A program made the translations under genes and the position numbers. A stretch of 64,000 nucleotides of DNA, taken from NCBI GenBank assembly GCA_012729555.1, contig JAAYCX010000012.1:86519-150518 (forward strand), in the 5' to 3' direction. The DNA comes from Acidobacteriota bacterium (GTDB lineage: Bacteria; Acidobacteriota; UBA6911). Positions within the stretch are counted from its first letter, which is position 1. Each line of letters begins with the position of its first letter. This document shows, piece after piece, positions 1-64,000 of the stretch. Below the pieces are notes generated by a model. That model was not told where the DNA came from. It ran no database searches and worked only from the letters and a program-made list of their open reading frames with translations.

Positions 1-1
1 G

Positions 2-1396
2 CGGGGGGGGACCGGCCGCTTCCGGGGGCTGCGCCTGGTCCACACCCACCTCGGCGGCGAACGGCTCACCCAGGACGACCTGACCGACCTCGCCCTGCTC
101 CGCCTGGACCTGGTCGCGGCCGTGCAGGTGGGGGAGGACGGGACCGCGGGGGCGATCGAACTCGCCCACATCCTCCCCGTCCAGGATGGCGCCCCCTCAC
201 CGGCCGAGCCCTTCCGCACCATCACGGCGCGCGACGTCTACAGTCTCGATTTCGACCCGGAGGAGGAAATCCGCGCCCTGGAAAGCGAGTTCTCCCGGAT
301 GACGGCGGCGCGGGCGGACCAGCCGGAGCGGGAACGCGCCCTGCTCCTGGTCACGGCGCCGGGGGAAAACACCAGGCTGGAAATCACCGAACTCGCGAAG
401 GCGGCGGGGGCCGATATCGCCGAGACCATCCAGCTCGCCCGGGGAAAGATCCACCCCCGCACCATCGTCGGTCAGGGGCGGCTCCGCGCCCTCGCCCTTT
501 CCGCCATGAGGCGCGGGGCCGACACGGTCCTGTTCGACATCGACCTCAAGCCGGCGCAGGCGCGCGCGTTCGAGGACTCCACGGGGCTCAAGGCCGTGGA
601 CCGCACCCAGCTCATCCTCGACATCTTCGCCCAGCGGGCCCGCAGCCGCGACGGCAAGCTGCAGGTGGAACTGGCGCAGCTGAAGTACTCCCTCCCCCGC
701 CTGACGGAGGAGGATGCCGGGCTGTCACGCCTGACCGGCGGCATCGGCGGGCGGGGGCCCGGGGAGACGGTGCTCGAGATCGGCCGCCGCCGCGCCCGCA
801 GCCGGATCCGCCACCTGGAAAAGGAGATCGAAAAACTCTCCCGGCAGCGGGGGGTCCGCCGCCGGCGCCGCATGCGCCAGGGGCTTCCCGTCCTCTCCAT
901 CATCGGGTACACCAACGCGGGAAAGAGCACCCTGCTGAACGCCTTGACCAGAAGCAGCATCGCGGCGGCCGACCAGATGTTCGTCACGCTCGACCCCACC
1001 TCGCGCCGGCTGCGCTTCCCGCGCCAGGGGGAGGTCATCATCACCGACACCGTCGGCTTCATCCGCGATCTCCCCCCGGACCTCGTTACGGCCTTCCGCG
1101 CCACCCTCGAGGAACTGGCCGACGCGGACCTGCTGCTGCACGTCGTGGACGCCGCCGACCCGAACCTGGAAAACAAGATGGAAGCCGTCAACCGCGTCCT
1201 CGGGGAGCTGGAGCTCGGGGCCATCCCGAAGCTCACGGTCCTGAACAAGGCCGACCGGGTCCCCCCCGGACTGCTCGAAGCCCTGTGCCGGCGTTACGAG
1301 GCCGTCGCCGTCAGCGCGCTCTGCCGCGACGGGCTCGACCGGCTCGTCGAGGCGGCGGAAGAGGTGGTCCGGCTGCGGCTGGCCCCCAGGGAGTGA
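2..1396 (+). CDS. hflX: GTPase HflX (5' partial; reading frame open to window start)
   Basis: G1 P-loop [16 protein letters not shown]3 DTVGFI, NKAD G4 motif; N-terminal HflX domain [26 protein letters not shown]; frame is open back to nt 2 with no stop. Confidence 0.85.
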
Positions 1397-1542
1397 GGAC
1401 CACGGACTTCCGCCGCCCCCGGACGCCCGTTTCCCCTTGTACGAAAAGGGGATATTGTGTTAAAAGAGGTCGGATCGAGGACACGTTCACCGGCGGCCCC
1501 CGCCGGGTGACCGATCGCCATATATCGGAAGGGAAGGAAAAC

Positions 1543-3294
1543 GTGAAGAATAAGCGAATTTTGACAGGCATCACCTTAACGATCGCGGCGGCCCTGGCAT
1601 TCGCCGGGCTGGCCCCGCTCCCCGCCCAGCAGGGCAAGGGCGCGTCGGGGCCGCTGATCACGGTCCTGAATCCGGCCATCGAGAGCAAGATGGTGGACCG
1701 CATCCCGCTCTCCCCGCGCCTGGACACGCTCGAAGGGAAAACGATTTACCTGGTGGATATCAGCTGGGGGGGGCCCGAAGCCGCCTACAGCGTGTTCGAG
1801 GAAATCCAGTCCTGGTTCGCGCAGAACATTCCCAGCGCGAAGATCGTCATCAAGAGAAAAGCGGGCATGTACACCCAGGATGACCCCGCCCTCTGGAAGG
1901 AAATCGCCAAGAACGGAAACGCCGCCCTGGTCGGCATATCGGGTTGAGATGGCTGTACGTCGGCCGTGAGCCAACATGCCAAAACCCTGGAACAGATGAA
2001 CATCCCCACCATCGGCGCCGCGGGCGCCAATGTCGTCAACTACGCGAGGGGGTACGATTTCGAGTATACCAACGGGATGCCGATCCGCTACGTGGGCTTC
2101 CCGTTCCCGGTCGCCGGCCAGCCCCGGTCGGTGGCCCACAGCTACGTGTTCGAGCGCAACGACGTCGTCACCGGGAAACCGATGATGCAGGCGATCGTCG
2201 ACGCCTGGACCAAGCCGTTGACCGAAAAGGAAAAGATCTCCGGGAAACCCCCGGAGGCGCGTCCGGAACCGCGGCTGCTCAAGGCGGACACCGAGGACAA
2301 CCTGCAGCAGCTCTTCAAGGACATGGACTGGACCGACTACAACCCGATCATCCTGCCGACCGAGGAGCGGGTGGCCGCCATGCTCAAGGGGACCAGCCGC
2401 AAGCCGGACGAGGTTGTGAAGGTCATCAACTGGCCCGGCGGAGCCCGGGCGATGACGGTGGAAAAAGTGGCCGTCTGCGCGGTGATGGCCGGGGCCAAAC
2501 CGGCGCACTTCCCCCTGATCCTCGCCGTTTCGACGGCGGTGCCGTTCGGCAACTCGACCAGTTCCATGGCCAACATGATCCTGGTCAACGGCCCGGTCCG
2601 GAACGAGCTCAAGATGAACTACGGCCTGAACGTCATGGGGCCCCACAGCGAGGTTAACAGCGTGGTGGGCCGCGCCTACACCCTGCTGTCGAAGACGGCG
2701 GGGAACCTCCATTCGGGCAAGACGACGTTCAGCGGGCTGGGAAGCAACATCCAGTACAACAACCTCTGCATCGCCGAGAACGAGGAAGCCCTGCCGGCCG
2801 GGTGGCAACCCACCCACGTGCTGAAGGGGTTCAAGCCCGCCGACAGCATCGTCACGGTGGGCACGGGCTGGAGCTACATCTCGAGCGTCGGGGAGGTCCA
2901 GTTGCACTACCCGCCGCAGCACCTGATCCGCGACTACATGCGGTCGCTGACCGGGATGGGGGCCACGGTCATCATGACCCCGGAGGTCGCCGGCATTCTC
3001 AAGGACGCCCAGGGGTTCTCGACCAAGCGCGACCTGAGCAAGTGGCTGGCGGAGAACGTGGAGAAGACCGTGGGTTCCTACTGGGGCAACGGCGTCATCT
3101 CCACGATGTATTCCTCCATGGCCATGCAGGGCCTGGAGCCCTTCGCCTCCCAGCGCAAGCAGGACCCGGAAACGATGATGAAGCCGCTGCAGGCGGGACA
3201 GGTGAACATCGTCGTGGCGGGACAGGGGCAGACCACCTGGTTCGTCACCGACTTCGGCGTCGGCCGCGGCACCAAGGTGGACGACTGGAAATAG
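1543..3294 (+). CDS. Secreted selenoprotein, UxxC motif, in-frame TGA (Sec) at 1945..1947; N-terminal ~130-aa domain fused to ~440-aa domain of unknown function (paralog of 7764..9497)
   Basis: GTG start at 1543 preceded by GGAAGGAAAA; signal peptide KNKRILTGITLTIAAALAFAGLAPLPAQQ; ORFs 1285..1947 and 1966..3294 are in the same frame separated only by TGA; translation across TGA gives GISG-U-DGCTSAVSQHAKTLE, conserved with paralog (GH-U-SQCAPAVVGHAITFE); conservation continues through the stretch between TGA and the ORF-finder start. Confidence 0.6.
1948..1975 (+). other. Candidate bacterial SECIS-like stem-loop immediately 3' of the in-frame UGA
   Basis: GGCU-GUACGUC-GGCC hairpin (1951..1965) starting 3 nt after UGA; needs RNA folding to confirm. 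Confidence 0.3.
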
Positions 3295-3320
3295 CCCGGC
3301 CGCCCGGGCGGGACAAACCA

Positions 3321-3361
3321 GCCGCGGATCCGGAATCCCCCGGGTCCGCGGCTTTTTTTTT
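3321..3361 (+). terminator. Rho-independent terminator after selenoprotein gene
   Basis: 13-bp GC-rich stem GCCGCGGATCCGG / CCGGGTCCGCGGC (one G-U pair), 6-nt loop, followed by T9 tract. Confidence 0.7.
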
Positions 3362-3399
3362 GCTCCCTCCCCGGGCGGAGGCGCGCCCCTCTGCTATGA

Positions 3400-4656
3400 T
3401 TGGGAATCATGGCCGGGATGACGGACGACAACGGAACGGTTCACGGGCCGGCCCCCGGTTCGGGGGAGATTCCAGATGCGAGGGACCGGCTGCTGGCGCG
3501 GGACTTCGTCCTGACGGCACTGGCCAATTTCACCAACTCCTTCGGCATGCAGATGCTGGTGGCCACCATGCCCGTCTACGTCATCAGCCTCGGCGGGAGC
3601 CAGACCGACGCGGGCATGGTGAGCGGGGCCCTCGCGCTGACGGCCCTCCTTTTCCGCCCGCTGATGGGGTGGCTGACCGACGCCTGGCGCCGGCGGCCCC
3701 TGATCCTGGTCGGGACTTCGTGCTACGGGTTCGCCAGCGTCATCTATTTCCTGACCGGGTCGATCCCGCTTCTGCTCGTCGGGCGCTTCGTGCACGGCTT
3801 CGGGTTGAGCTGCTACACCACGGCGAGCAACGCCTACATCGCCGACATCGCCCCGCGCGCCCGCCGGGGGGAGGCCGTGGGGCTGTTTGCGGCCGCGCAG
3901 GCCGTGGGCCTGATCATCGGCCCGGCCGTCGGCTTTCTGCTGATCGACACGATCGGGTTTCACCGCCTCTTCTACTTTTCGGGAGGGCTGGCTTTCGCCG
4001 CCTTCTTCATCTCGCTCTTCACGCGTGAGCGGCGCGCGCCGGGCGACCCTGCGCACGCCCGCTGGTCGCTGCGCACGGGGCTGGTGTCGGTCCGGGCCCT
4101 GCCGGTCGCGTGGATGGCCCTCTGCATGGGGATGGGGTTCGGGGCCGTCAGCGCCTTCATCGCCATCTTCGCCCGCACCCGCGGGTTTCCAAACCCCGGG
4201 TTCTACTTCATGATCCAGGCGCTGGCCCTCATCGTCTGCCGCATCGCCGCCGGCCGCCTGTCCGACCGCTACAACCGGGCGGTCACCATCGTGCCCGGCC
4301 TGGTGCTGGGCGCCGCGGCCCTGGCCCTCCTGCCGCTGGCCCACGGGACGGCCCTGTTCGTACTCTCCGCCTCCCTGTTCGGGTTCGGGTTCGGCTCGGC
4401 CCAGCCGGCCACCATGGCCCTGCTCATCGACCGGGTCGGGCCCGAGGAACGCGGGCTGGCCGTCAGCACCTACTACGCCGGGTTCGATGCGGGGGTCGCG
4501 ATCGGCTCCTTCCTGCTGGGGGTCGTGAGCCAGCGTTTCGGCTTCGGCGTCATGTGGCCCCTGGCGGCCTTCTGCATCCTGCTGGGGCTTGCCGGCTTCC
4601 TCCCCGGCGGGCACACGAAGCAAAAAGATTGCCCGGGGACGCACAATCAATGTTAG
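3400..4656 (+). CDS. MFS transporter
   Basis: 12-TM profile, MFS signature region GALALTALLFRPLMGWLTDAWRRRP, repeated halves. Confidence 0.8.
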   Translation: MGIMAGMTDDNGTVHGPAPGSGEIPDARDRLLARDFVLTALANFTNSFGMQMLVATMPVYVISLGGSQTDAGMVSGALALTALLFRPLMGWLTDAWRRRPLILVGTSCYGFASVIYFLTGSIPLLLVGRFVHGFGLSCYTTASNAYIADIAPRARRGEAVGLFAAAQAVGLIIGPAVGFLLIDTIGFHRLFYFSGGLAFAAFFISLFTRERRAPGDPAHARWSLRTGLVSVRALPVAWMALCMGMGFGAVSAFIAIFARTRGFPNPGFYFMIQALALIVCRIAAGRLSDRYNRAVTIVPGLVLGAAALALLPLAHGTALFVLSASLFGFGFGSAQPATMALLIDRVGPEERGLAVSTYYAGFDAGVAIGSFLLGVVSQRFGFGVMWPLAAFCILLGLAGFLPGGHTKQKDCPGTHNQC

Positions 4657-4694
4657 ACTCGCCGGGTCATCTTTTGCGCAAAAGGAGAAACATC

Positions 4695-5360
4695 ATGAGT
4701 TCGACCAAAGACGAGAAACCGGGCCGCAGGGCGTTCTTCCAGGAAATCACCGCGGGAACCGCGGGGTTTGCGATGGCGACGGCCCTGGCCCAGATGGCCG
4801 CGCCGGCCGCGGCGGCTCAGGACGCCAAGGCGCCCGCCCCCAAGAAGGCCGAATCGGCGTTTTTCAAAAACCCTCCGCCATGGCCCAAGGGGACCGAGGG
4901 GAGCAAGTACGACCACCTGTTCAGCACCAGGCTCCGGGAAAACACGATCGTGCCCGACATCGTTCCCGGCCCCCAGGCCTATTTCCGGGGAGACAGCGAC
5001 CTCCCGGGGGCGAAGATCAACATGGGGTGGCAGATCTTCACAAAGCCCTACCGGCTGGAGATGGAATCGCACCACCACGACACGGACGAATACCTCTTCT
5101 TCCTCGGTTCGACCCTGCCCGACCTGGCGGGTTCTTTCGACGCCGAGATCGAGTACTTCATGGGCAAGGAGTACGAACGGCACATCATCACCAAGGCGAC
5201 GGTGCTCTACATCCCGGCGGGACTGGAACACAATCCCTGCGACATCCGCAGGGTGGGCAAGCCGCTGCTCTTCAGCGCGCTTCAGCTCGCGCCTTACTTC
5301 AACGGCGTCTACCAGACGCAGGGCTACATGGAATTGCGGGGAATGAAGAAGATCGACTGA
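4695..5360 (+). CDS. Tat-signal cupin-domain protein
   Basis: RBS AAAGGAGAAA; twin-arginine motif GRRAFFQEI plus hydrophobic region; cupin metal motif HHHDTDEYLFFLG. Confidence 0.6.
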   Translation: MSSTKDEKPGRRAFFQEITAGTAGFAMATALAQMAAPAAAAQDAKAPAPKKAESAFFKNPPPWPKGTEGSKYDHLFSTRLRENTIVPDIVPGPQAYFRGDSDLPGAKINMGWQIFTKPYRLEMESHHHDTDEYLFFLGSTLPDLAGSFDAEIEYFMGKEYERHIITKATVLYIPAGLEHNPCDIRRVGKPLLFSALQLAPYFNGVYQTQGYMELRGMKKID

Positions 5361-5414
5361 ACCCCGGCCGCACGGGGGCCCGGAACGGTCCCCCGTGCGG
5401 CAATGGCGCCGGCC

Positions 5415-5912
5415 TCAGGCCAGCCCGAGCGCATTCTTCACATCGTCGAGGAAGGCCTGCTCCGCCCCGCTCACCCTTTCGCCGCCGAATCCCAAAAATC
5501 CTCCTTCCCTTGCGGCGCCTGCGGCTTTTTCGGCCACCTCCAGGATCAGGTGCCGGTACGCTGCGGCCTCTTCCGGCGCCGCCTTGCCCCCGAGCAGTTC
5601 CATCGCCTCGCCGATGCGCGCGAGCACGGCGGATTTGAGGTTTTCCATCTGCTGCCGGCGGTCCCCCTCGCCCAGGAGCGTTTTCGGATCGGGTGTCCCC
5701 GGGGTGCTCCGGTCCTCCAGCATCGCGGCAAGAAGTTCATGCCCCGCCCCCTGCCTGAGCGACCCGATCCATCCCGTCGCCCCGGCCGCCGCCTCCTTCA
5801 CGGCGCCGATGATGCCGCTGGGATCGGCGGCCGACACCCCGCTCGAGACCAGGGCGGGCAGGATCCTGAGCAGGTTCCACTCCTCGGCCGTGAACATGGC
5901 TCTGGTGGTCAT
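5415..5912 (-). CDS. Hypothetical protein
   Basis: 165-aa ORF convergent with cupin gene; no recognisable catalytic motif. Confidence 0.4.
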   Translation of the reverse strand: MTTRAMFTAEEWNLLRILPALVSSGVSAADPSGIIGAVKEAAAGATGWIGSLRQGAGHELLAAMLEDRSTPGTPDPKTLLGEGDRRQQMENLKSAVLARIGEAMELLGGKAAPEEAAAYRHLILEVAEKAAGAAREGGFLGFGGERVSGAEQAFLDDVKNALGLA

Positions 5913-5941
5913 GGCCCCTCTCCTTTCAGGAAAACGTCCGC

Positions 5942-6355
5942 TCAGGCGTTGGGGATCTTGAGCACCTGTCCCACCTTGATGAGGTTCGGGTCGGTGAGCT
6001 GGTCCTTGTTGGCGTCGAAAATCTTCATGTAGGCGCCGGCGTTGCCGTAGAACTGCTTCGCGAGCTTCGAGAGCGTGTCCCCCGGCTGGACCGTATAGGT
6101 CTTTGCCGCCGGGGCGGCCGCGGCTGGGGGCGCCATCGAGGGATCGATGACGATGTCGCAGGTCAGGTCGGCGTAGGCCGGGTCCACGAGCTTGATCTGG
6201 TTCCAGATGGCGTTTTTCTGTTCCTCGGTTCCGGCCGAGGCCTTGACGAAGAGTTTGTTGTCCTGCAGGTGGAGGTTGTGCATCCGGAGTTTCTTCTGCT
6301 CGATAAGGCGCAATACCGACTGATACTTCGCTTTGAGTTCCTCGAAACGGTCCAT
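5942..6355 (-). CDS. BON/LysM domain protein (YgaU/Kbp-like)
   Basis: C-terminal LysM YTVQPGDTLSKLAKQFYGNAGAYMKIFDANKDQLTDPNLIKVGQVLKIP; start at MDRFEEL with RBS GGAGGCAGC. Confidence 0.65.
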   Translation of the reverse strand: MDRFEELKAKYQSVLRLIEQKKLRMHNLHLQDNKLFVKASAGTEEQKNAIWNQIKLVDPAYADLTCDIVIDPSMAPPAAAAPAAKTYTVQPGDTLSKLAKQFYGNAGAYMKIFDANKDQLTDPNLIKVGQVLKIPNA

Positions 6356-6387
6356 GCTGCCTCCTTTATGAGAAAGAATGAGATTTC

Positions 6388-6418
6388 CTGCCGCGGCTTC
6401 GGATTGCGGCCGCGGTCC
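6388..6418 (-). terminator. Possible terminator downstream of FemAB-like gene
   Basis: 7-bp GC stem CCGCGGC/GCCGCGG with 11-nt loop, T-rich run following on minus strand. Confidence 0.3.
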
Positions 6419-6497
6419 CCGTAGCATTCAGCATACCCGCCCGCGCTCCGCTCCGTCAAACTCTTTGCCCTCGCCGGGCGGAGGCGCCCCGCCCCGG

Positions 6498-7685
6498 TCA
6501 TGCCGGCAGCGCCGCTTCGCAAAAATTGCTCTGCAGTTCGCGGCTCCGGTAGCTTTCGTATTTCTCCGGGTCGATGGGAAAGTCCCACGAACCGACCCGG
6601 TGCTCGATGCGGCCGCCGAAGCCGGTCTTGAACCGGTAGAGACCGTAGAACGGGTGGAGCGGGTCCCGGAGGGCCGACACCGCCCCCATGTCATAGGACA
6701 GGCAGCCGCTCCGCCGCGCCTCCCGGATGGCGTGCCACTGGACGGCGTAAGGCGCCATCAGGTTGCGGCAGGAGCTCGAGGAGGCCCCGAACAGATAGGT
6801 GGCGGCCTTCCCCGAACGCGCCACGATCGCGCCGGCCAGCGTCCGGCTCCCATGGAGGGCCAGGTAGAAGGCCAGGGTGGGGCCGTTCCGTGCGCCGGCC
6901 AGGGTGTCGAACAGGGCCGCGAAATGGGCATAATCGCGCGCGGGGAAACGGTTCCGCCGGCATGTCTCCAGGTACAGACCGTAAAACGCCGGCAGCGCCG
7001 CGGCGTCGGCGGCGACGACTTCGACCCCCTTCCTCCCGGCCAGGCGGACATTGTAGCGGGTCTTGGGCTTCATGCCGTTGAGCAGCTGCTCCTCGCTCCC
7101 GGCGAGGTCCAGGACCAGGGAGTCGGCGACGGTCAGGTCGAGCGGGGCCTTGCGCAGGTTCCACTGCCGGGTGGAAAAGTTCATGCGGATTTCGCGCAGC
7201 CGGTTCTCGGGGCGCCAGAGCCCCGCCGCGGCCCCTTCCCCTTCGGCCTCGCCGTCGAGGGCGTAGGGGTCGGCCCAGGGGAGATCGTAGCGGATGAACA
7301 CGCAGGCCGGGTCCAGGTAGCGGGAGACCGCATCGGACAGTTCCTCGAGGAACCGGCCGTAATCCTGCGGGTCCGGCCCGTGCTCGGGCCCCTGCGGGAC
7401 GCACGCCATCGCCGTGTCGCCGTCCAGGGGCCGGGTCAGGGCCATCATGTCCCCCGTCCCGGAGGGGCGGGAAATTTCGAAGGCCTCCACCTCCCACCCC
7501 AGGCGCCGCTTCACGCTCCCCCAGAAGGATGTCTGGAAAAGGATATCGGTGGGGTAAAGCCGGCTCGCGGGCTTGGGCGTCACCTCGAGATTCATGATGA
7601 CGAAGTTATCCCTCATTCGGCCCCCGATCTCAATGGGGGAAAGCAGGAAAAGACCTGCTCCAATGGAGGGCGGGGCGTCATCCAA
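6498..7685 (-). CDS. FemAB-family / GNAT-fold peptidoglycan bridge-forming aminoacyltransferase-like protein
   Basis: Length and composition typical of FemX/FemAB family (BioF2-like N-acyltransferase fold); alternative start at internal Met (7616). Confidence 0.55.
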   Translation of the reverse strand: MDDAPPSIGAGLFLLSPIEIGGRMRDNFVIMNLEVTPKPASRLYPTDILFQTSFWGSVKRRLGWEVEAFEISRPSGTGDMMALTRPLDGDTAMACVPQGPEHGPDPQDYGRFLEELSDAVSRYLDPACVFIRYDLPWADPYALDGEAEGEGAAAGLWRPENRLREIRMNFSTRQWNLRKAPLDLTVADSLVLDLAGSEEQLLNGMKPKTRYNVRLAGRKGVEVVAADAAALPAFYGLYLETCRRNRFPARDYAHFAALFDTLAGARNGPTLAFYLALHGSRTLAGAIVARSGKAATYLFGASSSSCRNLMAPYAVQWHAIREARRSGCLSYDMGAVSALRDPLHPFYGLYRFKTGFGGRIEHRVGSWDFPIDPEKYESYRSRELQSNFCEAALPA

Positions 7686-7763
7686 CCGCCCGGAACCAGC
7701 CTTGATGAAAAGAGCGGCGGCCGGGTCGCGGCCGCCGCCCTCTTTGCCCTCAGCCGCGCGCGG

Positions 7764-9497
7764 CTACCGCCAGTCGTCGATCTTGACGCTCCGGCCGTAG
7801 CGCAGCCCGCCGATGCTGTAATAATTATTGTTCGTCCCGCCGGTGACGATGATGGCGGTGTTGGAAAACCCGCCCATCATCGGCGGCATCTCCGCCTTGG
7901 GGGCCGGTTTCGCCTGGGCCCCGCCTTCCGGCTTCGCCTTGGGGGGCGCCATCTTTCCCATCGGGAACTGCGGCGCCGGCTCCAGGTACCTTTCAAACTT
8001 CTCCACAGTGTCGTAGCCCGCGTTCTTGATGAACTGGGCGATCGGGGGGCTCAGCACCGCGCAGGCTCCGAACAAAAACCCCTGCTGGTCGAAGATGTCC
8101 TTGATGATCTTGGGATAGTCCATCTCCTTTCCCCAGCTGGCGGCCTTCCAGTTGGCGGCCGAGAGCACGCCCCAGCCCTCGAAGAGGCTGACGATGTTCT
8201 CCCCCTTTTTGAACCCCTTGCGGACCGAGAGGGGGGCCCAGGGGGACTCCTCCTCGTTCTCGGCGATCACGATGTTGATCAGGTTCATCGGGTTGCCGAC
8301 GACGCCCATGTAGGTCGTCCCCACCTTGCCGCAGTTGCCGAGGTTGATCGACATCAGCGACCAGGCGCGCCCGATGGTGGTGTTGGCGTGGGCGTAGGGC
8401 CCCATGGCCCCCACCTTGGAGTTCAGGCCGATCTCGTCCCGGATGGCCCCGTTGATGACCAGGGCGCCCACGAAGGAGTTGTCCGACACCGAGATCGCCT
8501 CCTTCCCGGTGGAGGCCACCGCGAGGAGGAGGGGGAAATATTCCGGCTTGCACCCGGCCATGACCGCGTTCACCGCCACGTCCCGGACCGTGTAGGTCCA
8601 GTCCTTGAAATAGGTCCCGGTCTGGGTGGGCGACATCCTGCCCACGATCTCGTCCGGTTCGTGGCTCGTCCCCTTGAGCATGTCATCGACCCGCTCCGGG
8701 GTGGGCAGCACGATGGGGAGGAAATCGGTGTAGCGTTTTTCCAGAAACATCCTGTGCAGGTTTTCGGCCGTGTCGGTGAAGGTGCCCGGCCCCCGGCTCT
8801 GCTCGACCTTCCCCGTCCGCTTCTCTTCGGCCGTCAGCGGCTTGGTGAATTTTTCGACGATCTCCCGCATGACGGGCTGGCCCGTGATCGGGTTTTTTCC
8901 GTTGATGACGTCGCGCCGCAGTTCGTCGCGCGTCTTGGCCCAGACCGGGCCCCGGATCCACTGCGTCCGCAGCCCCGGCAACCCCTCCTGGAGCGCCTTG
9001 TCGACCTCCTGCTCGTAGAACTCGGAGAGGACGATCGGGACGGCGGGTTTGTTCAGCTTGGTTTCAAAAGTGATGGCGTGGCCGACAACCGCCGGCGCAC
9101 ACTGGCTTCAATGACCCAGGGCGATGATGATGCCGTCGGCCTTCTCCTTCATCTCCGCCCAGAGCTCCGGGTCCTCGGCGTCGAATCCTCCGCCCCCCTT
9201 GCGCTTGAACACGGTCGTGGTCCCGGGATGGTTCGCCTTGAACCAGTCCTGGATCTCGTAGAGCAGGTTGTCGCCGCCGATGAACCCGTCATCGACGAGG
9301 TAGATCGTCTTCCCCTCAAGCGTGTCGAGCCGGGGCGCCATCTGCTGGAGCGTGATCGGCGGGGGCGTTCCGAGCGGGTTCAGCACGGTGATCTTCTCTT
9401 CCGCGGCCGCCGCGGCCCGGCCGTCGAGGGCCGAATACGTGCAGGACAGGCCGAGGCACAGCAGCGCGATCAGGACTACGGGTTTGTGCCACTTCAT
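7764..9497 (-). CDS. Secreted selenoprotein paralog, in-frame TGA (Sec) at 9108..9110; same two-domain architecture as 1543..3294
   Basis: ATG 9497 with GGAGGAG RBS; signal peptide MKWHKPVVLIALLCLGLSC; ORFs 9108..9533 and 7764..8981 are in the same frame; read-through gives GIIIALGH-U-SQCAPAVVGHAITFETKLNKPAVPIV... conserved with paralog; both end KVDDWK/KIDDWR. Confidence 0.6.
9078..9100 (-). other. Candidate SECIS-like stem-loop 3' of UGA (minus strand)
   Basis: GUG-C-GCCG[GCGGUUGU]CGGC-CAC hairpin beginning 7 nt after UGA; G/U-rich apical loop. Confidence 0.3.
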
Positions 9498-9670
9498 AGG
9501 GACTCCTCCGTTGAATGCTTTGTGATACGACAATCCCCCGGGGCCCGGCCTTCGCTCGAACCGGCCCAGGGCATCGTCCTCCGAGACGTTCCAGCATAAT
9601 GCGGCCCGTCCCGGAAATCCCGATAAAAATCGCCTGGTTCCCCTCCCGCCGCGCTGCGGTTCTCATGGTG

Positions 9671-10087
9671 TCACAGGAAGGGATTTTCGATCCGCAGGCC
9701 CGCGATGATCTGTTTGTTGTTCAGATCTTCCGAAAGAATCCTTGCAGCCCCGCTCCTGACGGCGGAAGCCACAATGAGGGCATCCCAGAACCCGATCCTG
9801 GCTTCGTCCTCGATCCGAAACGCCAGGTCGAGTTCAGCCGATGTGATGACGGCGCACCAGAGGGCATAGCTGGCAAGAATGAGACGCGCGGTCGGCTTCG
9901 GCAGGGGTTGCGCGATCTTGCGGGTCACATTCACGTAAAATTCCTGCAATACCTGGGTACTGAGAACTCCGCAGCGATCCGCCCACAGATCAAGAAGGAT
10001 GCCCTTTGCCCTTGCCTGTTTGGCCCCGGAATCCGCATCGTGCGCATAAATCAGCACATTCGTGTCAATAAAGGTCTTATCGCTCAT
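9671..10087 (-). CDS. vapC: Type II toxin VapC (PIN domain ribonuclease)
   Basis: FIDTNVLIYA N-terminal PIN acidic residue, conserved D/E residues, 138 aa, overlaps upstream antitoxin gene by 11 nt. Confidence 0.8.
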   Translation of the reverse strand: MSDKTFIDTNVLIYAHDADSGAKQARAKGILLDLWADRCGVLSTQVLQEFYVNVTRKIAQPLPKPTARLILASYALWCAVITSAELDLAFRIEDEARIGFWDALIVASAVRSGAARILSEDLNNKQIIAGLRIENPFL

Positions 10088-10331
10088 GCAACTCTTCCCG
10101 GCCGGCGGAAATCACTCCGCCCATGTGAAAAGGCTTGTCCAGAAGAGCGATGGCCTGCCGTTCGGCTTGAATGTAAGCCTCGTCCGCCCGAACCAAATCC
10201 TCGAGCTGCTGGGAGAGAAGGCCGCTGATCGACGTTTCCCGCCGGGCCGCAATGACCTTGGCTTTTCGAAGTAAATGCCGGCTCAGGCTGATGGTGATGT
10301 TCTGCTTGTCGCTGTTTCCGGATGGCGTCAT
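10077..10331 (-). CDS. vapB: Type II antitoxin, ribbon-helix-helix (VapB/CopG-like)
   Basis: 84 aa, RHH-like ITISLSRHLLRKAKVIAARRETSISGLLS, immediately upstream of and overlapping PIN toxin. Confidence 0.6.
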   Translation of the reverse strand: MTPSGNSDKQNITISLSRHLLRKAKVIAARRETSISGLLSQQLEDLVRADEAYIQAERQAIALLDKPFHMGGVISAGREELHER

Positions 10332-10350
10332 GGCGAACCCCCTAAATTAG

Positions 10351-10374
10351 CACGTAATTTACGTGTATCACGTA
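10351..10374. promoter_or_regulatory. Putative VapB operator: inverted repeat CACGTA-att-TACGTG plus third half-site CACGTA
   Basis: Near-perfect palindrome 20-45 nt upstream of vapB start in AT-rich promoter region. Confidence 0.4.
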
Positions 10375-10651
10375 TTTTGCGTGGCGTCAAGCGGGTCCCG
10401 GCCGGTTCGCAAATCGTTGAGAAGGATATGACGGATCCTCTGCCGTTTTCCTCCGGGTACCGGCATTCGCTTCCCTGATAGGCGTCATTATGTCGACTGC
10501 GAAGGCATCATCTCGAATATGGGGGCAGTGCAACCGACGGTCGGGCCAATCATCATCGATTTTGAACGAACCGGTGTTTTTTGCATCCTGGTCGTGTTTT
10601 GCCTCATTTTCGCAATGCCGTCGGGTGACTGAAGAGCATCGGATCTCTTTT

Positions 10652-12448
10652 TCAATAAAGGTAGACGGCCCCACTGTAGGAGGCCAGGTTGTTGTCTGCG
10701 TCGCCACCGATACCGGTTGCATTGCTTTCTTCATCAGGAGCGCCGGCCGCCAGGGTCAATCCGTCCCAGGAAAGATCGACGGCGTGGCCGAAGACGTCCA
10801 GGGGTTCCGTGTTTGAAGCCTTGATATAACTGTAAACAAAAAAGTTCCTGTCCGGACGATAGAACAGGTAGACGGCTCCGCTGTCTTCGGCGGAATCGTC
10901 CGAGCTGTCTCCGCCGATTCCTATATCCCAGCTGTCCTCGAACGGTGCTCCCACCGCCAGGGAAACGCCGTCGCCGGAAAGCGAAACCGAACTTCCGAAT
11001 GCATCCCCGGTTCCCGCGCTCGAGGCTTTGAGGTAGTCCTTCTGTGTCCAGAGACCGCTGGAATATTCAAAGACATAGACGGCGCCGCTATCGACAACGG
11101 CCTCGTTGCCCGCGCCCGGGCCGTTCCCGTCTTCGCCGGGCGCTCCGACCGCGAGAGTGTTTCCGTCCGCGGAAAGAGAAACCGAGAAACCGAAATAATC
11201 CATCGATTCGGCGTTGGAAGCCTTGATGAATGCCGCAGCGTTCCCCCAGGTGTTTCCGGTCCGGGTAAATACGAAAACAGCGCCGCTGTCCGGCAGGGCG
11301 TTGTCCTGTCCAAAGCTGCTTTCGCTGTCGTTGAAATCGTTCCCTACGGCCAGAACGCCGCCATCCTCCGAGAGAGCCAGGGAGGAACCGAACTGGTCGT
11401 TGATGTCGACATCCAAGGGGGGCTTGAGGTACGCCTGCTGTTGCCAGTCAAGGCCGTCCCGGAAAAACAGATAGACGGCTCCGCTGTCCGGGACGGAGTT
11501 GTCGATCGGGTTGCCCGCGCTGTCTTCTCTCATTGCGGAGACGGCGAGGGTGTTTCCGTCTCCCGAAAGCGCGAGCCTTTCACCGAACCGATCCCCCTCG
11601 TCCTGAAGGAAAGCCTTTATGAGGGAACCAGGGGCCCATGAGTTCCCGGCGCGCGTGAAGATATAGACCGCGCCGCTGTCCGGCATGGAATTGTCATCCT
11701 CCCCACCGGTGGAGCCGCTGTCTTCATACATCGCTCCAACCGCAAGGGTGTCTCCATAATACGAAAGGGCAACCTGTCCCCCGAATTCATCGAAGGATTC
11801 CGCGTTCCAGGCCTTGAGGTATGCCTCCTGCTCCCAGCCGGATATCGTATAGGCGAAAATATAGACCGCTCCGCTTGCCGGTGCGGAGTTGTCCATCTGG
11901 CTGCCGGAATAGCCCGGATCGCCCGGATGCCATGCGCCGGTGGCGGCGCTGCTTTCATAGGGGGCCCCGACAGCCAGCGTCCGTCCGTCCCCGGAAAGCG
12001 CCACCGAGACGCCAAAACCATCGTATTCCCCGGTATTCGATGCCTTGAAATATCCCACGGCATCGGCCAGGGACCCGGTCACGAAAACCTCGCCCATACT
12101 CTGGTAAAACCCGTTACGCAAGGCTTCCAGAATATAGGAGGCGTTGATTCGGTCGGGCAGCGGAACATACAGGTCGTAGAACGTGGTGTCTGCATCGATC
12201 GTGGCTATGACGCTATAGCCCGATTGGCCATCAGGGTCTTCCAGCAGCCTGTACGCGGTTTCATTGGAAACATCCGTCCATGTAAAATGAAAAATATTCA
12301 CCTGCCGGAATTCGAGTTGGAGCGTGGGAGACGGAGGATTGCCTCCTGTCCGCCCGTCACCAGCGCAGGAACAAAGGCCCAGGATGAGGACCAGGTGAAG
12401 GATGGACCATAGGAAATTCTGAATTCTAGGCGAATGTGACAGCTTCAT
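10652..12448 (-). CDS. FG-GAP repeat (integrin-alpha-like beta-propeller) lipoprotein
   Basis: ~7 repeats of FG..-GDG-T/LAVGAP...DSGAVY; signal/lipobox LILGLCSC; RBS AAGGAG; upstream extension of the ORF rejected. Confidence 0.7.
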   Translation of the reverse strand: MKLSHSPRIQNFLWSILHLVLILGLCSCAGDGRTGGNPPSPTLQLEFRQVNIFHFTWTDVSNETAYRLLEDPDGQSGYSVIATIDADTTFYDLYVPLPDRINASYILEALRNGFYQSMGEVFVTGSLADAVGYFKASNTGEYDGFGVSVALSGDGRTLAVGAPYESSAATGAWHPGDPGYSGSQMDNSAPASGAVYIFAYTISGWEQEAYLKAWNAESFDEFGGQVALSYYGDTLAVGAMYEDSGSTGGEDDNSMPDSGAVYIFTRAGNSWAPGSLIKAFLQDEGDRFGERLALSGDGNTLAVSAMREDSAGNPIDNSVPDSGAVYLFFRDGLDWQQQAYLKPPLDVDINDQFGSSLALSEDGGVLAVGNDFNDSESSFGQDNALPDSGAVFVFTRTGNTWGNAAAFIKASNAESMDYFGFSVSLSADGNTLAVGAPGEDGNGPGAGNEAVVDSGAVYVFEYSSGLWTQKDYLKASSAGTGDAFGSSVSLSGDGVSLAVGAPFEDSWDIGIGGDSSDDSAEDSGAVYLFYRPDRNFFVYSYIKASNTEPLDVFGHAVDLSWDGLTLAAGAPDEESNATGIGGDADNNLASYSGAVYLY

Positions 12449-12682
12449 GAGATACATATCTCCTTGGTTTTCGGAATCACAGCTCTTCCCTTTATTGATT
12501 GGATGATGATCGTTGAATTTCTTATCAGAAAGAATTCCCGGTTCTTCGGAGGACGCCGTTTTGCCGGTCCTTTTCCATTCTGTGCCATTCAATCCGGCCG
12601 GCCCGGGGGGACTTTTCGAACGCGCTGTGACATAATGGCGTTTGGTGCCTTACGCTATGAACAGAGACGGAACCGGCAATCG

Positions 12683-14032
12683 ATGAAATGGCGGCTGCTC
12701 CTATTCCTGCTCCTTCTGGGCCCCGCGGAGCTTCACGCGGACGTGGCGCTGCTGCTCGAGCAACCGCACAGCGCCTTCGGGTCGTTCAACCCCACCGGGC
12801 ACATGGCCGTCTACCTGTCGCGCGTCTGCGCCGAGTCTCCCACCGAGCTGCGCCGCTGCCGCGCCGGCGAGCGCGGGGTCGTCCTCAGCCGCTACTCCGG
12901 CATCGGGGGCTACGACTGGCTCGCCATGCCGCCGGTCCCCTACTTCTACGCGGTCGAGCAGCCGGAGGAGGCGCCCGCCGCCGCCGACCGGGCGGAGGTC
13001 GCCCGGCTGCGCGAGGAGTACCGGGCGCGGCACCTGCGGGAGCTGGTGCCGGACGAAGCGGCGCGGCGGGAGCCCGAGGGGCGCTGGACCCAGCTCGTGG
13101 GAGCGGCCTACGAACGCAAGATCTACGTCTTCCAGCTGGAAACGGACGCGGAGGCGGACGACGCTCTCATCGAGCGCCTCAACTCGGGCCCCAACCGGAG
13201 GCGCTTCCACCTCCTGTTGCGCAACTGCGCCGATTTCGCCAAGGACATCGTCAATTTCTACTATCCCAGGGCGCTGCGGCGCAGCATCCTGGCCGACGCC
13301 GGGATCACCACCCCGAAGCAGATGGCCAAGGGTTTGGCCCGGTTCAGCCGGCGCCGGCCCGAACTCGCTTTTTCCGCTTTCGCCATCCCCCAGGTCGAGG
13401 GGGAACTGGGGCGCAGCCGGCCGGTGCGCGGGGTGCTGGAATCGCTGGTGCGCTCGAAGAGGTATATCGTACCCCTGGCGCTGGTGACCCCATGGGTCGC
13501 CGTCGGGGGCGCGGTGGCGTACGTGACCGGGGGGCGTTTCAATCCCGAAAAGCTCGCTCCGGACCTCCTCGAGCCCGGGGAACTGGCCCGTTTCCTTGCG
13601 ACCGGCCCATCCCCCTCGCGCCTCTCAGTGGATCTTCTCGACCTCGGCCTGCCTCCGGCCGAGGAGGAAGGCGGCCACGACGATGAGGGCGGCCCCCGCG
13701 ACGATCAGGACGCCCGAGGCGGCCCGGGGAGGCTCGAGGGCATAGACGTAAAAGTAGAAGAAGATGGGGGTGATCTGGACCGACAGCTGCTGCACCGGGA
13801 TCACGTTGCTGGCCTGGGCGAACTTGAAGGCCTCGTTGGTCTGCCGGATGCCCAGGACGTTGCAGCCCACGAGGATGACGCTCGCCAGCGCGAACAGCCC
13901 CGTCTGGCCCCACGACCCGTCGCCGGCCAGGACGACGGCGCCGACGGCCAAAAGCGGGCTGATCCAGAAGTTCGAGATCGCGAAGGGAAACCCGTTCGAA
14001 AAGGCCATGACGGTCCCCTTGCGCCGGGATAG
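12683..14032 (+). CDS. Hypothetical secreted protein; 3' end uncertain (no stop until 14032, overlaps convergent transporter gene)
   Basis: Signal peptide MKWRLLLFLLLLGPAELHA; conserved-looking core to ~13620; C-terminal ~135 aa are charged low-complexity typical of antisense-of-membrane-gene translation. Confidence 0.4.
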   Translation: MKWRLLLFLLLLGPAELHADVALLLEQPHSAFGSFNPTGHMAVYLSRVCAESPTELRRCRAGERGVVLSRYSGIGGYDWLAMPPVPYFYAVEQPEEAPAAADRAEVARLREEYRARHLRELVPDEAARREPEGRWTQLVGAAYERKIYVFQLETDAEADDALIERLNSGPNRRRFHLLLRNCADFAKDIVNFYYPRALRRSILADAGITTPKQMAKGLARFSRRRPELAFSAFAIPQVEGELGRSRPVRGVLESLVRSKRYIVPLALVTPWVAVGGAVAYVTGGRFNPEKLAPDLLEPGELARFLATGPSPSRLSVDLLDLGLPPAEEEGGHDDEGGPRDDQDARGGPGRLEGIDVKVEEDGGDLDRQLLHRDHVAGLGELEGLVGLPDAQDVAAHEDDARQREQPRLAPRPVAGQDDGADGQKRADPEVRDREGKPVRKGHDGPLAPG

Positions 14033-14527
14033 GCGCATGGCCTGCAGGTGGGTGGCGGCCCAGAGCAGGAAGAGGCCCGCGGTGAGGATGGCGACGCGCG
14101 ACGCCGTGCCGGGGTCGCCGAGGCGCTCCCGGACGACGTCGACGCTGATTTCGAGCTCGCTCAGGCCGAGCAGGACGATGCCGGCCATCAGCATGGCGAT
14201 GCCCGCGCACTCGGACAGGTTGAGCGCCTCCCCGATGAGGCGGACCGAACCGACGGCCAGGACGACCAGTCCCGCGGCCATCAGCCCCGGTACCAGCGCC
14301 GGCCCGATCAGCGCCTGCGCGATCATGAAGGCGCAGGTGCCGACCCCGTATTCGAGCCCCAGCCCGGCCAGCCAGCGCCGGTCCCGGAGCAGCGTCTTCA
14401 GGAACCGTTGCGCCCTGTCATCGGGCGTCATGTCGTTGACGGCCTTTTTCTGCAGCAGGATGCCCGACTGCATGCAGACCCCGCAGAAGACGGCGGAGGC
14501 GACGCCGAGAGCGTAATCGAGATTCAT
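13625..14527 (-). CDS. DMT-superfamily (EamA/NIPA-like) membrane transporter
   Basis: 300 aa, ~10 predicted TM helices with two repeated halves. Confidence 0.6.
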   Translation of the reverse strand: MNLDYALGVASAVFCGVCMQSGILLQKKAVNDMTPDDRAQRFLKTLLRDRRWLAGLGLEYGVGTCAFMIAQALIGPALVPGLMAAGLVVLAVGSVRLIGEALNLSECAGIAMLMAGIVLLGLSELEISVDVVRERLGDPGTASRVAILTAGLFLLWAATHLQAMRLSRRKGTVMAFSNGFPFAISNFWISPLLAVGAVVLAGDGSWGQTGLFALASVILVGCNVLGIRQTNEAFKFAQASNVIPVQQLSVQITPIFFYFYVYALEPPRAASGVLIVAGAALIVVAAFLLGRRQAEVEKIH

Positions 14528-14588
14528 AACCCTCTAAGGATGGCACACCCGGCGTCGCCGCCGCAGGGCGGATTCCGAATCATGCGGA

Positions 14589-16457
14589 TTACCACGTCAA
14601 ACCGTGGCCGTATGGGAAGAGCGGATCGTACCGCTCTTCGGGCGTGTGGATGTTGAGCGGAAGCTGCCCGTTCGCGCGCGGCCAGGAGAAGGACAGCTTC
14701 CCCGTCGGCGTGTGGTCCCCGAACAGGACGTCCGTGATCCCCTTCCCCTCGGTCCCCGGGAGGAAGGCGGCCAGGAGGGCGGCCGACTGCCCGGGCACGT
14801 CGCCGAGGACCAGCGGCCGGCCCGAGATCACCAGGGTCACCACCGGGATCCCCGCCTTTTTCAGGTTGGCCATCGTCGCCCGGTCCTCCGGGTCGAGCCC
14901 CAGGTCGTCGCGGTCCCCCACCCCTTCGGCGTACGGCTTCTCCCCGATCACGGCGACGGCGATCGTGGCCCCCTCGGCCCCGGCGCCGTCCCGCGAGTAG
15001 GTCACCCGCGTCTCCGGGGAAACGGCCGACCGGATGGCCGCGAGCACGGTGGTCCCCCCCGGGGTGACGCGCCCGCCCTGCCCCTGCCAGCGGATGGTCC
15101 AGCCGCCGCACTGGTTGCCGATGTCGTCCGCGTTCTTGCCCGCCACGTGAATGCGGGCCGTCTCCTTCGCCAGCGGCAGAACCCCGCCCTCGTTCTTGAG
15201 CACCACCACCGATTTGCGCACCGCCTCGCGGGCCACGGCCCGGCGGGCTTCGGAACCGAAGACCTGGTGCAGTTTGCGGTCCGCCAGCTGCGACCGGCCC
15301 TTGTCCATCAGCCCCATGGCGAACTTCACCCGCAGGATGCGGGTCACGGCGTCGTCGATGCGCGCCATCGGCACCCGCCCCTCGTCGACCAGTTCCCTGA
15401 GGGTGTCGAAGAACCTCCGGTATCGGTCCGTCTCCATGGCCATGTCGATCCCGGCGTTGACGGCGATTTCGACCGAGGTCTTGTAGTCGTCGGGCCGGAT
15501 CTCGGCGATGGCGTTGTAGTCGGAAATCAGGAAGCCTTCGAATCCCAGCTCCCCCTTGAGAATCTCGGTCAGCAGCCGGCGGCTGCCGGTGCACTTGACC
15601 CCGTTCCAGCTGCTGTAGGAGGGCATGATGCTGCCGACTCCGGCCCGGATGGCCGCGACATAGCCCGGGAGGTGGATCCGGCGCAGCGTCGATTCGTCCA
15701 CCCGCGTGTCCCCCCGGTCGAGCCAGAGGCGGGCGCCCGGCGCCGCCGGCGCCCCAGGTATCGGTGAGACGCTCGGCCCGGTCCCGCCGTCCCCCACGAA
15801 GTGTTTGGCGCAGGCCAGGACCGAGAGCGGGTGCCCGAGGTCCCCCTGCAGCCCGCGCACCGCCGCCTCCCCGAGGGTGGCCACCAGTTCGGGGTCTTCG
15901 GAAAAGCCTTCGTAGGTGCGCCCCCAGCGGATATCCTGGGGAACGGCGACGCAGGGGCTGAAGGTCCACTGGATCCCCGTGGCTCGCACCTCCTCGGCCG
16001 TGATCCGGTTGATCTTCTCGACCAGTTCCGGGTCGCGCGTGCACCCCAGGGCGATGTTATGGGGAAAGATGACGGCGCCCAGGACGTTGCTGTGGCCGTG
16101 CACCGCGTCCACCCCGTACAGCACCGGAATCCCGAGCCGCGACTTCATCGCCTCCGCCTGCACCCGGTCGTACAGGTCGGTCCAGGCCTCGAGCGTGTTC
16201 CCCTCCACGGGATCGGAATCCCCCCCGCTGAGCACCGAGCCGATGAAATATTTCTGCATGTCGCCCGGGCTGGCCATCACGGGCCCCTGCTCCGGCTGGG
16301 TCATCTGCCCGATCTTCTCCTCGAGCGTCATCCGCGCCACGAGCGCCTTCGCCTCGGGGTCGTAGGACGCGAGGCTTTTGGGTTTGGGGTCCACAGGTGC
16401 CGTACTGCACCCAAGCAGAAGGCAGCAGACCGCCGCCGCGCACAGAGTGTATTTCAT
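14589..16457 (-). CDS. Glycoside hydrolase family 3 (beta-glucosidase/BglX-like) lipoprotein
   Basis: GH3 N-domain motifs [22 protein letters not shown]; lipobox LLGCS after [14 protein letters not shown]. Confidence 0.8.
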
Positions 16458-16513
16458 CGGTTCTCTCCGTTCCCGTAGTAAGGGTGAACCCGCGTTGTAT
16501 GCGATGACGGGCA

Positions 16514-16963
16514 TCAGGTTTCCAGCGTTTTCCCGCCGCCCCCCGCCGCATAGGACATGAGGATGTCCTTTCCCGCGGGGGTGGTCCGCCAGCCCTCTTC
16601 CCCGGGGGGGCGCTCGATGGCGCCCGCCTCCACCATCCAGAAGAGGAGGGTCTCCGGGTGATGGGACCCCGCGCGGATTTCGGGAAAGGGCCGCATCCAG
16701 CCGTAGATGTCCTTCTCGGCCCGGGGGGTGACGCAGAACTCGAGCAGCCTCAACAGCGGCCCCCGCAAGGCGGGATCCGCCTCGATCCGGCGCCGGATCC
16801 CTTCCGCGCTCACCGGCTCCGGCTCCGGCTCCGGTTCGGGCAGGGGCGGGGGGGTGGTTTCGGTGGAGGCGGGGGGCGCGCTCTCATCCTGTTCGGACCG
16901 CCGCGCCGGGAAGAGGCTGCGCCGCAGCAGGCCCCGGCGGCCGAACCGCTCCGCCGCAGCCAT
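16514..16963 (-). CDS. Hypothetical proline-rich protein
   Basis: 149-aa ORF between bactofilin and GH3 genes; PEPEPEPEP stretch. Confidence 0.35.
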
Positions 16964-17352
16964 CAGGAGGCCCTCGCCCCGGCGGTTTCCGCTTCTTCGG
17001 GCGCGTGCTCCGGTGCGGCAGCCGGCATCTCGATCCGGCCGTCGAACGTCCCCCCGCTTGCCATGAGGACCCGCCGGGCGACGATATCCCCCTGGACCCG
17101 CCCCTTCGGCCCTATTTCCAGGAGTTCCTCGGCCCGGAGCACCCCCTCGGCCCTGCCGCCCACGATGATACGGCGCGCCGCGATCTCTCCCCGGATCACG
17201 GCCCTTTCGGTGAGGATGACCTGGTCCGCTCTGATCTTGCCTCTTACGGTCCCGTCGAGGCGGAGGATCCCGGTCGAGGAGAGATCCCCCTCGAGCTCCG
17301 AGTCGGAGCCGAGGAAGGATTTCAGCTTCTCCCCGTCCCGGTTGAAGATCAC
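16963..17352 (-). CDS. Bactofilin family cytoskeletal protein
   Basis: Repetitive beta-helix pattern GxVxGxIxAxxV (LRLDGTVRGKIRADQVILTERAVIRGEIAARRIIVGGRAEG), ~130 aa. Confidence 0.7.
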   Translation of the reverse strand: MIFNRDGEKLKSFLGSDSELEGDLSSTGILRLDGTVRGKIRADQVILTERAVIRGEIAARRIIVGGRAEGVLRAEELLEIGPKGRVQGDIVARRVLMASGGTFDGRIEMPAAAPEHAPEEAETAGARAS

Positions 17353-18221
17353 ATCCTCACCGCGAGGTACGGCTGCGGATTGATGTTCCGGCCGTCCTTC
17401 CAGATCTCGTAATGAAGATGGGGGCCGGTGGCCCGTCCGGTGGAACCGACGTAGCCAATGACGTCCCCCTTGGACACCTGCTGTCCGACCTGGACCGCGT
17501 TCTTCTTGTTATGCGCGAAAATGGTGGAGAAACCGCAGCCATGCTCGACGACCACCACGTAGCCGCTCGTCCGGGTCCACCCCGAGTGGCTGACCACCCC
17601 GTCGGCGGTGGCCCGGATGGGGGTCCCGGGCCCCGAGGAGATGTCGATCCCCGAATGGAACGCGTCCCCCCCCGTCAGGGGGTCCTTCCTCCTCCCGTAG
17701 GAGGAGGTGATCCTTCCCTGCACCGGGTAGCCCCTGGGGGTGGCGACGAAAATATCCTTCTGGATGCGCAGGTAATTCTTGATCTCGTCCACGCTTTCCA
17801 GGGTGTGCTGGAGCTCTTCCACCAGCTCGGGGATTTCGAGCGAGCCCTTGAAGGAGGTATCGGCCTGTTCCAGGACCGCTTCCTTCGATCCCAGTGAAAA
17901 CAGGTTCCGGAACTCCTGCTCCACCGTCCTGAGCGAAGTCACCGTAGAGCTCCACTGGTAGAACTGGTCGGAATAGAAGCGGACCCTGGCGGCCATGGCG
18001 TTGTGCTGGGCCCGGTACTGCAACCCGCTGACGGCCAGGCTCACCACGCAGACGCCGCCGATGACGGCCAGCAGGAGGGAGAGCGCCAGCAGGGCGGCGG
18101 GGACCCTCACGTTCAGCGTCCTGACATGATCGTGGGGGATCACCAGGATGGTCACGGAGACACACGCCTTTTTCAAAAAAGCGCGCAGCTGCTTCATCGC
18201 GGATCTCAATGGTTCCATCAT
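17349..18221 (-). CDS. M23 family metallopeptidase (LytM-like)
   Basis: HSGIDI...G.VEHG.G..T.YAH, HLHYEI motifs; N-terminal TM; stop/start overlap with bactofilin gene. Confidence 0.8.
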   Translation of the reverse strand: MMEPLRSAMKQLRAFLKKACVSVTILVIPHDHVRTLNVRVPAALLALSLLLAVIGGVCVVSLAVSGLQYRAQHNAMAARVRFYSDQFYQWSSTVTSLRTVEQEFRNLFSLGSKEAVLEQADTSFKGSLEIPELVEELQHTLESVDEIKNYLRIQKDIFVATPRGYPVQGRITSSYGRRKDPLTGGDAFHSGIDISSGPGTPIRATADGVVSHSGWTRTSGYVVVVEHGCGFSTIFAHNKKNAVQVGQQVSKGDVIGYVGSTGRATGPHLHYEIWKDGRNINPQPYLAVRM

Positions 18222-18345
18222 TCGTTTGTCCCGCTTTGCCGGAAAATGGCTGCCCGAAATGCTCCCAGGCTAACACGCCCCCGATATCAAAACCGTGATC
18301 CCACTCACCAAAGCGCGCTTTTGCGTCCTTCCGGCCCGAGGGGCG

Positions 18346-19569
18346 TCAGCGCACCATGGCCTCGATCCGCTCCATCGCCTCGACCACCCGCTCGTACCGG
18401 TTGAAAGCGCTGATGCGGATGTAACCGCCGCCGCAGGGACCGAATCCGCTTCCCGGGGTGCACACCACGGCAGCCTCGCCCAGCATCCGGTCGAAAAAGT
18501 CCCAGGAATCGCCCCCCACCTGGACCCAGATATAGGGCGAGTTTTCACCGCCGACGGAGTGGAACCCGAGCCGGGTCATGACCGTCCGGATCAGTTCCGC
18601 GTTCCTGAGGTAGTCATCCGTCAGCGCGCGGACCTGCTGCTTCCCCTCCTCGGAGTATACGGCCTCGGCCGCCCGCTGGACGGGGTAGGCCACGCCATTG
18701 AACTTGGTCGTGTGCCGGCGGGTCCAGAGCGCGTGCAGGCTGTGGGCCTGCCCGGAATCGTCGGTCACCACGAGCGATTTGGGCACCACGGTGAAGGCGC
18801 AGCGGGTGCCGGTAAACCCCGCGGTCTTGGAAAAACTCCGGAACTCCACCGCGACCTCGCGCGCCCCCTCGATCTCGTAAATGGAGTGCGGGATCTCCGG
18901 GTCGCGGATGAAGGCCTCGTAGGCGGCATCGAAGAGGATCAGCGCCTTGCGCCTGTGCGCGTACTCCACCCACTCGGCCAGCTGGCCGCGGGTGGCGGTA
19001 GCGCCCGTGGGGTTGTTCGGAAAGCAGAGGTAGATGACGTCCACGCCCTCGTCGGGCGGGGCCGGCACGTAGTCGTTCTCCCGGGTCGAGGCAAGGTAGA
19101 CCAGTCCCTCGTAGCGGCCGTCCACGAAACGGCCCGTCCGTCCGGCCATGACGTTGGTGTCCACGTACACCGGGTAGACCGGGTCGGGGACCGCGACCCG
19201 CACGTCCGCCGGCAGCAGTTCCTGGAAATTCCCCGTGTCGCACTTGGCGCCGTCGCTGACGAAAATCTCGTCGGCCGATACTTCCGCCCCCAGCGCCTGG
19301 TAGTCGTTCCGGGCGATCGCCTCGCGCAGGAAACCGTACCCCTGCTCGGGGCCGTAACCGCGGAAGTGCTTTTCGGAGCCCATTTCGTCGATCGCCGAGT
19401 GAAAGGCGGAGATGCAGGCGGGGGGGAGCGGCCGGGTGACGTCCCCGATGCCCAGCCGGATGATGCTCCTGCCGGGGTTACGGCTCTCGAAAGCCTCGAT
19501 CCTCCGGGCGATGTCGGAGAACAGGTAGGAGGACTGGAGCTTTCGGTAATGCTGGTTAAACCGGACCAT
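18346..19569 (-). CDS. dapL: LL-diaminopimelate aminotransferase
   Basis: N-terminus [48 protein letters not shown] characteristic of DapL; PLP Lys region [10 protein letters not shown]. Confidence 0.8.
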
Positions 19570-19684
19570 CGTCTATTCGTCCCTTTCAGCCATGGGGCAT
19601 GGAACTCCCGCACCCGGCAGGCGACGGGAAGGGTTGATCATAAGGCATTTTCGGGCGGTGAGTCAAATCGGATCGACATTACCG

Positions 19685-19712
19685 TTGACACCTTCCCGGA
19701 GCCCCCTATTAT
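19685..19712 (+). promoter_or_regulatory. Sigma70-like promoter for ilvE (-35 TTGACA, 16-nt spacer, -10 TATTAT)
   Basis: Consensus hexamers 22-49 nt upstream of ilvE ATG with GGAGGA RBS between. Confidence 0.45.
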
Positions 19713-19733
19713 AACAGCGGAGGATCGCGGGCC

Positions 19734-20588
19734 ATGAAAATCTGGATAGACGGCAGGTACTGCAGCCGGGAGGATGCCCGGGTCTCGGTGTTCGACCACG
19801 GCCTCCTTTACGGGGACGGGGTGTTCGAAGGAATCCGGGCCTACGGCGGCAGGGTCTTCCGGCTCCGGGAGCACCTGGAGCGGCTGTACCGGAGCGCCCG
19901 GGCGCTCCTGCTCGAGATCCCCCTGCCCCCGGAGGAGCTCCAGCGCACCGTCACCGCGGCCGTAGAGGCCAACGGCGCCCCCGACGCCTACATCCGCCTC
20001 GTGGTGACCCGCGGGGCCGGCGCCCTCGGCATGAACCCCCGCCTCTGTCCGAAGCCCTCCATCATTCTGATCGTGGACGAGATCCGGTTCTACCCCGAAA
20101 AATGTTACGCGGAGGGGATAGCGCTCATGACCTCCTCCCTGCGCAGGATCCCCCCCGCCTGTTACGATGTCCGGATCAAGTCGCTCAACTACCTCAACAA
20201 CCTCCTGGCCAAGATCGAGGCCAACCAGGCGGGCTGCCTCGAGGCCGTCATGCTCAACCAGGAGGGACGCGTGGCCGAGTGCACCGGGGACAACATCTTC
20301 ATCTGGTCGGGCGGCACGCTCAAGACGCCGTCCGCCATGGACCAGGCGCTCGAGGGGATCACGCGCGACGTCGTCCTCGGGCTCGCGGCCGCGGCCGGCA
20401 TCCCGTGCGCGGAGGCCTCCCTGACCCAATACGACCTGTACACCGCCCAGGAGTGCTTCCTCACCGGCACCGGGGCCGAGCTCATGCCGGTGACGAAGAT
20501 CGACGGGAGGACGATCGGGGACGGAAAACCGGGCCCCGTCACCCGCAGGATCCTCGGGCTCTTCCACGAGGAGGTCCGCAAGCCCTGA
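19734..20588 (+). CDS. ilvE: Branched-chain amino acid aminotransferase (class IV)
   Basis: VFEGIRAY, class-IV fold motifs, ~285 aa short BCAT type. Confidence 0.75.
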   Translation: MKIWIDGRYCSREDARVSVFDHGLLYGDGVFEGIRAYGGRVFRLREHLERLYRSARALLLEIPLPPEELQRTVTAAVEANGAPDAYIRLVVTRGAGALGMNPRLCPKPSIILIVDEIRFYPEKCYAEGIALMTSSLRRIPPACYDVRIKSLNYLNNLLAKIEANQAGCLEAVMLNQEGRVAECTGDNIFIWSGGTLKTPSAMDQALEGITRDVVLGLAAAAGIPCAEASLTQYDLYTAQECFLTGTGAELMPVTKIDGRTIGDGKPGPVTRRILGLFHEEVRKP

Positions 20589-20595
20589 CGGAGGG

Positions 20596-21459
20596 TCAGA
20601 AGGGCGAGCGGTGCTCGAGCGAGAGCGCGTCGGGCATCCGGGAAAAGTCGAAGTAGCGGTGCCGGACCCCCCCGGGGCCCACCTCCACCAGCCGCATCCC
20701 GCTCCCCCGGTCCCCGAACGGCATGGAGACCGGCCCGGTGACCGTCATTTCCAGATCTCCCGCGCGCCCGGTCGAATCCTGGTGGGCGTGCCCGGCGAAG
20801 ACCTGCCGCACGCCGTACTCCCGGAGGAGCTCCAGCATCGGTTGTCTCCGCGCCGCCGGGATATTGGAGTAGCCGTCGGCCTCGCCGGCGTCGGCGACGA
20901 ACCAGGGGTGGTGCTGAAAGACGATGACGTGCGGGGCGCCCGATTTCCGGGCCGCCGCCAGTTCCTCCCGGAGCCAGGCGGCCTGGCGCGCGTACTCGTC
21001 CGCCACCTTCCGCGGGGAGTGGATCAGGCCCGAATTCAGCACGATGCCGTAAACCGGGCCGGCGCGGAAGGAATAGTAGTCCCGGCCGAAGTCGCGCCGG
21101 TAGGCCGCGAGCGACTCGGGCGTCGGCTCGTGGCCGATGTCGTGGTTTCCGGCCACGAGGTGGACGGGAACGGTGATCCGGCTCGTGATCCGCTTGAACT
21201 CGCGCACCTGGTCCGGGTCCCCCGGCCTGTTCACCAAATCCCCCAGGATCACGACGAACTCCGGGCGGAGCCGGTTGACCGTCGCCGCCGCGAACTCGTA
21301 GTTGGCGGTTTCGCGCACGAAATCCCGGTCGGACGCATACATCCCCATCTGCGTGTCCGCGAGCAGGGCGAAATGGAAGGGGGGTTCCTGGCCGGCGCCC
21401 GGAACCCGCAAAAGAACACACAGCAGCGCGGTCAGGACCCATCTGGTTTTCATCATCAC
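20596..21459 (-). CDS. Secreted calcineurin-like metallophosphoesterase
   Basis: Signal peptide; GDLVNRPG, GNHD, FQHHP, GHAHQ motifs. Confidence 0.7.
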   Translation of the reverse strand: MMMKTRWVLTALLCVLLRVPGAGQEPPFHFALLADTQMGMYASDRDFVRETANYEFAAATVNRLRPEFVVILGDLVNRPGDPDQVREFKRITSRITVPVHLVAGNHDIGHEPTPESLAAYRRDFGRDYYSFRAGPVYGIVLNSGLIHSPRKVADEYARQAAWLREELAAARKSGAPHVIVFQHHPWFVADAGEADGYSNIPAARRQPMLELLREYGVRQVFAGHAHQDSTGRAGDLEMTVTGPVSMPFGDRGSGMRLVEVGPGGVRHRYFDFSRMPDALSLEHRSPF

Positions 21460-21497
21460 CCCCGTTGTGAAAGCTTTCGGAGAGCGGGCGGCGCCCG

Positions 21498-22592
21498 CTA
21501 CCGCTGGATACGGGCGGACCCCCCGCGGGCGAACGCCCGCACGGAATCGAGCGTCGCCATGGTGGTGTCGCCCGGAAAGGTCGTCAGCAGCGCCCCGTGC
21601 GCCCAGCCGAGGCGCACGGCGTCCTCGGCCGGCTCCCCCGCGAGCAGCCCGTAGATGAAACCGCTGGCGAAGCCGTCCCCCCCTCCCACCCGGTCATAGA
21701 CATCCAGCTCGCACGTCGGCGCGACGCACTCCTTCCCATCTACCCAGGCGACGGCCCCCCAGCCGTGACGGCTGGTCGAATGGACCTCGCGGAGGGTGGT
21801 CGCCACCGCCCGGACCCGGGGGAACTTCCTCCGGACGTTCCTGATCATGCCGAGGAACGCCGCCGGGTCGAGTTTGGACGCCCCCGCAGCCTCCGGCCCG
21901 GGGATGCCCAGCCCCTTCTGCAGGTCCTCCTCGTTGCCGATCAGCACGTCCACGTGCTCCACGATGCGGGCGATCACCTCGGCCGCCCGGCTCTCCCCCC
22001 CCCAGACGCCCCAGAGCTTCTGGCGGAAATTCAGGTCGAAACTGGTGGTCGCCCCCGCTTCCCTGGCCGCCCGCATTCCCTCGACGATGAGGGGGCCGGT
22101 GGACTCGGAGAGGGACGCGAAGATGCCCCCGCTGTGGAACCAGCGGACGCCGCCGGCGAAGATCTCCCCCCAGTCGAAATCGCCCGGCCCGAGCAGGGCC
22201 GCCGCCTCGTTGGAGCGGTTATAGAACACCACCGGCGCCCGCACCCCGTATCCCCGGTCGCTGTAGACCGTGGCCATGTTGGGGCCGTTGACCCCGTCGT
22301 GCCGGAAGGTCTTGTAGAACGGCCGGACGCCCATGGCCCGCACGCGTCGCGCGATCAGCTCCCCGATCGGGTACTCGACCATGGCGGAGACGACGGCCGT
22401 CTTCATCCCGAAGCAGTCGGAGAGGTTGGCCGCGACGTTGTATTCCCCGCCGCTCACGTGGATGCGGCACTCGGCGGCCTTGTGGAAGGGGACGATGCCC
22501 GGGTCGAGGCGGTGCACCAGCGCCCCCAGCGAAACCAGGTCGAAGGCGCCGCCCGGAAGAAGGTCGAGTCCGTCGTTTGTGGTCGTCTCCAT
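21498..22592 (-). CDS. PfkB-family carbohydrate kinase
   Basis: Ribokinase-like fold; C-terminal GGGDGFASGF anion-hole motif; start METTT 14 nt after gnd stop. Confidence 0.7.
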   Translation of the reverse strand: METTTNDGLDLLPGGAFDLVSLGALVHRLDPGIVPFHKAAECRIHVSGGEYNVAANLSDCFGMKTAVVSAMVEYPIGELIARRVRAMGVRPFYKTFRHDGVNGPNMATVYSDRGYGVRAPVVFYNRSNEAAALLGPGDFDWGEIFAGGVRWFHSGGIFASLSESTGPLIVEGMRAAREAGATTSFDLNFRQKLWGVWGGESRAAEVIARIVEHVDVLIGNEEDLQKGLGIPGPEAAGASKLDPAAFLGMIRNVRRKFPRVRAVATTLREVHSTSRHGWGAVAWVDGKECVAPTCELDVYDRVGGGDGFASGFIYGLLAGEPAEDAVRLGWAHGALLTTFPGDTTMATLDSVRAFARGGSARIQR

Positions 22593-22605
22593 GGTGTCGC
22601 GCTCC

Positions 22606-24075
22606 TCAGACCGAGTAGGCGGACGATGCGGTGTCGCCCCCCTGGCCGGTCCAGTTGGTGTGGTGGAACTCCCCGCGGGGCCGGTCGACACGCTCGTACT
22701 GGTGGGCCCCGAAATAATCCCGCTGGGCCTGCAGCAGGTTGGCCGGCAACCGCGCGCTGCGCAGCCCGTCGTAGTAGGCCAGCGCCGAGGACATGGCGGG
22801 GGCCGGGACTCCGTAGAGGGCCGCGGCCGCGACCACGCGGCGCCACCCCTCCCCGGCCCGGCCGACCCGCTCGCGGAAGAAAGGGTCGAGCAGCAGGTTC
22901 GCGAGGGCGGGGTTCTGCACGTAGGCGTCCCGGATCTTCCCCAGGAAGGCCGAACGAATGATGCAGCCGCCGCGCCAGAGCAGGGCGATGGCGCCGTAAT
23001 CGAGCTTCCAGCCGTACTCCCGCGCCGCCTCGGCCATCAGGCCGAAACCCTGGGCATAGGAGACGATCTTGGCGGCGTAGAGCGCGGCCTCCAGGTCCCG
23101 CAGAAAATCCCCCCGGTCCCCGGAGAAGGTCCGCTCCGGGGCCGGGAGGAGGCCCGAGGCCTCCACCCGCAGCTCCTTCATGGCCGAAAGGCACCGGGCG
23201 TAAACCGCCTCGGTGATCAGCGTGAGCGGAACCCCCAGGTCGAGCGACGCCACCCCGGTCCACTTCCCCGTCCCCTTCTGCCCCGCGGTGTCGAGGATCT
23301 TGTCGACCAGGGGCGCCCCGTCCTCGTCCTTGCGGGCGAGGATGTCGCCCGTGATCCCGACGAGGTAACTGTCCAGGTCCCCCCGGTTCCAGGCGCGGAA
23401 CACTTCCGCCATCTCCCCGGCGCCCATGCCGGGGAGATGGCGCATCAGCTGGTAAGCCTCGCAGATGAGCTGCATGTCGCCGTATTCGATCCCGTTGTGG
23501 ACCATCTTCACGAAGTGACCGGCGCCCCCCTGCCCCACCCATTCGCAGCAGGGGGTGCCGTCCTCCACCCGGGCCGCGATCGCCTGCAGGACCGGCCGCA
23601 CCCGGGGCCAGGCGGCCTCGGATCCCCCGGGCATGATGGAAGGCCCGCGCAGCGCCCCCTCCTCCCCCCCCGACACCCCGGTCCCGATATAGAGCATCCC
23701 CGCGGACTCGAGCCGGGCGGTGCGCCGGGCGGTGTCGGCGAAATGGGAATTCCCGCCGTCGATCAGGATGTCGCCCCGGTCGAGCAGGGGGACGAGCCGC
23801 TCGATCAGTTCGTCCACCGGCCTGCCCGCCTTCACCATCATCAGGATCCGGCGCGGGGATTCGAGCGGCCGGACCAGGGCCTCCAGCGTCTCCGCCCCCA
23901 GGAAATTCCTGCCCCGCCCCCTCCCGTCGAGGAACCGGGCGACGACCCCCTCTTCGACCCCCGGCACCGTGCGGTTGTGGACGGCGACGGTGAAGCCCCT
24001 GCTTTCCAGGTTCAGGGCGAGGTTCTCCCCCATGACGGCCAGACCTATGATTCCGATATCCGCCTGCACTTTCAT
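22606..24075 (-). CDS. gnd: 6-phosphogluconate dehydrogenase (decarboxylating)
   Basis: MKVQADIGIIGLAVMGENLALN Rossmann start, full-length collinear Gnd sequence, RBS GGAGTCC. Confidence 0.9.
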   Translation of the reverse strand: MKVQADIGIIGLAVMGENLALNLESRGFTVAVHNRTVPGVEEGVVARFLDGRGRGRNFLGAETLEALVRPLESPRRILMMVKAGRPVDELIERLVPLLDRGDILIDGGNSHFADTARRTARLESAGMLYIGTGVSGGEEGALRGPSIMPGGSEAAWPRVRPVLQAIAARVEDGTPCCEWVGQGGAGHFVKMVHNGIEYGDMQLICEAYQLMRHLPGMGAGEMAEVFRAWNRGDLDSYLVGITGDILARKDEDGAPLVDKILDTAGQKGTGKWTGVASLDLGVPLTLITEAVYARCLSAMKELRVEASGLLPAPERTFSGDRGDFLRDLEAALYAAKIVSYAQGFGLMAEAAREYGWKLDYGAIALLWRGGCIIRSAFLGKIRDAYVQNPALANLLLDPFFRERVGRAGEGWRRVVAAAALYGVPAPAMSSALAYYDGLRSARLPANLLQAQRDYFGAHQYERVDRPRGEFHHTNWTGQGGDTASSAYSV

Positions 24076-24115
24076 ACTGGACTCCGATCGATGCGATGGA
24101 ACAGAAACGCCGTCC

Positions 24116-25399
24116 TCAGGACCCGGAGCGTTCGAAGCGCTCCCTCGACGCCCACAGCCCGAGGCCGGGGTTCGGGACGAAATAGACCTCTTCCCCGTCC
24201 GGCATCGTATGGTACCCCTCGGCGAGGGATCCCGGATCGTAGCGCCCGAGGGCGGCTTCCAGGCTGCCGTAACGGAAATGCACCCCCTCGACCTCCTCCC
24301 GCCGGAGCCCCCCGGGGCAGTAGGTGATCGAAAACCGCCCTTCCGAGGAACCATGGATGAGGTGGGCGGCGGCCGCGAGATTCCGCCCGAGTTCGCCGCC
24401 GGAGGCGACCTCCCCGAGGACGCGCTCCGTCCCCGCGTACCCGTAGCGCCGGATCAGACGGTCCATCCCGTCGTCCTCGCCGAACCGTTCGACGCCCGGG
24501 GCGATGACGAGCAGTTCCCCGCCGTCCTCGAGCGCCATGCGGGTCCGGTAGATGGCCTTGTTACCGAGCCAGGTGCTCTTGAACTCGGCGGGGTCGAGAT
24601 AGACCACCGCTTTCCGGAGCGGCCGGTCGAGGATCCGGACGTTGACCTCCAGCGCCAGCGCCGACGCCCGGAGATGGCACTCCGGCTCGTCGCCGATGAA
24701 GAGCCCGCGCACGACCGGCTCCCCCCGCCCGCCGGCGCCCACCACGGTCAGCACGTACACGATCGGCAGGTGGCGGGCGAAGCGCTCGGACTGGTAATCG
24801 AACACCCGGCGCACCGGGGTGTCGGCCCGGCCCAGGATCCGCTCCATGCCGAAAACGGCGCCCAGGAAATGGGTCTTGTGGATCGCCTCGGCCCCCCCGG
24901 CGCCCACGAACACGTTCTTGTTGTACCCCGCCATCCCCGCCACCTCGTGGGGGACCACCTGGCCGAGCGAGAGGACGAGGTCGTGCCCCCCTCGGGCCAG
25001 GAGCCGGCTGACCTCGGCCGGGATGGCGTAGCGCACCCGCCCCCCCGATACCTCCGCGACAAAATCTTCGGGCACCGTCCCGAGGCTGTCCACGCCGCGG
25101 CGCCAGTCGTGTTCCCGGAAGAGCCGGGCGGGCGTCCGGCCGAACATGCGGGAGATCTCCCCCGGCGTCATCGGCCGGTGGGTGCCCAGGGCGGGGAGCA
25201 CGTCCACGAGCGCCGGGCCGTAGTATTCGTAAAGGAGTTCGGTCAGGACCCCGGCCTGGGAATGCACGCGCGTGCAGTCGGGGGGGAGGGCCAGCACCCG
25301 CCTGCGGGGGCCCAGCCGGTCGAGGGCGCCGAAGAGCGCCTCCCTCAAATCCTCCCTTGAAAACACACGCCCCGAAGACCCGTCGCTCGCAAGTATCAT
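24116..25399 (-). CDS. LarA-like (DUF2088) lactate-racemase-family protein
   Basis: ~428 aa, overall resemblance to nickel-pincer LarA family; start at MILASDG chosen over long upstream extension. Confidence 0.45.
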   Translation of the reverse strand: MILASDGSSGRVFSREDLREALFGALDRLGPRRRVLALPPDCTRVHSQAGVLTELLYEYYGPALVDVLPALGTHRPMTPGEISRMFGRTPARLFREHDWRRGVDSLGTVPEDFVAEVSGGRVRYAIPAEVSRLLARGGHDLVLSLGQVVPHEVAGMAGYNKNVFVGAGGAEAIHKTHFLGAVFGMERILGRADTPVRRVFDYQSERFARHLPIVYVLTVVGAGGRGEPVVRGLFIGDEPECHLRASALALEVNVRILDRPLRKAVVYLDPAEFKSTWLGNKAIYRTRMALEDGGELLVIAPGVERFGEDDGMDRLIRRYGYAGTERVLGEVASGGELGRNLAAAAHLIHGSSEGRFSITYCPGGLRREEVEGVHFRYGSLEAALGRYDPGSLAEGYHTMPDGEEVYFVPNPGLGLWASRERFERSGS

Positions 25400-25586
25400 G
25401 AAGTTTTCCTGCCCGGGGGCCCTCCCCCGCATCCGTCGCTTATATGTATCCGAGAACGCGCAGCCGGCGCAAGCGCGGATTTCCGCCCCCCGATCCGCCC
25501 GATGGCCGCCCGGGGCTGGAATCGATTGACTATTCAGCCCTTTTGGATTATTAAAGACTCGCGCCCCTTCATGCAGAGACCCCGAC

Positions 25587-26672
25587 ATGGCTTCGAAAAT
25601 TCTGGCTGTCGATGACGACCCGCAGGTGGCAAAGCTGACAGTGCTGCTGCTCGAGGGGCTCGGGTACGAGGCGCTGGGCCTGACCGATCCCCGCCGGGCC
25701 CTCGACGCCGTCCGCTCCTTCCGGCCCGAAGCCTGCATCGTGGACCTCAACATGCCCTTTGTCTCCGGCTCCGACCTCCTCGACCAGATCAGGGCCGAGA
25801 GTCCGCACACGGAGGTCATCCTGCTCACCGGAATGGACGACACGTTGATCGCCGTCGATTTCATGAAGCGGGGGGCCGCCGACTTCCTCCTCAAGCCGAT
25901 CGGCGCCGAGCAGCTGGATGTCGCCGTCACCAGGGCCCTGGAACACCGGCGCCTGCTGCTGGAGAACGCCGCTTACAAACAGGGCCTGGAGGCGCTGGTC
26001 GAGGAGCGGTCGCGGGCGCTCAACGAAGCGCTCTCCAACCTGGGCGAACTCCACGAGGCCACCATCGAAACGCTGGCGCAGGCTTTGGACATGCGCGACC
26101 AGGGGAGCGGCGGGCATTCGCGCCGGGTGGCCGACATGACCGTGGGGATCGCGCGCCACCTGGGGATCCGCGACGGGCAGCTCGTGCAGATCGAGCAGGG
26201 GGCGCTGCTGCACGACATCGGCAAGCTGCGGATCCCGGACAGCATCCTCTGGAAACCTTCGGCCCTCACCCCCGCGGAATGGGACACGATGCGGCGGCAC
26301 CCGGAGTACGGGTACGAGTTCGTCAGCAAGATCGGATTCCTGAGGGGCGCGGCCGACATCGTGCTCTCCCATCACGAACGCTACGACGGCTCGGGGTATC
26401 CCCGCGGCCTCAAGGGGGACGAGATTTCGCTCGGCGCCCGCATCTTCTCCATGGTCGACACCATCGACGCCATCCTGTACGACCGCCCCTATCACCGGGC
26501 CTCCGCCTTCCCCGTCGCCCGGGACGAGATCCTCGGCAAAGCGGGCACCCACTTCGACCCCACCCTGGTCCGCCCCACTCTGGAACATCTGGAATCCTGT
26601 TTCCATAACCCCGGGCGGGCGCGCGGAGACGGGGAGGCCGCATCCAGGGAAAACAACGGAGGCCACCCATGA
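25587..26672 (+). CDS. Response regulator with HD-GYP phosphodiesterase output domain
   Basis: Receiver domain (DDD..., phospho-acceptor D in IVDLNMPF, K at LLKP); HD-GYP motifs HDIGK and DGSGYP. Confidence 0.85.
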   Translation: MASKILAVDDDPQVAKLTVLLLEGLGYEALGLTDPRRALDAVRSFRPEACIVDLNMPFVSGSDLLDQIRAESPHTEVILLTGMDDTLIAVDFMKRGAADFLLKPIGAEQLDVAVTRALEHRRLLLENAAYKQGLEALVEERSRALNEALSNLGELHEATIETLAQALDMRDQGSGGHSRRVADMTVGIARHLGIRDGQLVQIEQGALLHDIGKLRIPDSILWKPSALTPAEWDTMRRHPEYGYEFVSKIGFLRGAADIVLSHHERYDGSGYPRGLKGDEISLGARIFSMVDTIDAILYDRPYHRASAFPVARDEILGKAGTHFDPTLVRPTLEHLESCFHNPGRARGDGEAASRENNGGHP

Positions 26673-27418
26673 CAGGAAAAGAAGCAGTGCGCCTGGCGGC
26701 GGGGCTCGCCCTGTTTTTTGCCGGATGGGGCCGGGCCGTGGAGGAGGGGGCGCGCGGGCCGGACCACGCCGGGTTCCGGGAGTGCGCCGAGTGCCACGCG
26801 CAGCAGGACGCCGCCTGGCGGTCGTCCGCCCACAACCCGGCCACCGGCTGCCTGCGGTGCCACGAACCGGCGGCGAATTCTCCGGGCAGGCTGGCCGCGG
26901 AGCCGGAGGCCCTCTGCTCCTCCTGCCATTCCCAGCGGGCCGTGCTCAGGGGAACGGGGGCCGAGGGGATCGAGGAGACCCGCAGCTTTCACTCCGGCGT
27001 CGCCTGCGTCTCCTGTCACATGACGGGCGGCGGCCACGGCATGAAGCTGCTCCGTCCCGACGACCCCGCCCTGCCCGAGGACCGGGTCGACAGCTGCACC
27101 GCGTGCCACAAGGACAACAACCGGAATACGCGCGCGCGCCAGCTCCGGGACTGGCAGGCATGGTATCGGGAAACCATGGAACCCCTCCAGGCGGGCCTGG
27201 CCGAAATCGAAGCGCGGATGAAAGATCGTCCCGATCTCTTCACCGACGAGGCCCAGCGGAAACTCTCCGGCGTCCGGCGCAACCTCGCGATCATCGAGCG
27301 GGACGGCTCCGCCGGGGCGCATAACCTGGACTATGCCCTGGAAATCATGGCTCTGGCCTCCCGCCGGCTCAAGGAGATCGGTGCGGCGACGGCTCCCGCC
27401 GGGCTCGGGGGACAGTGA
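26669..27418 (+). CDS. Secreted pentaheme c-type cytochrome
   Basis: Signal peptide; five CxxCH motifs (CAECH, CLRCH, CSSCH, CVSCH, CTACH); start overlaps HD-GYP stop by 4 nt. Confidence 0.75.
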   Translation: MTGKEAVRLAAGLALFFAGWGRAVEEGARGPDHAGFRECAECHAQQDAAWRSSAHNPATGCLRCHEPAANSPGRLAAEPEALCSSCHSQRAVLRGTGAEGIEETRSFHSGVACVSCHMTGGGHGMKLLRPDDPALPEDRVDSCTACHKDNNRNTRARQLRDWQAWYRETMEPLQAGLAEIEARMKDRPDLFTDEAQRKLSGVRRNLAIIERDGSAGAHNLDYALEIMALASRRLKEIGAATAPAGLGGQ

Positions 27419-27437
27419 CCCACCGGCGATTCCTCAC

Positions 27438-28106
27438 CTATCTCGAGCGTTTGAGGCCGATCCGGGGGCAGAAGCGGGCGACCGGGCAGCGGCTGCACCA
27501 GGGGGAGGAGGGGACGCAGAGGTTCTGGCCGAAGGTGACCAGGATGTCGTTGAGGCTGATCCAATGGCGCCGGGGGAGCTTCCGGCGCAGGGCGGACTCG
27601 GTCTCGTCCGGGGTCCGGGTCGCCACGTAGCCCCACAGGTTGCAGATGCGGTGGACATGGGTGTCCACGCAGATGCCGTAGTCCCCGAACCCCACGGTGA
27701 GCACCAGGTTGGCCGTTTTCCTCCCGACGCCGGGCAGCGCGAGCAGCCCGTCCATGGACCGGGGCACCCGTCCCGAATGCTCCCGTTCGAGGCGGAGCCC
27801 GATCGCGACGAGGTGCGCCGCCTTGGTACGATAGAAGCCGACGGGGTAGATCAGCCGCTCCACCTCCTCCCGAGCGAGTCCGGAGAGCGCCCGTGGAGTC
27901 GGCGCCCGCCCGAGCAGGCGGCGCGAGGCGGCCTCGGTCACCTTGTCCCTCGTGCGCAGCGAAAGGACGGTGCTGACCAGGGTTTCGTAGGGGCGGTCGA
28001 CCGCCCCGTCGGCGATCACCCCCACCGCCGGGACTTTCCATAGAGGGAGTTCCCGCTTGAGCCGGGCCAGCACCCTGCCCAGCGTCCGCGTATCCATCCC
28101 TTTCAA
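27438..28106 (-). CDS. nth: Endonuclease III (DNA glycosylase/AP lyase)
   Basis: HhH-GPD region LPGVGRKTANLVL and [4Fe-4S] cluster C-x6-C-x2-C-x5-C at C-terminus. Confidence 0.8.
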   Translation of the reverse strand: MKGMDTRTLGRVLARLKRELPLWKVPAVGVIADGAVDRPYETLVSTVLSLRTRDKVTEAASRRLLGRAPTPRALSGLAREEVERLIYPVGFYRTKAAHLVAIGLRLEREHSGRVPRSMDGLLALPGVGRKTANLVLTVGFGDYGICVDTHVHRICNLWGYVATRTPDETESALRRKLPRRHWISLNDILVTFGQNLCVPSSPWCSRCPVARFCPRIGLKRSR

Positions 28107-28579
28107 GGAAGCGCCGGGATCTGGAAGACCGGACCGAGGGCCGAGCGTTTCGGGGCAAGGGCGCGCATGGAAGGCTCCGGGAGGAGTTCCAGGGGTTTGA
28201 TCCCCGACGGGGGGAGGGTGGGGCCGTTCCAGGTCATCATGCCACCGGCGTTGTACACCCGCTCGTAGCCTTCGGACGCCAGGTAGTTCGCCGCGAAGGC
28301 CGCGCGGCCGCCGGTCCGGCAGTAAACGACGACGGCCCGGTCCTTCGGGATCCGGGCCGATTCCCGCATGAAGGGCTCGGGCCAGGCGAGGTGGTAGGGA
28401 CGGCAGGAGTCGTTGCCGATGACGGCGTCGATTTCCTCGATCGTCCTCAGGTCGATAAGGATGAAGTCGAAAGCCGCCCCGCCGGACAGGAACCCCGCCA
28501 GCTGGCCCTGCGCCATCGGGCTGACGGCCGCGTGGCCCGCCGCAACCGCAAAAAGAATCAAAAGCAGGATCTTTTTCAT
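28103..28579 (-). CDS. Periplasmic rhodanese-domain sulfurtransferase
   Basis: Signal peptide MKKILLLILFAVAAGHA; active-site loop CRTGGRA; 4-nt overlap with nth start. Confidence 0.7.
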   Translation of the reverse strand: MKKILLLILFAVAAGHAAVSPMAQGQLAGFLSGGAAFDFILIDLRTIEEIDAVIGNDSCRPYHLAWPEPFMRESARIPKDRAVVVYCRTGGRAAFAANYLASEGYERVYNAGGMMTWNGPTLPPSGIKPLELLPEPSMRALAPKRSALGPVFQIPALP

Positions 28580-28716
28580 GAAATGTCCCTCAAAAACCGC
28601 ATTCTTGACCTGGATCAATCCCATCCGTCCCCCCTGTCTTCATTATTGCAGGTGTAGGGCGCAAAATAAACCCGCGGGTTGAGGATGCGCGATAACATGA
28701 AAAAGGAGGGGCGAAA

Positions 28717-29562
28717 ATGAAGCGCAACATAATCCGGATCGACCAGGAAAAATGCACCGGGTGCGGCCTGTGCGTGTCGGGGTGTCCCGAAGGCGCGCTG
28801 CAGCTCATCGACGGCAAGGCGAGGCTGGTGGGAGACCTGCTCTGCGACGGCCTCGGCGCCTGTATCGGCCAATGCCCCGAGGGGGCGCTGACGGTGGAGG
28901 TACGGGAGGCGGAGGCGTACGACGAAATCCGGGCGCTGGGCAACATCGTCCCCCAGGGGCCGAACGTCCTCGCCGCCCATCTCAAGCACCTGAAGGACCA
29001 TCGTCAGGAGGAGTACCTCCGCCAGGCCGTCGCCTACCTCGAGGAAAACGGGATCCCGTTCGACCCTCCCGCCGACAACGCCCCCGCCGCGCCCGCCGCC
29101 GGGTGCCCCGGGTCCCGGAGCGTAACCTTCGCACCCAGGAGAGAGGGGGAAAACGACGGGGCGAAACACCCCTCGAGGTTGACCCACTGGCCGATCCAGC
29201 TCCACCTGATCTCCCCGGCGGCCCCGCAGTACCGCGACGCCGACCTGCTGATCGCGGCCGATTGCGTCGCCTTCTCCCACGGAGACTTCCACCGGGACTT
29301 TCTCGAGGGGCGCGCCCTGGTCATCGCCTGCCCCAAGCTGGACGCGCGCCAGGAGGCCTACGCCGAAAAACTGACGGCCCTGATCGAGCAGGCCCGCTCG
29401 GTCCGGATTGCCATCATGCAGGTCCCCTGCTGCGGCGGCCTTCTCAACCAGGTGCTCCAAGCCGCCGCGCGGGCCGGGCGCAAGCCTCCCATGAGCTGCG
29501 TCGTCGTAGGGCTGGAAGGGGAAATCCTCCGCGACACCCCCGTGGAGGCGGGTGCGGCCTAA
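28717..29562 (+). CDS. 4Fe-4S dicluster ferredoxin-domain protein
   Basis: Two CxxCxxCxxxCP motifs (CTGCGLCVSGCP, CDGLGACIGQCP) at N-terminus; C-terminal domain with CC pair, unknown function. Confidence 0.55.
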   Translation: MKRNIIRIDQEKCTGCGLCVSGCPEGALQLIDGKARLVGDLLCDGLGACIGQCPEGALTVEVREAEAYDEIRALGNIVPQGPNVLAAHLKHLKDHRQEEYLRQAVAYLEENGIPFDPPADNAPAAPAAGCPGSRSVTFAPRREGENDGAKHPSRLTHWPIQLHLISPAAPQYRDADLLIAADCVAFSHGDFHRDFLEGRALVIACPKLDARQEAYAEKLTALIEQARSVRIAIMQVPCCGGLLNQVLQAAARAGRKPPMSCVVVGLEGEILRDTPVEAGAA

Positions 29563-29765
29563 TCCTCGAGGATGAAGGTGACCTTCAGCTGAACCCGGAA
29601 TTCGGTCACCCGGCCGCCGTCGTCGACGACCACTTCCTGGTTTTCGATCCAGGCGGATTTGACGTTCTTGAGGGTCTTGGAAGCGCGGGCGACCCCTTCC
29701 CTGATGGCGTCTTCAAAGCTCTTGGCGGACGATGATTTGATTTCGGTAACGCGTGCGATGGCCAT
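29559..29765 (-). CDS. Dodecin family flavin-binding protein
   Basis: ~68 aa, pattern IELIGSS...FEDAIREGVARASKTLKNV....E.....V.....V.LKV.F.LE typical of dodecin. Confidence 0.55.
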   Translation of the reverse strand: MAIARVTEIKSSSAKSFEDAIREGVARASKTLKNVKSAWIENQEVVVDDGGRVTEFRVQLKVTFILED

Positions 29766-29837
29766 GAGAGGCTCCTTTTGATAGAGGATTGAGGGAAAAG
29801 CTATGGATCCCATTGTACCACAAAGCCCGCGCGCGCG

Positions 29838-31523
29838 TCAGGATCGGGGTGGCGCGGCCGGGTAGCCCAGAGCGGCCAGCGCGTGCGGGATCGAGAGGTA
29901 TCGATAGGTCTCGCCGTATTTTTCCCCCCACCCGGCGTGCTCGACCAGGTCCCGCACCGGCCCCTTCATCCCGGCGAACGCGAAGCGGATCCCCTGGTGG
30001 GCGTACGCCTCCATGAGTTCCTCCAGTTCGTCGATCGAGACGGCGTCGATGTCGTTGACGCCCGAAAGATCGAGCAGGATCAGTTTCACCCCCGGACGCC
30101 CGGAGAGGTCCCCGGCCAGGCGGTCCTCCAGGAATTTCATGTTGGCGAAAAAGAGGGACGCGTCCGGCCGGAGAATCAGGACCTCGGGGTGGCGCTTCAC
30201 CTCCGGGTAACGGAGGACGTTGCGGAACACCCCCTCGCTCTCGAGGTACCCGAGCTCGGCGGTGTGCGGGTGCGAACTGCGCCAGATGAAAAGCCCCAGG
30301 GAGAAGACCATCCCGATCAGGAGCCCCCGATCGAGCCCCACGCCCAGGGTGCAGGCGAAGGTGATCAGGAGGATCGCCCCGTCCGATTTCTTGATCCGGA
30401 AAAGGCGGATGGCGTCGCGGGCGTCGATGAGGCCGACGACGGCCACGATGATGACGGCGGCAAGGACCGCGTTGGGGAGGTGATAGAACAGCGGAGTCAG
30501 AAAGATGAGGGTGAGCAGGATGAGGGCGGCCGTGACCAGCGACGCCACCTGGGTGCGCGCGCCCGACTGGTGATTGACCGCCGTCCGGGAGAACCCCCCG
30601 GTCACCGGGTAGCCGGAGGAAAACGCGGCCGCCATGTTGGCCGCGCCCAGGCCGATCAGTTCGCGGTTGGGGTCCACCTTGTACCCCGACTTCGCCGCCA
30701 TGTACTTGGCCACCGATATCGATTCCATGAAACTCACGAAGACGATGGCCAAGGCGTCCAGGAAGAGCTCCTGGATCGCCAGCGGGTTGAACGAGGGGAG
30801 CGACAGGGGCGGGAGGCCGCGCGGCACCTCCCCCACGGTCCGGATGCCGAGCTCCCCCCAGGTCCAGGTCAGCAGGGAGCCCGCGATGACGAAGAGGATG
30901 GCCGAGGGGAGCCGTGGATACATCTTCCGGAGCACTACCATCCCGGCGATCGAGGCGAGGCCGAGAACCAGGGTCGGCGCGTGGATGTCCCCCGCCCCGC
31001 GAACGATTTGCTCCAGCAGTTCGAAGACCGAATGCCCCCCGCCCCCTTCCACTCCCATCAAATGCCGGACCTGGCTCAGCGCGATGACCAGGGCGGCGGC
31101 GGCCGTGAATCCCCCGATGACGGCGTGGGAGAAGAAATTGATCAGGAAACCGAACCGGAGCAGGCCGGCCGCGAGCTGGAGGACGCCCACCATCAGGGCC
31201 AGCAGCAGCACCAGGCGCACGTATTCGGGGGAGCCCGGGGGCGCGAGGCGCGAGCAGGCGGACAGGGTGAGGAGCGAGGCCATCGCGACCGGGCCGACGG
31301 CGAGATGGCGCGAACTTCCCAGAAACGCGTAGACGGCGAGCGGGATCACCGAGGCATAGAGCCCGATGACCGGGGGCAGTCCCGCAAGCATGGCGTAGGC
31401 CATCCCCTGCGGCACCAGCATCACCGCGATCGTCAGCCCGGCGGCGGCGTCGGCGGAGAGATCCCCCCGGTCATAGCCCGGCAGCCATCCCCGGCGCCTG
31501 CGGGTGGAACGCGCCATGGTCAC
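29838..31523 (-). CDS. SulP family anion permease with C-terminal STAS domain
   Basis: SulP TM core and STAS domain (ILLDLSGVNDIDAVSIDELEEL); 561 aa. Confidence 0.85.
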   Translation of the reverse strand: MTMARSTRRRRGWLPGYDRGDLSADAAAGLTIAVMLVPQGMAYAMLAGLPPVIGLYASVIPLAVYAFLGSSRHLAVGPVAMASLLTLSACSRLAPPGSPEYVRLVLLLALMVGVLQLAAGLLRFGFLINFFSHAVIGGFTAAAALVIALSQVRHLMGVEGGGGHSVFELLEQIVRGAGDIHAPTLVLGLASIAGMVVLRKMYPRLPSAILFVIAGSLLTWTWGELGIRTVGEVPRGLPPLSLPSFNPLAIQELFLDALAIVFVSFMESISVAKYMAAKSGYKVDPNRELIGLGAANMAAAFSSGYPVTGGFSRTAVNHQSGARTQVASLVTAALILLTLIFLTPLFYHLPNAVLAAVIIVAVVGLIDARDAIRLFRIKKSDGAILLITFACTLGVGLDRGLLIGMVFSLGLFIWRSSHPHTAELGYLESEGVFRNVLRYPEVKRHPEVLILRPDASLFFANMKFLEDRLAGDLSGRPGVKLILLDLSGVNDIDAVSIDELEELMEAYAHQGIRFAFAGMKGPVRDLVEHAGWGEKYGETYRYLSIPHALAALGYPAAPPRS

Positions 31524-32077
31524 ACTCCAGATTTCTCCAGGAAGCAGAGAAGCGCGAAAATCGCTGCGGCCACGACCGCCACCACCACCCAGGCGTTGAG
31601 CTTGAGGATCTCGGGAATCGTCCGGGCGCCGAAATCCCCCCGCTCCAGGACCGGTTTCTGCAGGGCGGGATAGGCTGCGGCGAATATCCCGGCCCCGATC
31701 AGGATGCCGAGAACGCCGCCGAACAGGGCGTCGAGCGACCCCTGCCCCACCGCCCCCGCCGCCGTCCCCGGACAGTAGCCCAGGATGCCGAAGCCGAGTC
31801 CGAAGATCAGCCCGCCCGGGACGATGGCGCCCATGGACCCCGGCTTGGGGTGGAGCCGGGCCAGGCCCAGGCTTCGGAGGGCGTGGACCCCGATCATCCC
31901 GGTCAGGACGGCGCTCAGCATGATCTTGACCACCGTAAAATCCTCGAAGAGCAGCTGCCCGATGATGACGTCGAACCGGGTCGCCCCCCCCCTTTGGAGC
32001 AGGAAGCCGAAACCGATCCCCAGGAGGAAGCCCAAAGTCAGCTGCAGCCCTTTCCTGCCATGTATCGCCTCGAGCAT
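31520..32077 (-). CDS. YeeE/YedE family sulfur-compound transporter, second half
   Basis: 185-aa multi-TM protein with GxxxG-rich helices; RBS AAAGGGGGGG; ORF-track N-terminal extension rejected. Confidence 0.6.
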   Translation of the reverse strand: MLEAIHGRKGLQLTLGFLLGIGFGFLLQRGGATRFDVIIGQLLFEDFTVVKIMLSAVLTGMIGVHALRSLGLARLHPKPGSMGAIVPGGLIFGLGFGILGYCPGTAAGAVGQGSLDALFGGVLGILIGAGIFAAAYPALQKPVLERGDFGARTIPEILKLNAWVVVAVVAAAIFALLCFLEKSGV

Positions 32078-32088
32078 GCGCCCCCCTT

Positions 32089-32616
32089 TCAGAGCAGAAC
32101 CCGGTAGATCAGCATCGCGGTGGCGATGCCGCCGGCGAAGAAGCAGACGACGGCGAGCCAGCTGCTCGCCGCCAGCTGCAGCGTCCCGCTGATGCCGTGC
32201 CCGCTCGTGCACCCCCCGGCCCAGCGGGCGCCGATTCCCATCAGAACCCCGCCCGCCAAGGCGACGCCCCAGCGGAGGAGGCCGCTGTCTCCCGCCGCCT
32301 CGCGCCACAGCGGCGGGACCCAGGCCAGTCCGAACCCCCCCGAAAGGAGGGAGGAGAGCAGCGCCCCCAGGACGATGCCCACGACGAGCATCCACTCCCA
32401 GTCGATCACCGGGGCGAACTGCCGGTAATAGGGCTTCTCGACGACCCCTTTTCCCCTGAAGGCCTTTTCGATCATCCCGCTGCTGCGCGCGAACGCGGTC
32501 GAACAGCCGATGGGCTTGTCCGAGAGCAGGAAAGCGAGCCAGCTCAAAACGCCGATGCCGGCCCCGACGGCGTAGGGCGACCAGCGTTCCATCGTCAGCC
32601 AATGCAGCCAATCCAT
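32089..32616 (-). CDS. YeeE/YedE family sulfur-compound transporter, first half
   Basis: Conserved GCTSGHG motif, ~5 TM. Confidence 0.65.
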   Translation of the reverse strand: MDWLHWLTMERWSPYAVGAGIGVLSWLAFLLSDKPIGCSTAFARSSGMIEKAFRGKGVVEKPYYRQFAPVIDWEWMLVVGIVLGALLSSLLSGGFGLAWVPPLWREAAGDSGLLRWGVALAGGVLMGIGARWAGGCTSGHGISGTLQLAASSWLAVVCFFAGGIATAMLIYRVLL

Positions 32617-32673
32617 GGCAACCTCCCGAACCCGATAACGGTTTTCGTCTCCCCCCTCCCCGAGGCGATGTTC

Positions 32674-34086
32674 CTACGAGGTCCTCGGGACGTGCGGCGC
32701 CACGCACATGGGACATTCGGGGCTGAACCCCGCGGCGCTGTATCCCGTCATGCCGCCGGCGACGTTGCACACGTTCGCAAAACCCGCCTGCTTGAGCAGG
32801 GAGGCCGAAAGGCTGGAGCGGTGCCCCGTGCTGCAGATCACGGCCACCGGCCGGCTCTTCTTCAGGGAACCGTGCCGGGTACGCAGGTCGGGAGCGGGAA
32901 TATTGACGGCGCCCTCGATATGAACGGCTTCGTACTCGCCGGCGGCCCGCACATCGACCAGCGTGAGTTCCGACCGCCCTTTCATGAGCTGGTTCAATTC
33001 CCGGACCGAAACCTGCGGCACGTGCCCGGTCGGGAGCCCTTGGCGCGACCACTCGAACATGCCGCCGTCGAGATACCCCACGACGCGGTCCAGGCCGACG
33101 CGCCGGAGCAGGACGCCGGCCTCGTAGGCCTCCTCGCCCGATCCGGCCACGAGCAGGATGTCGTGGTCGGGCGGGAGGACCCAGCCGGCGAAGGTGGAGA
33201 AATTCCCGCTGATGTCGATGTTGTACGCGCCGGGGACATGCTGCCCGCCGAAGGCGTCGTAGCTCCGGATGTCGAGCACGATCGTGTTCTTCTTTCCCGC
33301 GGCCTTGCTGAACCGCGCGGGGTCCATCAGGAGAATGCCGGGGAGGGTGTGGACCCTGGCGGGCCCCTTGCCGTTGATGGCGCTGCAGCGGCTGAAATGG
33401 TCCGGGGCTGCCGGCATGTCGGTGGTCAGCGAGCGGATGAACTGCTCGCGGTCCGGGATCTGCAGCGCCGGGTTGCAGCGCCGCTCGTACCCGATCGTCG
33501 TCCAGCGTTTCGCCCCCATGGCGCGCCCGCAAAGGCTGCCGGCGCCGTGGGCGGGATAGACGTCGCAGAAATCGGGAAGCGCCATGAGCTTGCCGTGGAG
33601 GCTGTCGTAGAGCTTATGGGCCAGATCGCGCGCCTTGCCGGGGAAGAGGTCGGGCCGGCCGACGTCGCCGACGAACAGGGTGTCCCCGCAGAAAACGGCC
33701 GCCGGCTCCTTTCCGCGGCTGCGGTCGGTGACGACATAGCTGATATGCTCCGGGGTATGGCCCGGGGTCTCCAGCACCCGGATGCTCATGTTTTCGATCC
33801 GGAAACTGTCCCCTTCCGCGACCGCGCGGTGCCTGAAGCGGCATTTGGCCGATTTGGGGGCGTAGATCACCGCCCCGGTGGCGTCCGCCAGGTCCAGGTG
33901 CCCGGAAATGAAATCGGCATGCAGATGGGTTTCCAGGATATGGGTGATCTTCATCCCCATCTCCTCCGCGGCGTGCAGGTACACTTCGATGTCGCGCTGC
34001 GGGTCCACGATGGCACAGGTGTCCGTCCCGCCGAGGAGGTAGGAACTGTGCGCAAGGCCTTTCACGAAAAACTGTTCTACATACAT
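32674..34086 (-). CDS. Persulfide dioxygenase (MBL fold) fused to tandem rhodanese domains (CstB-like)
   Basis: MBL metal motif THLHADFISGH, two rhodanese domains with C-terminal catalytic CSTGHRS. Confidence 0.8.
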   Translation of the reverse strand: MYVEQFFVKGLAHSSYLLGGTDTCAIVDPQRDIEVYLHAAEEMGMKITHILETHLHADFISGHLDLADATGAVIYAPKSAKCRFRHRAVAEGDSFRIENMSIRVLETPGHTPEHISYVVTDRSRGKEPAAVFCGDTLFVGDVGRPDLFPGKARDLAHKLYDSLHGKLMALPDFCDVYPAHGAGSLCGRAMGAKRWTTIGYERRCNPALQIPDREQFIRSLTTDMPAAPDHFSRCSAINGKGPARVHTLPGILLMDPARFSKAAGKKNTIVLDIRSYDAFGGQHVPGAYNIDISGNFSTFAGWVLPPDHDILLVAGSGEEAYEAGVLLRRVGLDRVVGYLDGGMFEWSRQGLPTGHVPQVSVRELNQLMKGRSELTLVDVRAAGEYEAVHIEGAVNIPAPDLRTRHGSLKKSRPVAVICSTGHRSSLSASLLKQAGFANVCNVAGGMTGYSAAGFSPECPMCVAPHVPRTS

Positions 34087-34285
34087 ATCTCATCTCCTGT
34101 CTGAGGTGCGTGGGAAAGATGCCGATCGATCATCTCGTTCTTTTACCCTAAATCCGAGCCCCCTGTCATCGCAAATCGGCGCCGGCGGCCCGGCCGCGGG
34201 GGGGTTGACACGTCCCGCGGGCCGATGGACAATGCCATCGGCCCCCGCTTCGGGGAGCGCGCACAGGACAAGGAGAGCATCCCCC

Positions 34286-35290
34286 ATGAGCCGATTCACA
34301 TTGACCCTGTTGGCCCTGTTTCTCACGGCGGCGCCCGCCCCGGCCCAGACGGAAGCGCGGGACGGCGGCCTCGTCGTGCTCCGGGTGGCGGGCGAACCGA
34401 TTACGGAAGGCCGGCTGCTGGAGGTCATCGACGACCTGGCGCGGCAGCAGGAGATGACGCTCGAACAGCTCCGGCAGCGCAACTCGCTCCTGTTCGACGA
34501 CGCGATCGACAGCATCGTCACCGTCACCCTTTTGAAGGAACAGGCCGGCAGGGGGAAGGTAACGGTGGACCCGTCGAAGGTGGACGCGGCCATGGGGGAA
34601 CTGCAGAAGCGCTACACGTCCCCCGAGGCTTTCGCCGCCGCCCTCGAGCAGCAGGGGATCACGGATGCGGCGCTGAGGTCGAACATCGAACAGAGCCTGG
34701 CGGTGCAGCAGGTGCTCGAAGGCGTCATCCGCGGCGTGCCCGAGGCGACCGGGGCCGAGGTGGAAACCTTCTACGCCGACAATCCCGACAAGTTCTCCCT
34801 GCCGGAACGGGTGCACGCGGCCCATATCCTGTTGCGGGCAGGGGCCGGGGATACGCCGGAGCGGAAGCTCGCGATCCGGAAGAAGCTCGAAGCGCTCCGT
34901 GCGGAAATCGAATCGGGCGCCGTCGCCTTCGCCGACGCGGCGGCGAAACACTCCGAGGACACGGTCACGGCCTCCCGGGGGGGGGACCTGGGGGTCTTCA
35001 TCCGGGGCCAGATGCCGAAGCCGTTCGAAGACGCCGCCTTTGCCGCCCGTCCCGGGGCCCTCTCCCCGGTCGTGGAAACCCAGATCGGCTATCACCTCAT
35101 CCGGACGATCGAGCTGAGGCCCGCGGGACAGGCGTCGCTGGAAGAAGCCCGTCCGGCCATTAAAAAGCACCTGGACCAGCTCTCGCAACAGGAGGCCACG
35201 AAGGCGTTCCTCGACGGGCTGAAGGCCGGGGCCAGGATCGAGTCCTTCATGACCCGCGAGGAATTCGCCCGGCGGCACCCCGTGGAGTAG
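34286..35290 (+). CDS. Periplasmic parvulin-type peptidyl-prolyl isomerase (SurA/PrsA-like)
   Basis: Signal peptide; parvulin PPIase core HILLRAG...GGDLGVF...GYHLIRT. Confidence 0.7.
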   Translation: MSRFTLTLLALFLTAAPAPAQTEARDGGLVVLRVAGEPITEGRLLEVIDDLARQQEMTLEQLRQRNSLLFDDAIDSIVTVTLLKEQAGRGKVTVDPSKVDAAMGELQKRYTSPEAFAAALEQQGITDAALRSNIEQSLAVQQVLEGVIRGVPEATGAEVETFYADNPDKFSLPERVHAAHILLRAGAGDTPERKLAIRKKLEALRAEIESGAVAFADAAAKHSEDTVTASRGGDLGVFIRGQMPKPFEDAAFAARPGALSPVVETQIGYHLIRTIELRPAGQASLEEARPAIKKHLDQLSQQEATKAFLDGLKAGARIESFMTREEFARRHPVE

Positions 35291-35308
35291 GGGCCGCCCG
35301 GCCGGGGA

Positions 35309-37153
35309 TCAATCCCCGTCCTCTCCCGGGAGGACGCGCACCGCCCCCTGGTCGGCCGAGGCCGCAAACAGGGCGTAGGCCCGCAGCGCCTCGGACACCT
35401 TCCGGTCGCGCCTCGGCTTGAAAGCCGCCTTCCCCCTGGCCAGCTCCTCCCTCCTGCGCGCCTCGAGTTCCCCTTCGCCGACCCGGACTTCGATGGTCCT
35501 GGCGGGGATGTCGACGGCGATCGTGTCCCCGTCCCTCACCAGGGCGATCGCCCCTCCGGAGGCGGCTTCGGGCGACACGTGCCCGATGCTGAGCCCGGAG
35601 GTCCCCCCGGAAAACCTGCCGTCGGTGATGAGGGCGCATTCCGTCCCCAGGTGCCGTGACTTGATATAGGAGGTGGGGTAGAGCATCTCCTGCATGCCGG
35701 GGCCGCCGCGGGGCCCCTCGTAGCGGATGACCACCACGTTGCCCGCCTGTACCTCCCCGCCCAGGATCCCTTCGCACGCCGCTTCCTGCGAATCGTACAC
35801 GCGGGCGGTGCCCGTGAAGCGGTAGATCGACGGGTCCACCCCCGCGGTCTTGACGATGCAGCCGCTGGGTGCCAGGTTGCCGGTGAGCACCGCGAGCCCG
35901 CCGTCCCTGGAATAGGAGTGTTCCGTGTCCCGGATGCACCCGTTTTCCCGGTCCAGGTCGAGCTCCGGGTAGGCGTTGTCCTGTGAGGCCAGCACCAGGT
36001 TGCGCCCCCGGGCGCCCGGCGCGCTCAGGTAGAGAGTGCGGGCCTCGTCGCCCGCCGTGGGCCGCGCGATGTCGTACCGGTCGAGGACGGCCCCGAGGCT
36101 CGGGGCGTCGACCCGGCCGACGGCCGGGTCGACGAGGCCCGCCCGGTCGAGTTCGCCCAGGATGGCCATGATCCCTCCCGCGCGGCTGACATCCTCGAGG
36201 TGGTAGGAGGAACTGGGCGCCACCTTGCACAGGACCGGGATCCGGCGCGAAAGCGCATCGATGTCGGCGAGGGTGAAATCGACCTCCGCGGCCCGGGCGA
36301 CGGCCAGGAGGTGGAGCACGGTGTTGGTCGACCCCCCCATGGCGATATCCAGGGCCATCGCGTTCAAAAACGCCTGCCGAGTCGCGATCGAACGCGGGAG
36401 GACCGAGGTATCCCCGTCCCCGTAGTAGGCCTCGGCCATCTCGACGATGCGCCGGGCTCCCTGCTCGAACAGCCCCATCCGGTTTCGGTGGGTGGCCACC
36501 AGGGTGCCGTTGCCCGGAAGCGCCAGGCCGAGCGCCTCGGTGAGGCAGTTCATGGAATTGGCCGTGAACATGCCCGAACAGGACCCGCAGGTGGGACAGG
36601 CGACGGTTTCCAGCTCGGCCACCTCCCGGTCGGGAACGGCCGGGTCGGCCGCCATCACCATGGCGTCGATCAGGTCGTAGCGCCGGTCCCCCATCACCCC
36701 CGCCTCCATGGGGCCGCCGGAGACGAAGATGGCGGGGATGTTGAGCCGCATCGCCGCCATCAGCATGCCGGGGGTGATCTTGTCGCAATTCGTGATGCAG
36801 ATCATGGCGTCGGCCGTGTGGGCGTTCACCATGTATTCGACGCTGTCGGCGATCAGTTCCCTCGAGGGGAGGGAGTAGAGCATGCCCCCGTGCCCCATGG
36901 CGATCCCGTCATCGATGGCGATGGTGTTGAATTCGGCGGCAAAGCACCCCTGGGCCTCGATGATGCCCTTGACCCGCTGCCCGATTTCGTGGAGGTGGAC
37001 ATGGCCGGGGACGAACTGGGTGAAGGAGTTGACGACGGCGATGACGGGCCTGCCGATCTGCTCCTCGCGCATGCCGTTGGCGCGCCAGAGGCTGCGGGCT
37101 CCCGCCATTCTTCTCCCCTCCGTGGACGTCGCGCTTCTGAGTCTGATTGCCAT
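35309..37153 (-). CDS. ilvD: Dihydroxy-acid dehydratase
   Basis: N-terminus [30 protein letters not shown]-type cluster region [11 protein letters not shown], 614 aa. Confidence 0.9.
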
Positions 37154-37187
37154 GATGGTCCTTTCTCCCCGGCGGCCGGCCGGGCGG

Positions 37188-37373
37188 TTACGGTTCCCCG
37201 TCGCCCGCGTGCGCCAGGGTCTTGACGATGAAGAGGGCGAAGACCGCCAGCAGCATCCCAAGGAGGAACCGGTCGTCCCCGGTCCTCACGGGCAAAAACG
37301 CGTACAGGGCGATCCCGATCAGCACGGCGTAGCACGCCAGGGCCGCGATCACCCGGCGGCGGGATCCCCTCAT
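37188..37373 (-). CDS. Possible small 2-TM membrane protein
   Basis: 61-71 aa ORF with two hydrophobic helices between ilvD and Fe-S oxidoreductase genes. Confidence 0.25.
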
Positions 37374-37389
37374 CCGCCGCGACGGCCGG

Positions 37390-39423
37390 TCACTTTCGGG
37401 CATCGTCCAGGCTTTCCGCGGTCAGCGACGCGATATCGATGACACGCATGCTCTCGTCGACATTGAGCAGCTTCAGCGAATCCCCGAGCATGTGCATGCA
37501 GTAGGCGCAGCCGGTCACGATCGTATCCGCACCCGCTTCATGCGCCTGCCGGACGCGCAGGTTGTTGATCCGCTCCCCCCGCTTCAGGTCCATGAAATAA
37601 TGCCCTCCCCCCGCGCCGCAGCAGAGGCTCTTTTCGCGCCTGTTTTTCATTTCGGCGAGCTCCGCGCCCGGGATCGCCCGGAGCACCGAGCGGGGGGCGT
37701 CGTAGATCCCCTGGTAGCGGCCGAGGTAACAGGGGTCATGGTACACCATCCGCCCCCTCCCGCTCCCCGGCCGGATCCTGCCGGACGCCATCAGCCTCTC
37801 GATGTACTCGGTGTGGTGAACGACATTGTACGAGGCCCCGAACTGGGGGTATTCGTTCTTGAAAACGTTATAGCAATGGGGACACCCGGTCAGGAGCGTG
37901 TGGAACCCGCGCTGTCCGAGCAGCTCGATCTGTTCCCGGGCCGCCTGCTGAAACACCATCTCCTGCCCCAGGATACGGGCGGGGTCGCCGCAGCACCTCT
38001 CGTCCGCGCCGAGAACGCCGTAATCCACGCCGCAGCGCTCTAGCAGGCGGCAAAGGTCCTCGGCGATCCTGTGCTTCTGGGGATCGAACGTCACGCAGCA
38101 GCCGATCCAGTACAGGACATCGACCGACTCCCCCGGCTTGACCACGCGCAGCCCGGCCCGTTCGATCCAGTCGGTCCGTTCCGACTGCGGGCCGAAGGGG
38201 TTGCCTCCGGTCTCGAACAGGCGCAGGGCGCGGCCCGCTTCCTCAGGAATGCGCCCCTGGATCAGCACCTCGTTGCGCCGCAGCTCCATCAGGGTATCCA
38301 CGTGCTCGATCATGGCGGGGCAGACCTCCACGCAGGCGGCGCAGGTCCGGCAGTGCCAGATGAACTCCTCGTCGAACGCCCTGCCCACGATATCGGCCTT
38401 CTCCCCCTCCTCCGCGCCCGCCGCCTCGTCGAGCTGGGCCTTCATGCGCGCGATCAGCTGCCGCGGGGAAAAATAGTCCCGGTCCGCCATGTAGGCGGGG
38501 CAGACCTCGTCGCAGCGTCCGCACAGGATGCAGGCGTCCAGGTCCAGGCGCTGCTTCCAGCTGAACTCCTCCGGTTTCTGGATCCCGATCCGGATCTCCT
38601 CGCTTTCGGCGCTCTCCATCAGCTTCTCGATGTCCTGGCGCCGGAGCTCCCCCCGCGGCCCGAGCTTGGAGAGGAAGGCGTTGGTCGGCAGCGCCAGCAT
38701 GTGAAAGAACTTGGTGTAGGGAATGAGGGCGATCCAGCCCATGACCAGGACGGTGTGGAGCCACCATAGCGCCGCATGCGCCCCCCGGGCGGTTTCCCCG
38801 GCCATCCCCGCAAAAATCGGGCTGAGGCCCCACCCCACGAACGAGAGCTCCTTCCAGGGATCCCCGTTGGCCCCGATCCTCGCCCCCTCGACCAGGTAGC
38901 CGGTCACGACCAGGGCGGCGACCAGGAGGAGCACCAACCCGTCTTCACGGGCGACGGGGAGCGTCCCCGGCCTGGCGACATACCGGCGCCAGGCGGCCAT
39001 GCCCAGGCCGGCCAGGATCAAGAGCCCGGCCAGCTCGCTCGCCACGGAAAAGAAGACGTAGACCCCCCCCTTGAAGATCTCGAGATCCAGGCCGAACAGG
39101 AGGTTCCCATCATACTGGACCATGACGATCAGGGTGGTGATGAAAAGAACGAGGAAGGAGTAGAAGAGCAGGCCGTGCAGGAGTCCCGGGTAGAAATTCC
39201 GGCGCACCCGGTTCTGGAGCAGCGTCTCGCCCAGGAGGATCTTCAGGCGCTTTCCCCAGTCGGAAAATCTCTCGCCGTCCTCCTTCCCCCGGCGCCAGGA
39301 CCGCACGCGCCGGCACATTCCCCAGGCAAAGACGGCGACGGCAGCGGCAAACAGCACATACATCACCCAGGCCTGGGAGACATTCCACATCAGGGGGCGG
39401 GTAGCTTCGGAAAGGGGGGGCAT
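37390..39423 (-). CDS. Membrane-bound Fe-S oxidoreductase: NarI/HdrE-like cytochrome b fused to HdrD-like 2x[4Fe-4S] plus CCG domains
   Basis: N-terminal ~6 TM with conserved His; ferredoxin motifs CILCGRCDEVCP and CRTCAACVEVCP; CCG motifs (CCVTFD, CCGDP, CPHC, CCGAGGG, CAYC). Confidence 0.75.
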   Translation of the reverse strand: MPPLSEATRPLMWNVSQAWVMYVLFAAAVAVFAWGMCRRVRSWRRGKEDGERFSDWGKRLKILLGETLLQNRVRRNFYPGLLHGLLFYSFLVLFITTLIVMVQYDGNLLFGLDLEIFKGGVYVFFSVASELAGLLILAGLGMAAWRRYVARPGTLPVAREDGLVLLLVAALVVTGYLVEGARIGANGDPWKELSFVGWGLSPIFAGMAGETARGAHAALWWLHTVLVMGWIALIPYTKFFHMLALPTNAFLSKLGPRGELRRQDIEKLMESAESEEIRIGIQKPEEFSWKQRLDLDACILCGRCDEVCPAYMADRDYFSPRQLIARMKAQLDEAAGAEEGEKADIVGRAFDEEFIWHCRTCAACVEVCPAMIEHVDTLMELRRNEVLIQGRIPEEAGRALRLFETGGNPFGPQSERTDWIERAGLRVVKPGESVDVLYWIGCCVTFDPQKHRIAEDLCRLLERCGVDYGVLGADERCCGDPARILGQEMVFQQAAREQIELLGQRGFHTLLTGCPHCYNVFKNEYPQFGASYNVVHHTEYIERLMASGRIRPGSGRGRMVYHDPCYLGRYQGIYDAPRSVLRAIPGAELAEMKNRREKSLCCGAGGGHYFMDLKRGERINNLRVRQAHEAGADTIVTGCAYCMHMLGDSLKLLNVDESMRVIDIASLTAESLDDARK

Positions 39424-39695
39424 ACTTCAAACCTCTCTTTCTTTTCTGTTCTTTGTCCCGAGGGTCATGGCACCGTGAGCATGGGTCGAACGCACTTCCA
39501 TCCCGTTACAAAATGATCCATTTTACCCTAATCCACGGCCTTCAGGAAGACCGCTTCCGGTAAATCAGGGGAGTATACCCACCCGGAGCCCGTCCGAAAA
39601 GGAGGAATCGGCGGTGGAATCCCCCGGGCATTTCTGGTTAACTCAGTCCGGGGCCGTCGCCCCGCGGATATTGTCACCCGAGAGGAGCCCATACC

Positions 39696-40271
39696 ATGAA
39701 GGTCGTCGCGGTCAACGGCAGCGGGAAGAAGGACGGGAATACCTTCCTCCTGCTGAACATCGTCATGCAGGAGCTTCGGGCCGAGGGGATCGAAACGGAC
39801 CTGATCCAGCTCGCCGAGGGCGCCCCCATTCAGGGGTGCACCGCCTGCATGAAATGCCTGGAGAGGAAGAACCTGAAGTGCGCGGTCGACTCCGACCCGT
39901 TCAACGAGTACTTCGAGAAGATCGGCAGGGCGGACGGGCTGCTGCTCGGCTCGCCCGTCTATTTCGCCGACATCACCGCCGGGATGAAAGCCCTCATCGA
40001 GCGCTGCGGCTTCGTGGCGCGGGCCAACGGCAACGTCCTGAGGCGCAAGGTGGGGGCGGGGGTCCTGGCCGTCCGCCGTGCGGGGTCGAACCACTCCCTG
40101 GCCAGCCTGAACCATCTCTTTCTCATCAACGAGATGATCATTCCCGGCTCGAACTACTGGAACGCGGGGGTCGGACGGATGCCGGGCGAAGTCCTGGCCG
40201 ACGCCGAGGGGGTGGCCACGATGAAGACGCTGGGGGTCAACATGGCCTGGCTCCTCAAGCGCCTGGCCTGA
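39696..40271 (+). CDS. Iron-sulfur flavoprotein / NAD(P)H-dependent FMN reductase (Isf-like)
   Basis: Flavodoxin-like fold MKVVAVNGSGKKDGNT; compact Cys motif CTACMKC...C typical of Isf. Confidence 0.7.
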   Translation: MKVVAVNGSGKKDGNTFLLLNIVMQELRAEGIETDLIQLAEGAPIQGCTACMKCLERKNLKCAVDSDPFNEYFEKIGRADGLLLGSPVYFADITAGMKALIERCGFVARANGNVLRRKVGAGVLAVRRAGSNHSLASLNHLFLINEMIIPGSNYWNAGVGRMPGEVLADAEGVATMKTLGVNMAWLLKRLA

Positions 40272-40321
40272 ACCCCGTGCTTCGGCGGCCGGCGGGTTTC
40301 CGCCGGCCGCCGCCGGTTCCC

Positions 40322-40984
40322 CTATTTGAAATGGGCCACCGTCTGGGCCAGGATCGCCTTCTGCTCCGGCCGCAGCTTCAGCGTTTTCGCGATGGCGGCC
40401 GGGTCGATCATCGCCCGCACGATGCAGGCGAGGTTCTCGCTCGCGCAGAAGAGGTACACGTTCTGGGCGATGAACCCGGTATTGGCGAAAGACCAGGTCT
40501 CCTCCACCTCCGGCATCCGCTTCCCCCCGAAGGAAGCCCGGGCCATGTCGGCGACATAGATCAGGTTCAGCGGCGCCTCCGTGACGAACGGCTGCTGACC
40601 CGCGACGGCCCGCACGTCCTCGCGCCCCAGCACCTTGAGCTCGTGCTTCTTCGGGTCATAGAGATAGAGCCCGTCGGCCGTGGTCAGGTAGATGTCGATG
40701 TTCTGCCAGTCGGCCGCCGACGGGGCCGTTCGGTGACCCCCTTCCCGGTTCACCCCGTCCGCCGCCCAGAGCAGGTTGGAGACCACCTGCATCGACAGGG
40801 GCTTGTCCGGTCCGAAGCCCCCCCGCGTGCTCTTGCGCAGCTTGAGCGCCTGCATCAGGGGCATCCCCCCGTCGGTCTGGGCCGGCGGCAGCTTGATCAC
40901 GTCCTCCCCCTGGGCCGAGGCCGGCCCCGGGGCCACCCACAGCATCAACCCGACAACGGCACAGGCTATCAATGTCCTTCTCAT
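40322..40984 (-). CDS. Secreted SagB-type/nitroreductase-family protein
   Basis: Signal peptide MRRTLIACAVVGLMLWVAPGPASA; nitroreductase-like fold. Confidence 0.5.
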   Translation of the reverse strand: MRRTLIACAVVGLMLWVAPGPASAQGEDVIKLPPAQTDGGMPLMQALKLRKSTRGGFGPDKPLSMQVVSNLLWAADGVNREGGHRTAPSAADWQNIDIYLTTADGLYLYDPKKHELKVLGREDVRAVAGQQPFVTEAPLNLIYVADMARASFGGKRMPEVEETWSFANTGFIAQNVYLFCASENLACIVRAMIDPAAIAKTLKLRPEQKAILAQTVAHFK

Positions 40985-41988
40985 CGCTCCTCCTCCTGGC
41001 TGCATAACAAATTCGGATCGTGTCGCTCCCGGCGGCCCGAGCCGCCCGCGAAAATCGCGCGCGGGTTGCCGACCAGCATCGCCCGGATCTGGGCCCGGTC
41101 GACCCCGCGGGACAGGAGCGCCGGAATCACGTCGTCGGAAAGGTGGCCATAATGCCAGTTCGGCACCTCCGCCGCCCGTTCTTCCGGGAATGCATCATTG
41201 TAGCAGGAGGCGTCGTGCGAGAGGACCATTTTCGCCGCGTACCCCATCCGGCAGAGCCGGGCCACGGTGTCGACCCGCCTCTCGAACCCGAGAAGGGGGT
41301 CGATGCCGAACCGGTCCATCCCGATGCAGGCCCCCTTCTCCATCATCTCCCGGAGGTAGTCGAGATCGGTCGTGTCGCCCGAGTGGCCGATGACGACGCG
41401 CGCGGGGTCCACCCCCTCCCCGGCGAAGACGCGGAGCTGGTCGAGCCCGTTGCGGCTGCGGGCATGGGTGTGGGTACAGATCGGCACCCCCGTGGCCAGC
41501 TGCGCCCGTGCCGTCGCCCGCAGGACCAGCTCCACGTCCGGGGTCAGCCCGCGCCGCCCGGTGGCGCACTTGAGCACCGCCGCCCTCACCCCCGTCCCCC
41601 CGATCCCCTCCCGGACCTCCCCGATGAAGGTCTCGACGAGCGCCCGGCCCGGATCGGGGTGCGCCCCGAGCTCCGGGGGCAGCCGGTCGAGCACGAAGAC
41701 CCCGGCCGCAACGATGATGTGAAGGTCGACCCGGGCGGCGACCTCCTGGATCCTCGGAAGGTACCGCCCGGCTCCCACGACGGTCAGGTCCACCAGGGCG
41801 TCGATCCCCCGCTCCTTGAGCCGGCCGAGGCGGTCGACGGCCTCGCCCACCCGCCGCTCCTCGTCCGGAATGCTCTCGGGATGCCTGAGGCCGGCGGGGG
41901 AGGAGAGGAGAAAGAGGTGCTCGTGCATCAGCACGGCCCCCAGCTCCGCCGCATCCACCGGCCCCCTGACCGTATCCACCCATGCCAT
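40981..41988 (-). CDS. Phosphotriesterase-related (PTE family) amidohydrolase
   Basis: HEH metal motif (LMHEHLF), carboxylated Lys region AVLKCATG, HTH...GHSGD motifs. Confidence 0.7.
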   Translation of the reverse strand: MAWVDTVRGPVDAAELGAVLMHEHLFLLSSPAGLRHPESIPDEERRVGEAVDRLGRLKERGIDALVDLTVVGAGRYLPRIQEVAARVDLHIIVAAGVFVLDRLPPELGAHPDPGRALVETFIGEVREGIGGTGVRAAVLKCATGRRGLTPDVELVLRATARAQLATGVPICTHTHARSRNGLDQLRVFAGEGVDPARVVIGHSGDTTDLDYLREMMEKGACIGMDRFGIDPLLGFERRVDTVARLCRMGYAAKMVLSHDASCYNDAFPEERAAEVPNWHYGHLSDDVIPALLSRGVDRAQIRAMLVGNPRAIFAGGSGRRERHDPNLLCSQEEER

Positions 41989-42103
41989 GGACCGATCTCA
42001 CCCCAAAAAGGACCGGGGCGCAACCGGAAAACACGGCAAAAAGGGTGAACGCGGCCCCGTTTTTCGCTAGACTTGGGTTTCACCCTGACACCCAGGAGGC
42101 GCG

Positions 42104-43939
42104 ATGAAAGATTCGTATGTCAAGGAGCGCGACCGGAGCCGGATCCCGGAACAATTCCAGTGGGACCTCTCCCAGGTCTATGCCGGGGACGACGCCTGGG
42201 AAGCGGCCAAGCGGAAGCTGCTGGCCGAACTCCCCTCGATCGCCTCCTGGGAGGGGACCCTGGCCGAGTCCCCGGAGCGGCTGCTCGGCTGCCTCGAGCG
42301 TCAGAACCTCCTTCACAAGGAGCTCACCCGCCTGGCCTGCTACGCCGGCATGAAGTCGGACCTGGACACGCGCGACTCCCGCTACCTCGCCATGGACCAG
42401 GAGATGACGCGGATCGCGTCGGAATTTTCCACCCTGGCGGCCTTCATCGAGCCCGAAATCCTGCGCATGGATCCCGCGCGGATCGAGGACTTCACCGAGC
42501 GCGAGCCCCTTCTGGCCCCCTACCGGCACGTCCTCGACGACATCGTGCGCAACCGGCCCCACACCCTGGGCGAAGGCGGGGAGAAGATCCTGGCCACGGC
42601 CGGCCTGATGGCCGACGCCCCCGGTACCATCAACGGCATCTTCACCAACGCCGACTTCCCCTACCCGGAGGTGGCCCTGGAGGAGGGGACGGTGCGGCTC
42701 GACCCGGCCGCCTTCAACCTGCACCGCCGCTCGCACGACCGCGAGAGCAGGAAAAAAGTCTTCGCGGCGTACCTCGGGAAGATGCACGACTTCCGCCGGA
42801 CCTTCGGGGCCCAGCTCGCCGCCGAGGTGCGCAAAAACATGTTTTTCTCCCGCACGCGCTCCTTCGGCTCCTGCCTCGAGCGCGCCCTGAACAACTACAA
42901 CATTCCCGTAGCCGTTTACCGCAACCTGATCGCGGGGGTTCGGGCCCACCGGAGGACCCTCTACCGCTATCTCGACCTGCGCCGGCGGCTGCTGGGACTC
43001 GACTCCCTCCACTACTACGACCTCTACGCCCCGATCGTGGCCGACCTCGACCTGGACTACACCTATGACGAGGCTGCGGCGCGCGTGCTCGACTCGCTCG
43101 CGCCCCTCGGGCCGGAGTACGCAGAGGTCGCCCGGCGCGCCCTCTCCGAGCGCTGGGTCGACGTCTACCCGAGCGACGGGAAGCGCTCGGGCGCCTACTC
43201 GAACGGCTCCGTCTACGACGCCCACCCCTACATCCTGCTCAACTTCAACGGCAAGCACGACGACGTGAGCACCCTGGCCCACGAGCTGGGGCACACGATG
43301 CACAGCTACCTGGCCAACCGGGCGCAGCCCTACGCCCTGTCGCACTACTCGATCTTCGTGGCCGAGGTCGCCTCCACCTTCAACGAGGCGCTGCTGCTCC
43401 ATTACATGCTGCAGCGCGAAACCCGGGACGAGGTCCGGCTCTCGCTGCTGGGCAACTACCTCGACAACGCCCGGGCGACGGTGTTCCGCCAGACCCAGTT
43501 CGCCGAATTCGAGCTCCGGATCCACGAGCTGGCCGAGGGGGGGGAGGCGCTGACGGGGGACGCGCTCGGCGAACTGTACGCTACAATCGCGCGCGAGTAC
43601 TACGGCCAGGAGGTCGGGGCCTGCGTGGTGGACGACGAGGTGAAGGCGGAGTGGGCCTACATCCCCCACTTCTACTATAATTTCTACGTCTACCAGTACG
43701 CCACGTCCTTCATCGCCTCCGCGGCCCTGTCCGAACGGGTCCTGGCGGGGGAGCCGGGCGCGGTCGAGTCGTACCTGGAACTCCTCTCGGCCGGCGGCTC
43801 CGACTATCCGATCGCCCTGATGGCCCGGGCGGGGGTGGACATGACCTCCCCCGAACCGCTCACGGCCATGATGGCGCACCTCGGCCGGGTCATGGACGAG
43901 ATCGAGACGATCGCCCGGCGGCTGGGAAAGCTGAAGTAG
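42104..43939 (+). CDS. pepF: Oligoendopeptidase F (M3B family)
   Basis: HELGH zinc motif, 611 aa, collinear PepF architecture. Confidence 0.85.
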   Translation: MKDSYVKERDRSRIPEQFQWDLSQVYAGDDAWEAAKRKLLAELPSIASWEGTLAESPERLLGCLERQNLLHKELTRLACYAGMKSDLDTRDSRYLAMDQEMTRIASEFSTLAAFIEPEILRMDPARIEDFTEREPLLAPYRHVLDDIVRNRPHTLGEGGEKILATAGLMADAPGTINGIFTNADFPYPEVALEEGTVRLDPAAFNLHRRSHDRESRKKVFAAYLGKMHDFRRTFGAQLAAEVRKNMFFSRTRSFGSCLERALNNYNIPVAVYRNLIAGVRAHRRTLYRYLDLRRRLLGLDSLHYYDLYAPIVADLDLDYTYDEAAARVLDSLAPLGPEYAEVARRALSERWVDVYPSDGKRSGAYSNGSVYDAHPYILLNFNGKHDDVSTLAHELGHTMHSYLANRAQPYALSHYSIFVAEVASTFNEALLLHYMLQRETRDEVRLSLLGNYLDNARATVFRQTQFAEFELRIHELAEGGEALTGDALGELYATIAREYYGQEVGACVVDDEVKAEWAYIPHFYYNFYVYQYATSFIASAALSERVLAGEPGAVESYLELLSAGGSDYPIALMARAGVDMTSPEPLTAMMAHLGRVMDEIETIARRLGKLK

Positions 43940-43948
43940 CGGAGGCGG

Positions 43949-44935
43949 TCAGGGCCCGGGTTTCCGCATCATGCCCATAAGGTCCAGGTTCACGGAAAAG
44001 AAGAGCGAGTCGGAGTCGTAGGAGACGCTGCGGCTGTAGCCGATTTCGAGCATCACGTTGCGGCCCGGGTAGAAATCGACCCAGGCGGAAAAACCGTGGT
44101 CCCGGGCCAGGTCGCTCTCCCCGATGATGACGCTTTCGGTCTCGAAGGGCCGGTTCCCCCCCGCACCGGCCGTGGGACCGCCCCCCGCGCCTCCGTCTCC
44201 CGCCGTGGTGCCGTTGCCGGAATCGGAGCCGCCCGGGCCGCTCCCCGCGGCCATGAGCGAAACCATCCCGGTCACCGCTCCGGGGCCGGACCCGGACCCC
44301 GCTCCCGCCCGCTCCACCAGTCGGCTGTAGATCTTCTGCTCCCCGCTCGGGACCACCGCGTAGCCGGAGGCGCCGACACCGGCCCAGTGTACCGGGTGCC
44401 AGCCGATCCCCCCCTCGAAGTGGCCGACCAGGCCGAGGGAGGAAAAGGGGCGGGTGAAGAAATGGGTGTCGGAAACGGTGTTGGCGATCCCGGCCCGGCC
44501 GAACGGGTTCCAGTCGCCGAGGGCGACATCGACATAGTTGCTCCAGTCGACCGTCACGCGGCCGGTGCTGAGGCCCCGATCGACGTCCCCCGTGGGCGCC
44601 GAGGCCCGGACGCCGCTGCTGAAATAGACGCTCGACCGGCGCACCATCCCCCGCACCCCGACCCAGGCGTTGCCGATCCCGCCGCCGGCGCCTGAAAGCT
44701 CCAGATCGTCCGACGGGGCATGCACGAAATAGACGGGCACCCCGGCTTCCACCTCGAAATGCGGATTGAAGCGGTAGCCGGCCGACGGGTCGAGCCGGAA
44801 GACCCATGACGGGTCCATGCTGCTGCCCGAAAAGCCCAGGTTCACGAGCGGGCCGCGCTCCTGTCCGAAAACGTTCGCGCCAAAAGAGAGGACCAGCGCC
44901 AGGGCGCCGGCCGCGCTGAGGAAGATCCGGCTCAT
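43949..44935 (-). CDS. Hypothetical outer-membrane beta-barrel-like protein
   Basis: Signal peptide; alternating amphipathic beta-strand pattern; Gly/Ser-rich loop; C-terminal aromatic-rich strand. Confidence 0.4.
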   Translation of the reverse strand: MSRIFLSAAGALALVLSFGANVFGQERGPLVNLGFSGSSMDPSWVFRLDPSAGYRFNPHFEVEAGVPVYFVHAPSDDLELSGAGGGIGNAWVGVRGMVRRSSVYFSSGVRASAPTGDVDRGLSTGRVTVDWSNYVDVALGDWNPFGRAGIANTVSDTHFFTRPFSSLGLVGHFEGGIGWHPVHWAGVGASGYAVVPSGEQKIYSRLVERAGAGSGSGPGAVTGMVSLMAAGSGPGGSDSGNGTTAGDGGAGGGPTAGAGGNRPFETESVIIGESDLARDHGFSAWVDFYPGRNVMLEIGYSRSVSYDSDSLFFSVNLDLMGMMRKPGP

Positions 44936-44963
44936 GCTTCTCCTTCCAACGGGACGGACCCCG

Positions 44964-45488
44964 TTATCGGCGGTTTCGTTCGTTGCGGCGCTGGATCGAC
45001 TCCCGCCGCATCCTGTTGCGTTGTTCGTTCGTCATCCGCCGCCACTTGTCGAGGTTCCGGAGCACCCGGGTACGCTCTTCGGGCGCCATCTTCTGGAACT
45101 CGCGGTAGGTCTTGCGCAGCTGCTGCTGCCGTTCGGGGGGAAGCTCCCTGAACCGCTCGTAGTTCTTCTCGAGCCTCTCGCGCTCTTCGGGGCCGAGGTT
45201 CCGGAAGCGTTCATAATTCTCGAGGATGAGCTTCCGCTCCTGCGGGTCCATGTCCCGGACCTGTTTCTGGAGCTCCGCGAGCCGCTCCTTCTCTTCCGCC
45301 GTCATGCGGCTGTAGCGGCGGTAGCGCTCGGTGAGCTCCGCCTTCTGTTCCGGGCTCAGGCGGTTCCATTCGGCTTCCTCACCCGCCTGGGTCTGCGGAG
45401 CCGGGGACGGCTCCTGGCCCCGAAGCAGGGGCGCGGCGCCCAGCGCCAGCAAAAACCCGAGAACCCACGTAATCGCGTGATTTTTCAT
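44964..45488 (-). CDS. Periplasmic DUF3106-like repeat protein
   Basis: Signal peptide then repeats ERxRLxxNYERFRxLxPEER; typical partner of ECF sigma/anti-sigma operons. Confidence 0.55.
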   Translation of the reverse strand: MKNHAITWVLGFLLALGAAPLLRGQEPSPAPQTQAGEEAEWNRLSPEQKAELTERYRRYSRMTAEEKERLAELQKQVRDMDPQERKLILENYERFRNLGPEERERLEKNYERFRELPPERQQQLRKTYREFQKMAPEERTRVLRNLDKWRRMTNEQRNRMRRESIQRRNERNRR

Positions 45489-45769
45489 TTCTTTTCCCGC
45501 CCCTCTTCTTCGGGTTCTCCGGACGTGTCCGGATCCCCCAGGAACAGATCCAAAAGCCGGCACTTGTCCAGGTTCTCCAGCAGTTCGAGGTCCTCGAGGA
45601 TCGCGCGGTTGCGCAGGATCTCCCTCTGCTCCGCCGTGAGCGGGGGCGGATTGCCGGGATTTTTCGCCTCTTCCCTCTCCCCTGCCAGCGCCACCTCCGC
45701 GCCGAGGACCAGCAGCAGAACCCAAAGCCCGCTCTTGCCCATAAACACCCGCCTAGTTGATGGCTTCAT
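45485..45769 (-). CDS. Small secreted hypothetical protein
   Basis: 94-aa ORF with signal peptide between anti-sigma and DUF3106 genes. Confidence 0.35.
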   Translation of the reverse strand: MKPSTRRVFMGKSGLWVLLLVLGAEVALAGEREEAKNPGNPPPLTAEQREILRNRAILEDLELLENLDKCRLLDLFLGDPDTSGEPEEEGREKK

Positions 45770-46250
45770 CCTGCGCGAGGGCTCCGAGATCGGCTATCGT
45801 CTCGAAGTCCTCGAGCAGGTCCAGGTGGTGGAGCACCCCCATATCCTTAAGGATGGCCACGGTCTCCTCCATCCCCGGCTCGACGGCTGGACCGGACATC
45901 GTCCTCGCGCCCCAGGGGAGCCGGCCGAGAATCACGCCCAGGAGCACGACCAGGACGAGGGCGCCCGCACCGGCCAGGTGCCCGGGCCGCGCCCACGTCA
46001 CGCTCCACCAGGGAGCCCGCCCGGCCTCCCGCCGGCGGTCCAGTTTCCGGTAAAACCCCCGGGCGAAGTCCGCGGAGGGCTCGACCTCCTCCGCCATCCC
46101 GGGGAGGACCTCCACCCATTCCTCGGGCGTAAGCCTGGCGGAGCAGGAGGGGCAGGACAGGAGATGCCTGCGGGTCTCCCGCGCCTCGCCGGCGGGGAGT
46201 TCCCCTTCCATGAGGGCCTTCAGGTTGTCCACGGCCAGTTTGCAGTTCAT
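45753..46250 (-). CDS. Anti-sigma factor (zf-HC2, single TM)
   Basis: HLLSCPSC zinc-finger motif, one TM helix, 4-nt overlap with sigma gene. Confidence 0.65.
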   Translation of the reverse strand: MNCKLAVDNLKALMEGELPAGEARETRRHLLSCPSCSARLTPEEWVEVLPGMAEEVEPSADFARGFYRKLDRRREAGRAPWWSVTWARPGHLAGAGALVLVVLLGVILGRLPWGARTMSGPAVEPGMEETVAILKDMGVLHHLDLLEDFETIADLGALAQDEAIN

Positions 46251-46897
46251 GGTTTTCTGTACTCCGGCAGCATCGGGGCCAGCCGCGCCGCCAGGGCCTC
46301 CCTCGCCCGGTGGATCATCGATTTCACCGCCTTCTCACTCGTCTTCATCACCTCGCCCACCTCGGCGTACGACAGTTCCTGGTACTTGTTCAGGATGAAG
46401 GCCGCACGCTGCCTGTCGGGGATCAGGGACAGGGCCTCGGCGAGCGCGCGGGCGATCGCCTGCCGCTCGAGGTCCCGGACCGGATCGGGATCCGTCCGCA
46501 ACTCCCGGTGTGTCGCCACGGCCGCTTCGGGAGAAGCGTCGATCGACCGGCGGGCGGCGCGGAACCAGGGTCTCCGGATCTCGTTCAGGCACACATTGGT
46601 GGCGATCCGGTAGAGCCAGGTGGTGAACTTCGCCGTCGGCCGGTACCGGTCCGCTCCTTCGTACACCTTCAGCAGGATCTCCTGCGCCAGTTCCTCCGCC
46701 CTTTCGCGGTTATGGACGAAGCGGGAGGCGAAACGGATCAGGGGCCTCGAATGGCGCGCAAACAGGGCCTCGAACGCCCCCTCGTCCCCCGCCTGGAACA
46801 GGAGCATCAGTTCGGTATCACGGTCTCCCGCCGGCGCTTCTTCCGTCATGAGGAAATCATCGTCCCAGTCGAGGGCCCATTCCATTTCACGCCTCAA
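46247..46897 (-). CDS. ECF (sigma-70 family group IV) RNA polymerase sigma factor
   Basis: Region 2 (FTTWLYRIATNVCLNEIRR) and region 4 HTH (LSYAEVGEVMKTSEKAVKSMIHRAR). Confidence 0.8.
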   Translation of the reverse strand: MRREMEWALDWDDDFLMTEEAPAGDRDTELMLLFQAGDEGAFEALFARHSRPLIRFASRFVHNRERAEELAQEILLKVYEGADRYRPTAKFTTWLYRIATNVCLNEIRRPWFRAARRSIDASPEAAVATHRELRTDPDPVRDLERQAIARALAEALSLIPDRQRAAFILNKYQELSYAEVGEVMKTSEKAVKSMIHRAREALAARLAPMLPEYRKP

Positions 46898-47045
46898 TCA
46901 TAGCACTGTCGCCTCTACGGAATCTTAAACACCGCCCGGGGGGGAAAGTTCCGGAATAAAGGGTCTTCACGGAACGACGAAACGGGTATCATAATGGGGA
47001 CGCCGGGACGGGAGGAGGGATACCGTCGCCTTATTTCGGGAAAGG

Positions 47046-47774
47046 ATGCCGATGGACCAGGCCGAGGGTGGGAACGAAAGGGAATTGAGGGAGCTGAAAG
47101 GCAGGCTGCAGGCCTTCATCGAGCGGTCGGCCATCGACGGCTTCGAGAGTGAGGACATCATCGAACTGGTCGAGGAGGGGGAAGACCCCGGCTGGATCCT
47201 CGACCGGCTCGGGAGCGGCAACCCCGGGATGGACCGGGAAGAGGCGGCGGCGCTGCTGACGGAGCTCCGCTCGCTCGTCGGACCGGCGCCCGATCCCGGA
47301 TCCGCCGCCGAAGGGGAGGACCCCCTCCCGGGCACGGCCGGTCCCGAGGCGCCCCCCCCGGCGGACGGCGCGGACCTTTCCACGCTCGATTTCGGTCAAT
47401 TGCTCGATTCGCTCCCCCCGGGCGTGAAACTCCCCCCCGGGATGAGCCTCGGCAAGATCAAGGAACTGATGGAATCGCCGCAGGCGAAGGTCATGTCCGA
47501 CTTCCTCCTCTTCTGTCAGGAGCGGGGGATCGAGATGAACGAAAGGGCCATGACCGACCCCCGGACGGAGAAGCTGCAGGAGGAATGGAAAAGCACCCCG
47601 CGCGACGCCTTCGACGGCAGGACCCCGGCCGAAGTCCTCGAGGACGGCCAGGGGATCCTGCCGGGCAAGGTGGAAACGTTCCGGCGGGAGGAACCGCGCA
47701 TCGGGCGTAACGACCCCTGCCCCTGCGGCAGCGGGAAAAAATACAAAAAATGCTGCGGGAGAACGAGCCATTGA
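47046..47774 (+). CDS. SEC-C motif domain protein
   Basis: C-terminal [18 protein letters not shown] metal-binding SEC-C motif. Confidence 0.6.
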
Positions 47775-48196
47775 ACCCTGAAACCAACAAACGCCTGGTC
47801 CTGGATTTCTACGAAGAGGTCCTGTGCGGCCGCAACCTGGAGGCGGCCCCGCGCTTTCTGCACGAGGTCTACGTGCAGCACAATCCTTACGCGGCGCAGG
47901 GGATCGCCGGCTTCCTGGAGTTCCATAGAGGGTTTTTCTCCGCCATTCCCGATGCGCGGGTCGCCGTCAACATGGTGGCGGCGGAAGGCGACCTGGTGTT
48001 CGTTTACGGCACCTACACCGGCACCCACACCGGCAAGGGGTTCCTGGATCTCCCCCCCACCGGGAACCGGGTGTGCTACGACGTCGTCGACATCTTCCGG
48101 GTGCGGGACGGCAAACTGGCCGAGCACTGGGACGTGGCCGACACTCGCGCCATTTTCACCCAGCTCGGCGCCCTCCCCCCGGTCCCCGGGCCCTGA
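47750..48196 (+). CDS. SnoaL-like/NTF2-fold ester cyclase family protein
   Basis: 148 aa; LVLDFYEEV...HNPY...[14 protein letters not shown] pattern of SnoaL-like polyketide cyclase fold. Confidence 0.6.
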
Positions 48197-48288
48197 CCCC
48201 CGTTTTTGTTTTCAGAATCCACCCGGTCCTGCCGATATGCAGAGCTCCGGGCGATGTCGCCCGGAACCACGCGGGAACCATCAGCCCC

Positions 48289-49848
48289 ATGACAGGTTCT
48301 GAAAGAGACAATTCCGGCGCTAAAAGGGAAAAACGCCCGCCGGCGGCACGGGAGGGTGGACCGTCCGCTCCTTTCGGCGAAGCGGAATGGCGCCGGATGA
48401 AGGAGGAGCTGGAGTATTCCAACACCCTGATGCGGACCCAGCAGGAATGCGCCCTGGACGGCATCCTGGTGGTGAGCGAGGACGGGAGGATCGTTTCGTA
48501 CAATCGGCAGTTTGTGGATATCTGGAAGCTCCCCGAGGAGATCCTGGCCTCGCGCTCGAACGAACGGGCCCTCGAGTACGCCTCCCGGCTGGTGCTGAAC
48601 TGCGAGGCCGCCAACGCCGTGGTGCGCGGCCTGTACGAAAACCGCAGCAGCAGCAGCCATGACGAGGTTCAGCTTCGGGACGGCAGGGTGCTGGACCGGT
48701 ACTCCGCCCCCCTGGAGGCGGCCGACGGCCGCTTCTACGGGCGGGTGTGGTATTTCCGCGACATCACCGCCCAGAAGAGGGCGGCGGAGCGGATCCGGCA
48801 GGCCAACGAGCGCCTGCGCGCCACGGTGAGCCAGCTGAAGGAACAGAAAAAACAGAGCGGCATCCTGAGCGAGATGCGCGAAATATTGCAGGCCTGCGAC
48901 TCCACCTCGGAAGTCGGGTCGATCGTGCGGAGATCGATGCTGAAGCTGTTCCCGCATGCATCCGGGGCCCTGTACATGATGGCCGAATCAGGCCGGGAGC
49001 TCGAAGCCGTCGATGCCTGGGGTCCGGGCGCCGATGTTGCAGGACCGCGGAGTTTCCCGACGGACGATTGCTGGGCGCTGCGGCGCGGGCGCCTCCACCT
49101 GGTGGACGAACCCGGTATGGGTCCCGTGTGCGCCCACCTGCGAAAGGGACCCCGGGCCCCCTCGGCCTGCGTGCCGCTCGCGGCCAAGGGTGAGGTCCTT
49201 GGGATCCTTCACCTGCGGGTGGAGGAGGGCGCCCCTGACGGAATCCAGGCCCGAACCACCGGACAGATCGGCAGGCTGGCGACGACGATCGGCGAATACC
49301 TGTCCCTTTCCATCGCCAACCTCCGGTTGCGCGAGCGGCTGGCCGAACAGTCGATCCGGGACCCGCTGACGGGGCTGTACAATCGCCGTTACATGGAAGA
49401 AGCGCTCGCGAGGGAGATCAGCCGGGCCGAGAGAAACCGCACCCCCGTCGCCCTCGTCATGATGGACATCGACCATTTCAAGCCCTTCAACGACCGGTAC
49501 GGTCACCCGGCCGGAGATGCGCTGCTCGAGAGCCTGGGCGCTTTCCTGAAAACGAACCTCCGGGGAGGGGACGCCGCCTGCCGCTACGGCGGGGAGGAAT
49601 TCATCCTGTTCCTGCCCGACACCTCCCTGGAGGGGGCCCGCCGGAACATGGAGCGGATCAGGAAGGGGATCGGGAGCCTCCGGATCTCCCACATGGGACT
49701 GACGCTTCCCCCTGTGACCCTGTCGATGGGAGTCGCCGTCTACCCGGACCACGGCCGGGATATGGGGGCTCTCATCGGGGCGGCGGACGCGGCCCTGTAC
49801 CGGGCCAAGAAGGAGGGACGCAACCGCATACTCCCGGCCGCGGGCTGA
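48289..49848 (+). CDS. PAS-GAF-GGDEF diguanylate cyclase
   Basis: PAS-like (ILVVSEDGRIVSYNRQFVDIW), GAF-like middle region, GGDEF active site RYGGEEF with I-site RxxD. Confidence 0.8.
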   Translation: MTGSERDNSGAKREKRPPAAREGGPSAPFGEAEWRRMKEELEYSNTLMRTQQECALDGILVVSEDGRIVSYNRQFVDIWKLPEEILASRSNERALEYASRLVLNCEAANAVVRGLYENRSSSSHDEVQLRDGRVLDRYSAPLEAADGRFYGRVWYFRDITAQKRAAERIRQANERLRATVSQLKEQKKQSGILSEMREILQACDSTSEVGSIVRRSMLKLFPHASGALYMMAESGRELEAVDAWGPGADVAGPRSFPTDDCWALRRGRLHLVDEPGMGPVCAHLRKGPRAPSACVPLAAKGEVLGILHLRVEEGAPDGIQARTTGQIGRLATTIGEYLSLSIANLRLRERLAEQSIRDPLTGLYNRRYMEEALAREISRAERNRTPVALVMMDIDHFKPFNDRYGHPAGDALLESLGAFLKTNLRGGDAACRYGGEEFILFLPDTSLEGARRNMERIRKGIGSLRISHMGLTLPPVTLSMGVAVYPDHGRDMGALIGAADAALYRAKKEGRNRILPAAG

Positions 49849-49849
49849 A

Positions 49850-49874
49850 CCGGGGGGATCGACGACCCCCCCGG
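49850..49874. terminator. Possible bidirectional terminator hairpin between convergent genes
   Basis: 8-bp G/C stem CCGGGGGG...CCCCCCGG with 9-nt loop; no clear U-tract. Confidence 0.3.
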
Positions 49875-49888
49875 CTTCCGGAGGGCGG

Positions 49889-51490
49889 CTACTCCGCCGA
49901 CGCCTTCTGCTTCTGGCGGTATTCCTCCTTGGAGCATGAGAACTGCTTCTCGATCTGCTCGCGGAACACGGGCCCGGAATTATAGGTGCAGAACGGGTAG
50001 AGGCGCTTGTCCGGCGTGGAGTAGTGGATGACGCAGCGCTTCACCCGCTCCACGTCGTAGTTGTAGCCGTCCATGAAATGCATGCCGGCCACCATGAGGG
50101 TCTTGTAGGTGTAGGTGCCGTCGTTGGCCCCGCGCCCCGCCTTCTTGTCGAGCAACCCTTCGATCGTCTGCCCGAGCTTGGTCAGCGTCAGGCCTTCCGG
50201 CGCCTGGCTCGCATCGAAATGCTTGTTGGCGCTCGAGAAGAGGCTGAACTTGCTCAGGTTGTTGTAGAGCGACTTGAAGGTGGTCCGGTTCTTGAGCTTG
50301 TCCGCCTGTTTCTGGATGTCGTCGAAAAGCCCCTTTATGTCGAGGAAACGGGTGACGGGCGTCGGCTTCCGGTTCTGGTCCACGAAGAAGTAGGTCCCGA
50401 TCCCGCAGAGCGGGTGGCAGGAGACCATGACGTTGGGTTCGTTTCTGAGGGCCTGGATCAGTTCGGTGATCGGCGTGGTGCAGGAGAGGGGGAACCAGTC
50501 CTCCCTGGAGGTGTACCCCAGGGTGTTCACCCCTTCCGCCAGGTCGGAGAGCGTGTAGCGCATCCGGTCCCGCTCCGCCTGGTCGATCCGGCCGGTGATC
50601 GCCACGGGCTGGAAGCTGATCCCGGAACAGACGTCGATGGTGTCCAGCGCGAACTGGACGATCTTCGGGACCTGGTCGTCGTTGACCCCCTTGACGATGG
50701 TCGGGACGTAGACGATCTTGAGCCCCGCCTTGCGGACGTTGTCGATCGCCTTCATCTTGATGTCGAGCAGGTCCTTGCGCCCCCGGATCTTCCCGTACAG
50801 TTCGGGGTCGAGCCCGTCGAACTGCAGGTAGAGGGTGTGGAGCCCCGCCTCGCGCGATTTTTCCGCGAAGGAATCCTCGGCGAACTTCAGGCCGTTGGTG
50901 GCGCACTGCACGTGGGAGAAACCCATCTCGTTGGCCTTGGCCAGGATACGGAACCAGTCGGGGTGCAGGGTGGGTTCGCCGCCGGCGAACTGCACGACGC
51001 GGCCCGCGACCGGGCGGGAATCACGCAGGGTCTGCAGCGTGTCCACGATCTGCTCGAAGGAGGGCTCGTAGATGTAGTCCTGGACGCTCGCGTTGGCGAA
51101 ACAGATCGGGCAGGCGAGGTTGCAGCGGTTGGTCAGATCCACGTTGGCCAGCACCGTGTGGCTGGCGTGCAGGTTGCACATGCCGCAGTCTTCGGGACAC
51201 GATTTCGCGTCGGGAATGGCCGGGTTGGACACGCCGCAACCGACATCGCGGTTCCACGCCATCATGCGATGAAAATATTCGGCATGCGACAGGAGGGTGT
51301 CCCTGAAGGAACCATGCTCGGGACAGGTCTTCTCCATGATGATCTTGCCGTCCTCTTCGAACACCCGGGCCTCCACGTGAACCCCGCATTCGGGGCAAAG
51401 GGAAACCGTCGTATACGGCACGTCACCGGGCAACGGATTGATGGGAGCACCGGTCAGGGTTTTCTTTTGAGACGGAACCTTGGTAGCCAT
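49889..51490 (-). CDS. Radical SAM enzyme with N-terminal rubredoxin-like zinc ribbon and extra Cys clusters (tetraether-lipid-synthase-like?)
   Basis: CNLACPIC (Cx3Cx2C) radical-SAM cluster; N-terminal CPECG...CPEHG; additional Cys clusters (CPEDCGMC, SCHPLCG). Confidence 0.7.
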   Translation of the reverse strand: MATKVPSQKKTLTGAPINPLPGDVPYTTVSLCPECGVHVEARVFEEDGKIIMEKTCPEHGSFRDTLLSHAEYFHRMMAWNRDVGCGVSNPAIPDAKSCPEDCGMCNLHASHTVLANVDLTNRCNLACPICFANASVQDYIYEPSFEQIVDTLQTLRDSRPVAGRVVQFAGGEPTLHPDWFRILAKANEMGFSHVQCATNGLKFAEDSFAEKSREAGLHTLYLQFDGLDPELYGKIRGRKDLLDIKMKAIDNVRKAGLKIVYVPTIVKGVNDDQVPKIVQFALDTIDVCSGISFQPVAITGRIDQAERDRMRYTLSDLAEGVNTLGYTSREDWFPLSCTTPITELIQALRNEPNVMVSCHPLCGIGTYFFVDQNRKPTPVTRFLDIKGLFDDIQKQADKLKNRTTFKSLYNNLSKFSLFSSANKHFDASQAPEGLTLTKLGQTIEGLLDKKAGRGANDGTYTYKTLMVAGMHFMDGYNYDVERVKRCVIHYSTPDKRLYPFCTYNSGPVFREQIEKQFSCSKEEYRQKQKASAE

Positions 51491-51670
51491 TCACATTCCC
51501 TCGTCGAAATCAGGGGCCGGGCGCGGCAGGCGCCCCACCCATGAGTTATCTCCACTTCACGCCCCCCGCAGGCGGGCAATCCCGCCCGTACGCCGTCCCC
51601 GCGAACCGGCCGGGGGCCAGGGGCCGTAAACCCTGGATTCTACCGTCAACGAGACGGGAGAAACAAGAAA

Positions 51671-52195
51671 TTATCTGTCGGTCCCGAAAGGGGAGCCGGC
51701 GGCCGGAGTCCCCAGGACGCACTGCCAGTACTCCACGTCCAGCCACCGCCCGAACTTCCGCCCCACCCCGTGGAGGCGCCCGGCACGCCGGAAGCCCGCC
51801 CGTTCGTGCAGCCGGACACTGGCCGGGTTCGGGAGGGCGATGATCGCTACGGCATTGACGATCCCCCGCTGCAGGAGGTCCGAAAGGAGATGGGCGTACA
51901 ACCGCCGGCCATACCCTTTGCCGGTCGCATCCGGCCTCAGGTAGATGGTGGTTTCCGCGCTGAACCGGTAGGCGGAGCGATCCTTGAATAGGTCGGCGTA
52001 GGCGTAGCCGATGACCTCCCCCCCCGCTTCCCCCACGAACCAGGGGTAGCGGGCGGCGACGCGGTCGACGCGCCGCGCCATCTCCTCGACGGTCACCTCC
52101 TCCTCTTCGAAGGTAACGATGGTACGGCGCACGAAGTGGTTGTATATCCCGGCCACGGCGGCCGCGTCTTCAGCAAGGATGGGACGGATGCGCAC
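51671..52195 (-). CDS. GNAT family N-acetyltransferase (PAT-like)
   Basis: AcCoA motif A region KGYGRRLYAHLL; 174 aa. Confidence 0.75.
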   Translation of the reverse strand: MRIRPILAEDAAAVAGIYNHFVRRTIVTFEEEEVTVEEMARRVDRVAARYPWFVGEAGGEVIGYAYADLFKDRSAYRFSAETTIYLRPDATGKGYGRRLYAHLLSDLLQRGIVNAVAIIALPNPASVRLHERAGFRRAGRLHGVGRKFGRWLDVEYWQCVLGTPAAGSPFGTDR

Positions 52196-52332
52196 CTTTT
52201 ACCCCTCCGGGTCACGGCGACCGACGCCCGCGGTCGCCGGGTTCACCCTATGGGTATACACCCGTCGACAGGCCGCAGTCTCCCAAATTCATTTTCATGT
52301 TGACCGGCCGCTCCGCGGAGTAAAATGAGCCA

Positions 52333-52602
52333 ATGGTCAGATACGCAAGACGCGTCGTCGTGTTCATGGTCGGCATGACGGTATTTCTTTTCGGAATCGC
52401 ACTGGTCTTCCTCCCGGGGCCCGCCTTCGTCGTCATTCCCGTCGGGCTGGCCATCCTGGCCACGGAATACGCCTGGGCCCGGCAGTGGCTGCGCGTCATG
52501 AAGGAATCGGCGGAAAAAGGAGCCGAAAGGCTGAACCTCCGTTCGCTGTTTTCCAGGACCCCCGGACCCGACGGGGGAGGAGCGTCGGCCGATAGCCCAT
52601 AA
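52333..52602 (+). CDS. Small membrane protein with PGPGW-like motif
   Basis: LPGPAFVVIPVGLAIL motif, two TM helices, 89 aa. Confidence 0.45.
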   Translation: MVRYARRVVVFMVGMTVFLFGIALVFLPGPAFVVIPVGLAILATEYAWARQWLRVMKESAEKGAERLNLRSLFSRTPGPDGGGASADSP

Positions 52603-52684
52603 ATTCCCTGATTGCAACGGTTCCCCCCCATCGTCAAATGAGATACAATGCATACCTCGACCGCGTTGGCGGGTGGGGAGAGCG

Positions 52685-55600
52685 ATGAAGAAGCGCTGGA
52701 TCGGACGCATAACCAAGGCGCTGGCGGCACTGGCCGTCCTCGTTGCCCTCATTCCGCTTCTGCTGCTGGCGCCGCCGGTCGGAAACTGGGCGTTCCACAA
52801 GGCGGGCGGATATCTCCGGCGCAGCGCGAAGATCGAACTGCGGGCGGACCGGGTCCGGTTGAACCTGTTCACCGGATCGGTCCGGCTGGAAAACCTGTCG
52901 CTCGCGGCCGCGCGCGCCCCGGGGCTCCCCCCCCTGCTGCGGGCCGATCACGCCTACGCCGACCTCGGCCTGCTCGATGCCGTCAGGGGGGTGTGGACGG
53001 TGGAAACCGTGCGGGTCCACGAGCCCAGGGTGCATTATTTCGTGGGCCCGGACGGGGAAACGAACCTGCCCGAGACGGACGCCTCCGGGGACGCCTCCCT
53101 GGATCTGCGGATTCTCCAGGCCGGCATCACCGACGGCGCCCTGCAATGGGAAGACCGCCGGCGCGGACTGTGGATCGAACTGCCCGGCTGGGATCTTGCC
53201 GTCGAGGGAAACCGGGGGTCGCGCGCGCACCGTATCACCTTCACCGGCGGCCCGGTTTCGACCTTCACCCTGGGGGACCTTTCGATCCCCGTCGATTCCC
53301 TCGGCTTCTCAGGCGTTCTGGACGGCCCCCTATGGCGCATAGACTCGGCCCGGGTCGTTGCCGCCCGGTCCACGCTCGAGTTCGGGGGATCGGTACGGAA
53401 CCTCCGGGAACTGGACCTGGAACTGGCGCCCGGGCTGGATACCGGAGCGATCGCCGAAGCCGCGGGTCACGGGGGCAGGATCGCCGGCCGGGTCTCCGGA
53501 ACAATCAGGGTTCACGGCCCGCTCGACAACCTGCGGATAGAGGGCCGGCTCGCGGGAGATGGGGTGCAGCTGGAGGGGGCGCCTCCGCTCGACCTCCGGC
53601 TTGCCGCGGACCTGGAGTGGGACGCGGCCGGGGACAGGGTGTCGATCCAAAGCCTGGACCTCGCTTCCCCGGAAGGATCGCTCCGCGCCGAGGGGACGCT
53701 CTGCACCGGGGAGGAGTGCGCGGCCAGTGTCCTGAGGGCGCGGCTCCGTGACATCGATCTCCTCCCCTTCTCGCACAGCCTCGGGCTCCCCTTCCGCCTG
53801 GCCGGCCGGGCGGGGGGGACGGTCTCCGTCGAGTGGAGGGGGAAGCCCGTACCTGCAAACCTCCGCGCCGACGCCTCCCTCGAACTCGGGAGCACCCGCC
53901 CGGCGCCGGAAGCCGATCTTCTCCCTGTCTCCGCGACGGTCGACGCGGAGTACGCATCCGGCCGGCTGCGGGGACGGATACGCTCGCTCTCGGTCCTGGG
54001 TGCGCGCGCGGCCGGCGAGTTTTCCCTCCGGTCTTTTCGCACCCTCGAGGGGCGCCTCCAGGGGGAGGCCGCCGACCTGGACGATTCCGCGCAGCAGCTC
54101 GCGCGCTTTCTGGGAAAGCCGGGATCCCGCGCGGGGGTCAGCCTGGCCGGCAACCTGGACTTTGACGTCCGGGCCTCGGGGGAACTGGACGACCTGGAGA
54201 TCGAGGCCAGGCTGGACGCCCCGTCGCTCGCGGTCGCGGGCCTCGGGGGGATGGGGACCGAGGCGCGCGCCGTCTACCGAAACGGGGTCCTCTCGTTTCA
54301 GAACAACCTGCGTCTTCCCGGCGAGAGCCTGCTGGAGACCCAGGGCACGCTCGATTTCGGAGGGGAGGAGCCCCGCTTGCGCCTCGCGGCCAAATCCGCG
54401 GCCCCGGTGCCGCTCGAGGTCCTCAACTCCCTGCTCGGGCGCTCGATTCCGATGTCGGGCACCCTGGAGACCTCGCTGCGCCTGGACGGCCCCGTCGACA
54501 ACCTCGCCGGGGATCTCTCCATCACCGGAGAAGCCCTCTCCCTGTACGCACTGCCCCTGGGACGGCTGGACATCCTCCTCGGCCTGGCCGACCGGGAGAT
54601 CCGGTCCAGCCGCATACGGTTGTCGCGGAGTCCCGAGCATCCATCGAGCGATCTGCTGGCGGCCCGCGTTTCCTACGCCCTGGACAGCGGCCGCTACGAA
54701 CTCGAGGCGGAGGGGACGGGGCTGGCCCTCGTCCCCGCGCACCTTCCCGGCGGAGCCCAAATCAACGGGACCCTCTCGCTCGAGGCTTCGGGAACGGGGA
54801 CGATCGAAAATCCTTCCTTCGACCTCGAAATCGGATCGAACGACCTGCACGCATGGCGCCAACCCCTGGGCCCGGTTTCGGTCACGGCCCGGATCCGGGG
54901 GAAGGAAGCCGGCATCCGGGCGCTGGCACCCGATCTGGATCTTTCCTCCGACGCCACCCTGACACTGAGGGCCCCCTGGCCCTTCCGGGTCACCGTCGAG
55001 GCGCGGGACTCCGACCTGGCCGCCGCCGGACTCGAGTGGCGCGGCCGGCCGGTGACCGGGTCGCTCAGGGCGGACATCTCGGGTTCCGGAGAGTTGGGCG
55101 ACCTGGAGGCGTCCCGGATCGAGGCGCTGATCGAAGAGGTGACGGCGCGGGCGGGCGAACTCGAGGTGCGCACCGGGGCGCCGGCCGGAATCCACTATCG
55201 GGGCCGCTCCCTGGAGTTCGCACCGCCCCTCGCCCTGGCCGTCGGCCGTTCGGCGATCGAGCTCGGCGGCCGCCTCCCCGTCCGGGCGGGGGCGCCGGCC
55301 GGAACCGTCGACCTGAAAGGGCGGCTCGACCTGGCGGACACCGGAACAGTCTTCACCCCCCCAGAAGGGTTCGGGCTCGAAGGAGTCCTCGATCTCGACC
55401 TGGTGCTCTCCGGCGCCTACGGGGATTTTGCCGTCACGGGCGGATTCGGCCTGGACGACGGAACGATACGCATTCCCAGGGCCGCCGCACCCATGACGGA
55501 AGCCTCCGTCCGGGGAAAGATCGAGAGCGGGGTGCTGGTCCTCGAGCGGGCGGGCGCGAAATGGGGGAGAGGCCGCATCGGGCTCTCGGGCACCGTCCCC

Positions 55601-58600
55601 CTCGGGTTGCTGCCCGAAGACCTTCCCCTGGAATTTGCGCGCGGGACAGGGCCGGCCGAGTTCGTCCTCGACGTTGAAGATTTCGCCCCGGAAGCGACGG
55701 GGTTCCTTCCCGAGGGAATTTCGGGCCTGGTTTCGCTCCGCGCCACGGGGCGCGCCGACCATCCGGACCTCCAGGCCCTGGACGGCGAAATCCGGTTCGG
55801 CGCCCTGGACCTCAAGGTCGACACCATCGGCTTCAGCCAGGCGGAACCGGTCCTGATCGAAATCCGCCGCGGCGTCGCCACCATCGCCCGACTGGCGCTC
55901 TCCGGGCCGGAAACCCGTATCGAGGCGTCCGGAACGGCGGGAGTGTACCCGCGGGGGCCGCTGGACCTCGCCGTCGAAGGCTCCCTCGACGCCGGGCTGC
56001 TCGGCGTTTTCAGCGAGGGGGTGAAAACGGCGGGCGAACTGCGGATCGACGCGCGGGTCGCGGGCTCGCTCGACGCCCCGGTGCTTTCGGGCCGGGCGGA
56101 AATGGACAACGGGAAGCTGGCCCTCCAATCCCCCCGGATCGCGGCCGACGACCTGAAGATGCGGCTGGACCTCACCTCCGATTCCATCATCGTGCGCGAA
56201 CTCACCGGCGTCCTCAACGGCGGCGCCATGTCGGTCGAGGGTTCGATCGGGTACCGTGACGGAATCCTCAACGGCATAGATCTCGAGGCGCGCGTGCAGG
56301 ACGTCTTCCTCGAATTCCCCGAGGGGCTGAAATCGGCGTCGAGCGGGAACCTGACCATGAAATCGGGGGAAGACACCATCGTCGTCGGCGGCAGCCTGCG
56401 GATCATGGAAAGCGCCTACCGGGAATCGATCGAAGTCGGGGGGCAGCTGATCAACTACCTGAAATCGCAGCAGGTGGTGACCCTCGACGAGGAACCCAAT
56501 CCCTTCCTGGACCGGCTCCGGTTCGACATCGCCGTCCGCACCTCGACCCCGCTGCTGGTGCAGAACAACATCGCCAGGGTCGAAGCCTCCGCCACCAATC
56601 TCCGCCTTGTCGGAAGTTATGCCGACCCCTCGGTCGTCGGCCGCGTCACCCTCGGCGAGGGGGGGGAGATCGTCCTGAACCAGCAAAGCTACTACATCAA
56701 CCGGGGGGTGATCACCCTGGTGAACCAGAGCCGCATCGAACCGGAATTCAACATCCAGGCGCAGACGAAGATCGACATCTACGAGATCACGCTCCAGCTG
56801 ATCGGGAACCCCGAACGGATGTCCACCCTGCTCTCTTCCGACCCGCCGCTTTCGGAGAGGGACATCCTCTCGCTCCTCCTCACGGGCAAGACCATCGCCG
56901 AGACCCAGGGGCGCGAAATGCAGATGGCCCGGACCCAGGCGCTGTCGCTGATCGCCGGACAGGCGGGTGCGGGAGTCACCAACGAGGCGCGCAAGGCGCT
57001 CCACCTGAGCACCTTCCGGATCGACCCGGGGCTGATCGCCTCGGAATCCAACCCGGGGGCCCGCCTGACGATCGGGGAGGACGTCACGCGCGACCTCAGC
57101 CTCGTCTATTCCATGAACCTCGTCAACGGGGGGGACCAGATCTGGGCGGCCGAGTACGATATCGGCCGGCGCCTCTCGACCCAGGCCACCAAGCAGCAGG
57201 ACAACAGCTACCGCTTCGAGTTCCGCCATGACCTCCGCTTCGGGGGCGCGGGGGCGCGCCGCGGGGCGCGGCGGCAGGCGGCCCGGTTCGAGATCGGATC
57301 GGTCCATTTCCAGGGGGAGGAGGCGCACTCCGAAAAGGACCTTATGGACCGGTTCAAGAACAAGGCGGGCGACCGGTACGAGTTTCAGAAAGTCCAGAAA
57401 GGGCTGGACCGCCTGCACGACTTCTACTTCAGCCAGGACCGCCTGGAAGCCGATATCCGGCTCCAGCGCGAAACCGGGGACAGGACCGTCGACCTGAAGG
57501 TCGGCATCGACCCCGGGCCGGTGGTGCAGTTCGACTACGGCTCCTTCCCCCTAGGCAAGGATGTACGCGAGCAGGTCGCCAGGGCGTGGGCGGACGGGGT
57601 TTTCGAGGCCGAAAGACTGGACGAGGCGGCGCTCGTCATCCGCCGCTCCCTGACCGAAAGCGGCTTCCTCCAGGCCACGGTCGCTGCTGAAATGGCGGAG
57701 GCGGACGGGCGGAAGCAGGTCCGGTTCACCATCGACTCCGGCCCCCGGTACGCCGAGATTCCCCTCTCCTTCCCGGGGGCAAAGGGGATTTCCCCCGGCG
57801 CCCTCGGCGAACTCGTGGAGGACGCCGACCTGGAGCGCGAGATCTACGTCAACCCGAAAAAGGTGGCCGATTTTCTCCGGCGCTACTACCGCAACCGCGG
57901 GTACCTCCAGGCGGAGGTCTCCCCGCCGCAGTTCCGGCCGGCCGCACGGGAAACGGTGATCGCGGTTACCGAGGGGCCGCTGTTCGTGATCGGCGAGCTC
58001 GAGTTCTCCGGCAACAAGGTCTTCAGCTACGACGAACTCTGGATGGTCATCCCCACCTCGAGCGGCAGCGTCTACAACCCGGACTCGCTGAGGGAATCGG
58101 TCCGGGAGATGGAGAACCTCTACCACGGCCGGGGGTACAACGACGTCACCATCACCTTCCGGGTAGTCCAGGACACCTCCAGGACCCGGGCCGACGTGAA
58201 CTTCCAGATCACCGAACGGCGGCAGTCGGTCATCCGCGATATCGTGATCGAGGGGAACCGGGACACCCGGCCGGGATTCGTCACCCGGCAGATCGACTTC
58301 CGGGTCGGCGACCCCCTGGATTACGAAAAGATCAACGAAGCCCGGAGGCGGCTGTACTCCACGGGGGTGTACACGACCGTCGATTTCCAGATGGAGGAAC
58401 TCCCCTCCGAGGCGCCGGCCCCGGAGCGAAAGGAGATGCGGGTGCGGGTCCGGCTGCGCGAGACCCAACCCTACCGCCTGCAGTACGGGCTCTTCTACGA
58501 TACCGACCGCGGCGTCGGCGGCCTGGTGGAGGCGCAGCACCTGAACCTCCTGGGGCGGGCGACCAACCTCGGCCTCCGCCTCCGCTACGACTCCGACCTC

Positions 58601-59491
58601 AAGGAGGGGCGGCTGTACTATCACCAGCCCTTCGTGACCCGGCTCCACCTCAAGATGGACGCCAGCGCGTTCTGGCAGCAGGAGACCCGCTCCTTCTTCT
58701 CGGCGAAGCGGATCGGGTTCTCCCTGATGCAGGAGCGGGAGCTTCCTCGGGAGTTCCGCCTCGATTACGGCTACCGCTACGACCATGTCCGCTGGAACGG
58801 ACTGCCGCCCGACCCGATCCTCTTCCAGGCCAGCGACCCCGTCGCCCGGCTGACCGGGACCCTGACCCGCGACACGCGCGACAGCGTGCTCGACCCCACG
58901 CGCGGCGAGTTCACCTCCCAGACGTTCGAATTCGGCCCCCGCTGGCTCGGGTCCGAGGTCGGTTTCGCCCGTTACTCGGGGCAGTATTTCCGCTACTTCC
59001 CCCTGGACAAGTACCTGGGGAAACCGATCGTGGACCGAAAGGGGGAACCGCTGCCGACGAACTTCGTCTACGCCGCGGCGCTGCGCCTGGGGCTGACGTC
59101 CCCCTTCGGGAAAAAATCGCTGATCGCGCCCGAGCGCTTCTTCGCCGGGGGCGGCACCACCATGAGGGGGTTCGAGCAGGACCTGATGGGGCCGGTGGAG
59201 GAGCAGCCGGACGGCAGCCTGCGGCCGAGCGGGGGGGAAGCCATGTTCCTGCTCAACAACGAACTCCGCTTCCCGATCGTGGGCATCCTCCAGGGGGTGG
59301 CGTTCCTCGACATCGGCAACGTCTACAGGAAACTGACCGACTTCGATTTCACCCTGCGCAAGACGGCCGGGGCGGGGCTCCGGCTGAAGATCCGGTCGAT
59401 CCCCCTGAGGTTCGACTACGGGTTCAAGCTCGACCGGAAAACGGGCGAGAGCGGGGGCGAATTCTTCTTCAGCATCGGGCAGGCGTTCTAG
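52685..59491 (+). CDS. Single-chain TamB-like / TamA(Omp85)-like fusion protein (translocation and assembly module)
   Basis: N-terminal signal-anchor then ~1500 aa TamB/AsmA-like beta-rich repeats ending in DUF490-like region; then POTRA repeats and Omp85 barrel motifs (FFAGGGTTMRGF, FLLNNELRFP) ending in C-terminal Phe; one uninterrupted 2268-codon ORF. Confidence 0.7.
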   Translation: MKKRWIGRITKALAALAVLVALIPLLLLAPPVGNWAFHKAGGYLRRSAKIELRADRVRLNLFTGSVRLENLSLAAARAPGLPPLLRADHAYADLGLLDAVRGVWTVETVRVHEPRVHYFVGPDGETNLPETDASGDASLDLRILQAGITDGALQWEDRRRGLWIELPGWDLAVEGNRGSRAHRITFTGGPVSTFTLGDLSIPVDSLGFSGVLDGPLWRIDSARVVAARSTLEFGGSVRNLRELDLELAPGLDTGAIAEAAGHGGRIAGRVSGTIRVHGPLDNLRIEGRLAGDGVQLEGAPPLDLRLAADLEWDAAGDRVSIQSLDLASPEGSLRAEGTLCTGEECAASVLRARLRDIDLLPFSHSLGLPFRLAGRAGGTVSVEWRGKPVPANLRADASLELGSTRPAPEADLLPVSATVDAEYASGRLRGRIRSLSVLGARAAGEFSLRSFRTLEGRLQGEAADLDDSAQQLARFLGKPGSRAGVSLAGNLDFDVRASGELDDLEIEARLDAPSLAVAGLGGMGTEARAVYRNGVLSFQNNLRLPGESLLETQGTLDFGGEEPRLRLAAKSAAPVPLEVLNSLLGRSIPMSGTLETSLRLDGPVDNLAGDLSITGEALSLYALPLGRLDILLGLADREIRSSRIRLSRSPEHPSSDLLAARVSYALDSGRYELEAEGTGLALVPAHLPGGAQINGTLSLEASGTGTIENPSFDLEIGSNDLHAWRQPLGPVSVTARIRGKEAGIRALAPDLDLSSDATLTLRAPWPFRVTVEARDSDLAAAGLEWRGRPVTGSLRADISGSGELGDLEASRIEALIEEVTARAGELEVRTGAPAGIHYRGRSLEFAPPLALAVGRSAIELGGRLPVRAGAPAGTVDLKGRLDLADTGTVFTPPEGFGLEGVLDLDLVLSGAYGDFAVTGGFGLDDGTIRIPRAAAPMTEASVRGKIESGVLVLERAGAKWGRGRIGLSGTVPLGLLPEDLPLEFARGTGPAEFVLDVEDFAPEATGFLPEGISGLVSLRATGRADHPDLQALDGEIRFGALDLKVDTIGFSQAEPVLIEIRRGVATIARLALSGPETRIEASGTAGVYPRGPLDLAVEGSLDAGLLGVFSEGVKTAGELRIDARVAGSLDAPVLSGRAEMDNGKLALQSPRIAADDLKMRLDLTSDSIIVRELTGVLNGGAMSVEGSIGYRDGILNGIDLEARVQDVFLEFPEGLKSASSGNLTMKSGEDTIVVGGSLRIMESAYRESIEVGGQLINYLKSQQVVTLDEEPNPFLDRLRFDIAVRTSTPLLVQNNIARVEASATNLRLVGSYADPSVVGRVTLGEGGEIVLNQQSYYINRGVITLVNQSRIEPEFNIQAQTKIDIYEITLQLIGNPERMSTLLSSDPPLSERDILSLLLTGKTIAETQGREMQMARTQALSLIAGQAGAGVTNEARKALHLSTFRIDPGLIASESNPGARLTIGEDVTRDLSLVYSMNLVNGGDQIWAAEYDIGRRLSTQATKQQDNSYRFEFRHDLRFGGAGARRGARRQAARFEIGSVHFQGEEAHSEKDLMDRFKNKAGDRYEFQKVQKGLDRLHDFYFSQDRLEADIRLQRETGDRTVDLKVGIDPGPVVQFDYGSFPLGKDVREQVARAWADGVFEAERLDEAALVIRRSLTESGFLQATVAAEMAEADGRKQVRFTIDSGPRYAEIPLSFPGAKGISPGALGELVEDADLEREIYVNPKKVADFLRRYYRNRGYLQAEVSPPQFRPAARETVIAVTEGPLFVIGELEFSGNKVFSYDELWMVIPTSSGSVYNPDSLRESVREMENLYHGRGYNDVTITFRVVQDTSRTRADVNFQITERRQSVIRDIVIEGNRDTRPGFVTRQIDFRVGDPLDYEKINEARRRLYSTGVYTTVDFQMEELPSEAPAPERKEMRVRVRLRETQPYRLQYGLFYDTDRGVGGLVEAQHLNLLGRATNLGLRLRYDSDLKEGRLYYHQPFVTRLHLKMDASAFWQQETRSFFSAKRIGFSLMQERELPREFRLDYGYRYDHVRWNGLPPDPILFQASDPVARLTGTLTRDTRDSVLDPTRGEFTSQTFEFGPRWLGSEVGFARYSGQYFRYFPLDKYLGKPIVDRKGEPLPTNFVYAAALRLGLTSPFGKKSLIAPERFFAGGGTTMRGFEQDLMGPVEEQPDGSLRPSGGEAMFLLNNELRFPIVGILQGVAFLDIGNVYRKLTDFDFTLRKTAGAGLRLKIRSIPLRFDYGFKLDRKTGESGGEFFFSIGQAF

Positions 59492-60294
59492 CCGGCATCC
59501 TTTCCCCGGCCGCGGTGGACCCAGCGGAAGACGGGGTCGTGCCCCTCCTCCCCGGGAGCGCGCCGGCGCCTGAGGTCCGCGAGGTTGCGCCCCATGATCG
59601 AGTGGACGTCCTCCATGAGACGGCGCTTTCCCCCCCTCGAGTAGGATGCCAGGTCGATCGGGCGGTCGATCCGGATACGGATGACGGTGCCGGGGTTCAC
59701 CTCGAGGGTCCCGGGCACGATCACGCGGCTGCTGCCGTCGAGCGTCACCGGGACCAGAGGGACGCCCGCGCGCAGGGCCAGGGCGAAGGCCCCGCCGTGG
59801 AAGGGGCCCAGTTCCCCCGTCCGGCTCCGCGTCCCTTCCGGGAAGGCGATGGCGCTGACCCCCCCGGCGATCGTCCCGGCCGCGGCCACGATGCTCCTGG
59901 CCGCCTCGCGGGGATTTTCCCGGTCGATGGGGATGTAGCCCGAACGCCGCATGTGCCATCCCATGAACGGGACGCTGAAAAGCTGCTTTTTGGCGATCCA
60001 GCGGAACTGGATCGGCAGATGCGCCGCGAGCGACAGGATGTCGTGCAGCCCGCTGTGGTTGGCCACGAAGATCTGCGGCCGGCGGCGATCGACGTGTTCC
60101 AGCCCCTCGATCTCCACGCGGGCGCGGCTGAGCCAGAGGTTGTCGCGGGACCAGCGCCGCATGCAGAAGTGCTGGATGCGGCCGCCCCGGGACAGGAGGC
60201 TCCCCAGAAGCGACACCGTCGCCCAGAAGGCGGTGCTGAGCCCGCAGCCGGTCCAGCACCAGATCGTATACGTCCTCGCCCTTGCCTTTTTCAT
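59488..60294 (-). CDS. plsC: 1-acyl-sn-glycerol-3-phosphate acyltransferase
   Basis: HxxxxD motif ANHSGLHD and FPEGTRS motif; N-terminal TM. Confidence 0.75.
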   Translation of the reverse strand: MKKARARTYTIWCWTGCGLSTAFWATVSLLGSLLSRGGRIQHFCMRRWSRDNLWLSRARVEIEGLEHVDRRRPQIFVANHSGLHDILSLAAHLPIQFRWIAKKQLFSVPFMGWHMRRSGYIPIDRENPREAARSIVAAAGTIAGGVSAIAFPEGTRSRTGELGPFHGGAFALALRAGVPLVPVTLDGSSRVIVPGTLEVNPGTVIRIRIDRPIDLASYSRGGKRRLMEDVHSIMGRNLADLRRRRAPGEEGHDPVFRWVHRGRGKDAG

Positions 60295-60327
60295 CCGGAA
60301 GAATGTATCACAGCCGCCGGCGCGCTC

Positions 60328-60876
60328 CTATGGCGCCGACCCGGCCCCGGCCCGCTCCTCTTCCCGCGCCTTCTCCGCCTCGCGCGCCTTCTCCGCCTCG
60401 CGCGCCTTCTCCGCCTCGCGTGCCTTCTCCGCCTCCTCCAGCCACCCGCGGCGCAGCCGCTCCATGGGGATGCTGGAGGTGTAGGGCTTGATGTCGAGCA
60501 CCGGCGTGCCGTCGAGCATGTCGACCCCCCCCAGCACGAGACGCGCCCCTTCGCGCCGGATCAGCTGCACCGCCGTAAGCCCGATCGCGTTCGGCCGGTG
60601 GGGGGAACGCGTGGCGAACACCCCGTGCTCCCTCCCGTCGGTGGGCGTCCCCCCCACGAGCGAGTACCCGTCCGCCCGGTGGAAGACCCAGAGGATCCAG
60701 AGGTGGGAGAAACCCTCGATATCCTCGAGGCCCGCGGCGAATTCGGGCAGGAGCTCGAGGACCCCCTCCATGGTGTGCTCGGCCCCCAGCCCCTTCGGCA
60801 CCTGGCTCGTTTCGGTGTAAGCGCTCCGGATATGCCCGATCGGGCGCATAGTGTACTCTTCCACAGGCCGTCTCAT
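60328..60876 (-). CDS. tsaA: tRNA (adenine37-N6)-methyltransferase TsaA (YaeB family) with C-terminal (EAEKAR)4 repeat
   Basis: TsaA core PIGHIRS...NAIGLT...LDGTPVLDIKPY; strong RBS GGAGGAAGGA before ATG 60876. Confidence 0.7.
   Translation of the reverse strand: MRRPVEEYTMRPIGHIRSAYTETSQVPKGLGAEHTMEGVLELLPEFAAGLEDIEGFSHLWILWVFHRADGYSLVGGTPTDGREHGVFATRSPHRPNAIGLTAVQLIRREGARLVLGGVDMLDGTPVLDIKPYTSSIPMERLRRGWLEEAEKAREAEKAREAEKAREAEKAREEERAGAGSAP
60365..60436. repeat. 18-nt tandem repeat x4 (3 perfect + 1 imperfect) in coding region
   Basis: CGCGCCTTCTCCGCCTCG repeated head-to-tail; encodes EAEKAR repeats at TsaA C-terminus. Confidence 0.8.
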
Positions 60877-62564
60877 TCCTTCCTCCCCTCCCGCCCGTAC
60901 TCCTCCTCGAGCCGCCGGGCCGTAACGAATTCCGGCGCGACGTCCACCGGGATCGATTTCAGCCGATCCAGCATCCTCCCGACTTCGGGCCGGAGGACCC
61001 CCAGCCGCCCGAGCAGGTCGCGCGCCCGGGCGGCGTCCCCTTCCGCTTCGATCGTGAGGATCTCGCGCGTGAGCGCCCGCACCCCATCCCGGATCTTTTC
61101 GCGGTTCACCCGGAAGGTGCCGTCCCCCGCGGTCTCGAACGCGCCGTAATCGAGGAGGAAGTTGAGCTGGACGGCGATCCCCCGCCCGTGCGCCTCGTTG
61201 ATCCCGAAGCGGATCGAGCGGAAGGCGGAAGCGAGGAAGGTGTCGTAAACGCTCTCCTCGAGCCCCCGGCCGAGCACCCCCTTGTCGGCGAGATGCCCGA
61301 GGGCGAACAGGCCGGAGACGTCGGCCTTGGCCTCCTCGATCGCGCTGTAGGCGTCCGACAGGGCCTGGCGCACGCTGATCTCCTCGCCGTCCACCACCGC
61401 CCGGTGCGGGCCGAGGCCGTGCATCAGCTCGTGCAGGACGGTGTGGGTGAAAAAGGCCTCGAAACGGACCCTTTTGGCGTCCTCGGGAGCAAGCACGACG
61501 GCGGCGATGGGGGCCAGCACCTTGTCGAATTTCGCCCGCTGCACGTTCCGGAGCATGACGCGCTTGGCCCCTTTTTCCCGGATGACGCGCTCGTCGTTGG
61601 GAAGGTTGAAGGCCGCCGTCTGCACCCCGCGGTTGCCGTCCCCGGAGGCGAAGACCAGGTTCACCACCCTGATGGGGGCCATCGCCCCGAGCTTCGGGTT
61701 CCGGTAGCGGGGATCGACGGGGAGGTGGTCCTCGATCCCCTGCAGTTCGGCCCCGAGGCGCCCCAGCTTCCGCGTCTCCTCCTCGTCGCGCACGGCGATG
61801 AAGGCCTCGAAGGCGGCCTTGGCGTTGAACCACTCGTCTTCGTAGACCTCGTAGGGTCCGATGGTCGGTTCGATCGCCCCCTCGATTTCCATCCAGGCGA
61901 GGTCGCTCGCGTAGTAATCGTTGTCCAGAAAAGCCTGCGCGCGCTTTTCCAGGAATGCCCTGAGGGTGGGCTCGGCCGTAAGCGCCGCGGCCTCCCGGAG
62001 CAGCCCGGCGCAGAGCGCCAGTTCCCCCTGGTACTCCAGGCTGTAGGGAACGGCCGTAAAAGGTCCCCCGCCCGGCGCACGCCGGATCACGGTGAAGAAG
62101 CCCCTGGCCTCCGACTCCTCCCCCGGCGGCAGCGACCGGAGCCACGCCTCCACCTCCTCCCTGGTCGAGCCCACGGGATAGAAGCCGCCCCCGGCGGGCT
62201 TCGGGGGGACCCCCGCGATGAAGCCCGCATTGTGGTCCAGGCGGGACCAGGGCCCCTTGTTGAGCAGAAAATGGTCCAGCCGGGCCTTCCCGAGCGGGGT
62301 CGGGTCGCGGAGCAGGTCGAGCAGCAGGGTTTCGTTCCCGGCCCAGACCTGGCGCAGGAAAAGGGAGTCCATGACCCTGGCGGCCTCCACCAGCCGGCCG
62401 AGGGCCCGGCGTTCCCCCTCGGGCAGGGGGGACAGGTCGGCCGAAATCTCCACCGGGGCGAATCGGTCGGTCATGGCCTGGAATTTTTCGAGATCGGGCA
62501 TGGACCCCTCCAGGAAAGTCACGAAAACGCCGGCGGCCGCCAGCGCAAGAGTCGACTTGTTCAT
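60873..62564 (-). CDS. Zinc metallopeptidase, dipeptidyl-peptidase III (M49)-like
   Basis: HELMHGLG ... EEAKAD zinc-binding motifs; possible signal peptide; start could be 62582. Confidence 0.5.
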   Translation of the reverse strand: MNKSTLALAAAGVFVTFLEGSMPDLEKFQAMTDRFAPVEISADLSPLPEGERRALGRLVEAARVMDSLFLRQVWAGNETLLLDLLRDPTPLGKARLDHFLLNKGPWSRLDHNAGFIAGVPPKPAGGGFYPVGSTREEVEAWLRSLPPGEESEARGFFTVIRRAPGGGPFTAVPYSLEYQGELALCAGLLREAAALTAEPTLRAFLEKRAQAFLDNDYYASDLAWMEIEGAIEPTIGPYEVYEDEWFNAKAAFEAFIAVRDEEETRKLGRLGAELQGIEDHLPVDPRYRNPKLGAMAPIRVVNLVFASGDGNRGVQTAAFNLPNDERVIREKGAKRVMLRNVQRAKFDKVLAPIAAVVLAPEDAKRVRFEAFFTHTVLHELMHGLGPHRAVVDGEEISVRQALSDAYSAIEEAKADVSGLFALGHLADKGVLGRGLEESVYDTFLASAFRSIRFGINEAHGRGIAVQLNFLLDYGAFETAGDGTFRVNREKIRDGVRALTREILTIEAEGDAARARDLLGRLGVLRPEVGRMLDRLKSIPVDVAPEFVTARRLEEEYGREGRKE

Positions 62565-62700
62565 GCCTCCAGCATACCTCATCCCGACTTCCCGGGCAGG
62601 GCAAAATCGGGCCGCGTCCGGGAGCGGGGATCGCCCCGGGCGAGGTTGCAATGAAGGATCGGATTCTCTATGATGTGCCTTTCCAAACCGGGGAGTTGCC

Positions 62701-64000
62701 GTGACCGAGACTCAAGCCGCCGCCGCGGGGACCCGCAAGCGCCAGACCGCGGAAAGCATGGCCGAGCGCCAGCGTGAAATTTCGATATCGGAATTTTTCA
62801 GCAAGAACCGGCACCTGCTGGGATTCGACAACCCGCAGAAGGCGCTGCTGACCGCCGTCAAGGAGGCCGTGGACAACTCGCTCGACGCCTGCGAGGAAGC
62901 GGGCTTCCTCCCCTCGATCCGCATCGCCATCCGGCAGGTCGGAGAGGACCGCTTCCGCGTGTCGGTGGAGGACAACGGGCCCGGGATCGTCAAGGCGCAG
63001 ATCCCGAAGATCTTCGGCAAGCTCCTGTACGGATCGAAGTTTCACACTCTCAAGCAGGCGCGGGGGCAGCAGGGGATCGGCATTTCGGCGGCCGGAATGT
63101 ACGGGCTGCTCACCACCGGGAAATCGATCGTCATCACCTCCCGCACCGGCGCGGGCAAGCCCGCCCACTACTACGAGATCCAGATCGACACCCGGAAGAA
63201 CACGCCCCAGATCATCACCGACCGGATCATCGACTGGGAGCCCCCGCACGGGACCCGGGTGGAAATCGAGCTGATCGGGACCTACAAGAAAGGGCGGCAC
63301 TCGGTCGAGGACTACGTGCGCCAGACGGCCATCGCCAACCCCCACTGCGAAATCTTCTACACCCCCCCCGACGCGGACGAACCGATGCACCTGGTCCGGG
63401 GCTCGGACCTGCTGCCGCCGGAGCCGCGCGAAATCAGGCCCCACCCCTACGGGGTGGAACTCGGCGTGCTCATCCGGATGATGAAGGAAACCTCCGCCCG
63501 CCAGCTGGGCGCCGCCCTGCAGAAGGATTTTTCGCGCGTGAGCGCCAAAATCGCGGCGGAGATCTGCAAGGCGGCCGGGCTGCGGCCCAGCGCCAACCCC
63601 CACACCCTCCAGGGGCAGGAGACCGAGCGGCTCTACAAGGCGATCAACGGGGTGAAGATCATGAGCCCGGCGACCAACTGCCTCTCCCCCATCGGGGAGG
63701 AGCAGATCCTGGCGGGCCTCCGGAAGGAGATCGACGCCGACTTCTTCACCGCCATCACGCGCGCGCCGGCGGTCTACCGGGGCAACCCCTTCCAGATCGA
63801 GGTCGGGCTCGCCTACGGCGGGCGCCTCCCGGGGGACGAGCTGGTGGACCTGCTTCGCTTCGCCAACCGCGTCCCCCTGCAATACCAGCAGTCGGCCTGC
63901 GCCATCACCAAGGCCGTCCTCGGCATCGACTGGCGCAGCTACGGCCTGCCGCAGTCCAAGGGGGCGCTCCCGACGGGGCCCGTGGCGCTGTTCGTGCACA
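62701..64000 (+). CDS. top6B: DNA topoisomerase VI subunit B (3' partial at window end)
   Basis: Collinear with archaeal Top6B: [17 protein letters not shown]...[19 protein letters not shown] (Bergerat ATPase), [22 protein letters not shown]; no stop before window end. Confidence 0.8.

Follow-up and report, generated by a model that had tools for sequence, protein, structure and literature searches.

A TamB–Omp85 fusion gene in Acidobacteriota as a candidate single-chain bridge of the cell envelope

In the 64,000-nt stretch of DNA analysed here (the window), one gene encodes a TamB-like region followed in the same chain by POTRAs and an Omp85 barrel. The locus raises the question of whether a single-chain version of the two-protein TAM exists, what kind of barrel it carries, and how a TamB end enclosed within a chain could engage that barrel. 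The best explanation as a whole, with a probability of roughly 0.6, is a single envelope-spanning chain with a hybrid barrel formed in cis, which would have originated from an adjacent tamB–omp85 pair. No paper describing a TamB–Omp85 single-chain fusion was found in the literature, and such a version of the TAM is apparently undescribed so far.

In the ORF listing of the window, the locus is one ORF on the + strand, from a GTG at 52673 to 59491. Translation from ATG 52685 gives 2268 aa without internal stop, with the C-terminus ...FFFSIGQAF. This start agrees with MKKRW, the consensus N-terminus of the orthologues, and GGGGAGAG lies 2 nt upstream of the ATG; the coordinates 52685–59491 given in the earlier note are therefore correct. 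Its central observation, a TamB-like region running into POTRA domains and Omp85 without a stop, corresponds to one uninterrupted 2268-aa ORF. The features are as follows.

52685..59491, + strand: complete fused gene, 2268 codons plus stop; alternative GTG start at 52673
52709..52783, + strand: N-terminal signal-anchor, aa ~9–33, ITKALAALAVLVALIPLLLLAPP (Kyte–Doolittle scan; AF2 helix aa 3–27)
52832..56203, + strand: AsmA/TamB-type repetitive β-sheet, aa ~50–1173, presumed periplasm-spanning lipid groove
56204..57241, + strand: TamB DUF490 domain, aa 1174–1519 (Pfam PF04357, 98.4 bits; BLASTP)
57209..57241, + strand: last TamB strand YRFEFRHDLRF, aa 1509–1519, β-signal-like, internal (family conservation; co-variation with β1)
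57242..57289, + strand: linker GGAGARRGARRQAARF, aa 1520–1535 (AF2 low pLDDT; orthologue lengths; alignment; weak BLAST match)
57290..58462, + strand: five POTRA domains, aa ~1536–1609, 1613–1684, ~1690–1760, 1768–1843 and 1847–1926
58463..59488, + strand: 16-strand Omp85 barrel, aa ~1927–2268, C-terminal ...SIGQAF
58472–58501, + strand: barrel strand β1, YRLQYGLFYD, aa 1930–1939
59165–59173, + strand: loop-6 RGF, aa 2161–2163

The N-terminal part, ~1520 aa long, is TamB/AsmA-like, as had been proposed. The Pfam TamB/DUF490 profile (PF04357) matches aa 1174–1513 over its positions 4–381 of 381 (E 6.7e-28, 98.4 bits against a cut-off of 22.4), and the N-terminus has a weak DUF748/AsmA-type Pfam match. 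About 1450 aa form a continuous AsmA/TamB-type β-sheet, a β-taco, ending in DUF490, and this domain closes the TamB-homologous part rather than the whole polypeptide. The TamB half scores 41.4 bits against the proteobacterial TamB equivalog (NCBIfam NF047952, cut-off 825) and phmmer found no PDB TamB match to it, so the assignment rests on Pfam DUF490 and the fold. The half is thus TamB in the broad Pfam sense, not a proteobacterial TamB equivalog. By analogy with Borrelia TamB (PMC5582053), the N-terminal helix, which is the sole hydrophobic segment of the protein, would act as an uncleaved inner-membrane signal-anchor.

The second half contains POTRA domains (Pfam, E 1.5e-38) and an Omp85 barrel (aa 1954–2268, E 3.5e-42); AF2 gives five β-α-α-β-β units followed by 16 strands. 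The POTRA assignment is based on these units, the Pfam POTRA match and the register with BamA POTRA3–5. Loop 6 with its RGF lies in ERFFAGGGTTMRGF, and R2161, G2162, F2163 and the terminal F2268 are invariant in the orthologue alignment. The ORF translation and hydropathy scan reveal neither an own start codon nor a hydrophobic signal sequence before POTRA1. The NCBIfam BamA model (TIGR03303, OM_YaeT) reaches 261.3 bits, below its equivalog cut-off of 297.15. With phmmer, PDB BamA scores 77 bits, residues 194–451 of the Omp85 half being in register with BamA 224–481 (POTRA3–5). In Foldseek, the alignment with BamA chains extends over ~820 columns, with TM-scores of 0.5–0.57 against full-length BamA (~785 residues) and 0.56–0.64 against shorter chains (595–636 residues), possibly without distal POTRAs. 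TamA has three POTRAs. Its NCBIfam model (NF047950) gives 70.8 bits for a cut-off of 625, and the TamA identity is rejected on account of the five POTRAs, the colinearity with full-length BamA, the 261 versus 71 bits and the position of Omp85 downstream of TamB. TamL, a lipoprotein Omp85 (NF052279), is rejected with 94.5 bits for a cut-off of 400 and the lack of lipobox and signal peptide. With its five POTRAs, the Omp85 half resembles BamA and is not a TamA; the earlier label ‘TamA (Omp85)’ is right for the POTRAs and for a barrel ending in Phe, and wrong for the subfamily.

The search for the same fusion in relatives, suggested with the original observation, was successful. More than 130 full-length orthologues with 24–92% identity keep a continuous frame in independent assemblies; the closest are at 92%, 77% and 66%, down to ~24%, and all are 2000–2350 aa long. 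Most are from Acidobacteriota (Bryobacterales, Vicinamibacterales and others), and ~50 uncut genome loci have a single ORF ending in FFSIGQAF. A query with the junction (aa 1400–1700) retrieves 169 clusters (50% identity, E ≤1e-30); most of the best 150 of these 169 match across the junction, at ~aa 1400–1700 of the 2000–2350-aa proteins in the full-length members. A complete 5.35-Mb chromosome (OY970174.1) carries two full fused paralogues, and the window holds no second TamB or Omp85 copy within its 64,000 nt. At the level of sequence, the frame kept in independent assemblies confirms that the fusion is real and not a sequencing error, and the matches show that it is not a one-off but a large family, with members in the genomes of hundreds of species.

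Related Acidobacteriota and Thermodesulfovibrionales MAGs contain an unfused tamB with omp85 directly downstream, the two genes being joined by an ATGA overlap or separated by a few nucleotides, at most 17. The TamB–BamA order is also reported for Spirochaetes (Heinz 2015, PMC4494059). The gene order, described earlier as reversed, is so with respect to the proteobacterial tamA–tamB, but not within this lineage, where the unfused pairs have the order of the fusion. In these pairs, Omp85 has a classic signal peptide and ~7 POTRAs. By BLASTP, residue 1519 aligns with the final residue of one unfused TamB (L073) and YRFEFRHDLRF with ...LDVKLRKRF, the end of unfused TamB; the fusion point coincides exactly with the C-terminus of unfused TamB proteins. 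The segment has alternating hydrophobic residues and an aromatic end, as in a β-signal, and belongs to a motif conserved in the family (...YRxEFRHDLRF-GG). The linker that follows is ~16 aa long, Gly/Ala/Arg-rich and basic, with low pLDDT in AF2 and a length mode of 15–18 aa (131 orthologues). It occupies the position of the signal peptide in unfused Omp85, and BLAST aligns it weakly with that region of the L073 Omp85; in the alignment of the 131 orthologues' linkers, neither a hydrophobic core nor an A-x-A motif is found. The covalent attachment of the TamB C-terminus to POTRA-1 is upheld, by way of this linker. An adjacent, translationally coupled tamB–omp85 pair, still present in related MAGs, is the putative ancestral state. 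Because the unfused genes are adjacent, some with ATGA, the fusion would be explained if tamB lost its stop codon and the signal peptide of Omp85 its hydrophobic core; the fused protein would also have ended with two fewer POTRAs (5 versus ~7).

How the internal TamB end meets the barrel was approached by co-variation in an alignment of 242 sequences (Meff 203), with mean-field DCA and MI-APC. In DCA, pairs of barrel strands score 0.243 if adjacent and 0.128 if not, which gives the method some power. At 0.22, the last TamB strand and β1 are reciprocal best partners, a score reached by only one of the 79 other pairs of a TamB strand and a barrel strand and higher than that of β1 with β16 (0.17); DCA taken alone gives equally high scores to 7 of the 104 pairs of barrel strands that are not adjacent. 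With MI-APC, the pair stands above all 183 null pairs. Both methods give the same antiparallel register (F1519~Y1930, H1515~Y1934), and in half-sample resampling β1 is the top barrel partner in 10 of 12 runs, with the register unchanged in all 12. These ~200 effective sequences are related, and shared ancestry may inflate co-variation. The signal is suggestive of an antiparallel pairing of the last TamB strand with β1 of the same chain. In E. coli, cryo-EM shows the β-signal-like last TamB strand paired with TamA β1 (PMC12800296), and a role in docking to Omp85 has been proposed for DUF490 (PMC13119328).

Collectively, it is tempting to propose that one polypeptide spans the whole cell envelope, from an inner-membrane helix to an outer-membrane barrel. 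By analogy with E. coli and Borrelia TamB, its β-sheet would be a hydrophobic groove carrying phospholipids across the periplasm to the outer membrane, and the bridge may help to assemble some outer-membrane proteins. YRFEFRHDLRF on β1 would reproduce in cis the E. coli TamA–TamB hybrid barrel; the chain would then emerge from the membrane into the periplasm and lead through the ~16-aa linker to POTRA1, so that the five POTRAs connect, as a closed loop in the periplasm, two strands that lie side by side in the hybrid barrel. A 16-aa linker reaches at most ~55 Å, and the POTRA arm would therefore have to curl back, with POTRA1 near the barrel rim. The AF2 models have pTM values of 0.55 and 0.50, with uncertain inter-domain geometry.

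Several other explanations have to be weighed. Indel errors are common in G5 runs such as those of the G/C-rich junction, and the fusion could have been created during sequencing or assembly by an indel or by loss of a stop codon. No stop interrupts the coding frame across 57000–57500, however, the frame is identical on both sides of the junction with a GC3 of 0.88–0.93, the junction is intact in the >130 orthologues from unrelated projects, and the Omp85 half lacks its own start codon and signal peptide; an artefact is effectively refuted and its probability negligible. A biological alternative is that the Omp85 half is the main general BamA insertase of the organism and the fusion tethers TamB to BAM. 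It would then be a covalent form of the TamB–BamA pairing of Borrelia and other single-BamA phyla, and not a dedicated TAM-type paralogue. The five-POTRA, BamA-colinear layout, the best matches to BamA in NCBIfam, PDB and Foldseek, the single Omp85 of the window and the binding of Borrelia TamB to its sole BamA (PMC5582053, PMC11361582) are in its favour. This identity is nevertheless unlikely in view of the score below the BamA equivalog cut-off and the two fused paralogues on one complete chromosome, unexpected for an essential single-copy insertase. Moreover, Acidobacteria are reported to possess, besides the canonical BamA, a second one associated with TamB (Heinz 2015, PMC4494059), and Bryobacteraceae MAGs also have a separate Omp85-x-TamB operon (L086).

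The fate of the chain after export offers two further alternatives. Cleavage in the linker would yield an ordinary two-subunit complex of TamB and Omp85, and a variable, unstructured, basic segment at the site of a former signal peptide is a plausible protease target. Yet no signal-peptidase-type core or A-x-A motif is left in it, no conserved motif for cleavage is present after the GG, and the narrow range of linker lengths is more in keeping with a tether than with a spacer to be discarded, making cleavage quite improbable. Alternatively, the chain stays intact, its DUF490 end stops in the periplasm beside POTRA1, and the barrel is closed normally by β1 and β16. The short linker ties the TamB end to POTRA1, which in an extended arm would be the POTRA most distant from the barrel, and the difference in TM-scores between full-length and shorter BamA chains is consistent with POTRA1–2 sitting differently in the model. 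Strong conservation of a β-signal-like strand that is no longer C-terminal, and its co-variation with β1 above that of β1 with β16, argue against such an end, which is considered doubtful. A permanent intramolecular hybrid barrel, with an uncleaved chain, the TamB strand locked on its own β1 and the POTRAs as a closed loop, is a tentative proposal held at somewhat less than even odds. If it is correct, the TamB–Omp85 hybrid would be a stable working state and not an assembly intermediate, the docking strand would need no free C-terminus, TamB would never have to leave the lateral gate, and the fusion would offer a natural covalent complex of 1:1 stoichiometry in which to study structure and lipid transport. 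The idea of a natural experiment on TamB–TamA coupling, raised in the earlier note, stands and is sharpened by the cryo-EM structure of the E. coli hybrid barrel (PMC12800296).

Among known systems, E. coli TamA–TamB (PMC12800296, PMC13119328) likewise has an inner-membrane-anchored, AsmA-like β-groove protein that ends in DUF490 with a β-signal-like last strand, for which docking on Omp85 β1 is predicted in the fusion; by analogy, both are expected to serve alike in transporting phospholipids and assembling outer-membrane proteins. The fusion differs in being one polypeptide in the order TamB then Omp85, with five POTRAs versus three, an internal docking strand in place of a free C-terminus, and an Omp85 without its own signal peptide. 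TamB–BamA pairing is found in Spirochaetes and other phyla without TamA, and Borrelia BB0794/BB0795 (PMC5582053, PMC11361582, PMC4494059) share with the fusion a TamB upstream of a five-POTRA BamA-type Omp85; contact of the DUF490 region with POTRA domains would be a further likeness. The Borrelia genes and proteins are separate, with the canonical BamA, the sole one, as partner of TamB, whereas the fused barrel scores below the BamA equivalog cut-off.

Closer in phylogeny, the acidobacterial second-BamA operon (Heinz 2015; four loci here) also has a BamA-like paralogue dedicated to TamB, but in the order Omp85-x-TamB, with a small SurA_N-like gene between, separate proteins and ~7 POTRAs versus 5. 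The unfused tamB–omp85 pairs (five loci) have the order and orientation of the fusion, a TamB ending in ...RKRF at the residue aligned with the fusion point, and an Omp85 alignable along POTRAs and barrel with 29% identity; they differ by a stop codon, a signal peptide, ~7 POTRAs and two proteins. The type Vd autotransporter PlpD (PMC11116518) similarly carries a functional N-terminal module covalently on a POTRA–Omp85 unit, but its passenger is a patatin, with one POTRA, a cleavable signal peptide, and neither inner-membrane anchor nor envelope bridging. Finally, in chloroplast TIC236–TOC75, homologues of TamB and Omp85, an inner-envelope-anchored TamB-like bridge is bound to an outer Omp85, as two separate proteins of a eukaryotic organelle.

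The window carries on its + strand a single open reading frame that starts at 52673 (GTG) or 52685 (ATG), ends at 59491 and is translated without internal stops up to the C-terminus ...FFFSIGQAF. The sequence GGGGAGAG precedes the ATG at 52685, and MKKRW opens the consensus of the orthologues; the coordinates 52685-59491 and the length of 2268 aa proposed in the earlier note are thus right. The predicted protein, in which TamB and Omp85 are joined, comprises the following parts.

Start of the protein: DUF748/AsmA-type N-terminus (weak Pfam match)
aa ~9-33: hydrophobic segment, the only one in the protein
aa 1174-1513: TamB/DUF490 domain (Pfam, E 6.7e-28)
After TamB/DUF490 and before Omp85: POTRA (Pfam, E 1.5e-38)
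aa 1954-2268: Omp85 domain (Pfam, E 3.5e-42)

The TamB/DUF490 match and the weak AsmA-type match bear out the view that the N-terminal part is TamB/AsmA-like. No second TamB or Omp85 was found within the 64-kb window. The frame of the fused gene is free of stops between 57000 and 57500, and its GC3 remains at 0.88-0.93 before and after the junction. The TamB region therefore runs into the POTRA and Omp85 domains in an unbroken frame, as originally claimed. An assembly artefact is rejected on the grounds of this same-frame coding across the junction and of the retention of the fusion in independent assemblies.

Relatives were sought among 5.8 billion proteins. The same fusion was recovered in full-length relatives of 2000-2350 aa with identities of 92%, 77%, 66% and down to ~24%, which stem from NCBI, JGI, ENA and Logan assemblies and whose named sources are Acidobacteria, Vicinamibacterales or Polarisedimenticolaceae. 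A junction query of 301 aa (aa 1400-1700 of the window protein) hit 169 clusters (50% identity, E<=1e-30). The majority of the best 150 of these 169 match over the entire query, and the full-length members among them match at ~aa 1400-1700 of 2000-2350-aa proteins. Scanning one genome per GTDB species, at least 562 stretches proved related; of the 80 best loci, ~50 that are uncut by a contig end hold one ORF (2100-2350 aa) with the C-terminus FFSIGQAF. The locus labels cover Bryobacterales, Bryobacteraceae, Ca. Solibacter, Vicinamibacterales, Aminicenantes, Polarisedimenticolia, Acidiferrales and Terriglobia. Some MAGs are titled Bifidobacteriaceae, Eubacteriales, Clostridia or Dongiaceae despite a typically acidobacterial fused gene (loci L019, L039, L053, L055, L070 and L075), probably reflecting wrong automatic taxonomy or mis-binning. 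The complete 5.35-Mb chromosome OY970174.1 encodes two full fused paralogues (L012 and L067, with 2313 and 2307 codons between stops), the latter only ~30% identical to the window protein. Synteny with the window is seen at the locus of the 77% relative, which comes from a biogas-fermenter metagenome, and is absent at that of the 49% relative, where the fused gene again stands alone. Public database names for the fused genes are inconsistent, being either 'BamA/YaeT' or 'TamB domain-containing protein'.

In a BLASTP alignment, F1519 of the window protein coincides with the final residue of an unfused TamB from a relative, L073 (...FRHDLRF versus ...KLRKRF*). Judged from this alignment, the TamB portion is complete and the fusion point lies at its C-terminus. 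DNSYRxEFRHDLRF-GG is a conserved motif, in which D1506, R1510, H1515, G1520 and G1521 are invariant among the closer orthologues. The segment after GG is variable, rich in Gly, Pro, Arg, Ala and Ser and without a hydrophobic core; this linker measures 15-18 aa in 90 of 131 orthologues (range 7-27) and is directly followed by the first strand of POTRA1. The proposed covalent attachment of the TamB C-terminus to POTRA-1 hence stands, through a segment of ~16 aa. Cleavage of the linker after export, which would separate the two halves, is a less probable reading. In the window gene, the Omp85 half has no start codon of its own with a signal peptide behind it, and could thus reach the periplasm only within the whole chain.

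The Omp85 half was assigned to TamA in the earlier note, a label that is not borne out. In an AlphaFold2 model of aa 1090-2268 (input alignments of 35 sequences; pLDDT 77.3, pTM 0.55), further beta-sheet and the DUF490 strands, the final one at aa 1509-1519, precede a low-confidence linker after aa 1519, five POTRA units of beta-alpha-alpha-beta-beta type (aa ~1536-1926) and 16 barrel strands. Foldseek aligns this model with full-length BamA chains over ~820 columns (E ~1e-41). BamA is also the top sequence match, with 261 bits for NCBIfam TIGR03303 against a cut-off of 297, and with 77 bits for BamA in the PDB, POTRA3-5 being in register. TamA similarity is limited to the barrel end and lies far below the cut-off (NCBIfam, 71 bits versus 625; PDB, 50 bits), and a TamA identity is therefore rejected. 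The barrel retains both RGF in loop 6 and the Phe at its end. Collectively, sequence matches and the predicted fold indicate that the Omp85 half is BamA-like, with five POTRAs. The TamB half gave zero matches to PDB sequences (phmmer), and in Foldseek its N-terminal model hit only the ApoB100 beta-belt and LptD in the PDB, with uninformative TM values <=0.2.

A BamA-like half could be the canonical BamA of the organism or a dedicated paralogue. Indirect hints favour the paralogue: the score below the BamA cut-off, the two fused copies on one chromosome, the separate Omp85-x-TamB operon in Bryobacteraceae MAGs and the two BamA types described in Acidobacteria (Heinz 2015, PMC4494059).

As to the origin of the fusion, the relatives show three arrangements.

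Arrangement (a): Omp85 (~1000 aa), a small SurA_N-like gene, then TamB (L001, L076, L082, L086)
Arrangement (b): tamB with omp85 immediately downstream, in the same orientation (L070, L073 and L074, Acidobacteriota MAGs; L078 and L079, Thermodesulfovibrionales)
Arrangement (c): the fused gene

Arrangement (a) is the BamA-TamB order given for Acidobacteria by Heinz et al. 2015 (PMC4494059). In (b), the omp85 ATG overlaps the tamB TGA as ATGA in L073 (6527-6530) and L074 (8114-8117), and the other loci (L070, L078, L079) have gaps of a few to 17 nt. The Omp85 proteins of (b) possess a classic signal peptide, and those of both (a) and (b) contain ~7 POTRAs. Alignment of the fused form to the Omp85 of L073 runs from ~residue 240 of the latter onward (29% identity), and the linker of the fused form aligns weakly with the end of the L073 signal peptide. 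In L079 (~6323-6330), tamB and omp85 are in the same frame, so that loss of a single tamB stop codon would join the reading frames. The simplest history leads from (b) to (c), whereby the tamB stop codon would have been lost, the signal-peptide core would have decayed and two POTRAs would have disappeared. On this history, the supposed reversal of the usual gene order reflects an order already present in related lineages before the fusion, as the unfused tamB-omp85 pairs of (b) have the same order.

Two further observations concern related loci. In a low-GC relative (L071, 2088-8857), a 1594-codon TamB-like ORF overlaps by 57 nt, in another frame, a 680-codon Omp85 ORF that has no signal peptide; a fused gene broken by a frameshift, a programmed frameshift or one introduced in assembly may explain this. 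In Acidobacteriota Omp85-x-TamB operons, a gene of ~225 aa always lies between omp85 and tamB (L001, 7321-8004; L002, 187-870; L086, 7327-8004), with a SurA_N_3 match in L001 and L002 and no Pfam match in L086. Its product could be a dedicated chaperone-like third component. No counterpart was seen next to the fused genes.

In E. coli, the last strand of TamB, which resembles a beta-signal, pairs with beta1 of the laterally open TamA barrel, and the DUF490 strands lie in the barrel lumen (PMC12800296; PMC13119328); DUF490 has been proposed as an Omp85-docking domain (PMC13119328). Co-variation was analysed in 242 fused sequences (Meff 203) by mean-field DCA and MI-APC. With DCA, the scores are 0.243 +/- 0.081 for adjacent barrel strands and 0.128 +/- 0.052 for non-adjacent ones, which indicates that the method has some power. 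The last TamB strand (YRFEFRHDLRF, aa 1509-1519) and beta1 (aa 1930-1939) are mutual best partners at 0.22; among 79 other pairs of a TamB strand with a barrel strand one attains this value, and among 104 pairs of non-adjacent barrel strands seven do. With MI-APC this pair ranks above all 183 null pairs and shows the same antiparallel register, F1519 facing Y1930 and H1515 facing Y1934. In 12 half-sample resamplings, beta1 is the top partner in 10 and the register is identical in all. These sequence data are suggestive of a pairing of the last TamB strand with beta1 within the same chain, and given the small alignment and shared ancestry they are not proof. If the pairing holds, the strand would end on the periplasmic side, at the start of beta1, the five POTRAs would lie as a closed loop between two adjoining strands, and POTRA1 would have to sit near the barrel rim, as the ~16-aa linker spans at most ~55 A. 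By homology, the remaining chain would be an inner-membrane-anchored hydrophobic groove conveying phospholipids to the outer membrane, and the protein might also aid assembly of some outer-membrane proteins.

Downstream, a gene for a PlsC-type acyltransferase (PF01553, from a family of phospholipid synthesis; 59488-60294, - strand) converges with the fused gene, their stop codons overlapping by 4 nt. This convergence is kept in the 77% relative (L084, L085) and missing from the 49% relative (L003). The neighbour may be linked to lipid transport, or its position could be coincidence. Upstream, the ~490-bp intergenic region shared with a divergent GNAT gene (52196-52684) gave neither a sigma-70-like promoter nor an Rfam match, and no Rfam family was found in the window. 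A SurA-like periplasmic chaperone gene (SurA_N and PPIC rotamase; 34043-35287, + strand), ~17 kb upstream of the fused gene, is probably unrelated housekeeping. A topoisomerase VI B-subunit gene (HATPase_c and Topo-VIb transducer; 62674-63999, + strand) runs past the window end; in the syntenic relative (L084, 15704-18485) it is followed by the gene of the A/Spo11 subunit. Topo VI occurs mainly in archaea and eukaryotes. Finally, GC dips to 58% versus ~67% at ~10000-12600, where a 646-codon ORF (10655-12592, - strand) encodes five FG-GAP repeats; this region may be horizontally acquired.

No description of a natural TamB-Omp85 fusion was found in the literature covered, the main TAM evolutionary study included; this coverage is incomplete, and an earlier mention is possible elsewhere or in domain-architecture databases. 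One polypeptide predicted to sit in both membranes, by an inner-membrane helix and an outer-membrane beta-barrel, represents a rare case and poses a problem of biogenesis, as the barrel must insert while the other end of the ~245-kDa chain remains in the inner membrane. Within one phylum, an evolutionary series extends from the Omp85-x-TamB operon via adjacent tamB-omp85 to the fused gene, with POTRAs decreasing from ~7 to 5. The fused proteins are also non-dissociating targets for structure determination and lipid-transport assays. Two 2026 cryo-EM studies of the E. coli system differ, one reporting only the hybrid-barrel state, called functional (PMC13119328), and the other both hybrid and disengaged states (PMC12800296). 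This dispute is directly touched by a large natural family whose docking strand is tethered to Omp85 through no more than ~16 residues. The family speaks for a lasting 1:1 association being compatible with function, and for a docking strand that operates from within the chain. Whereas in E. coli this strand is the last of TamB, the fused family keeps the equivalent strand, now internal. The fused protein is thus a single-chain form of the TAM/TamB-BamA system: a widespread covalent complex rather than a new principle.
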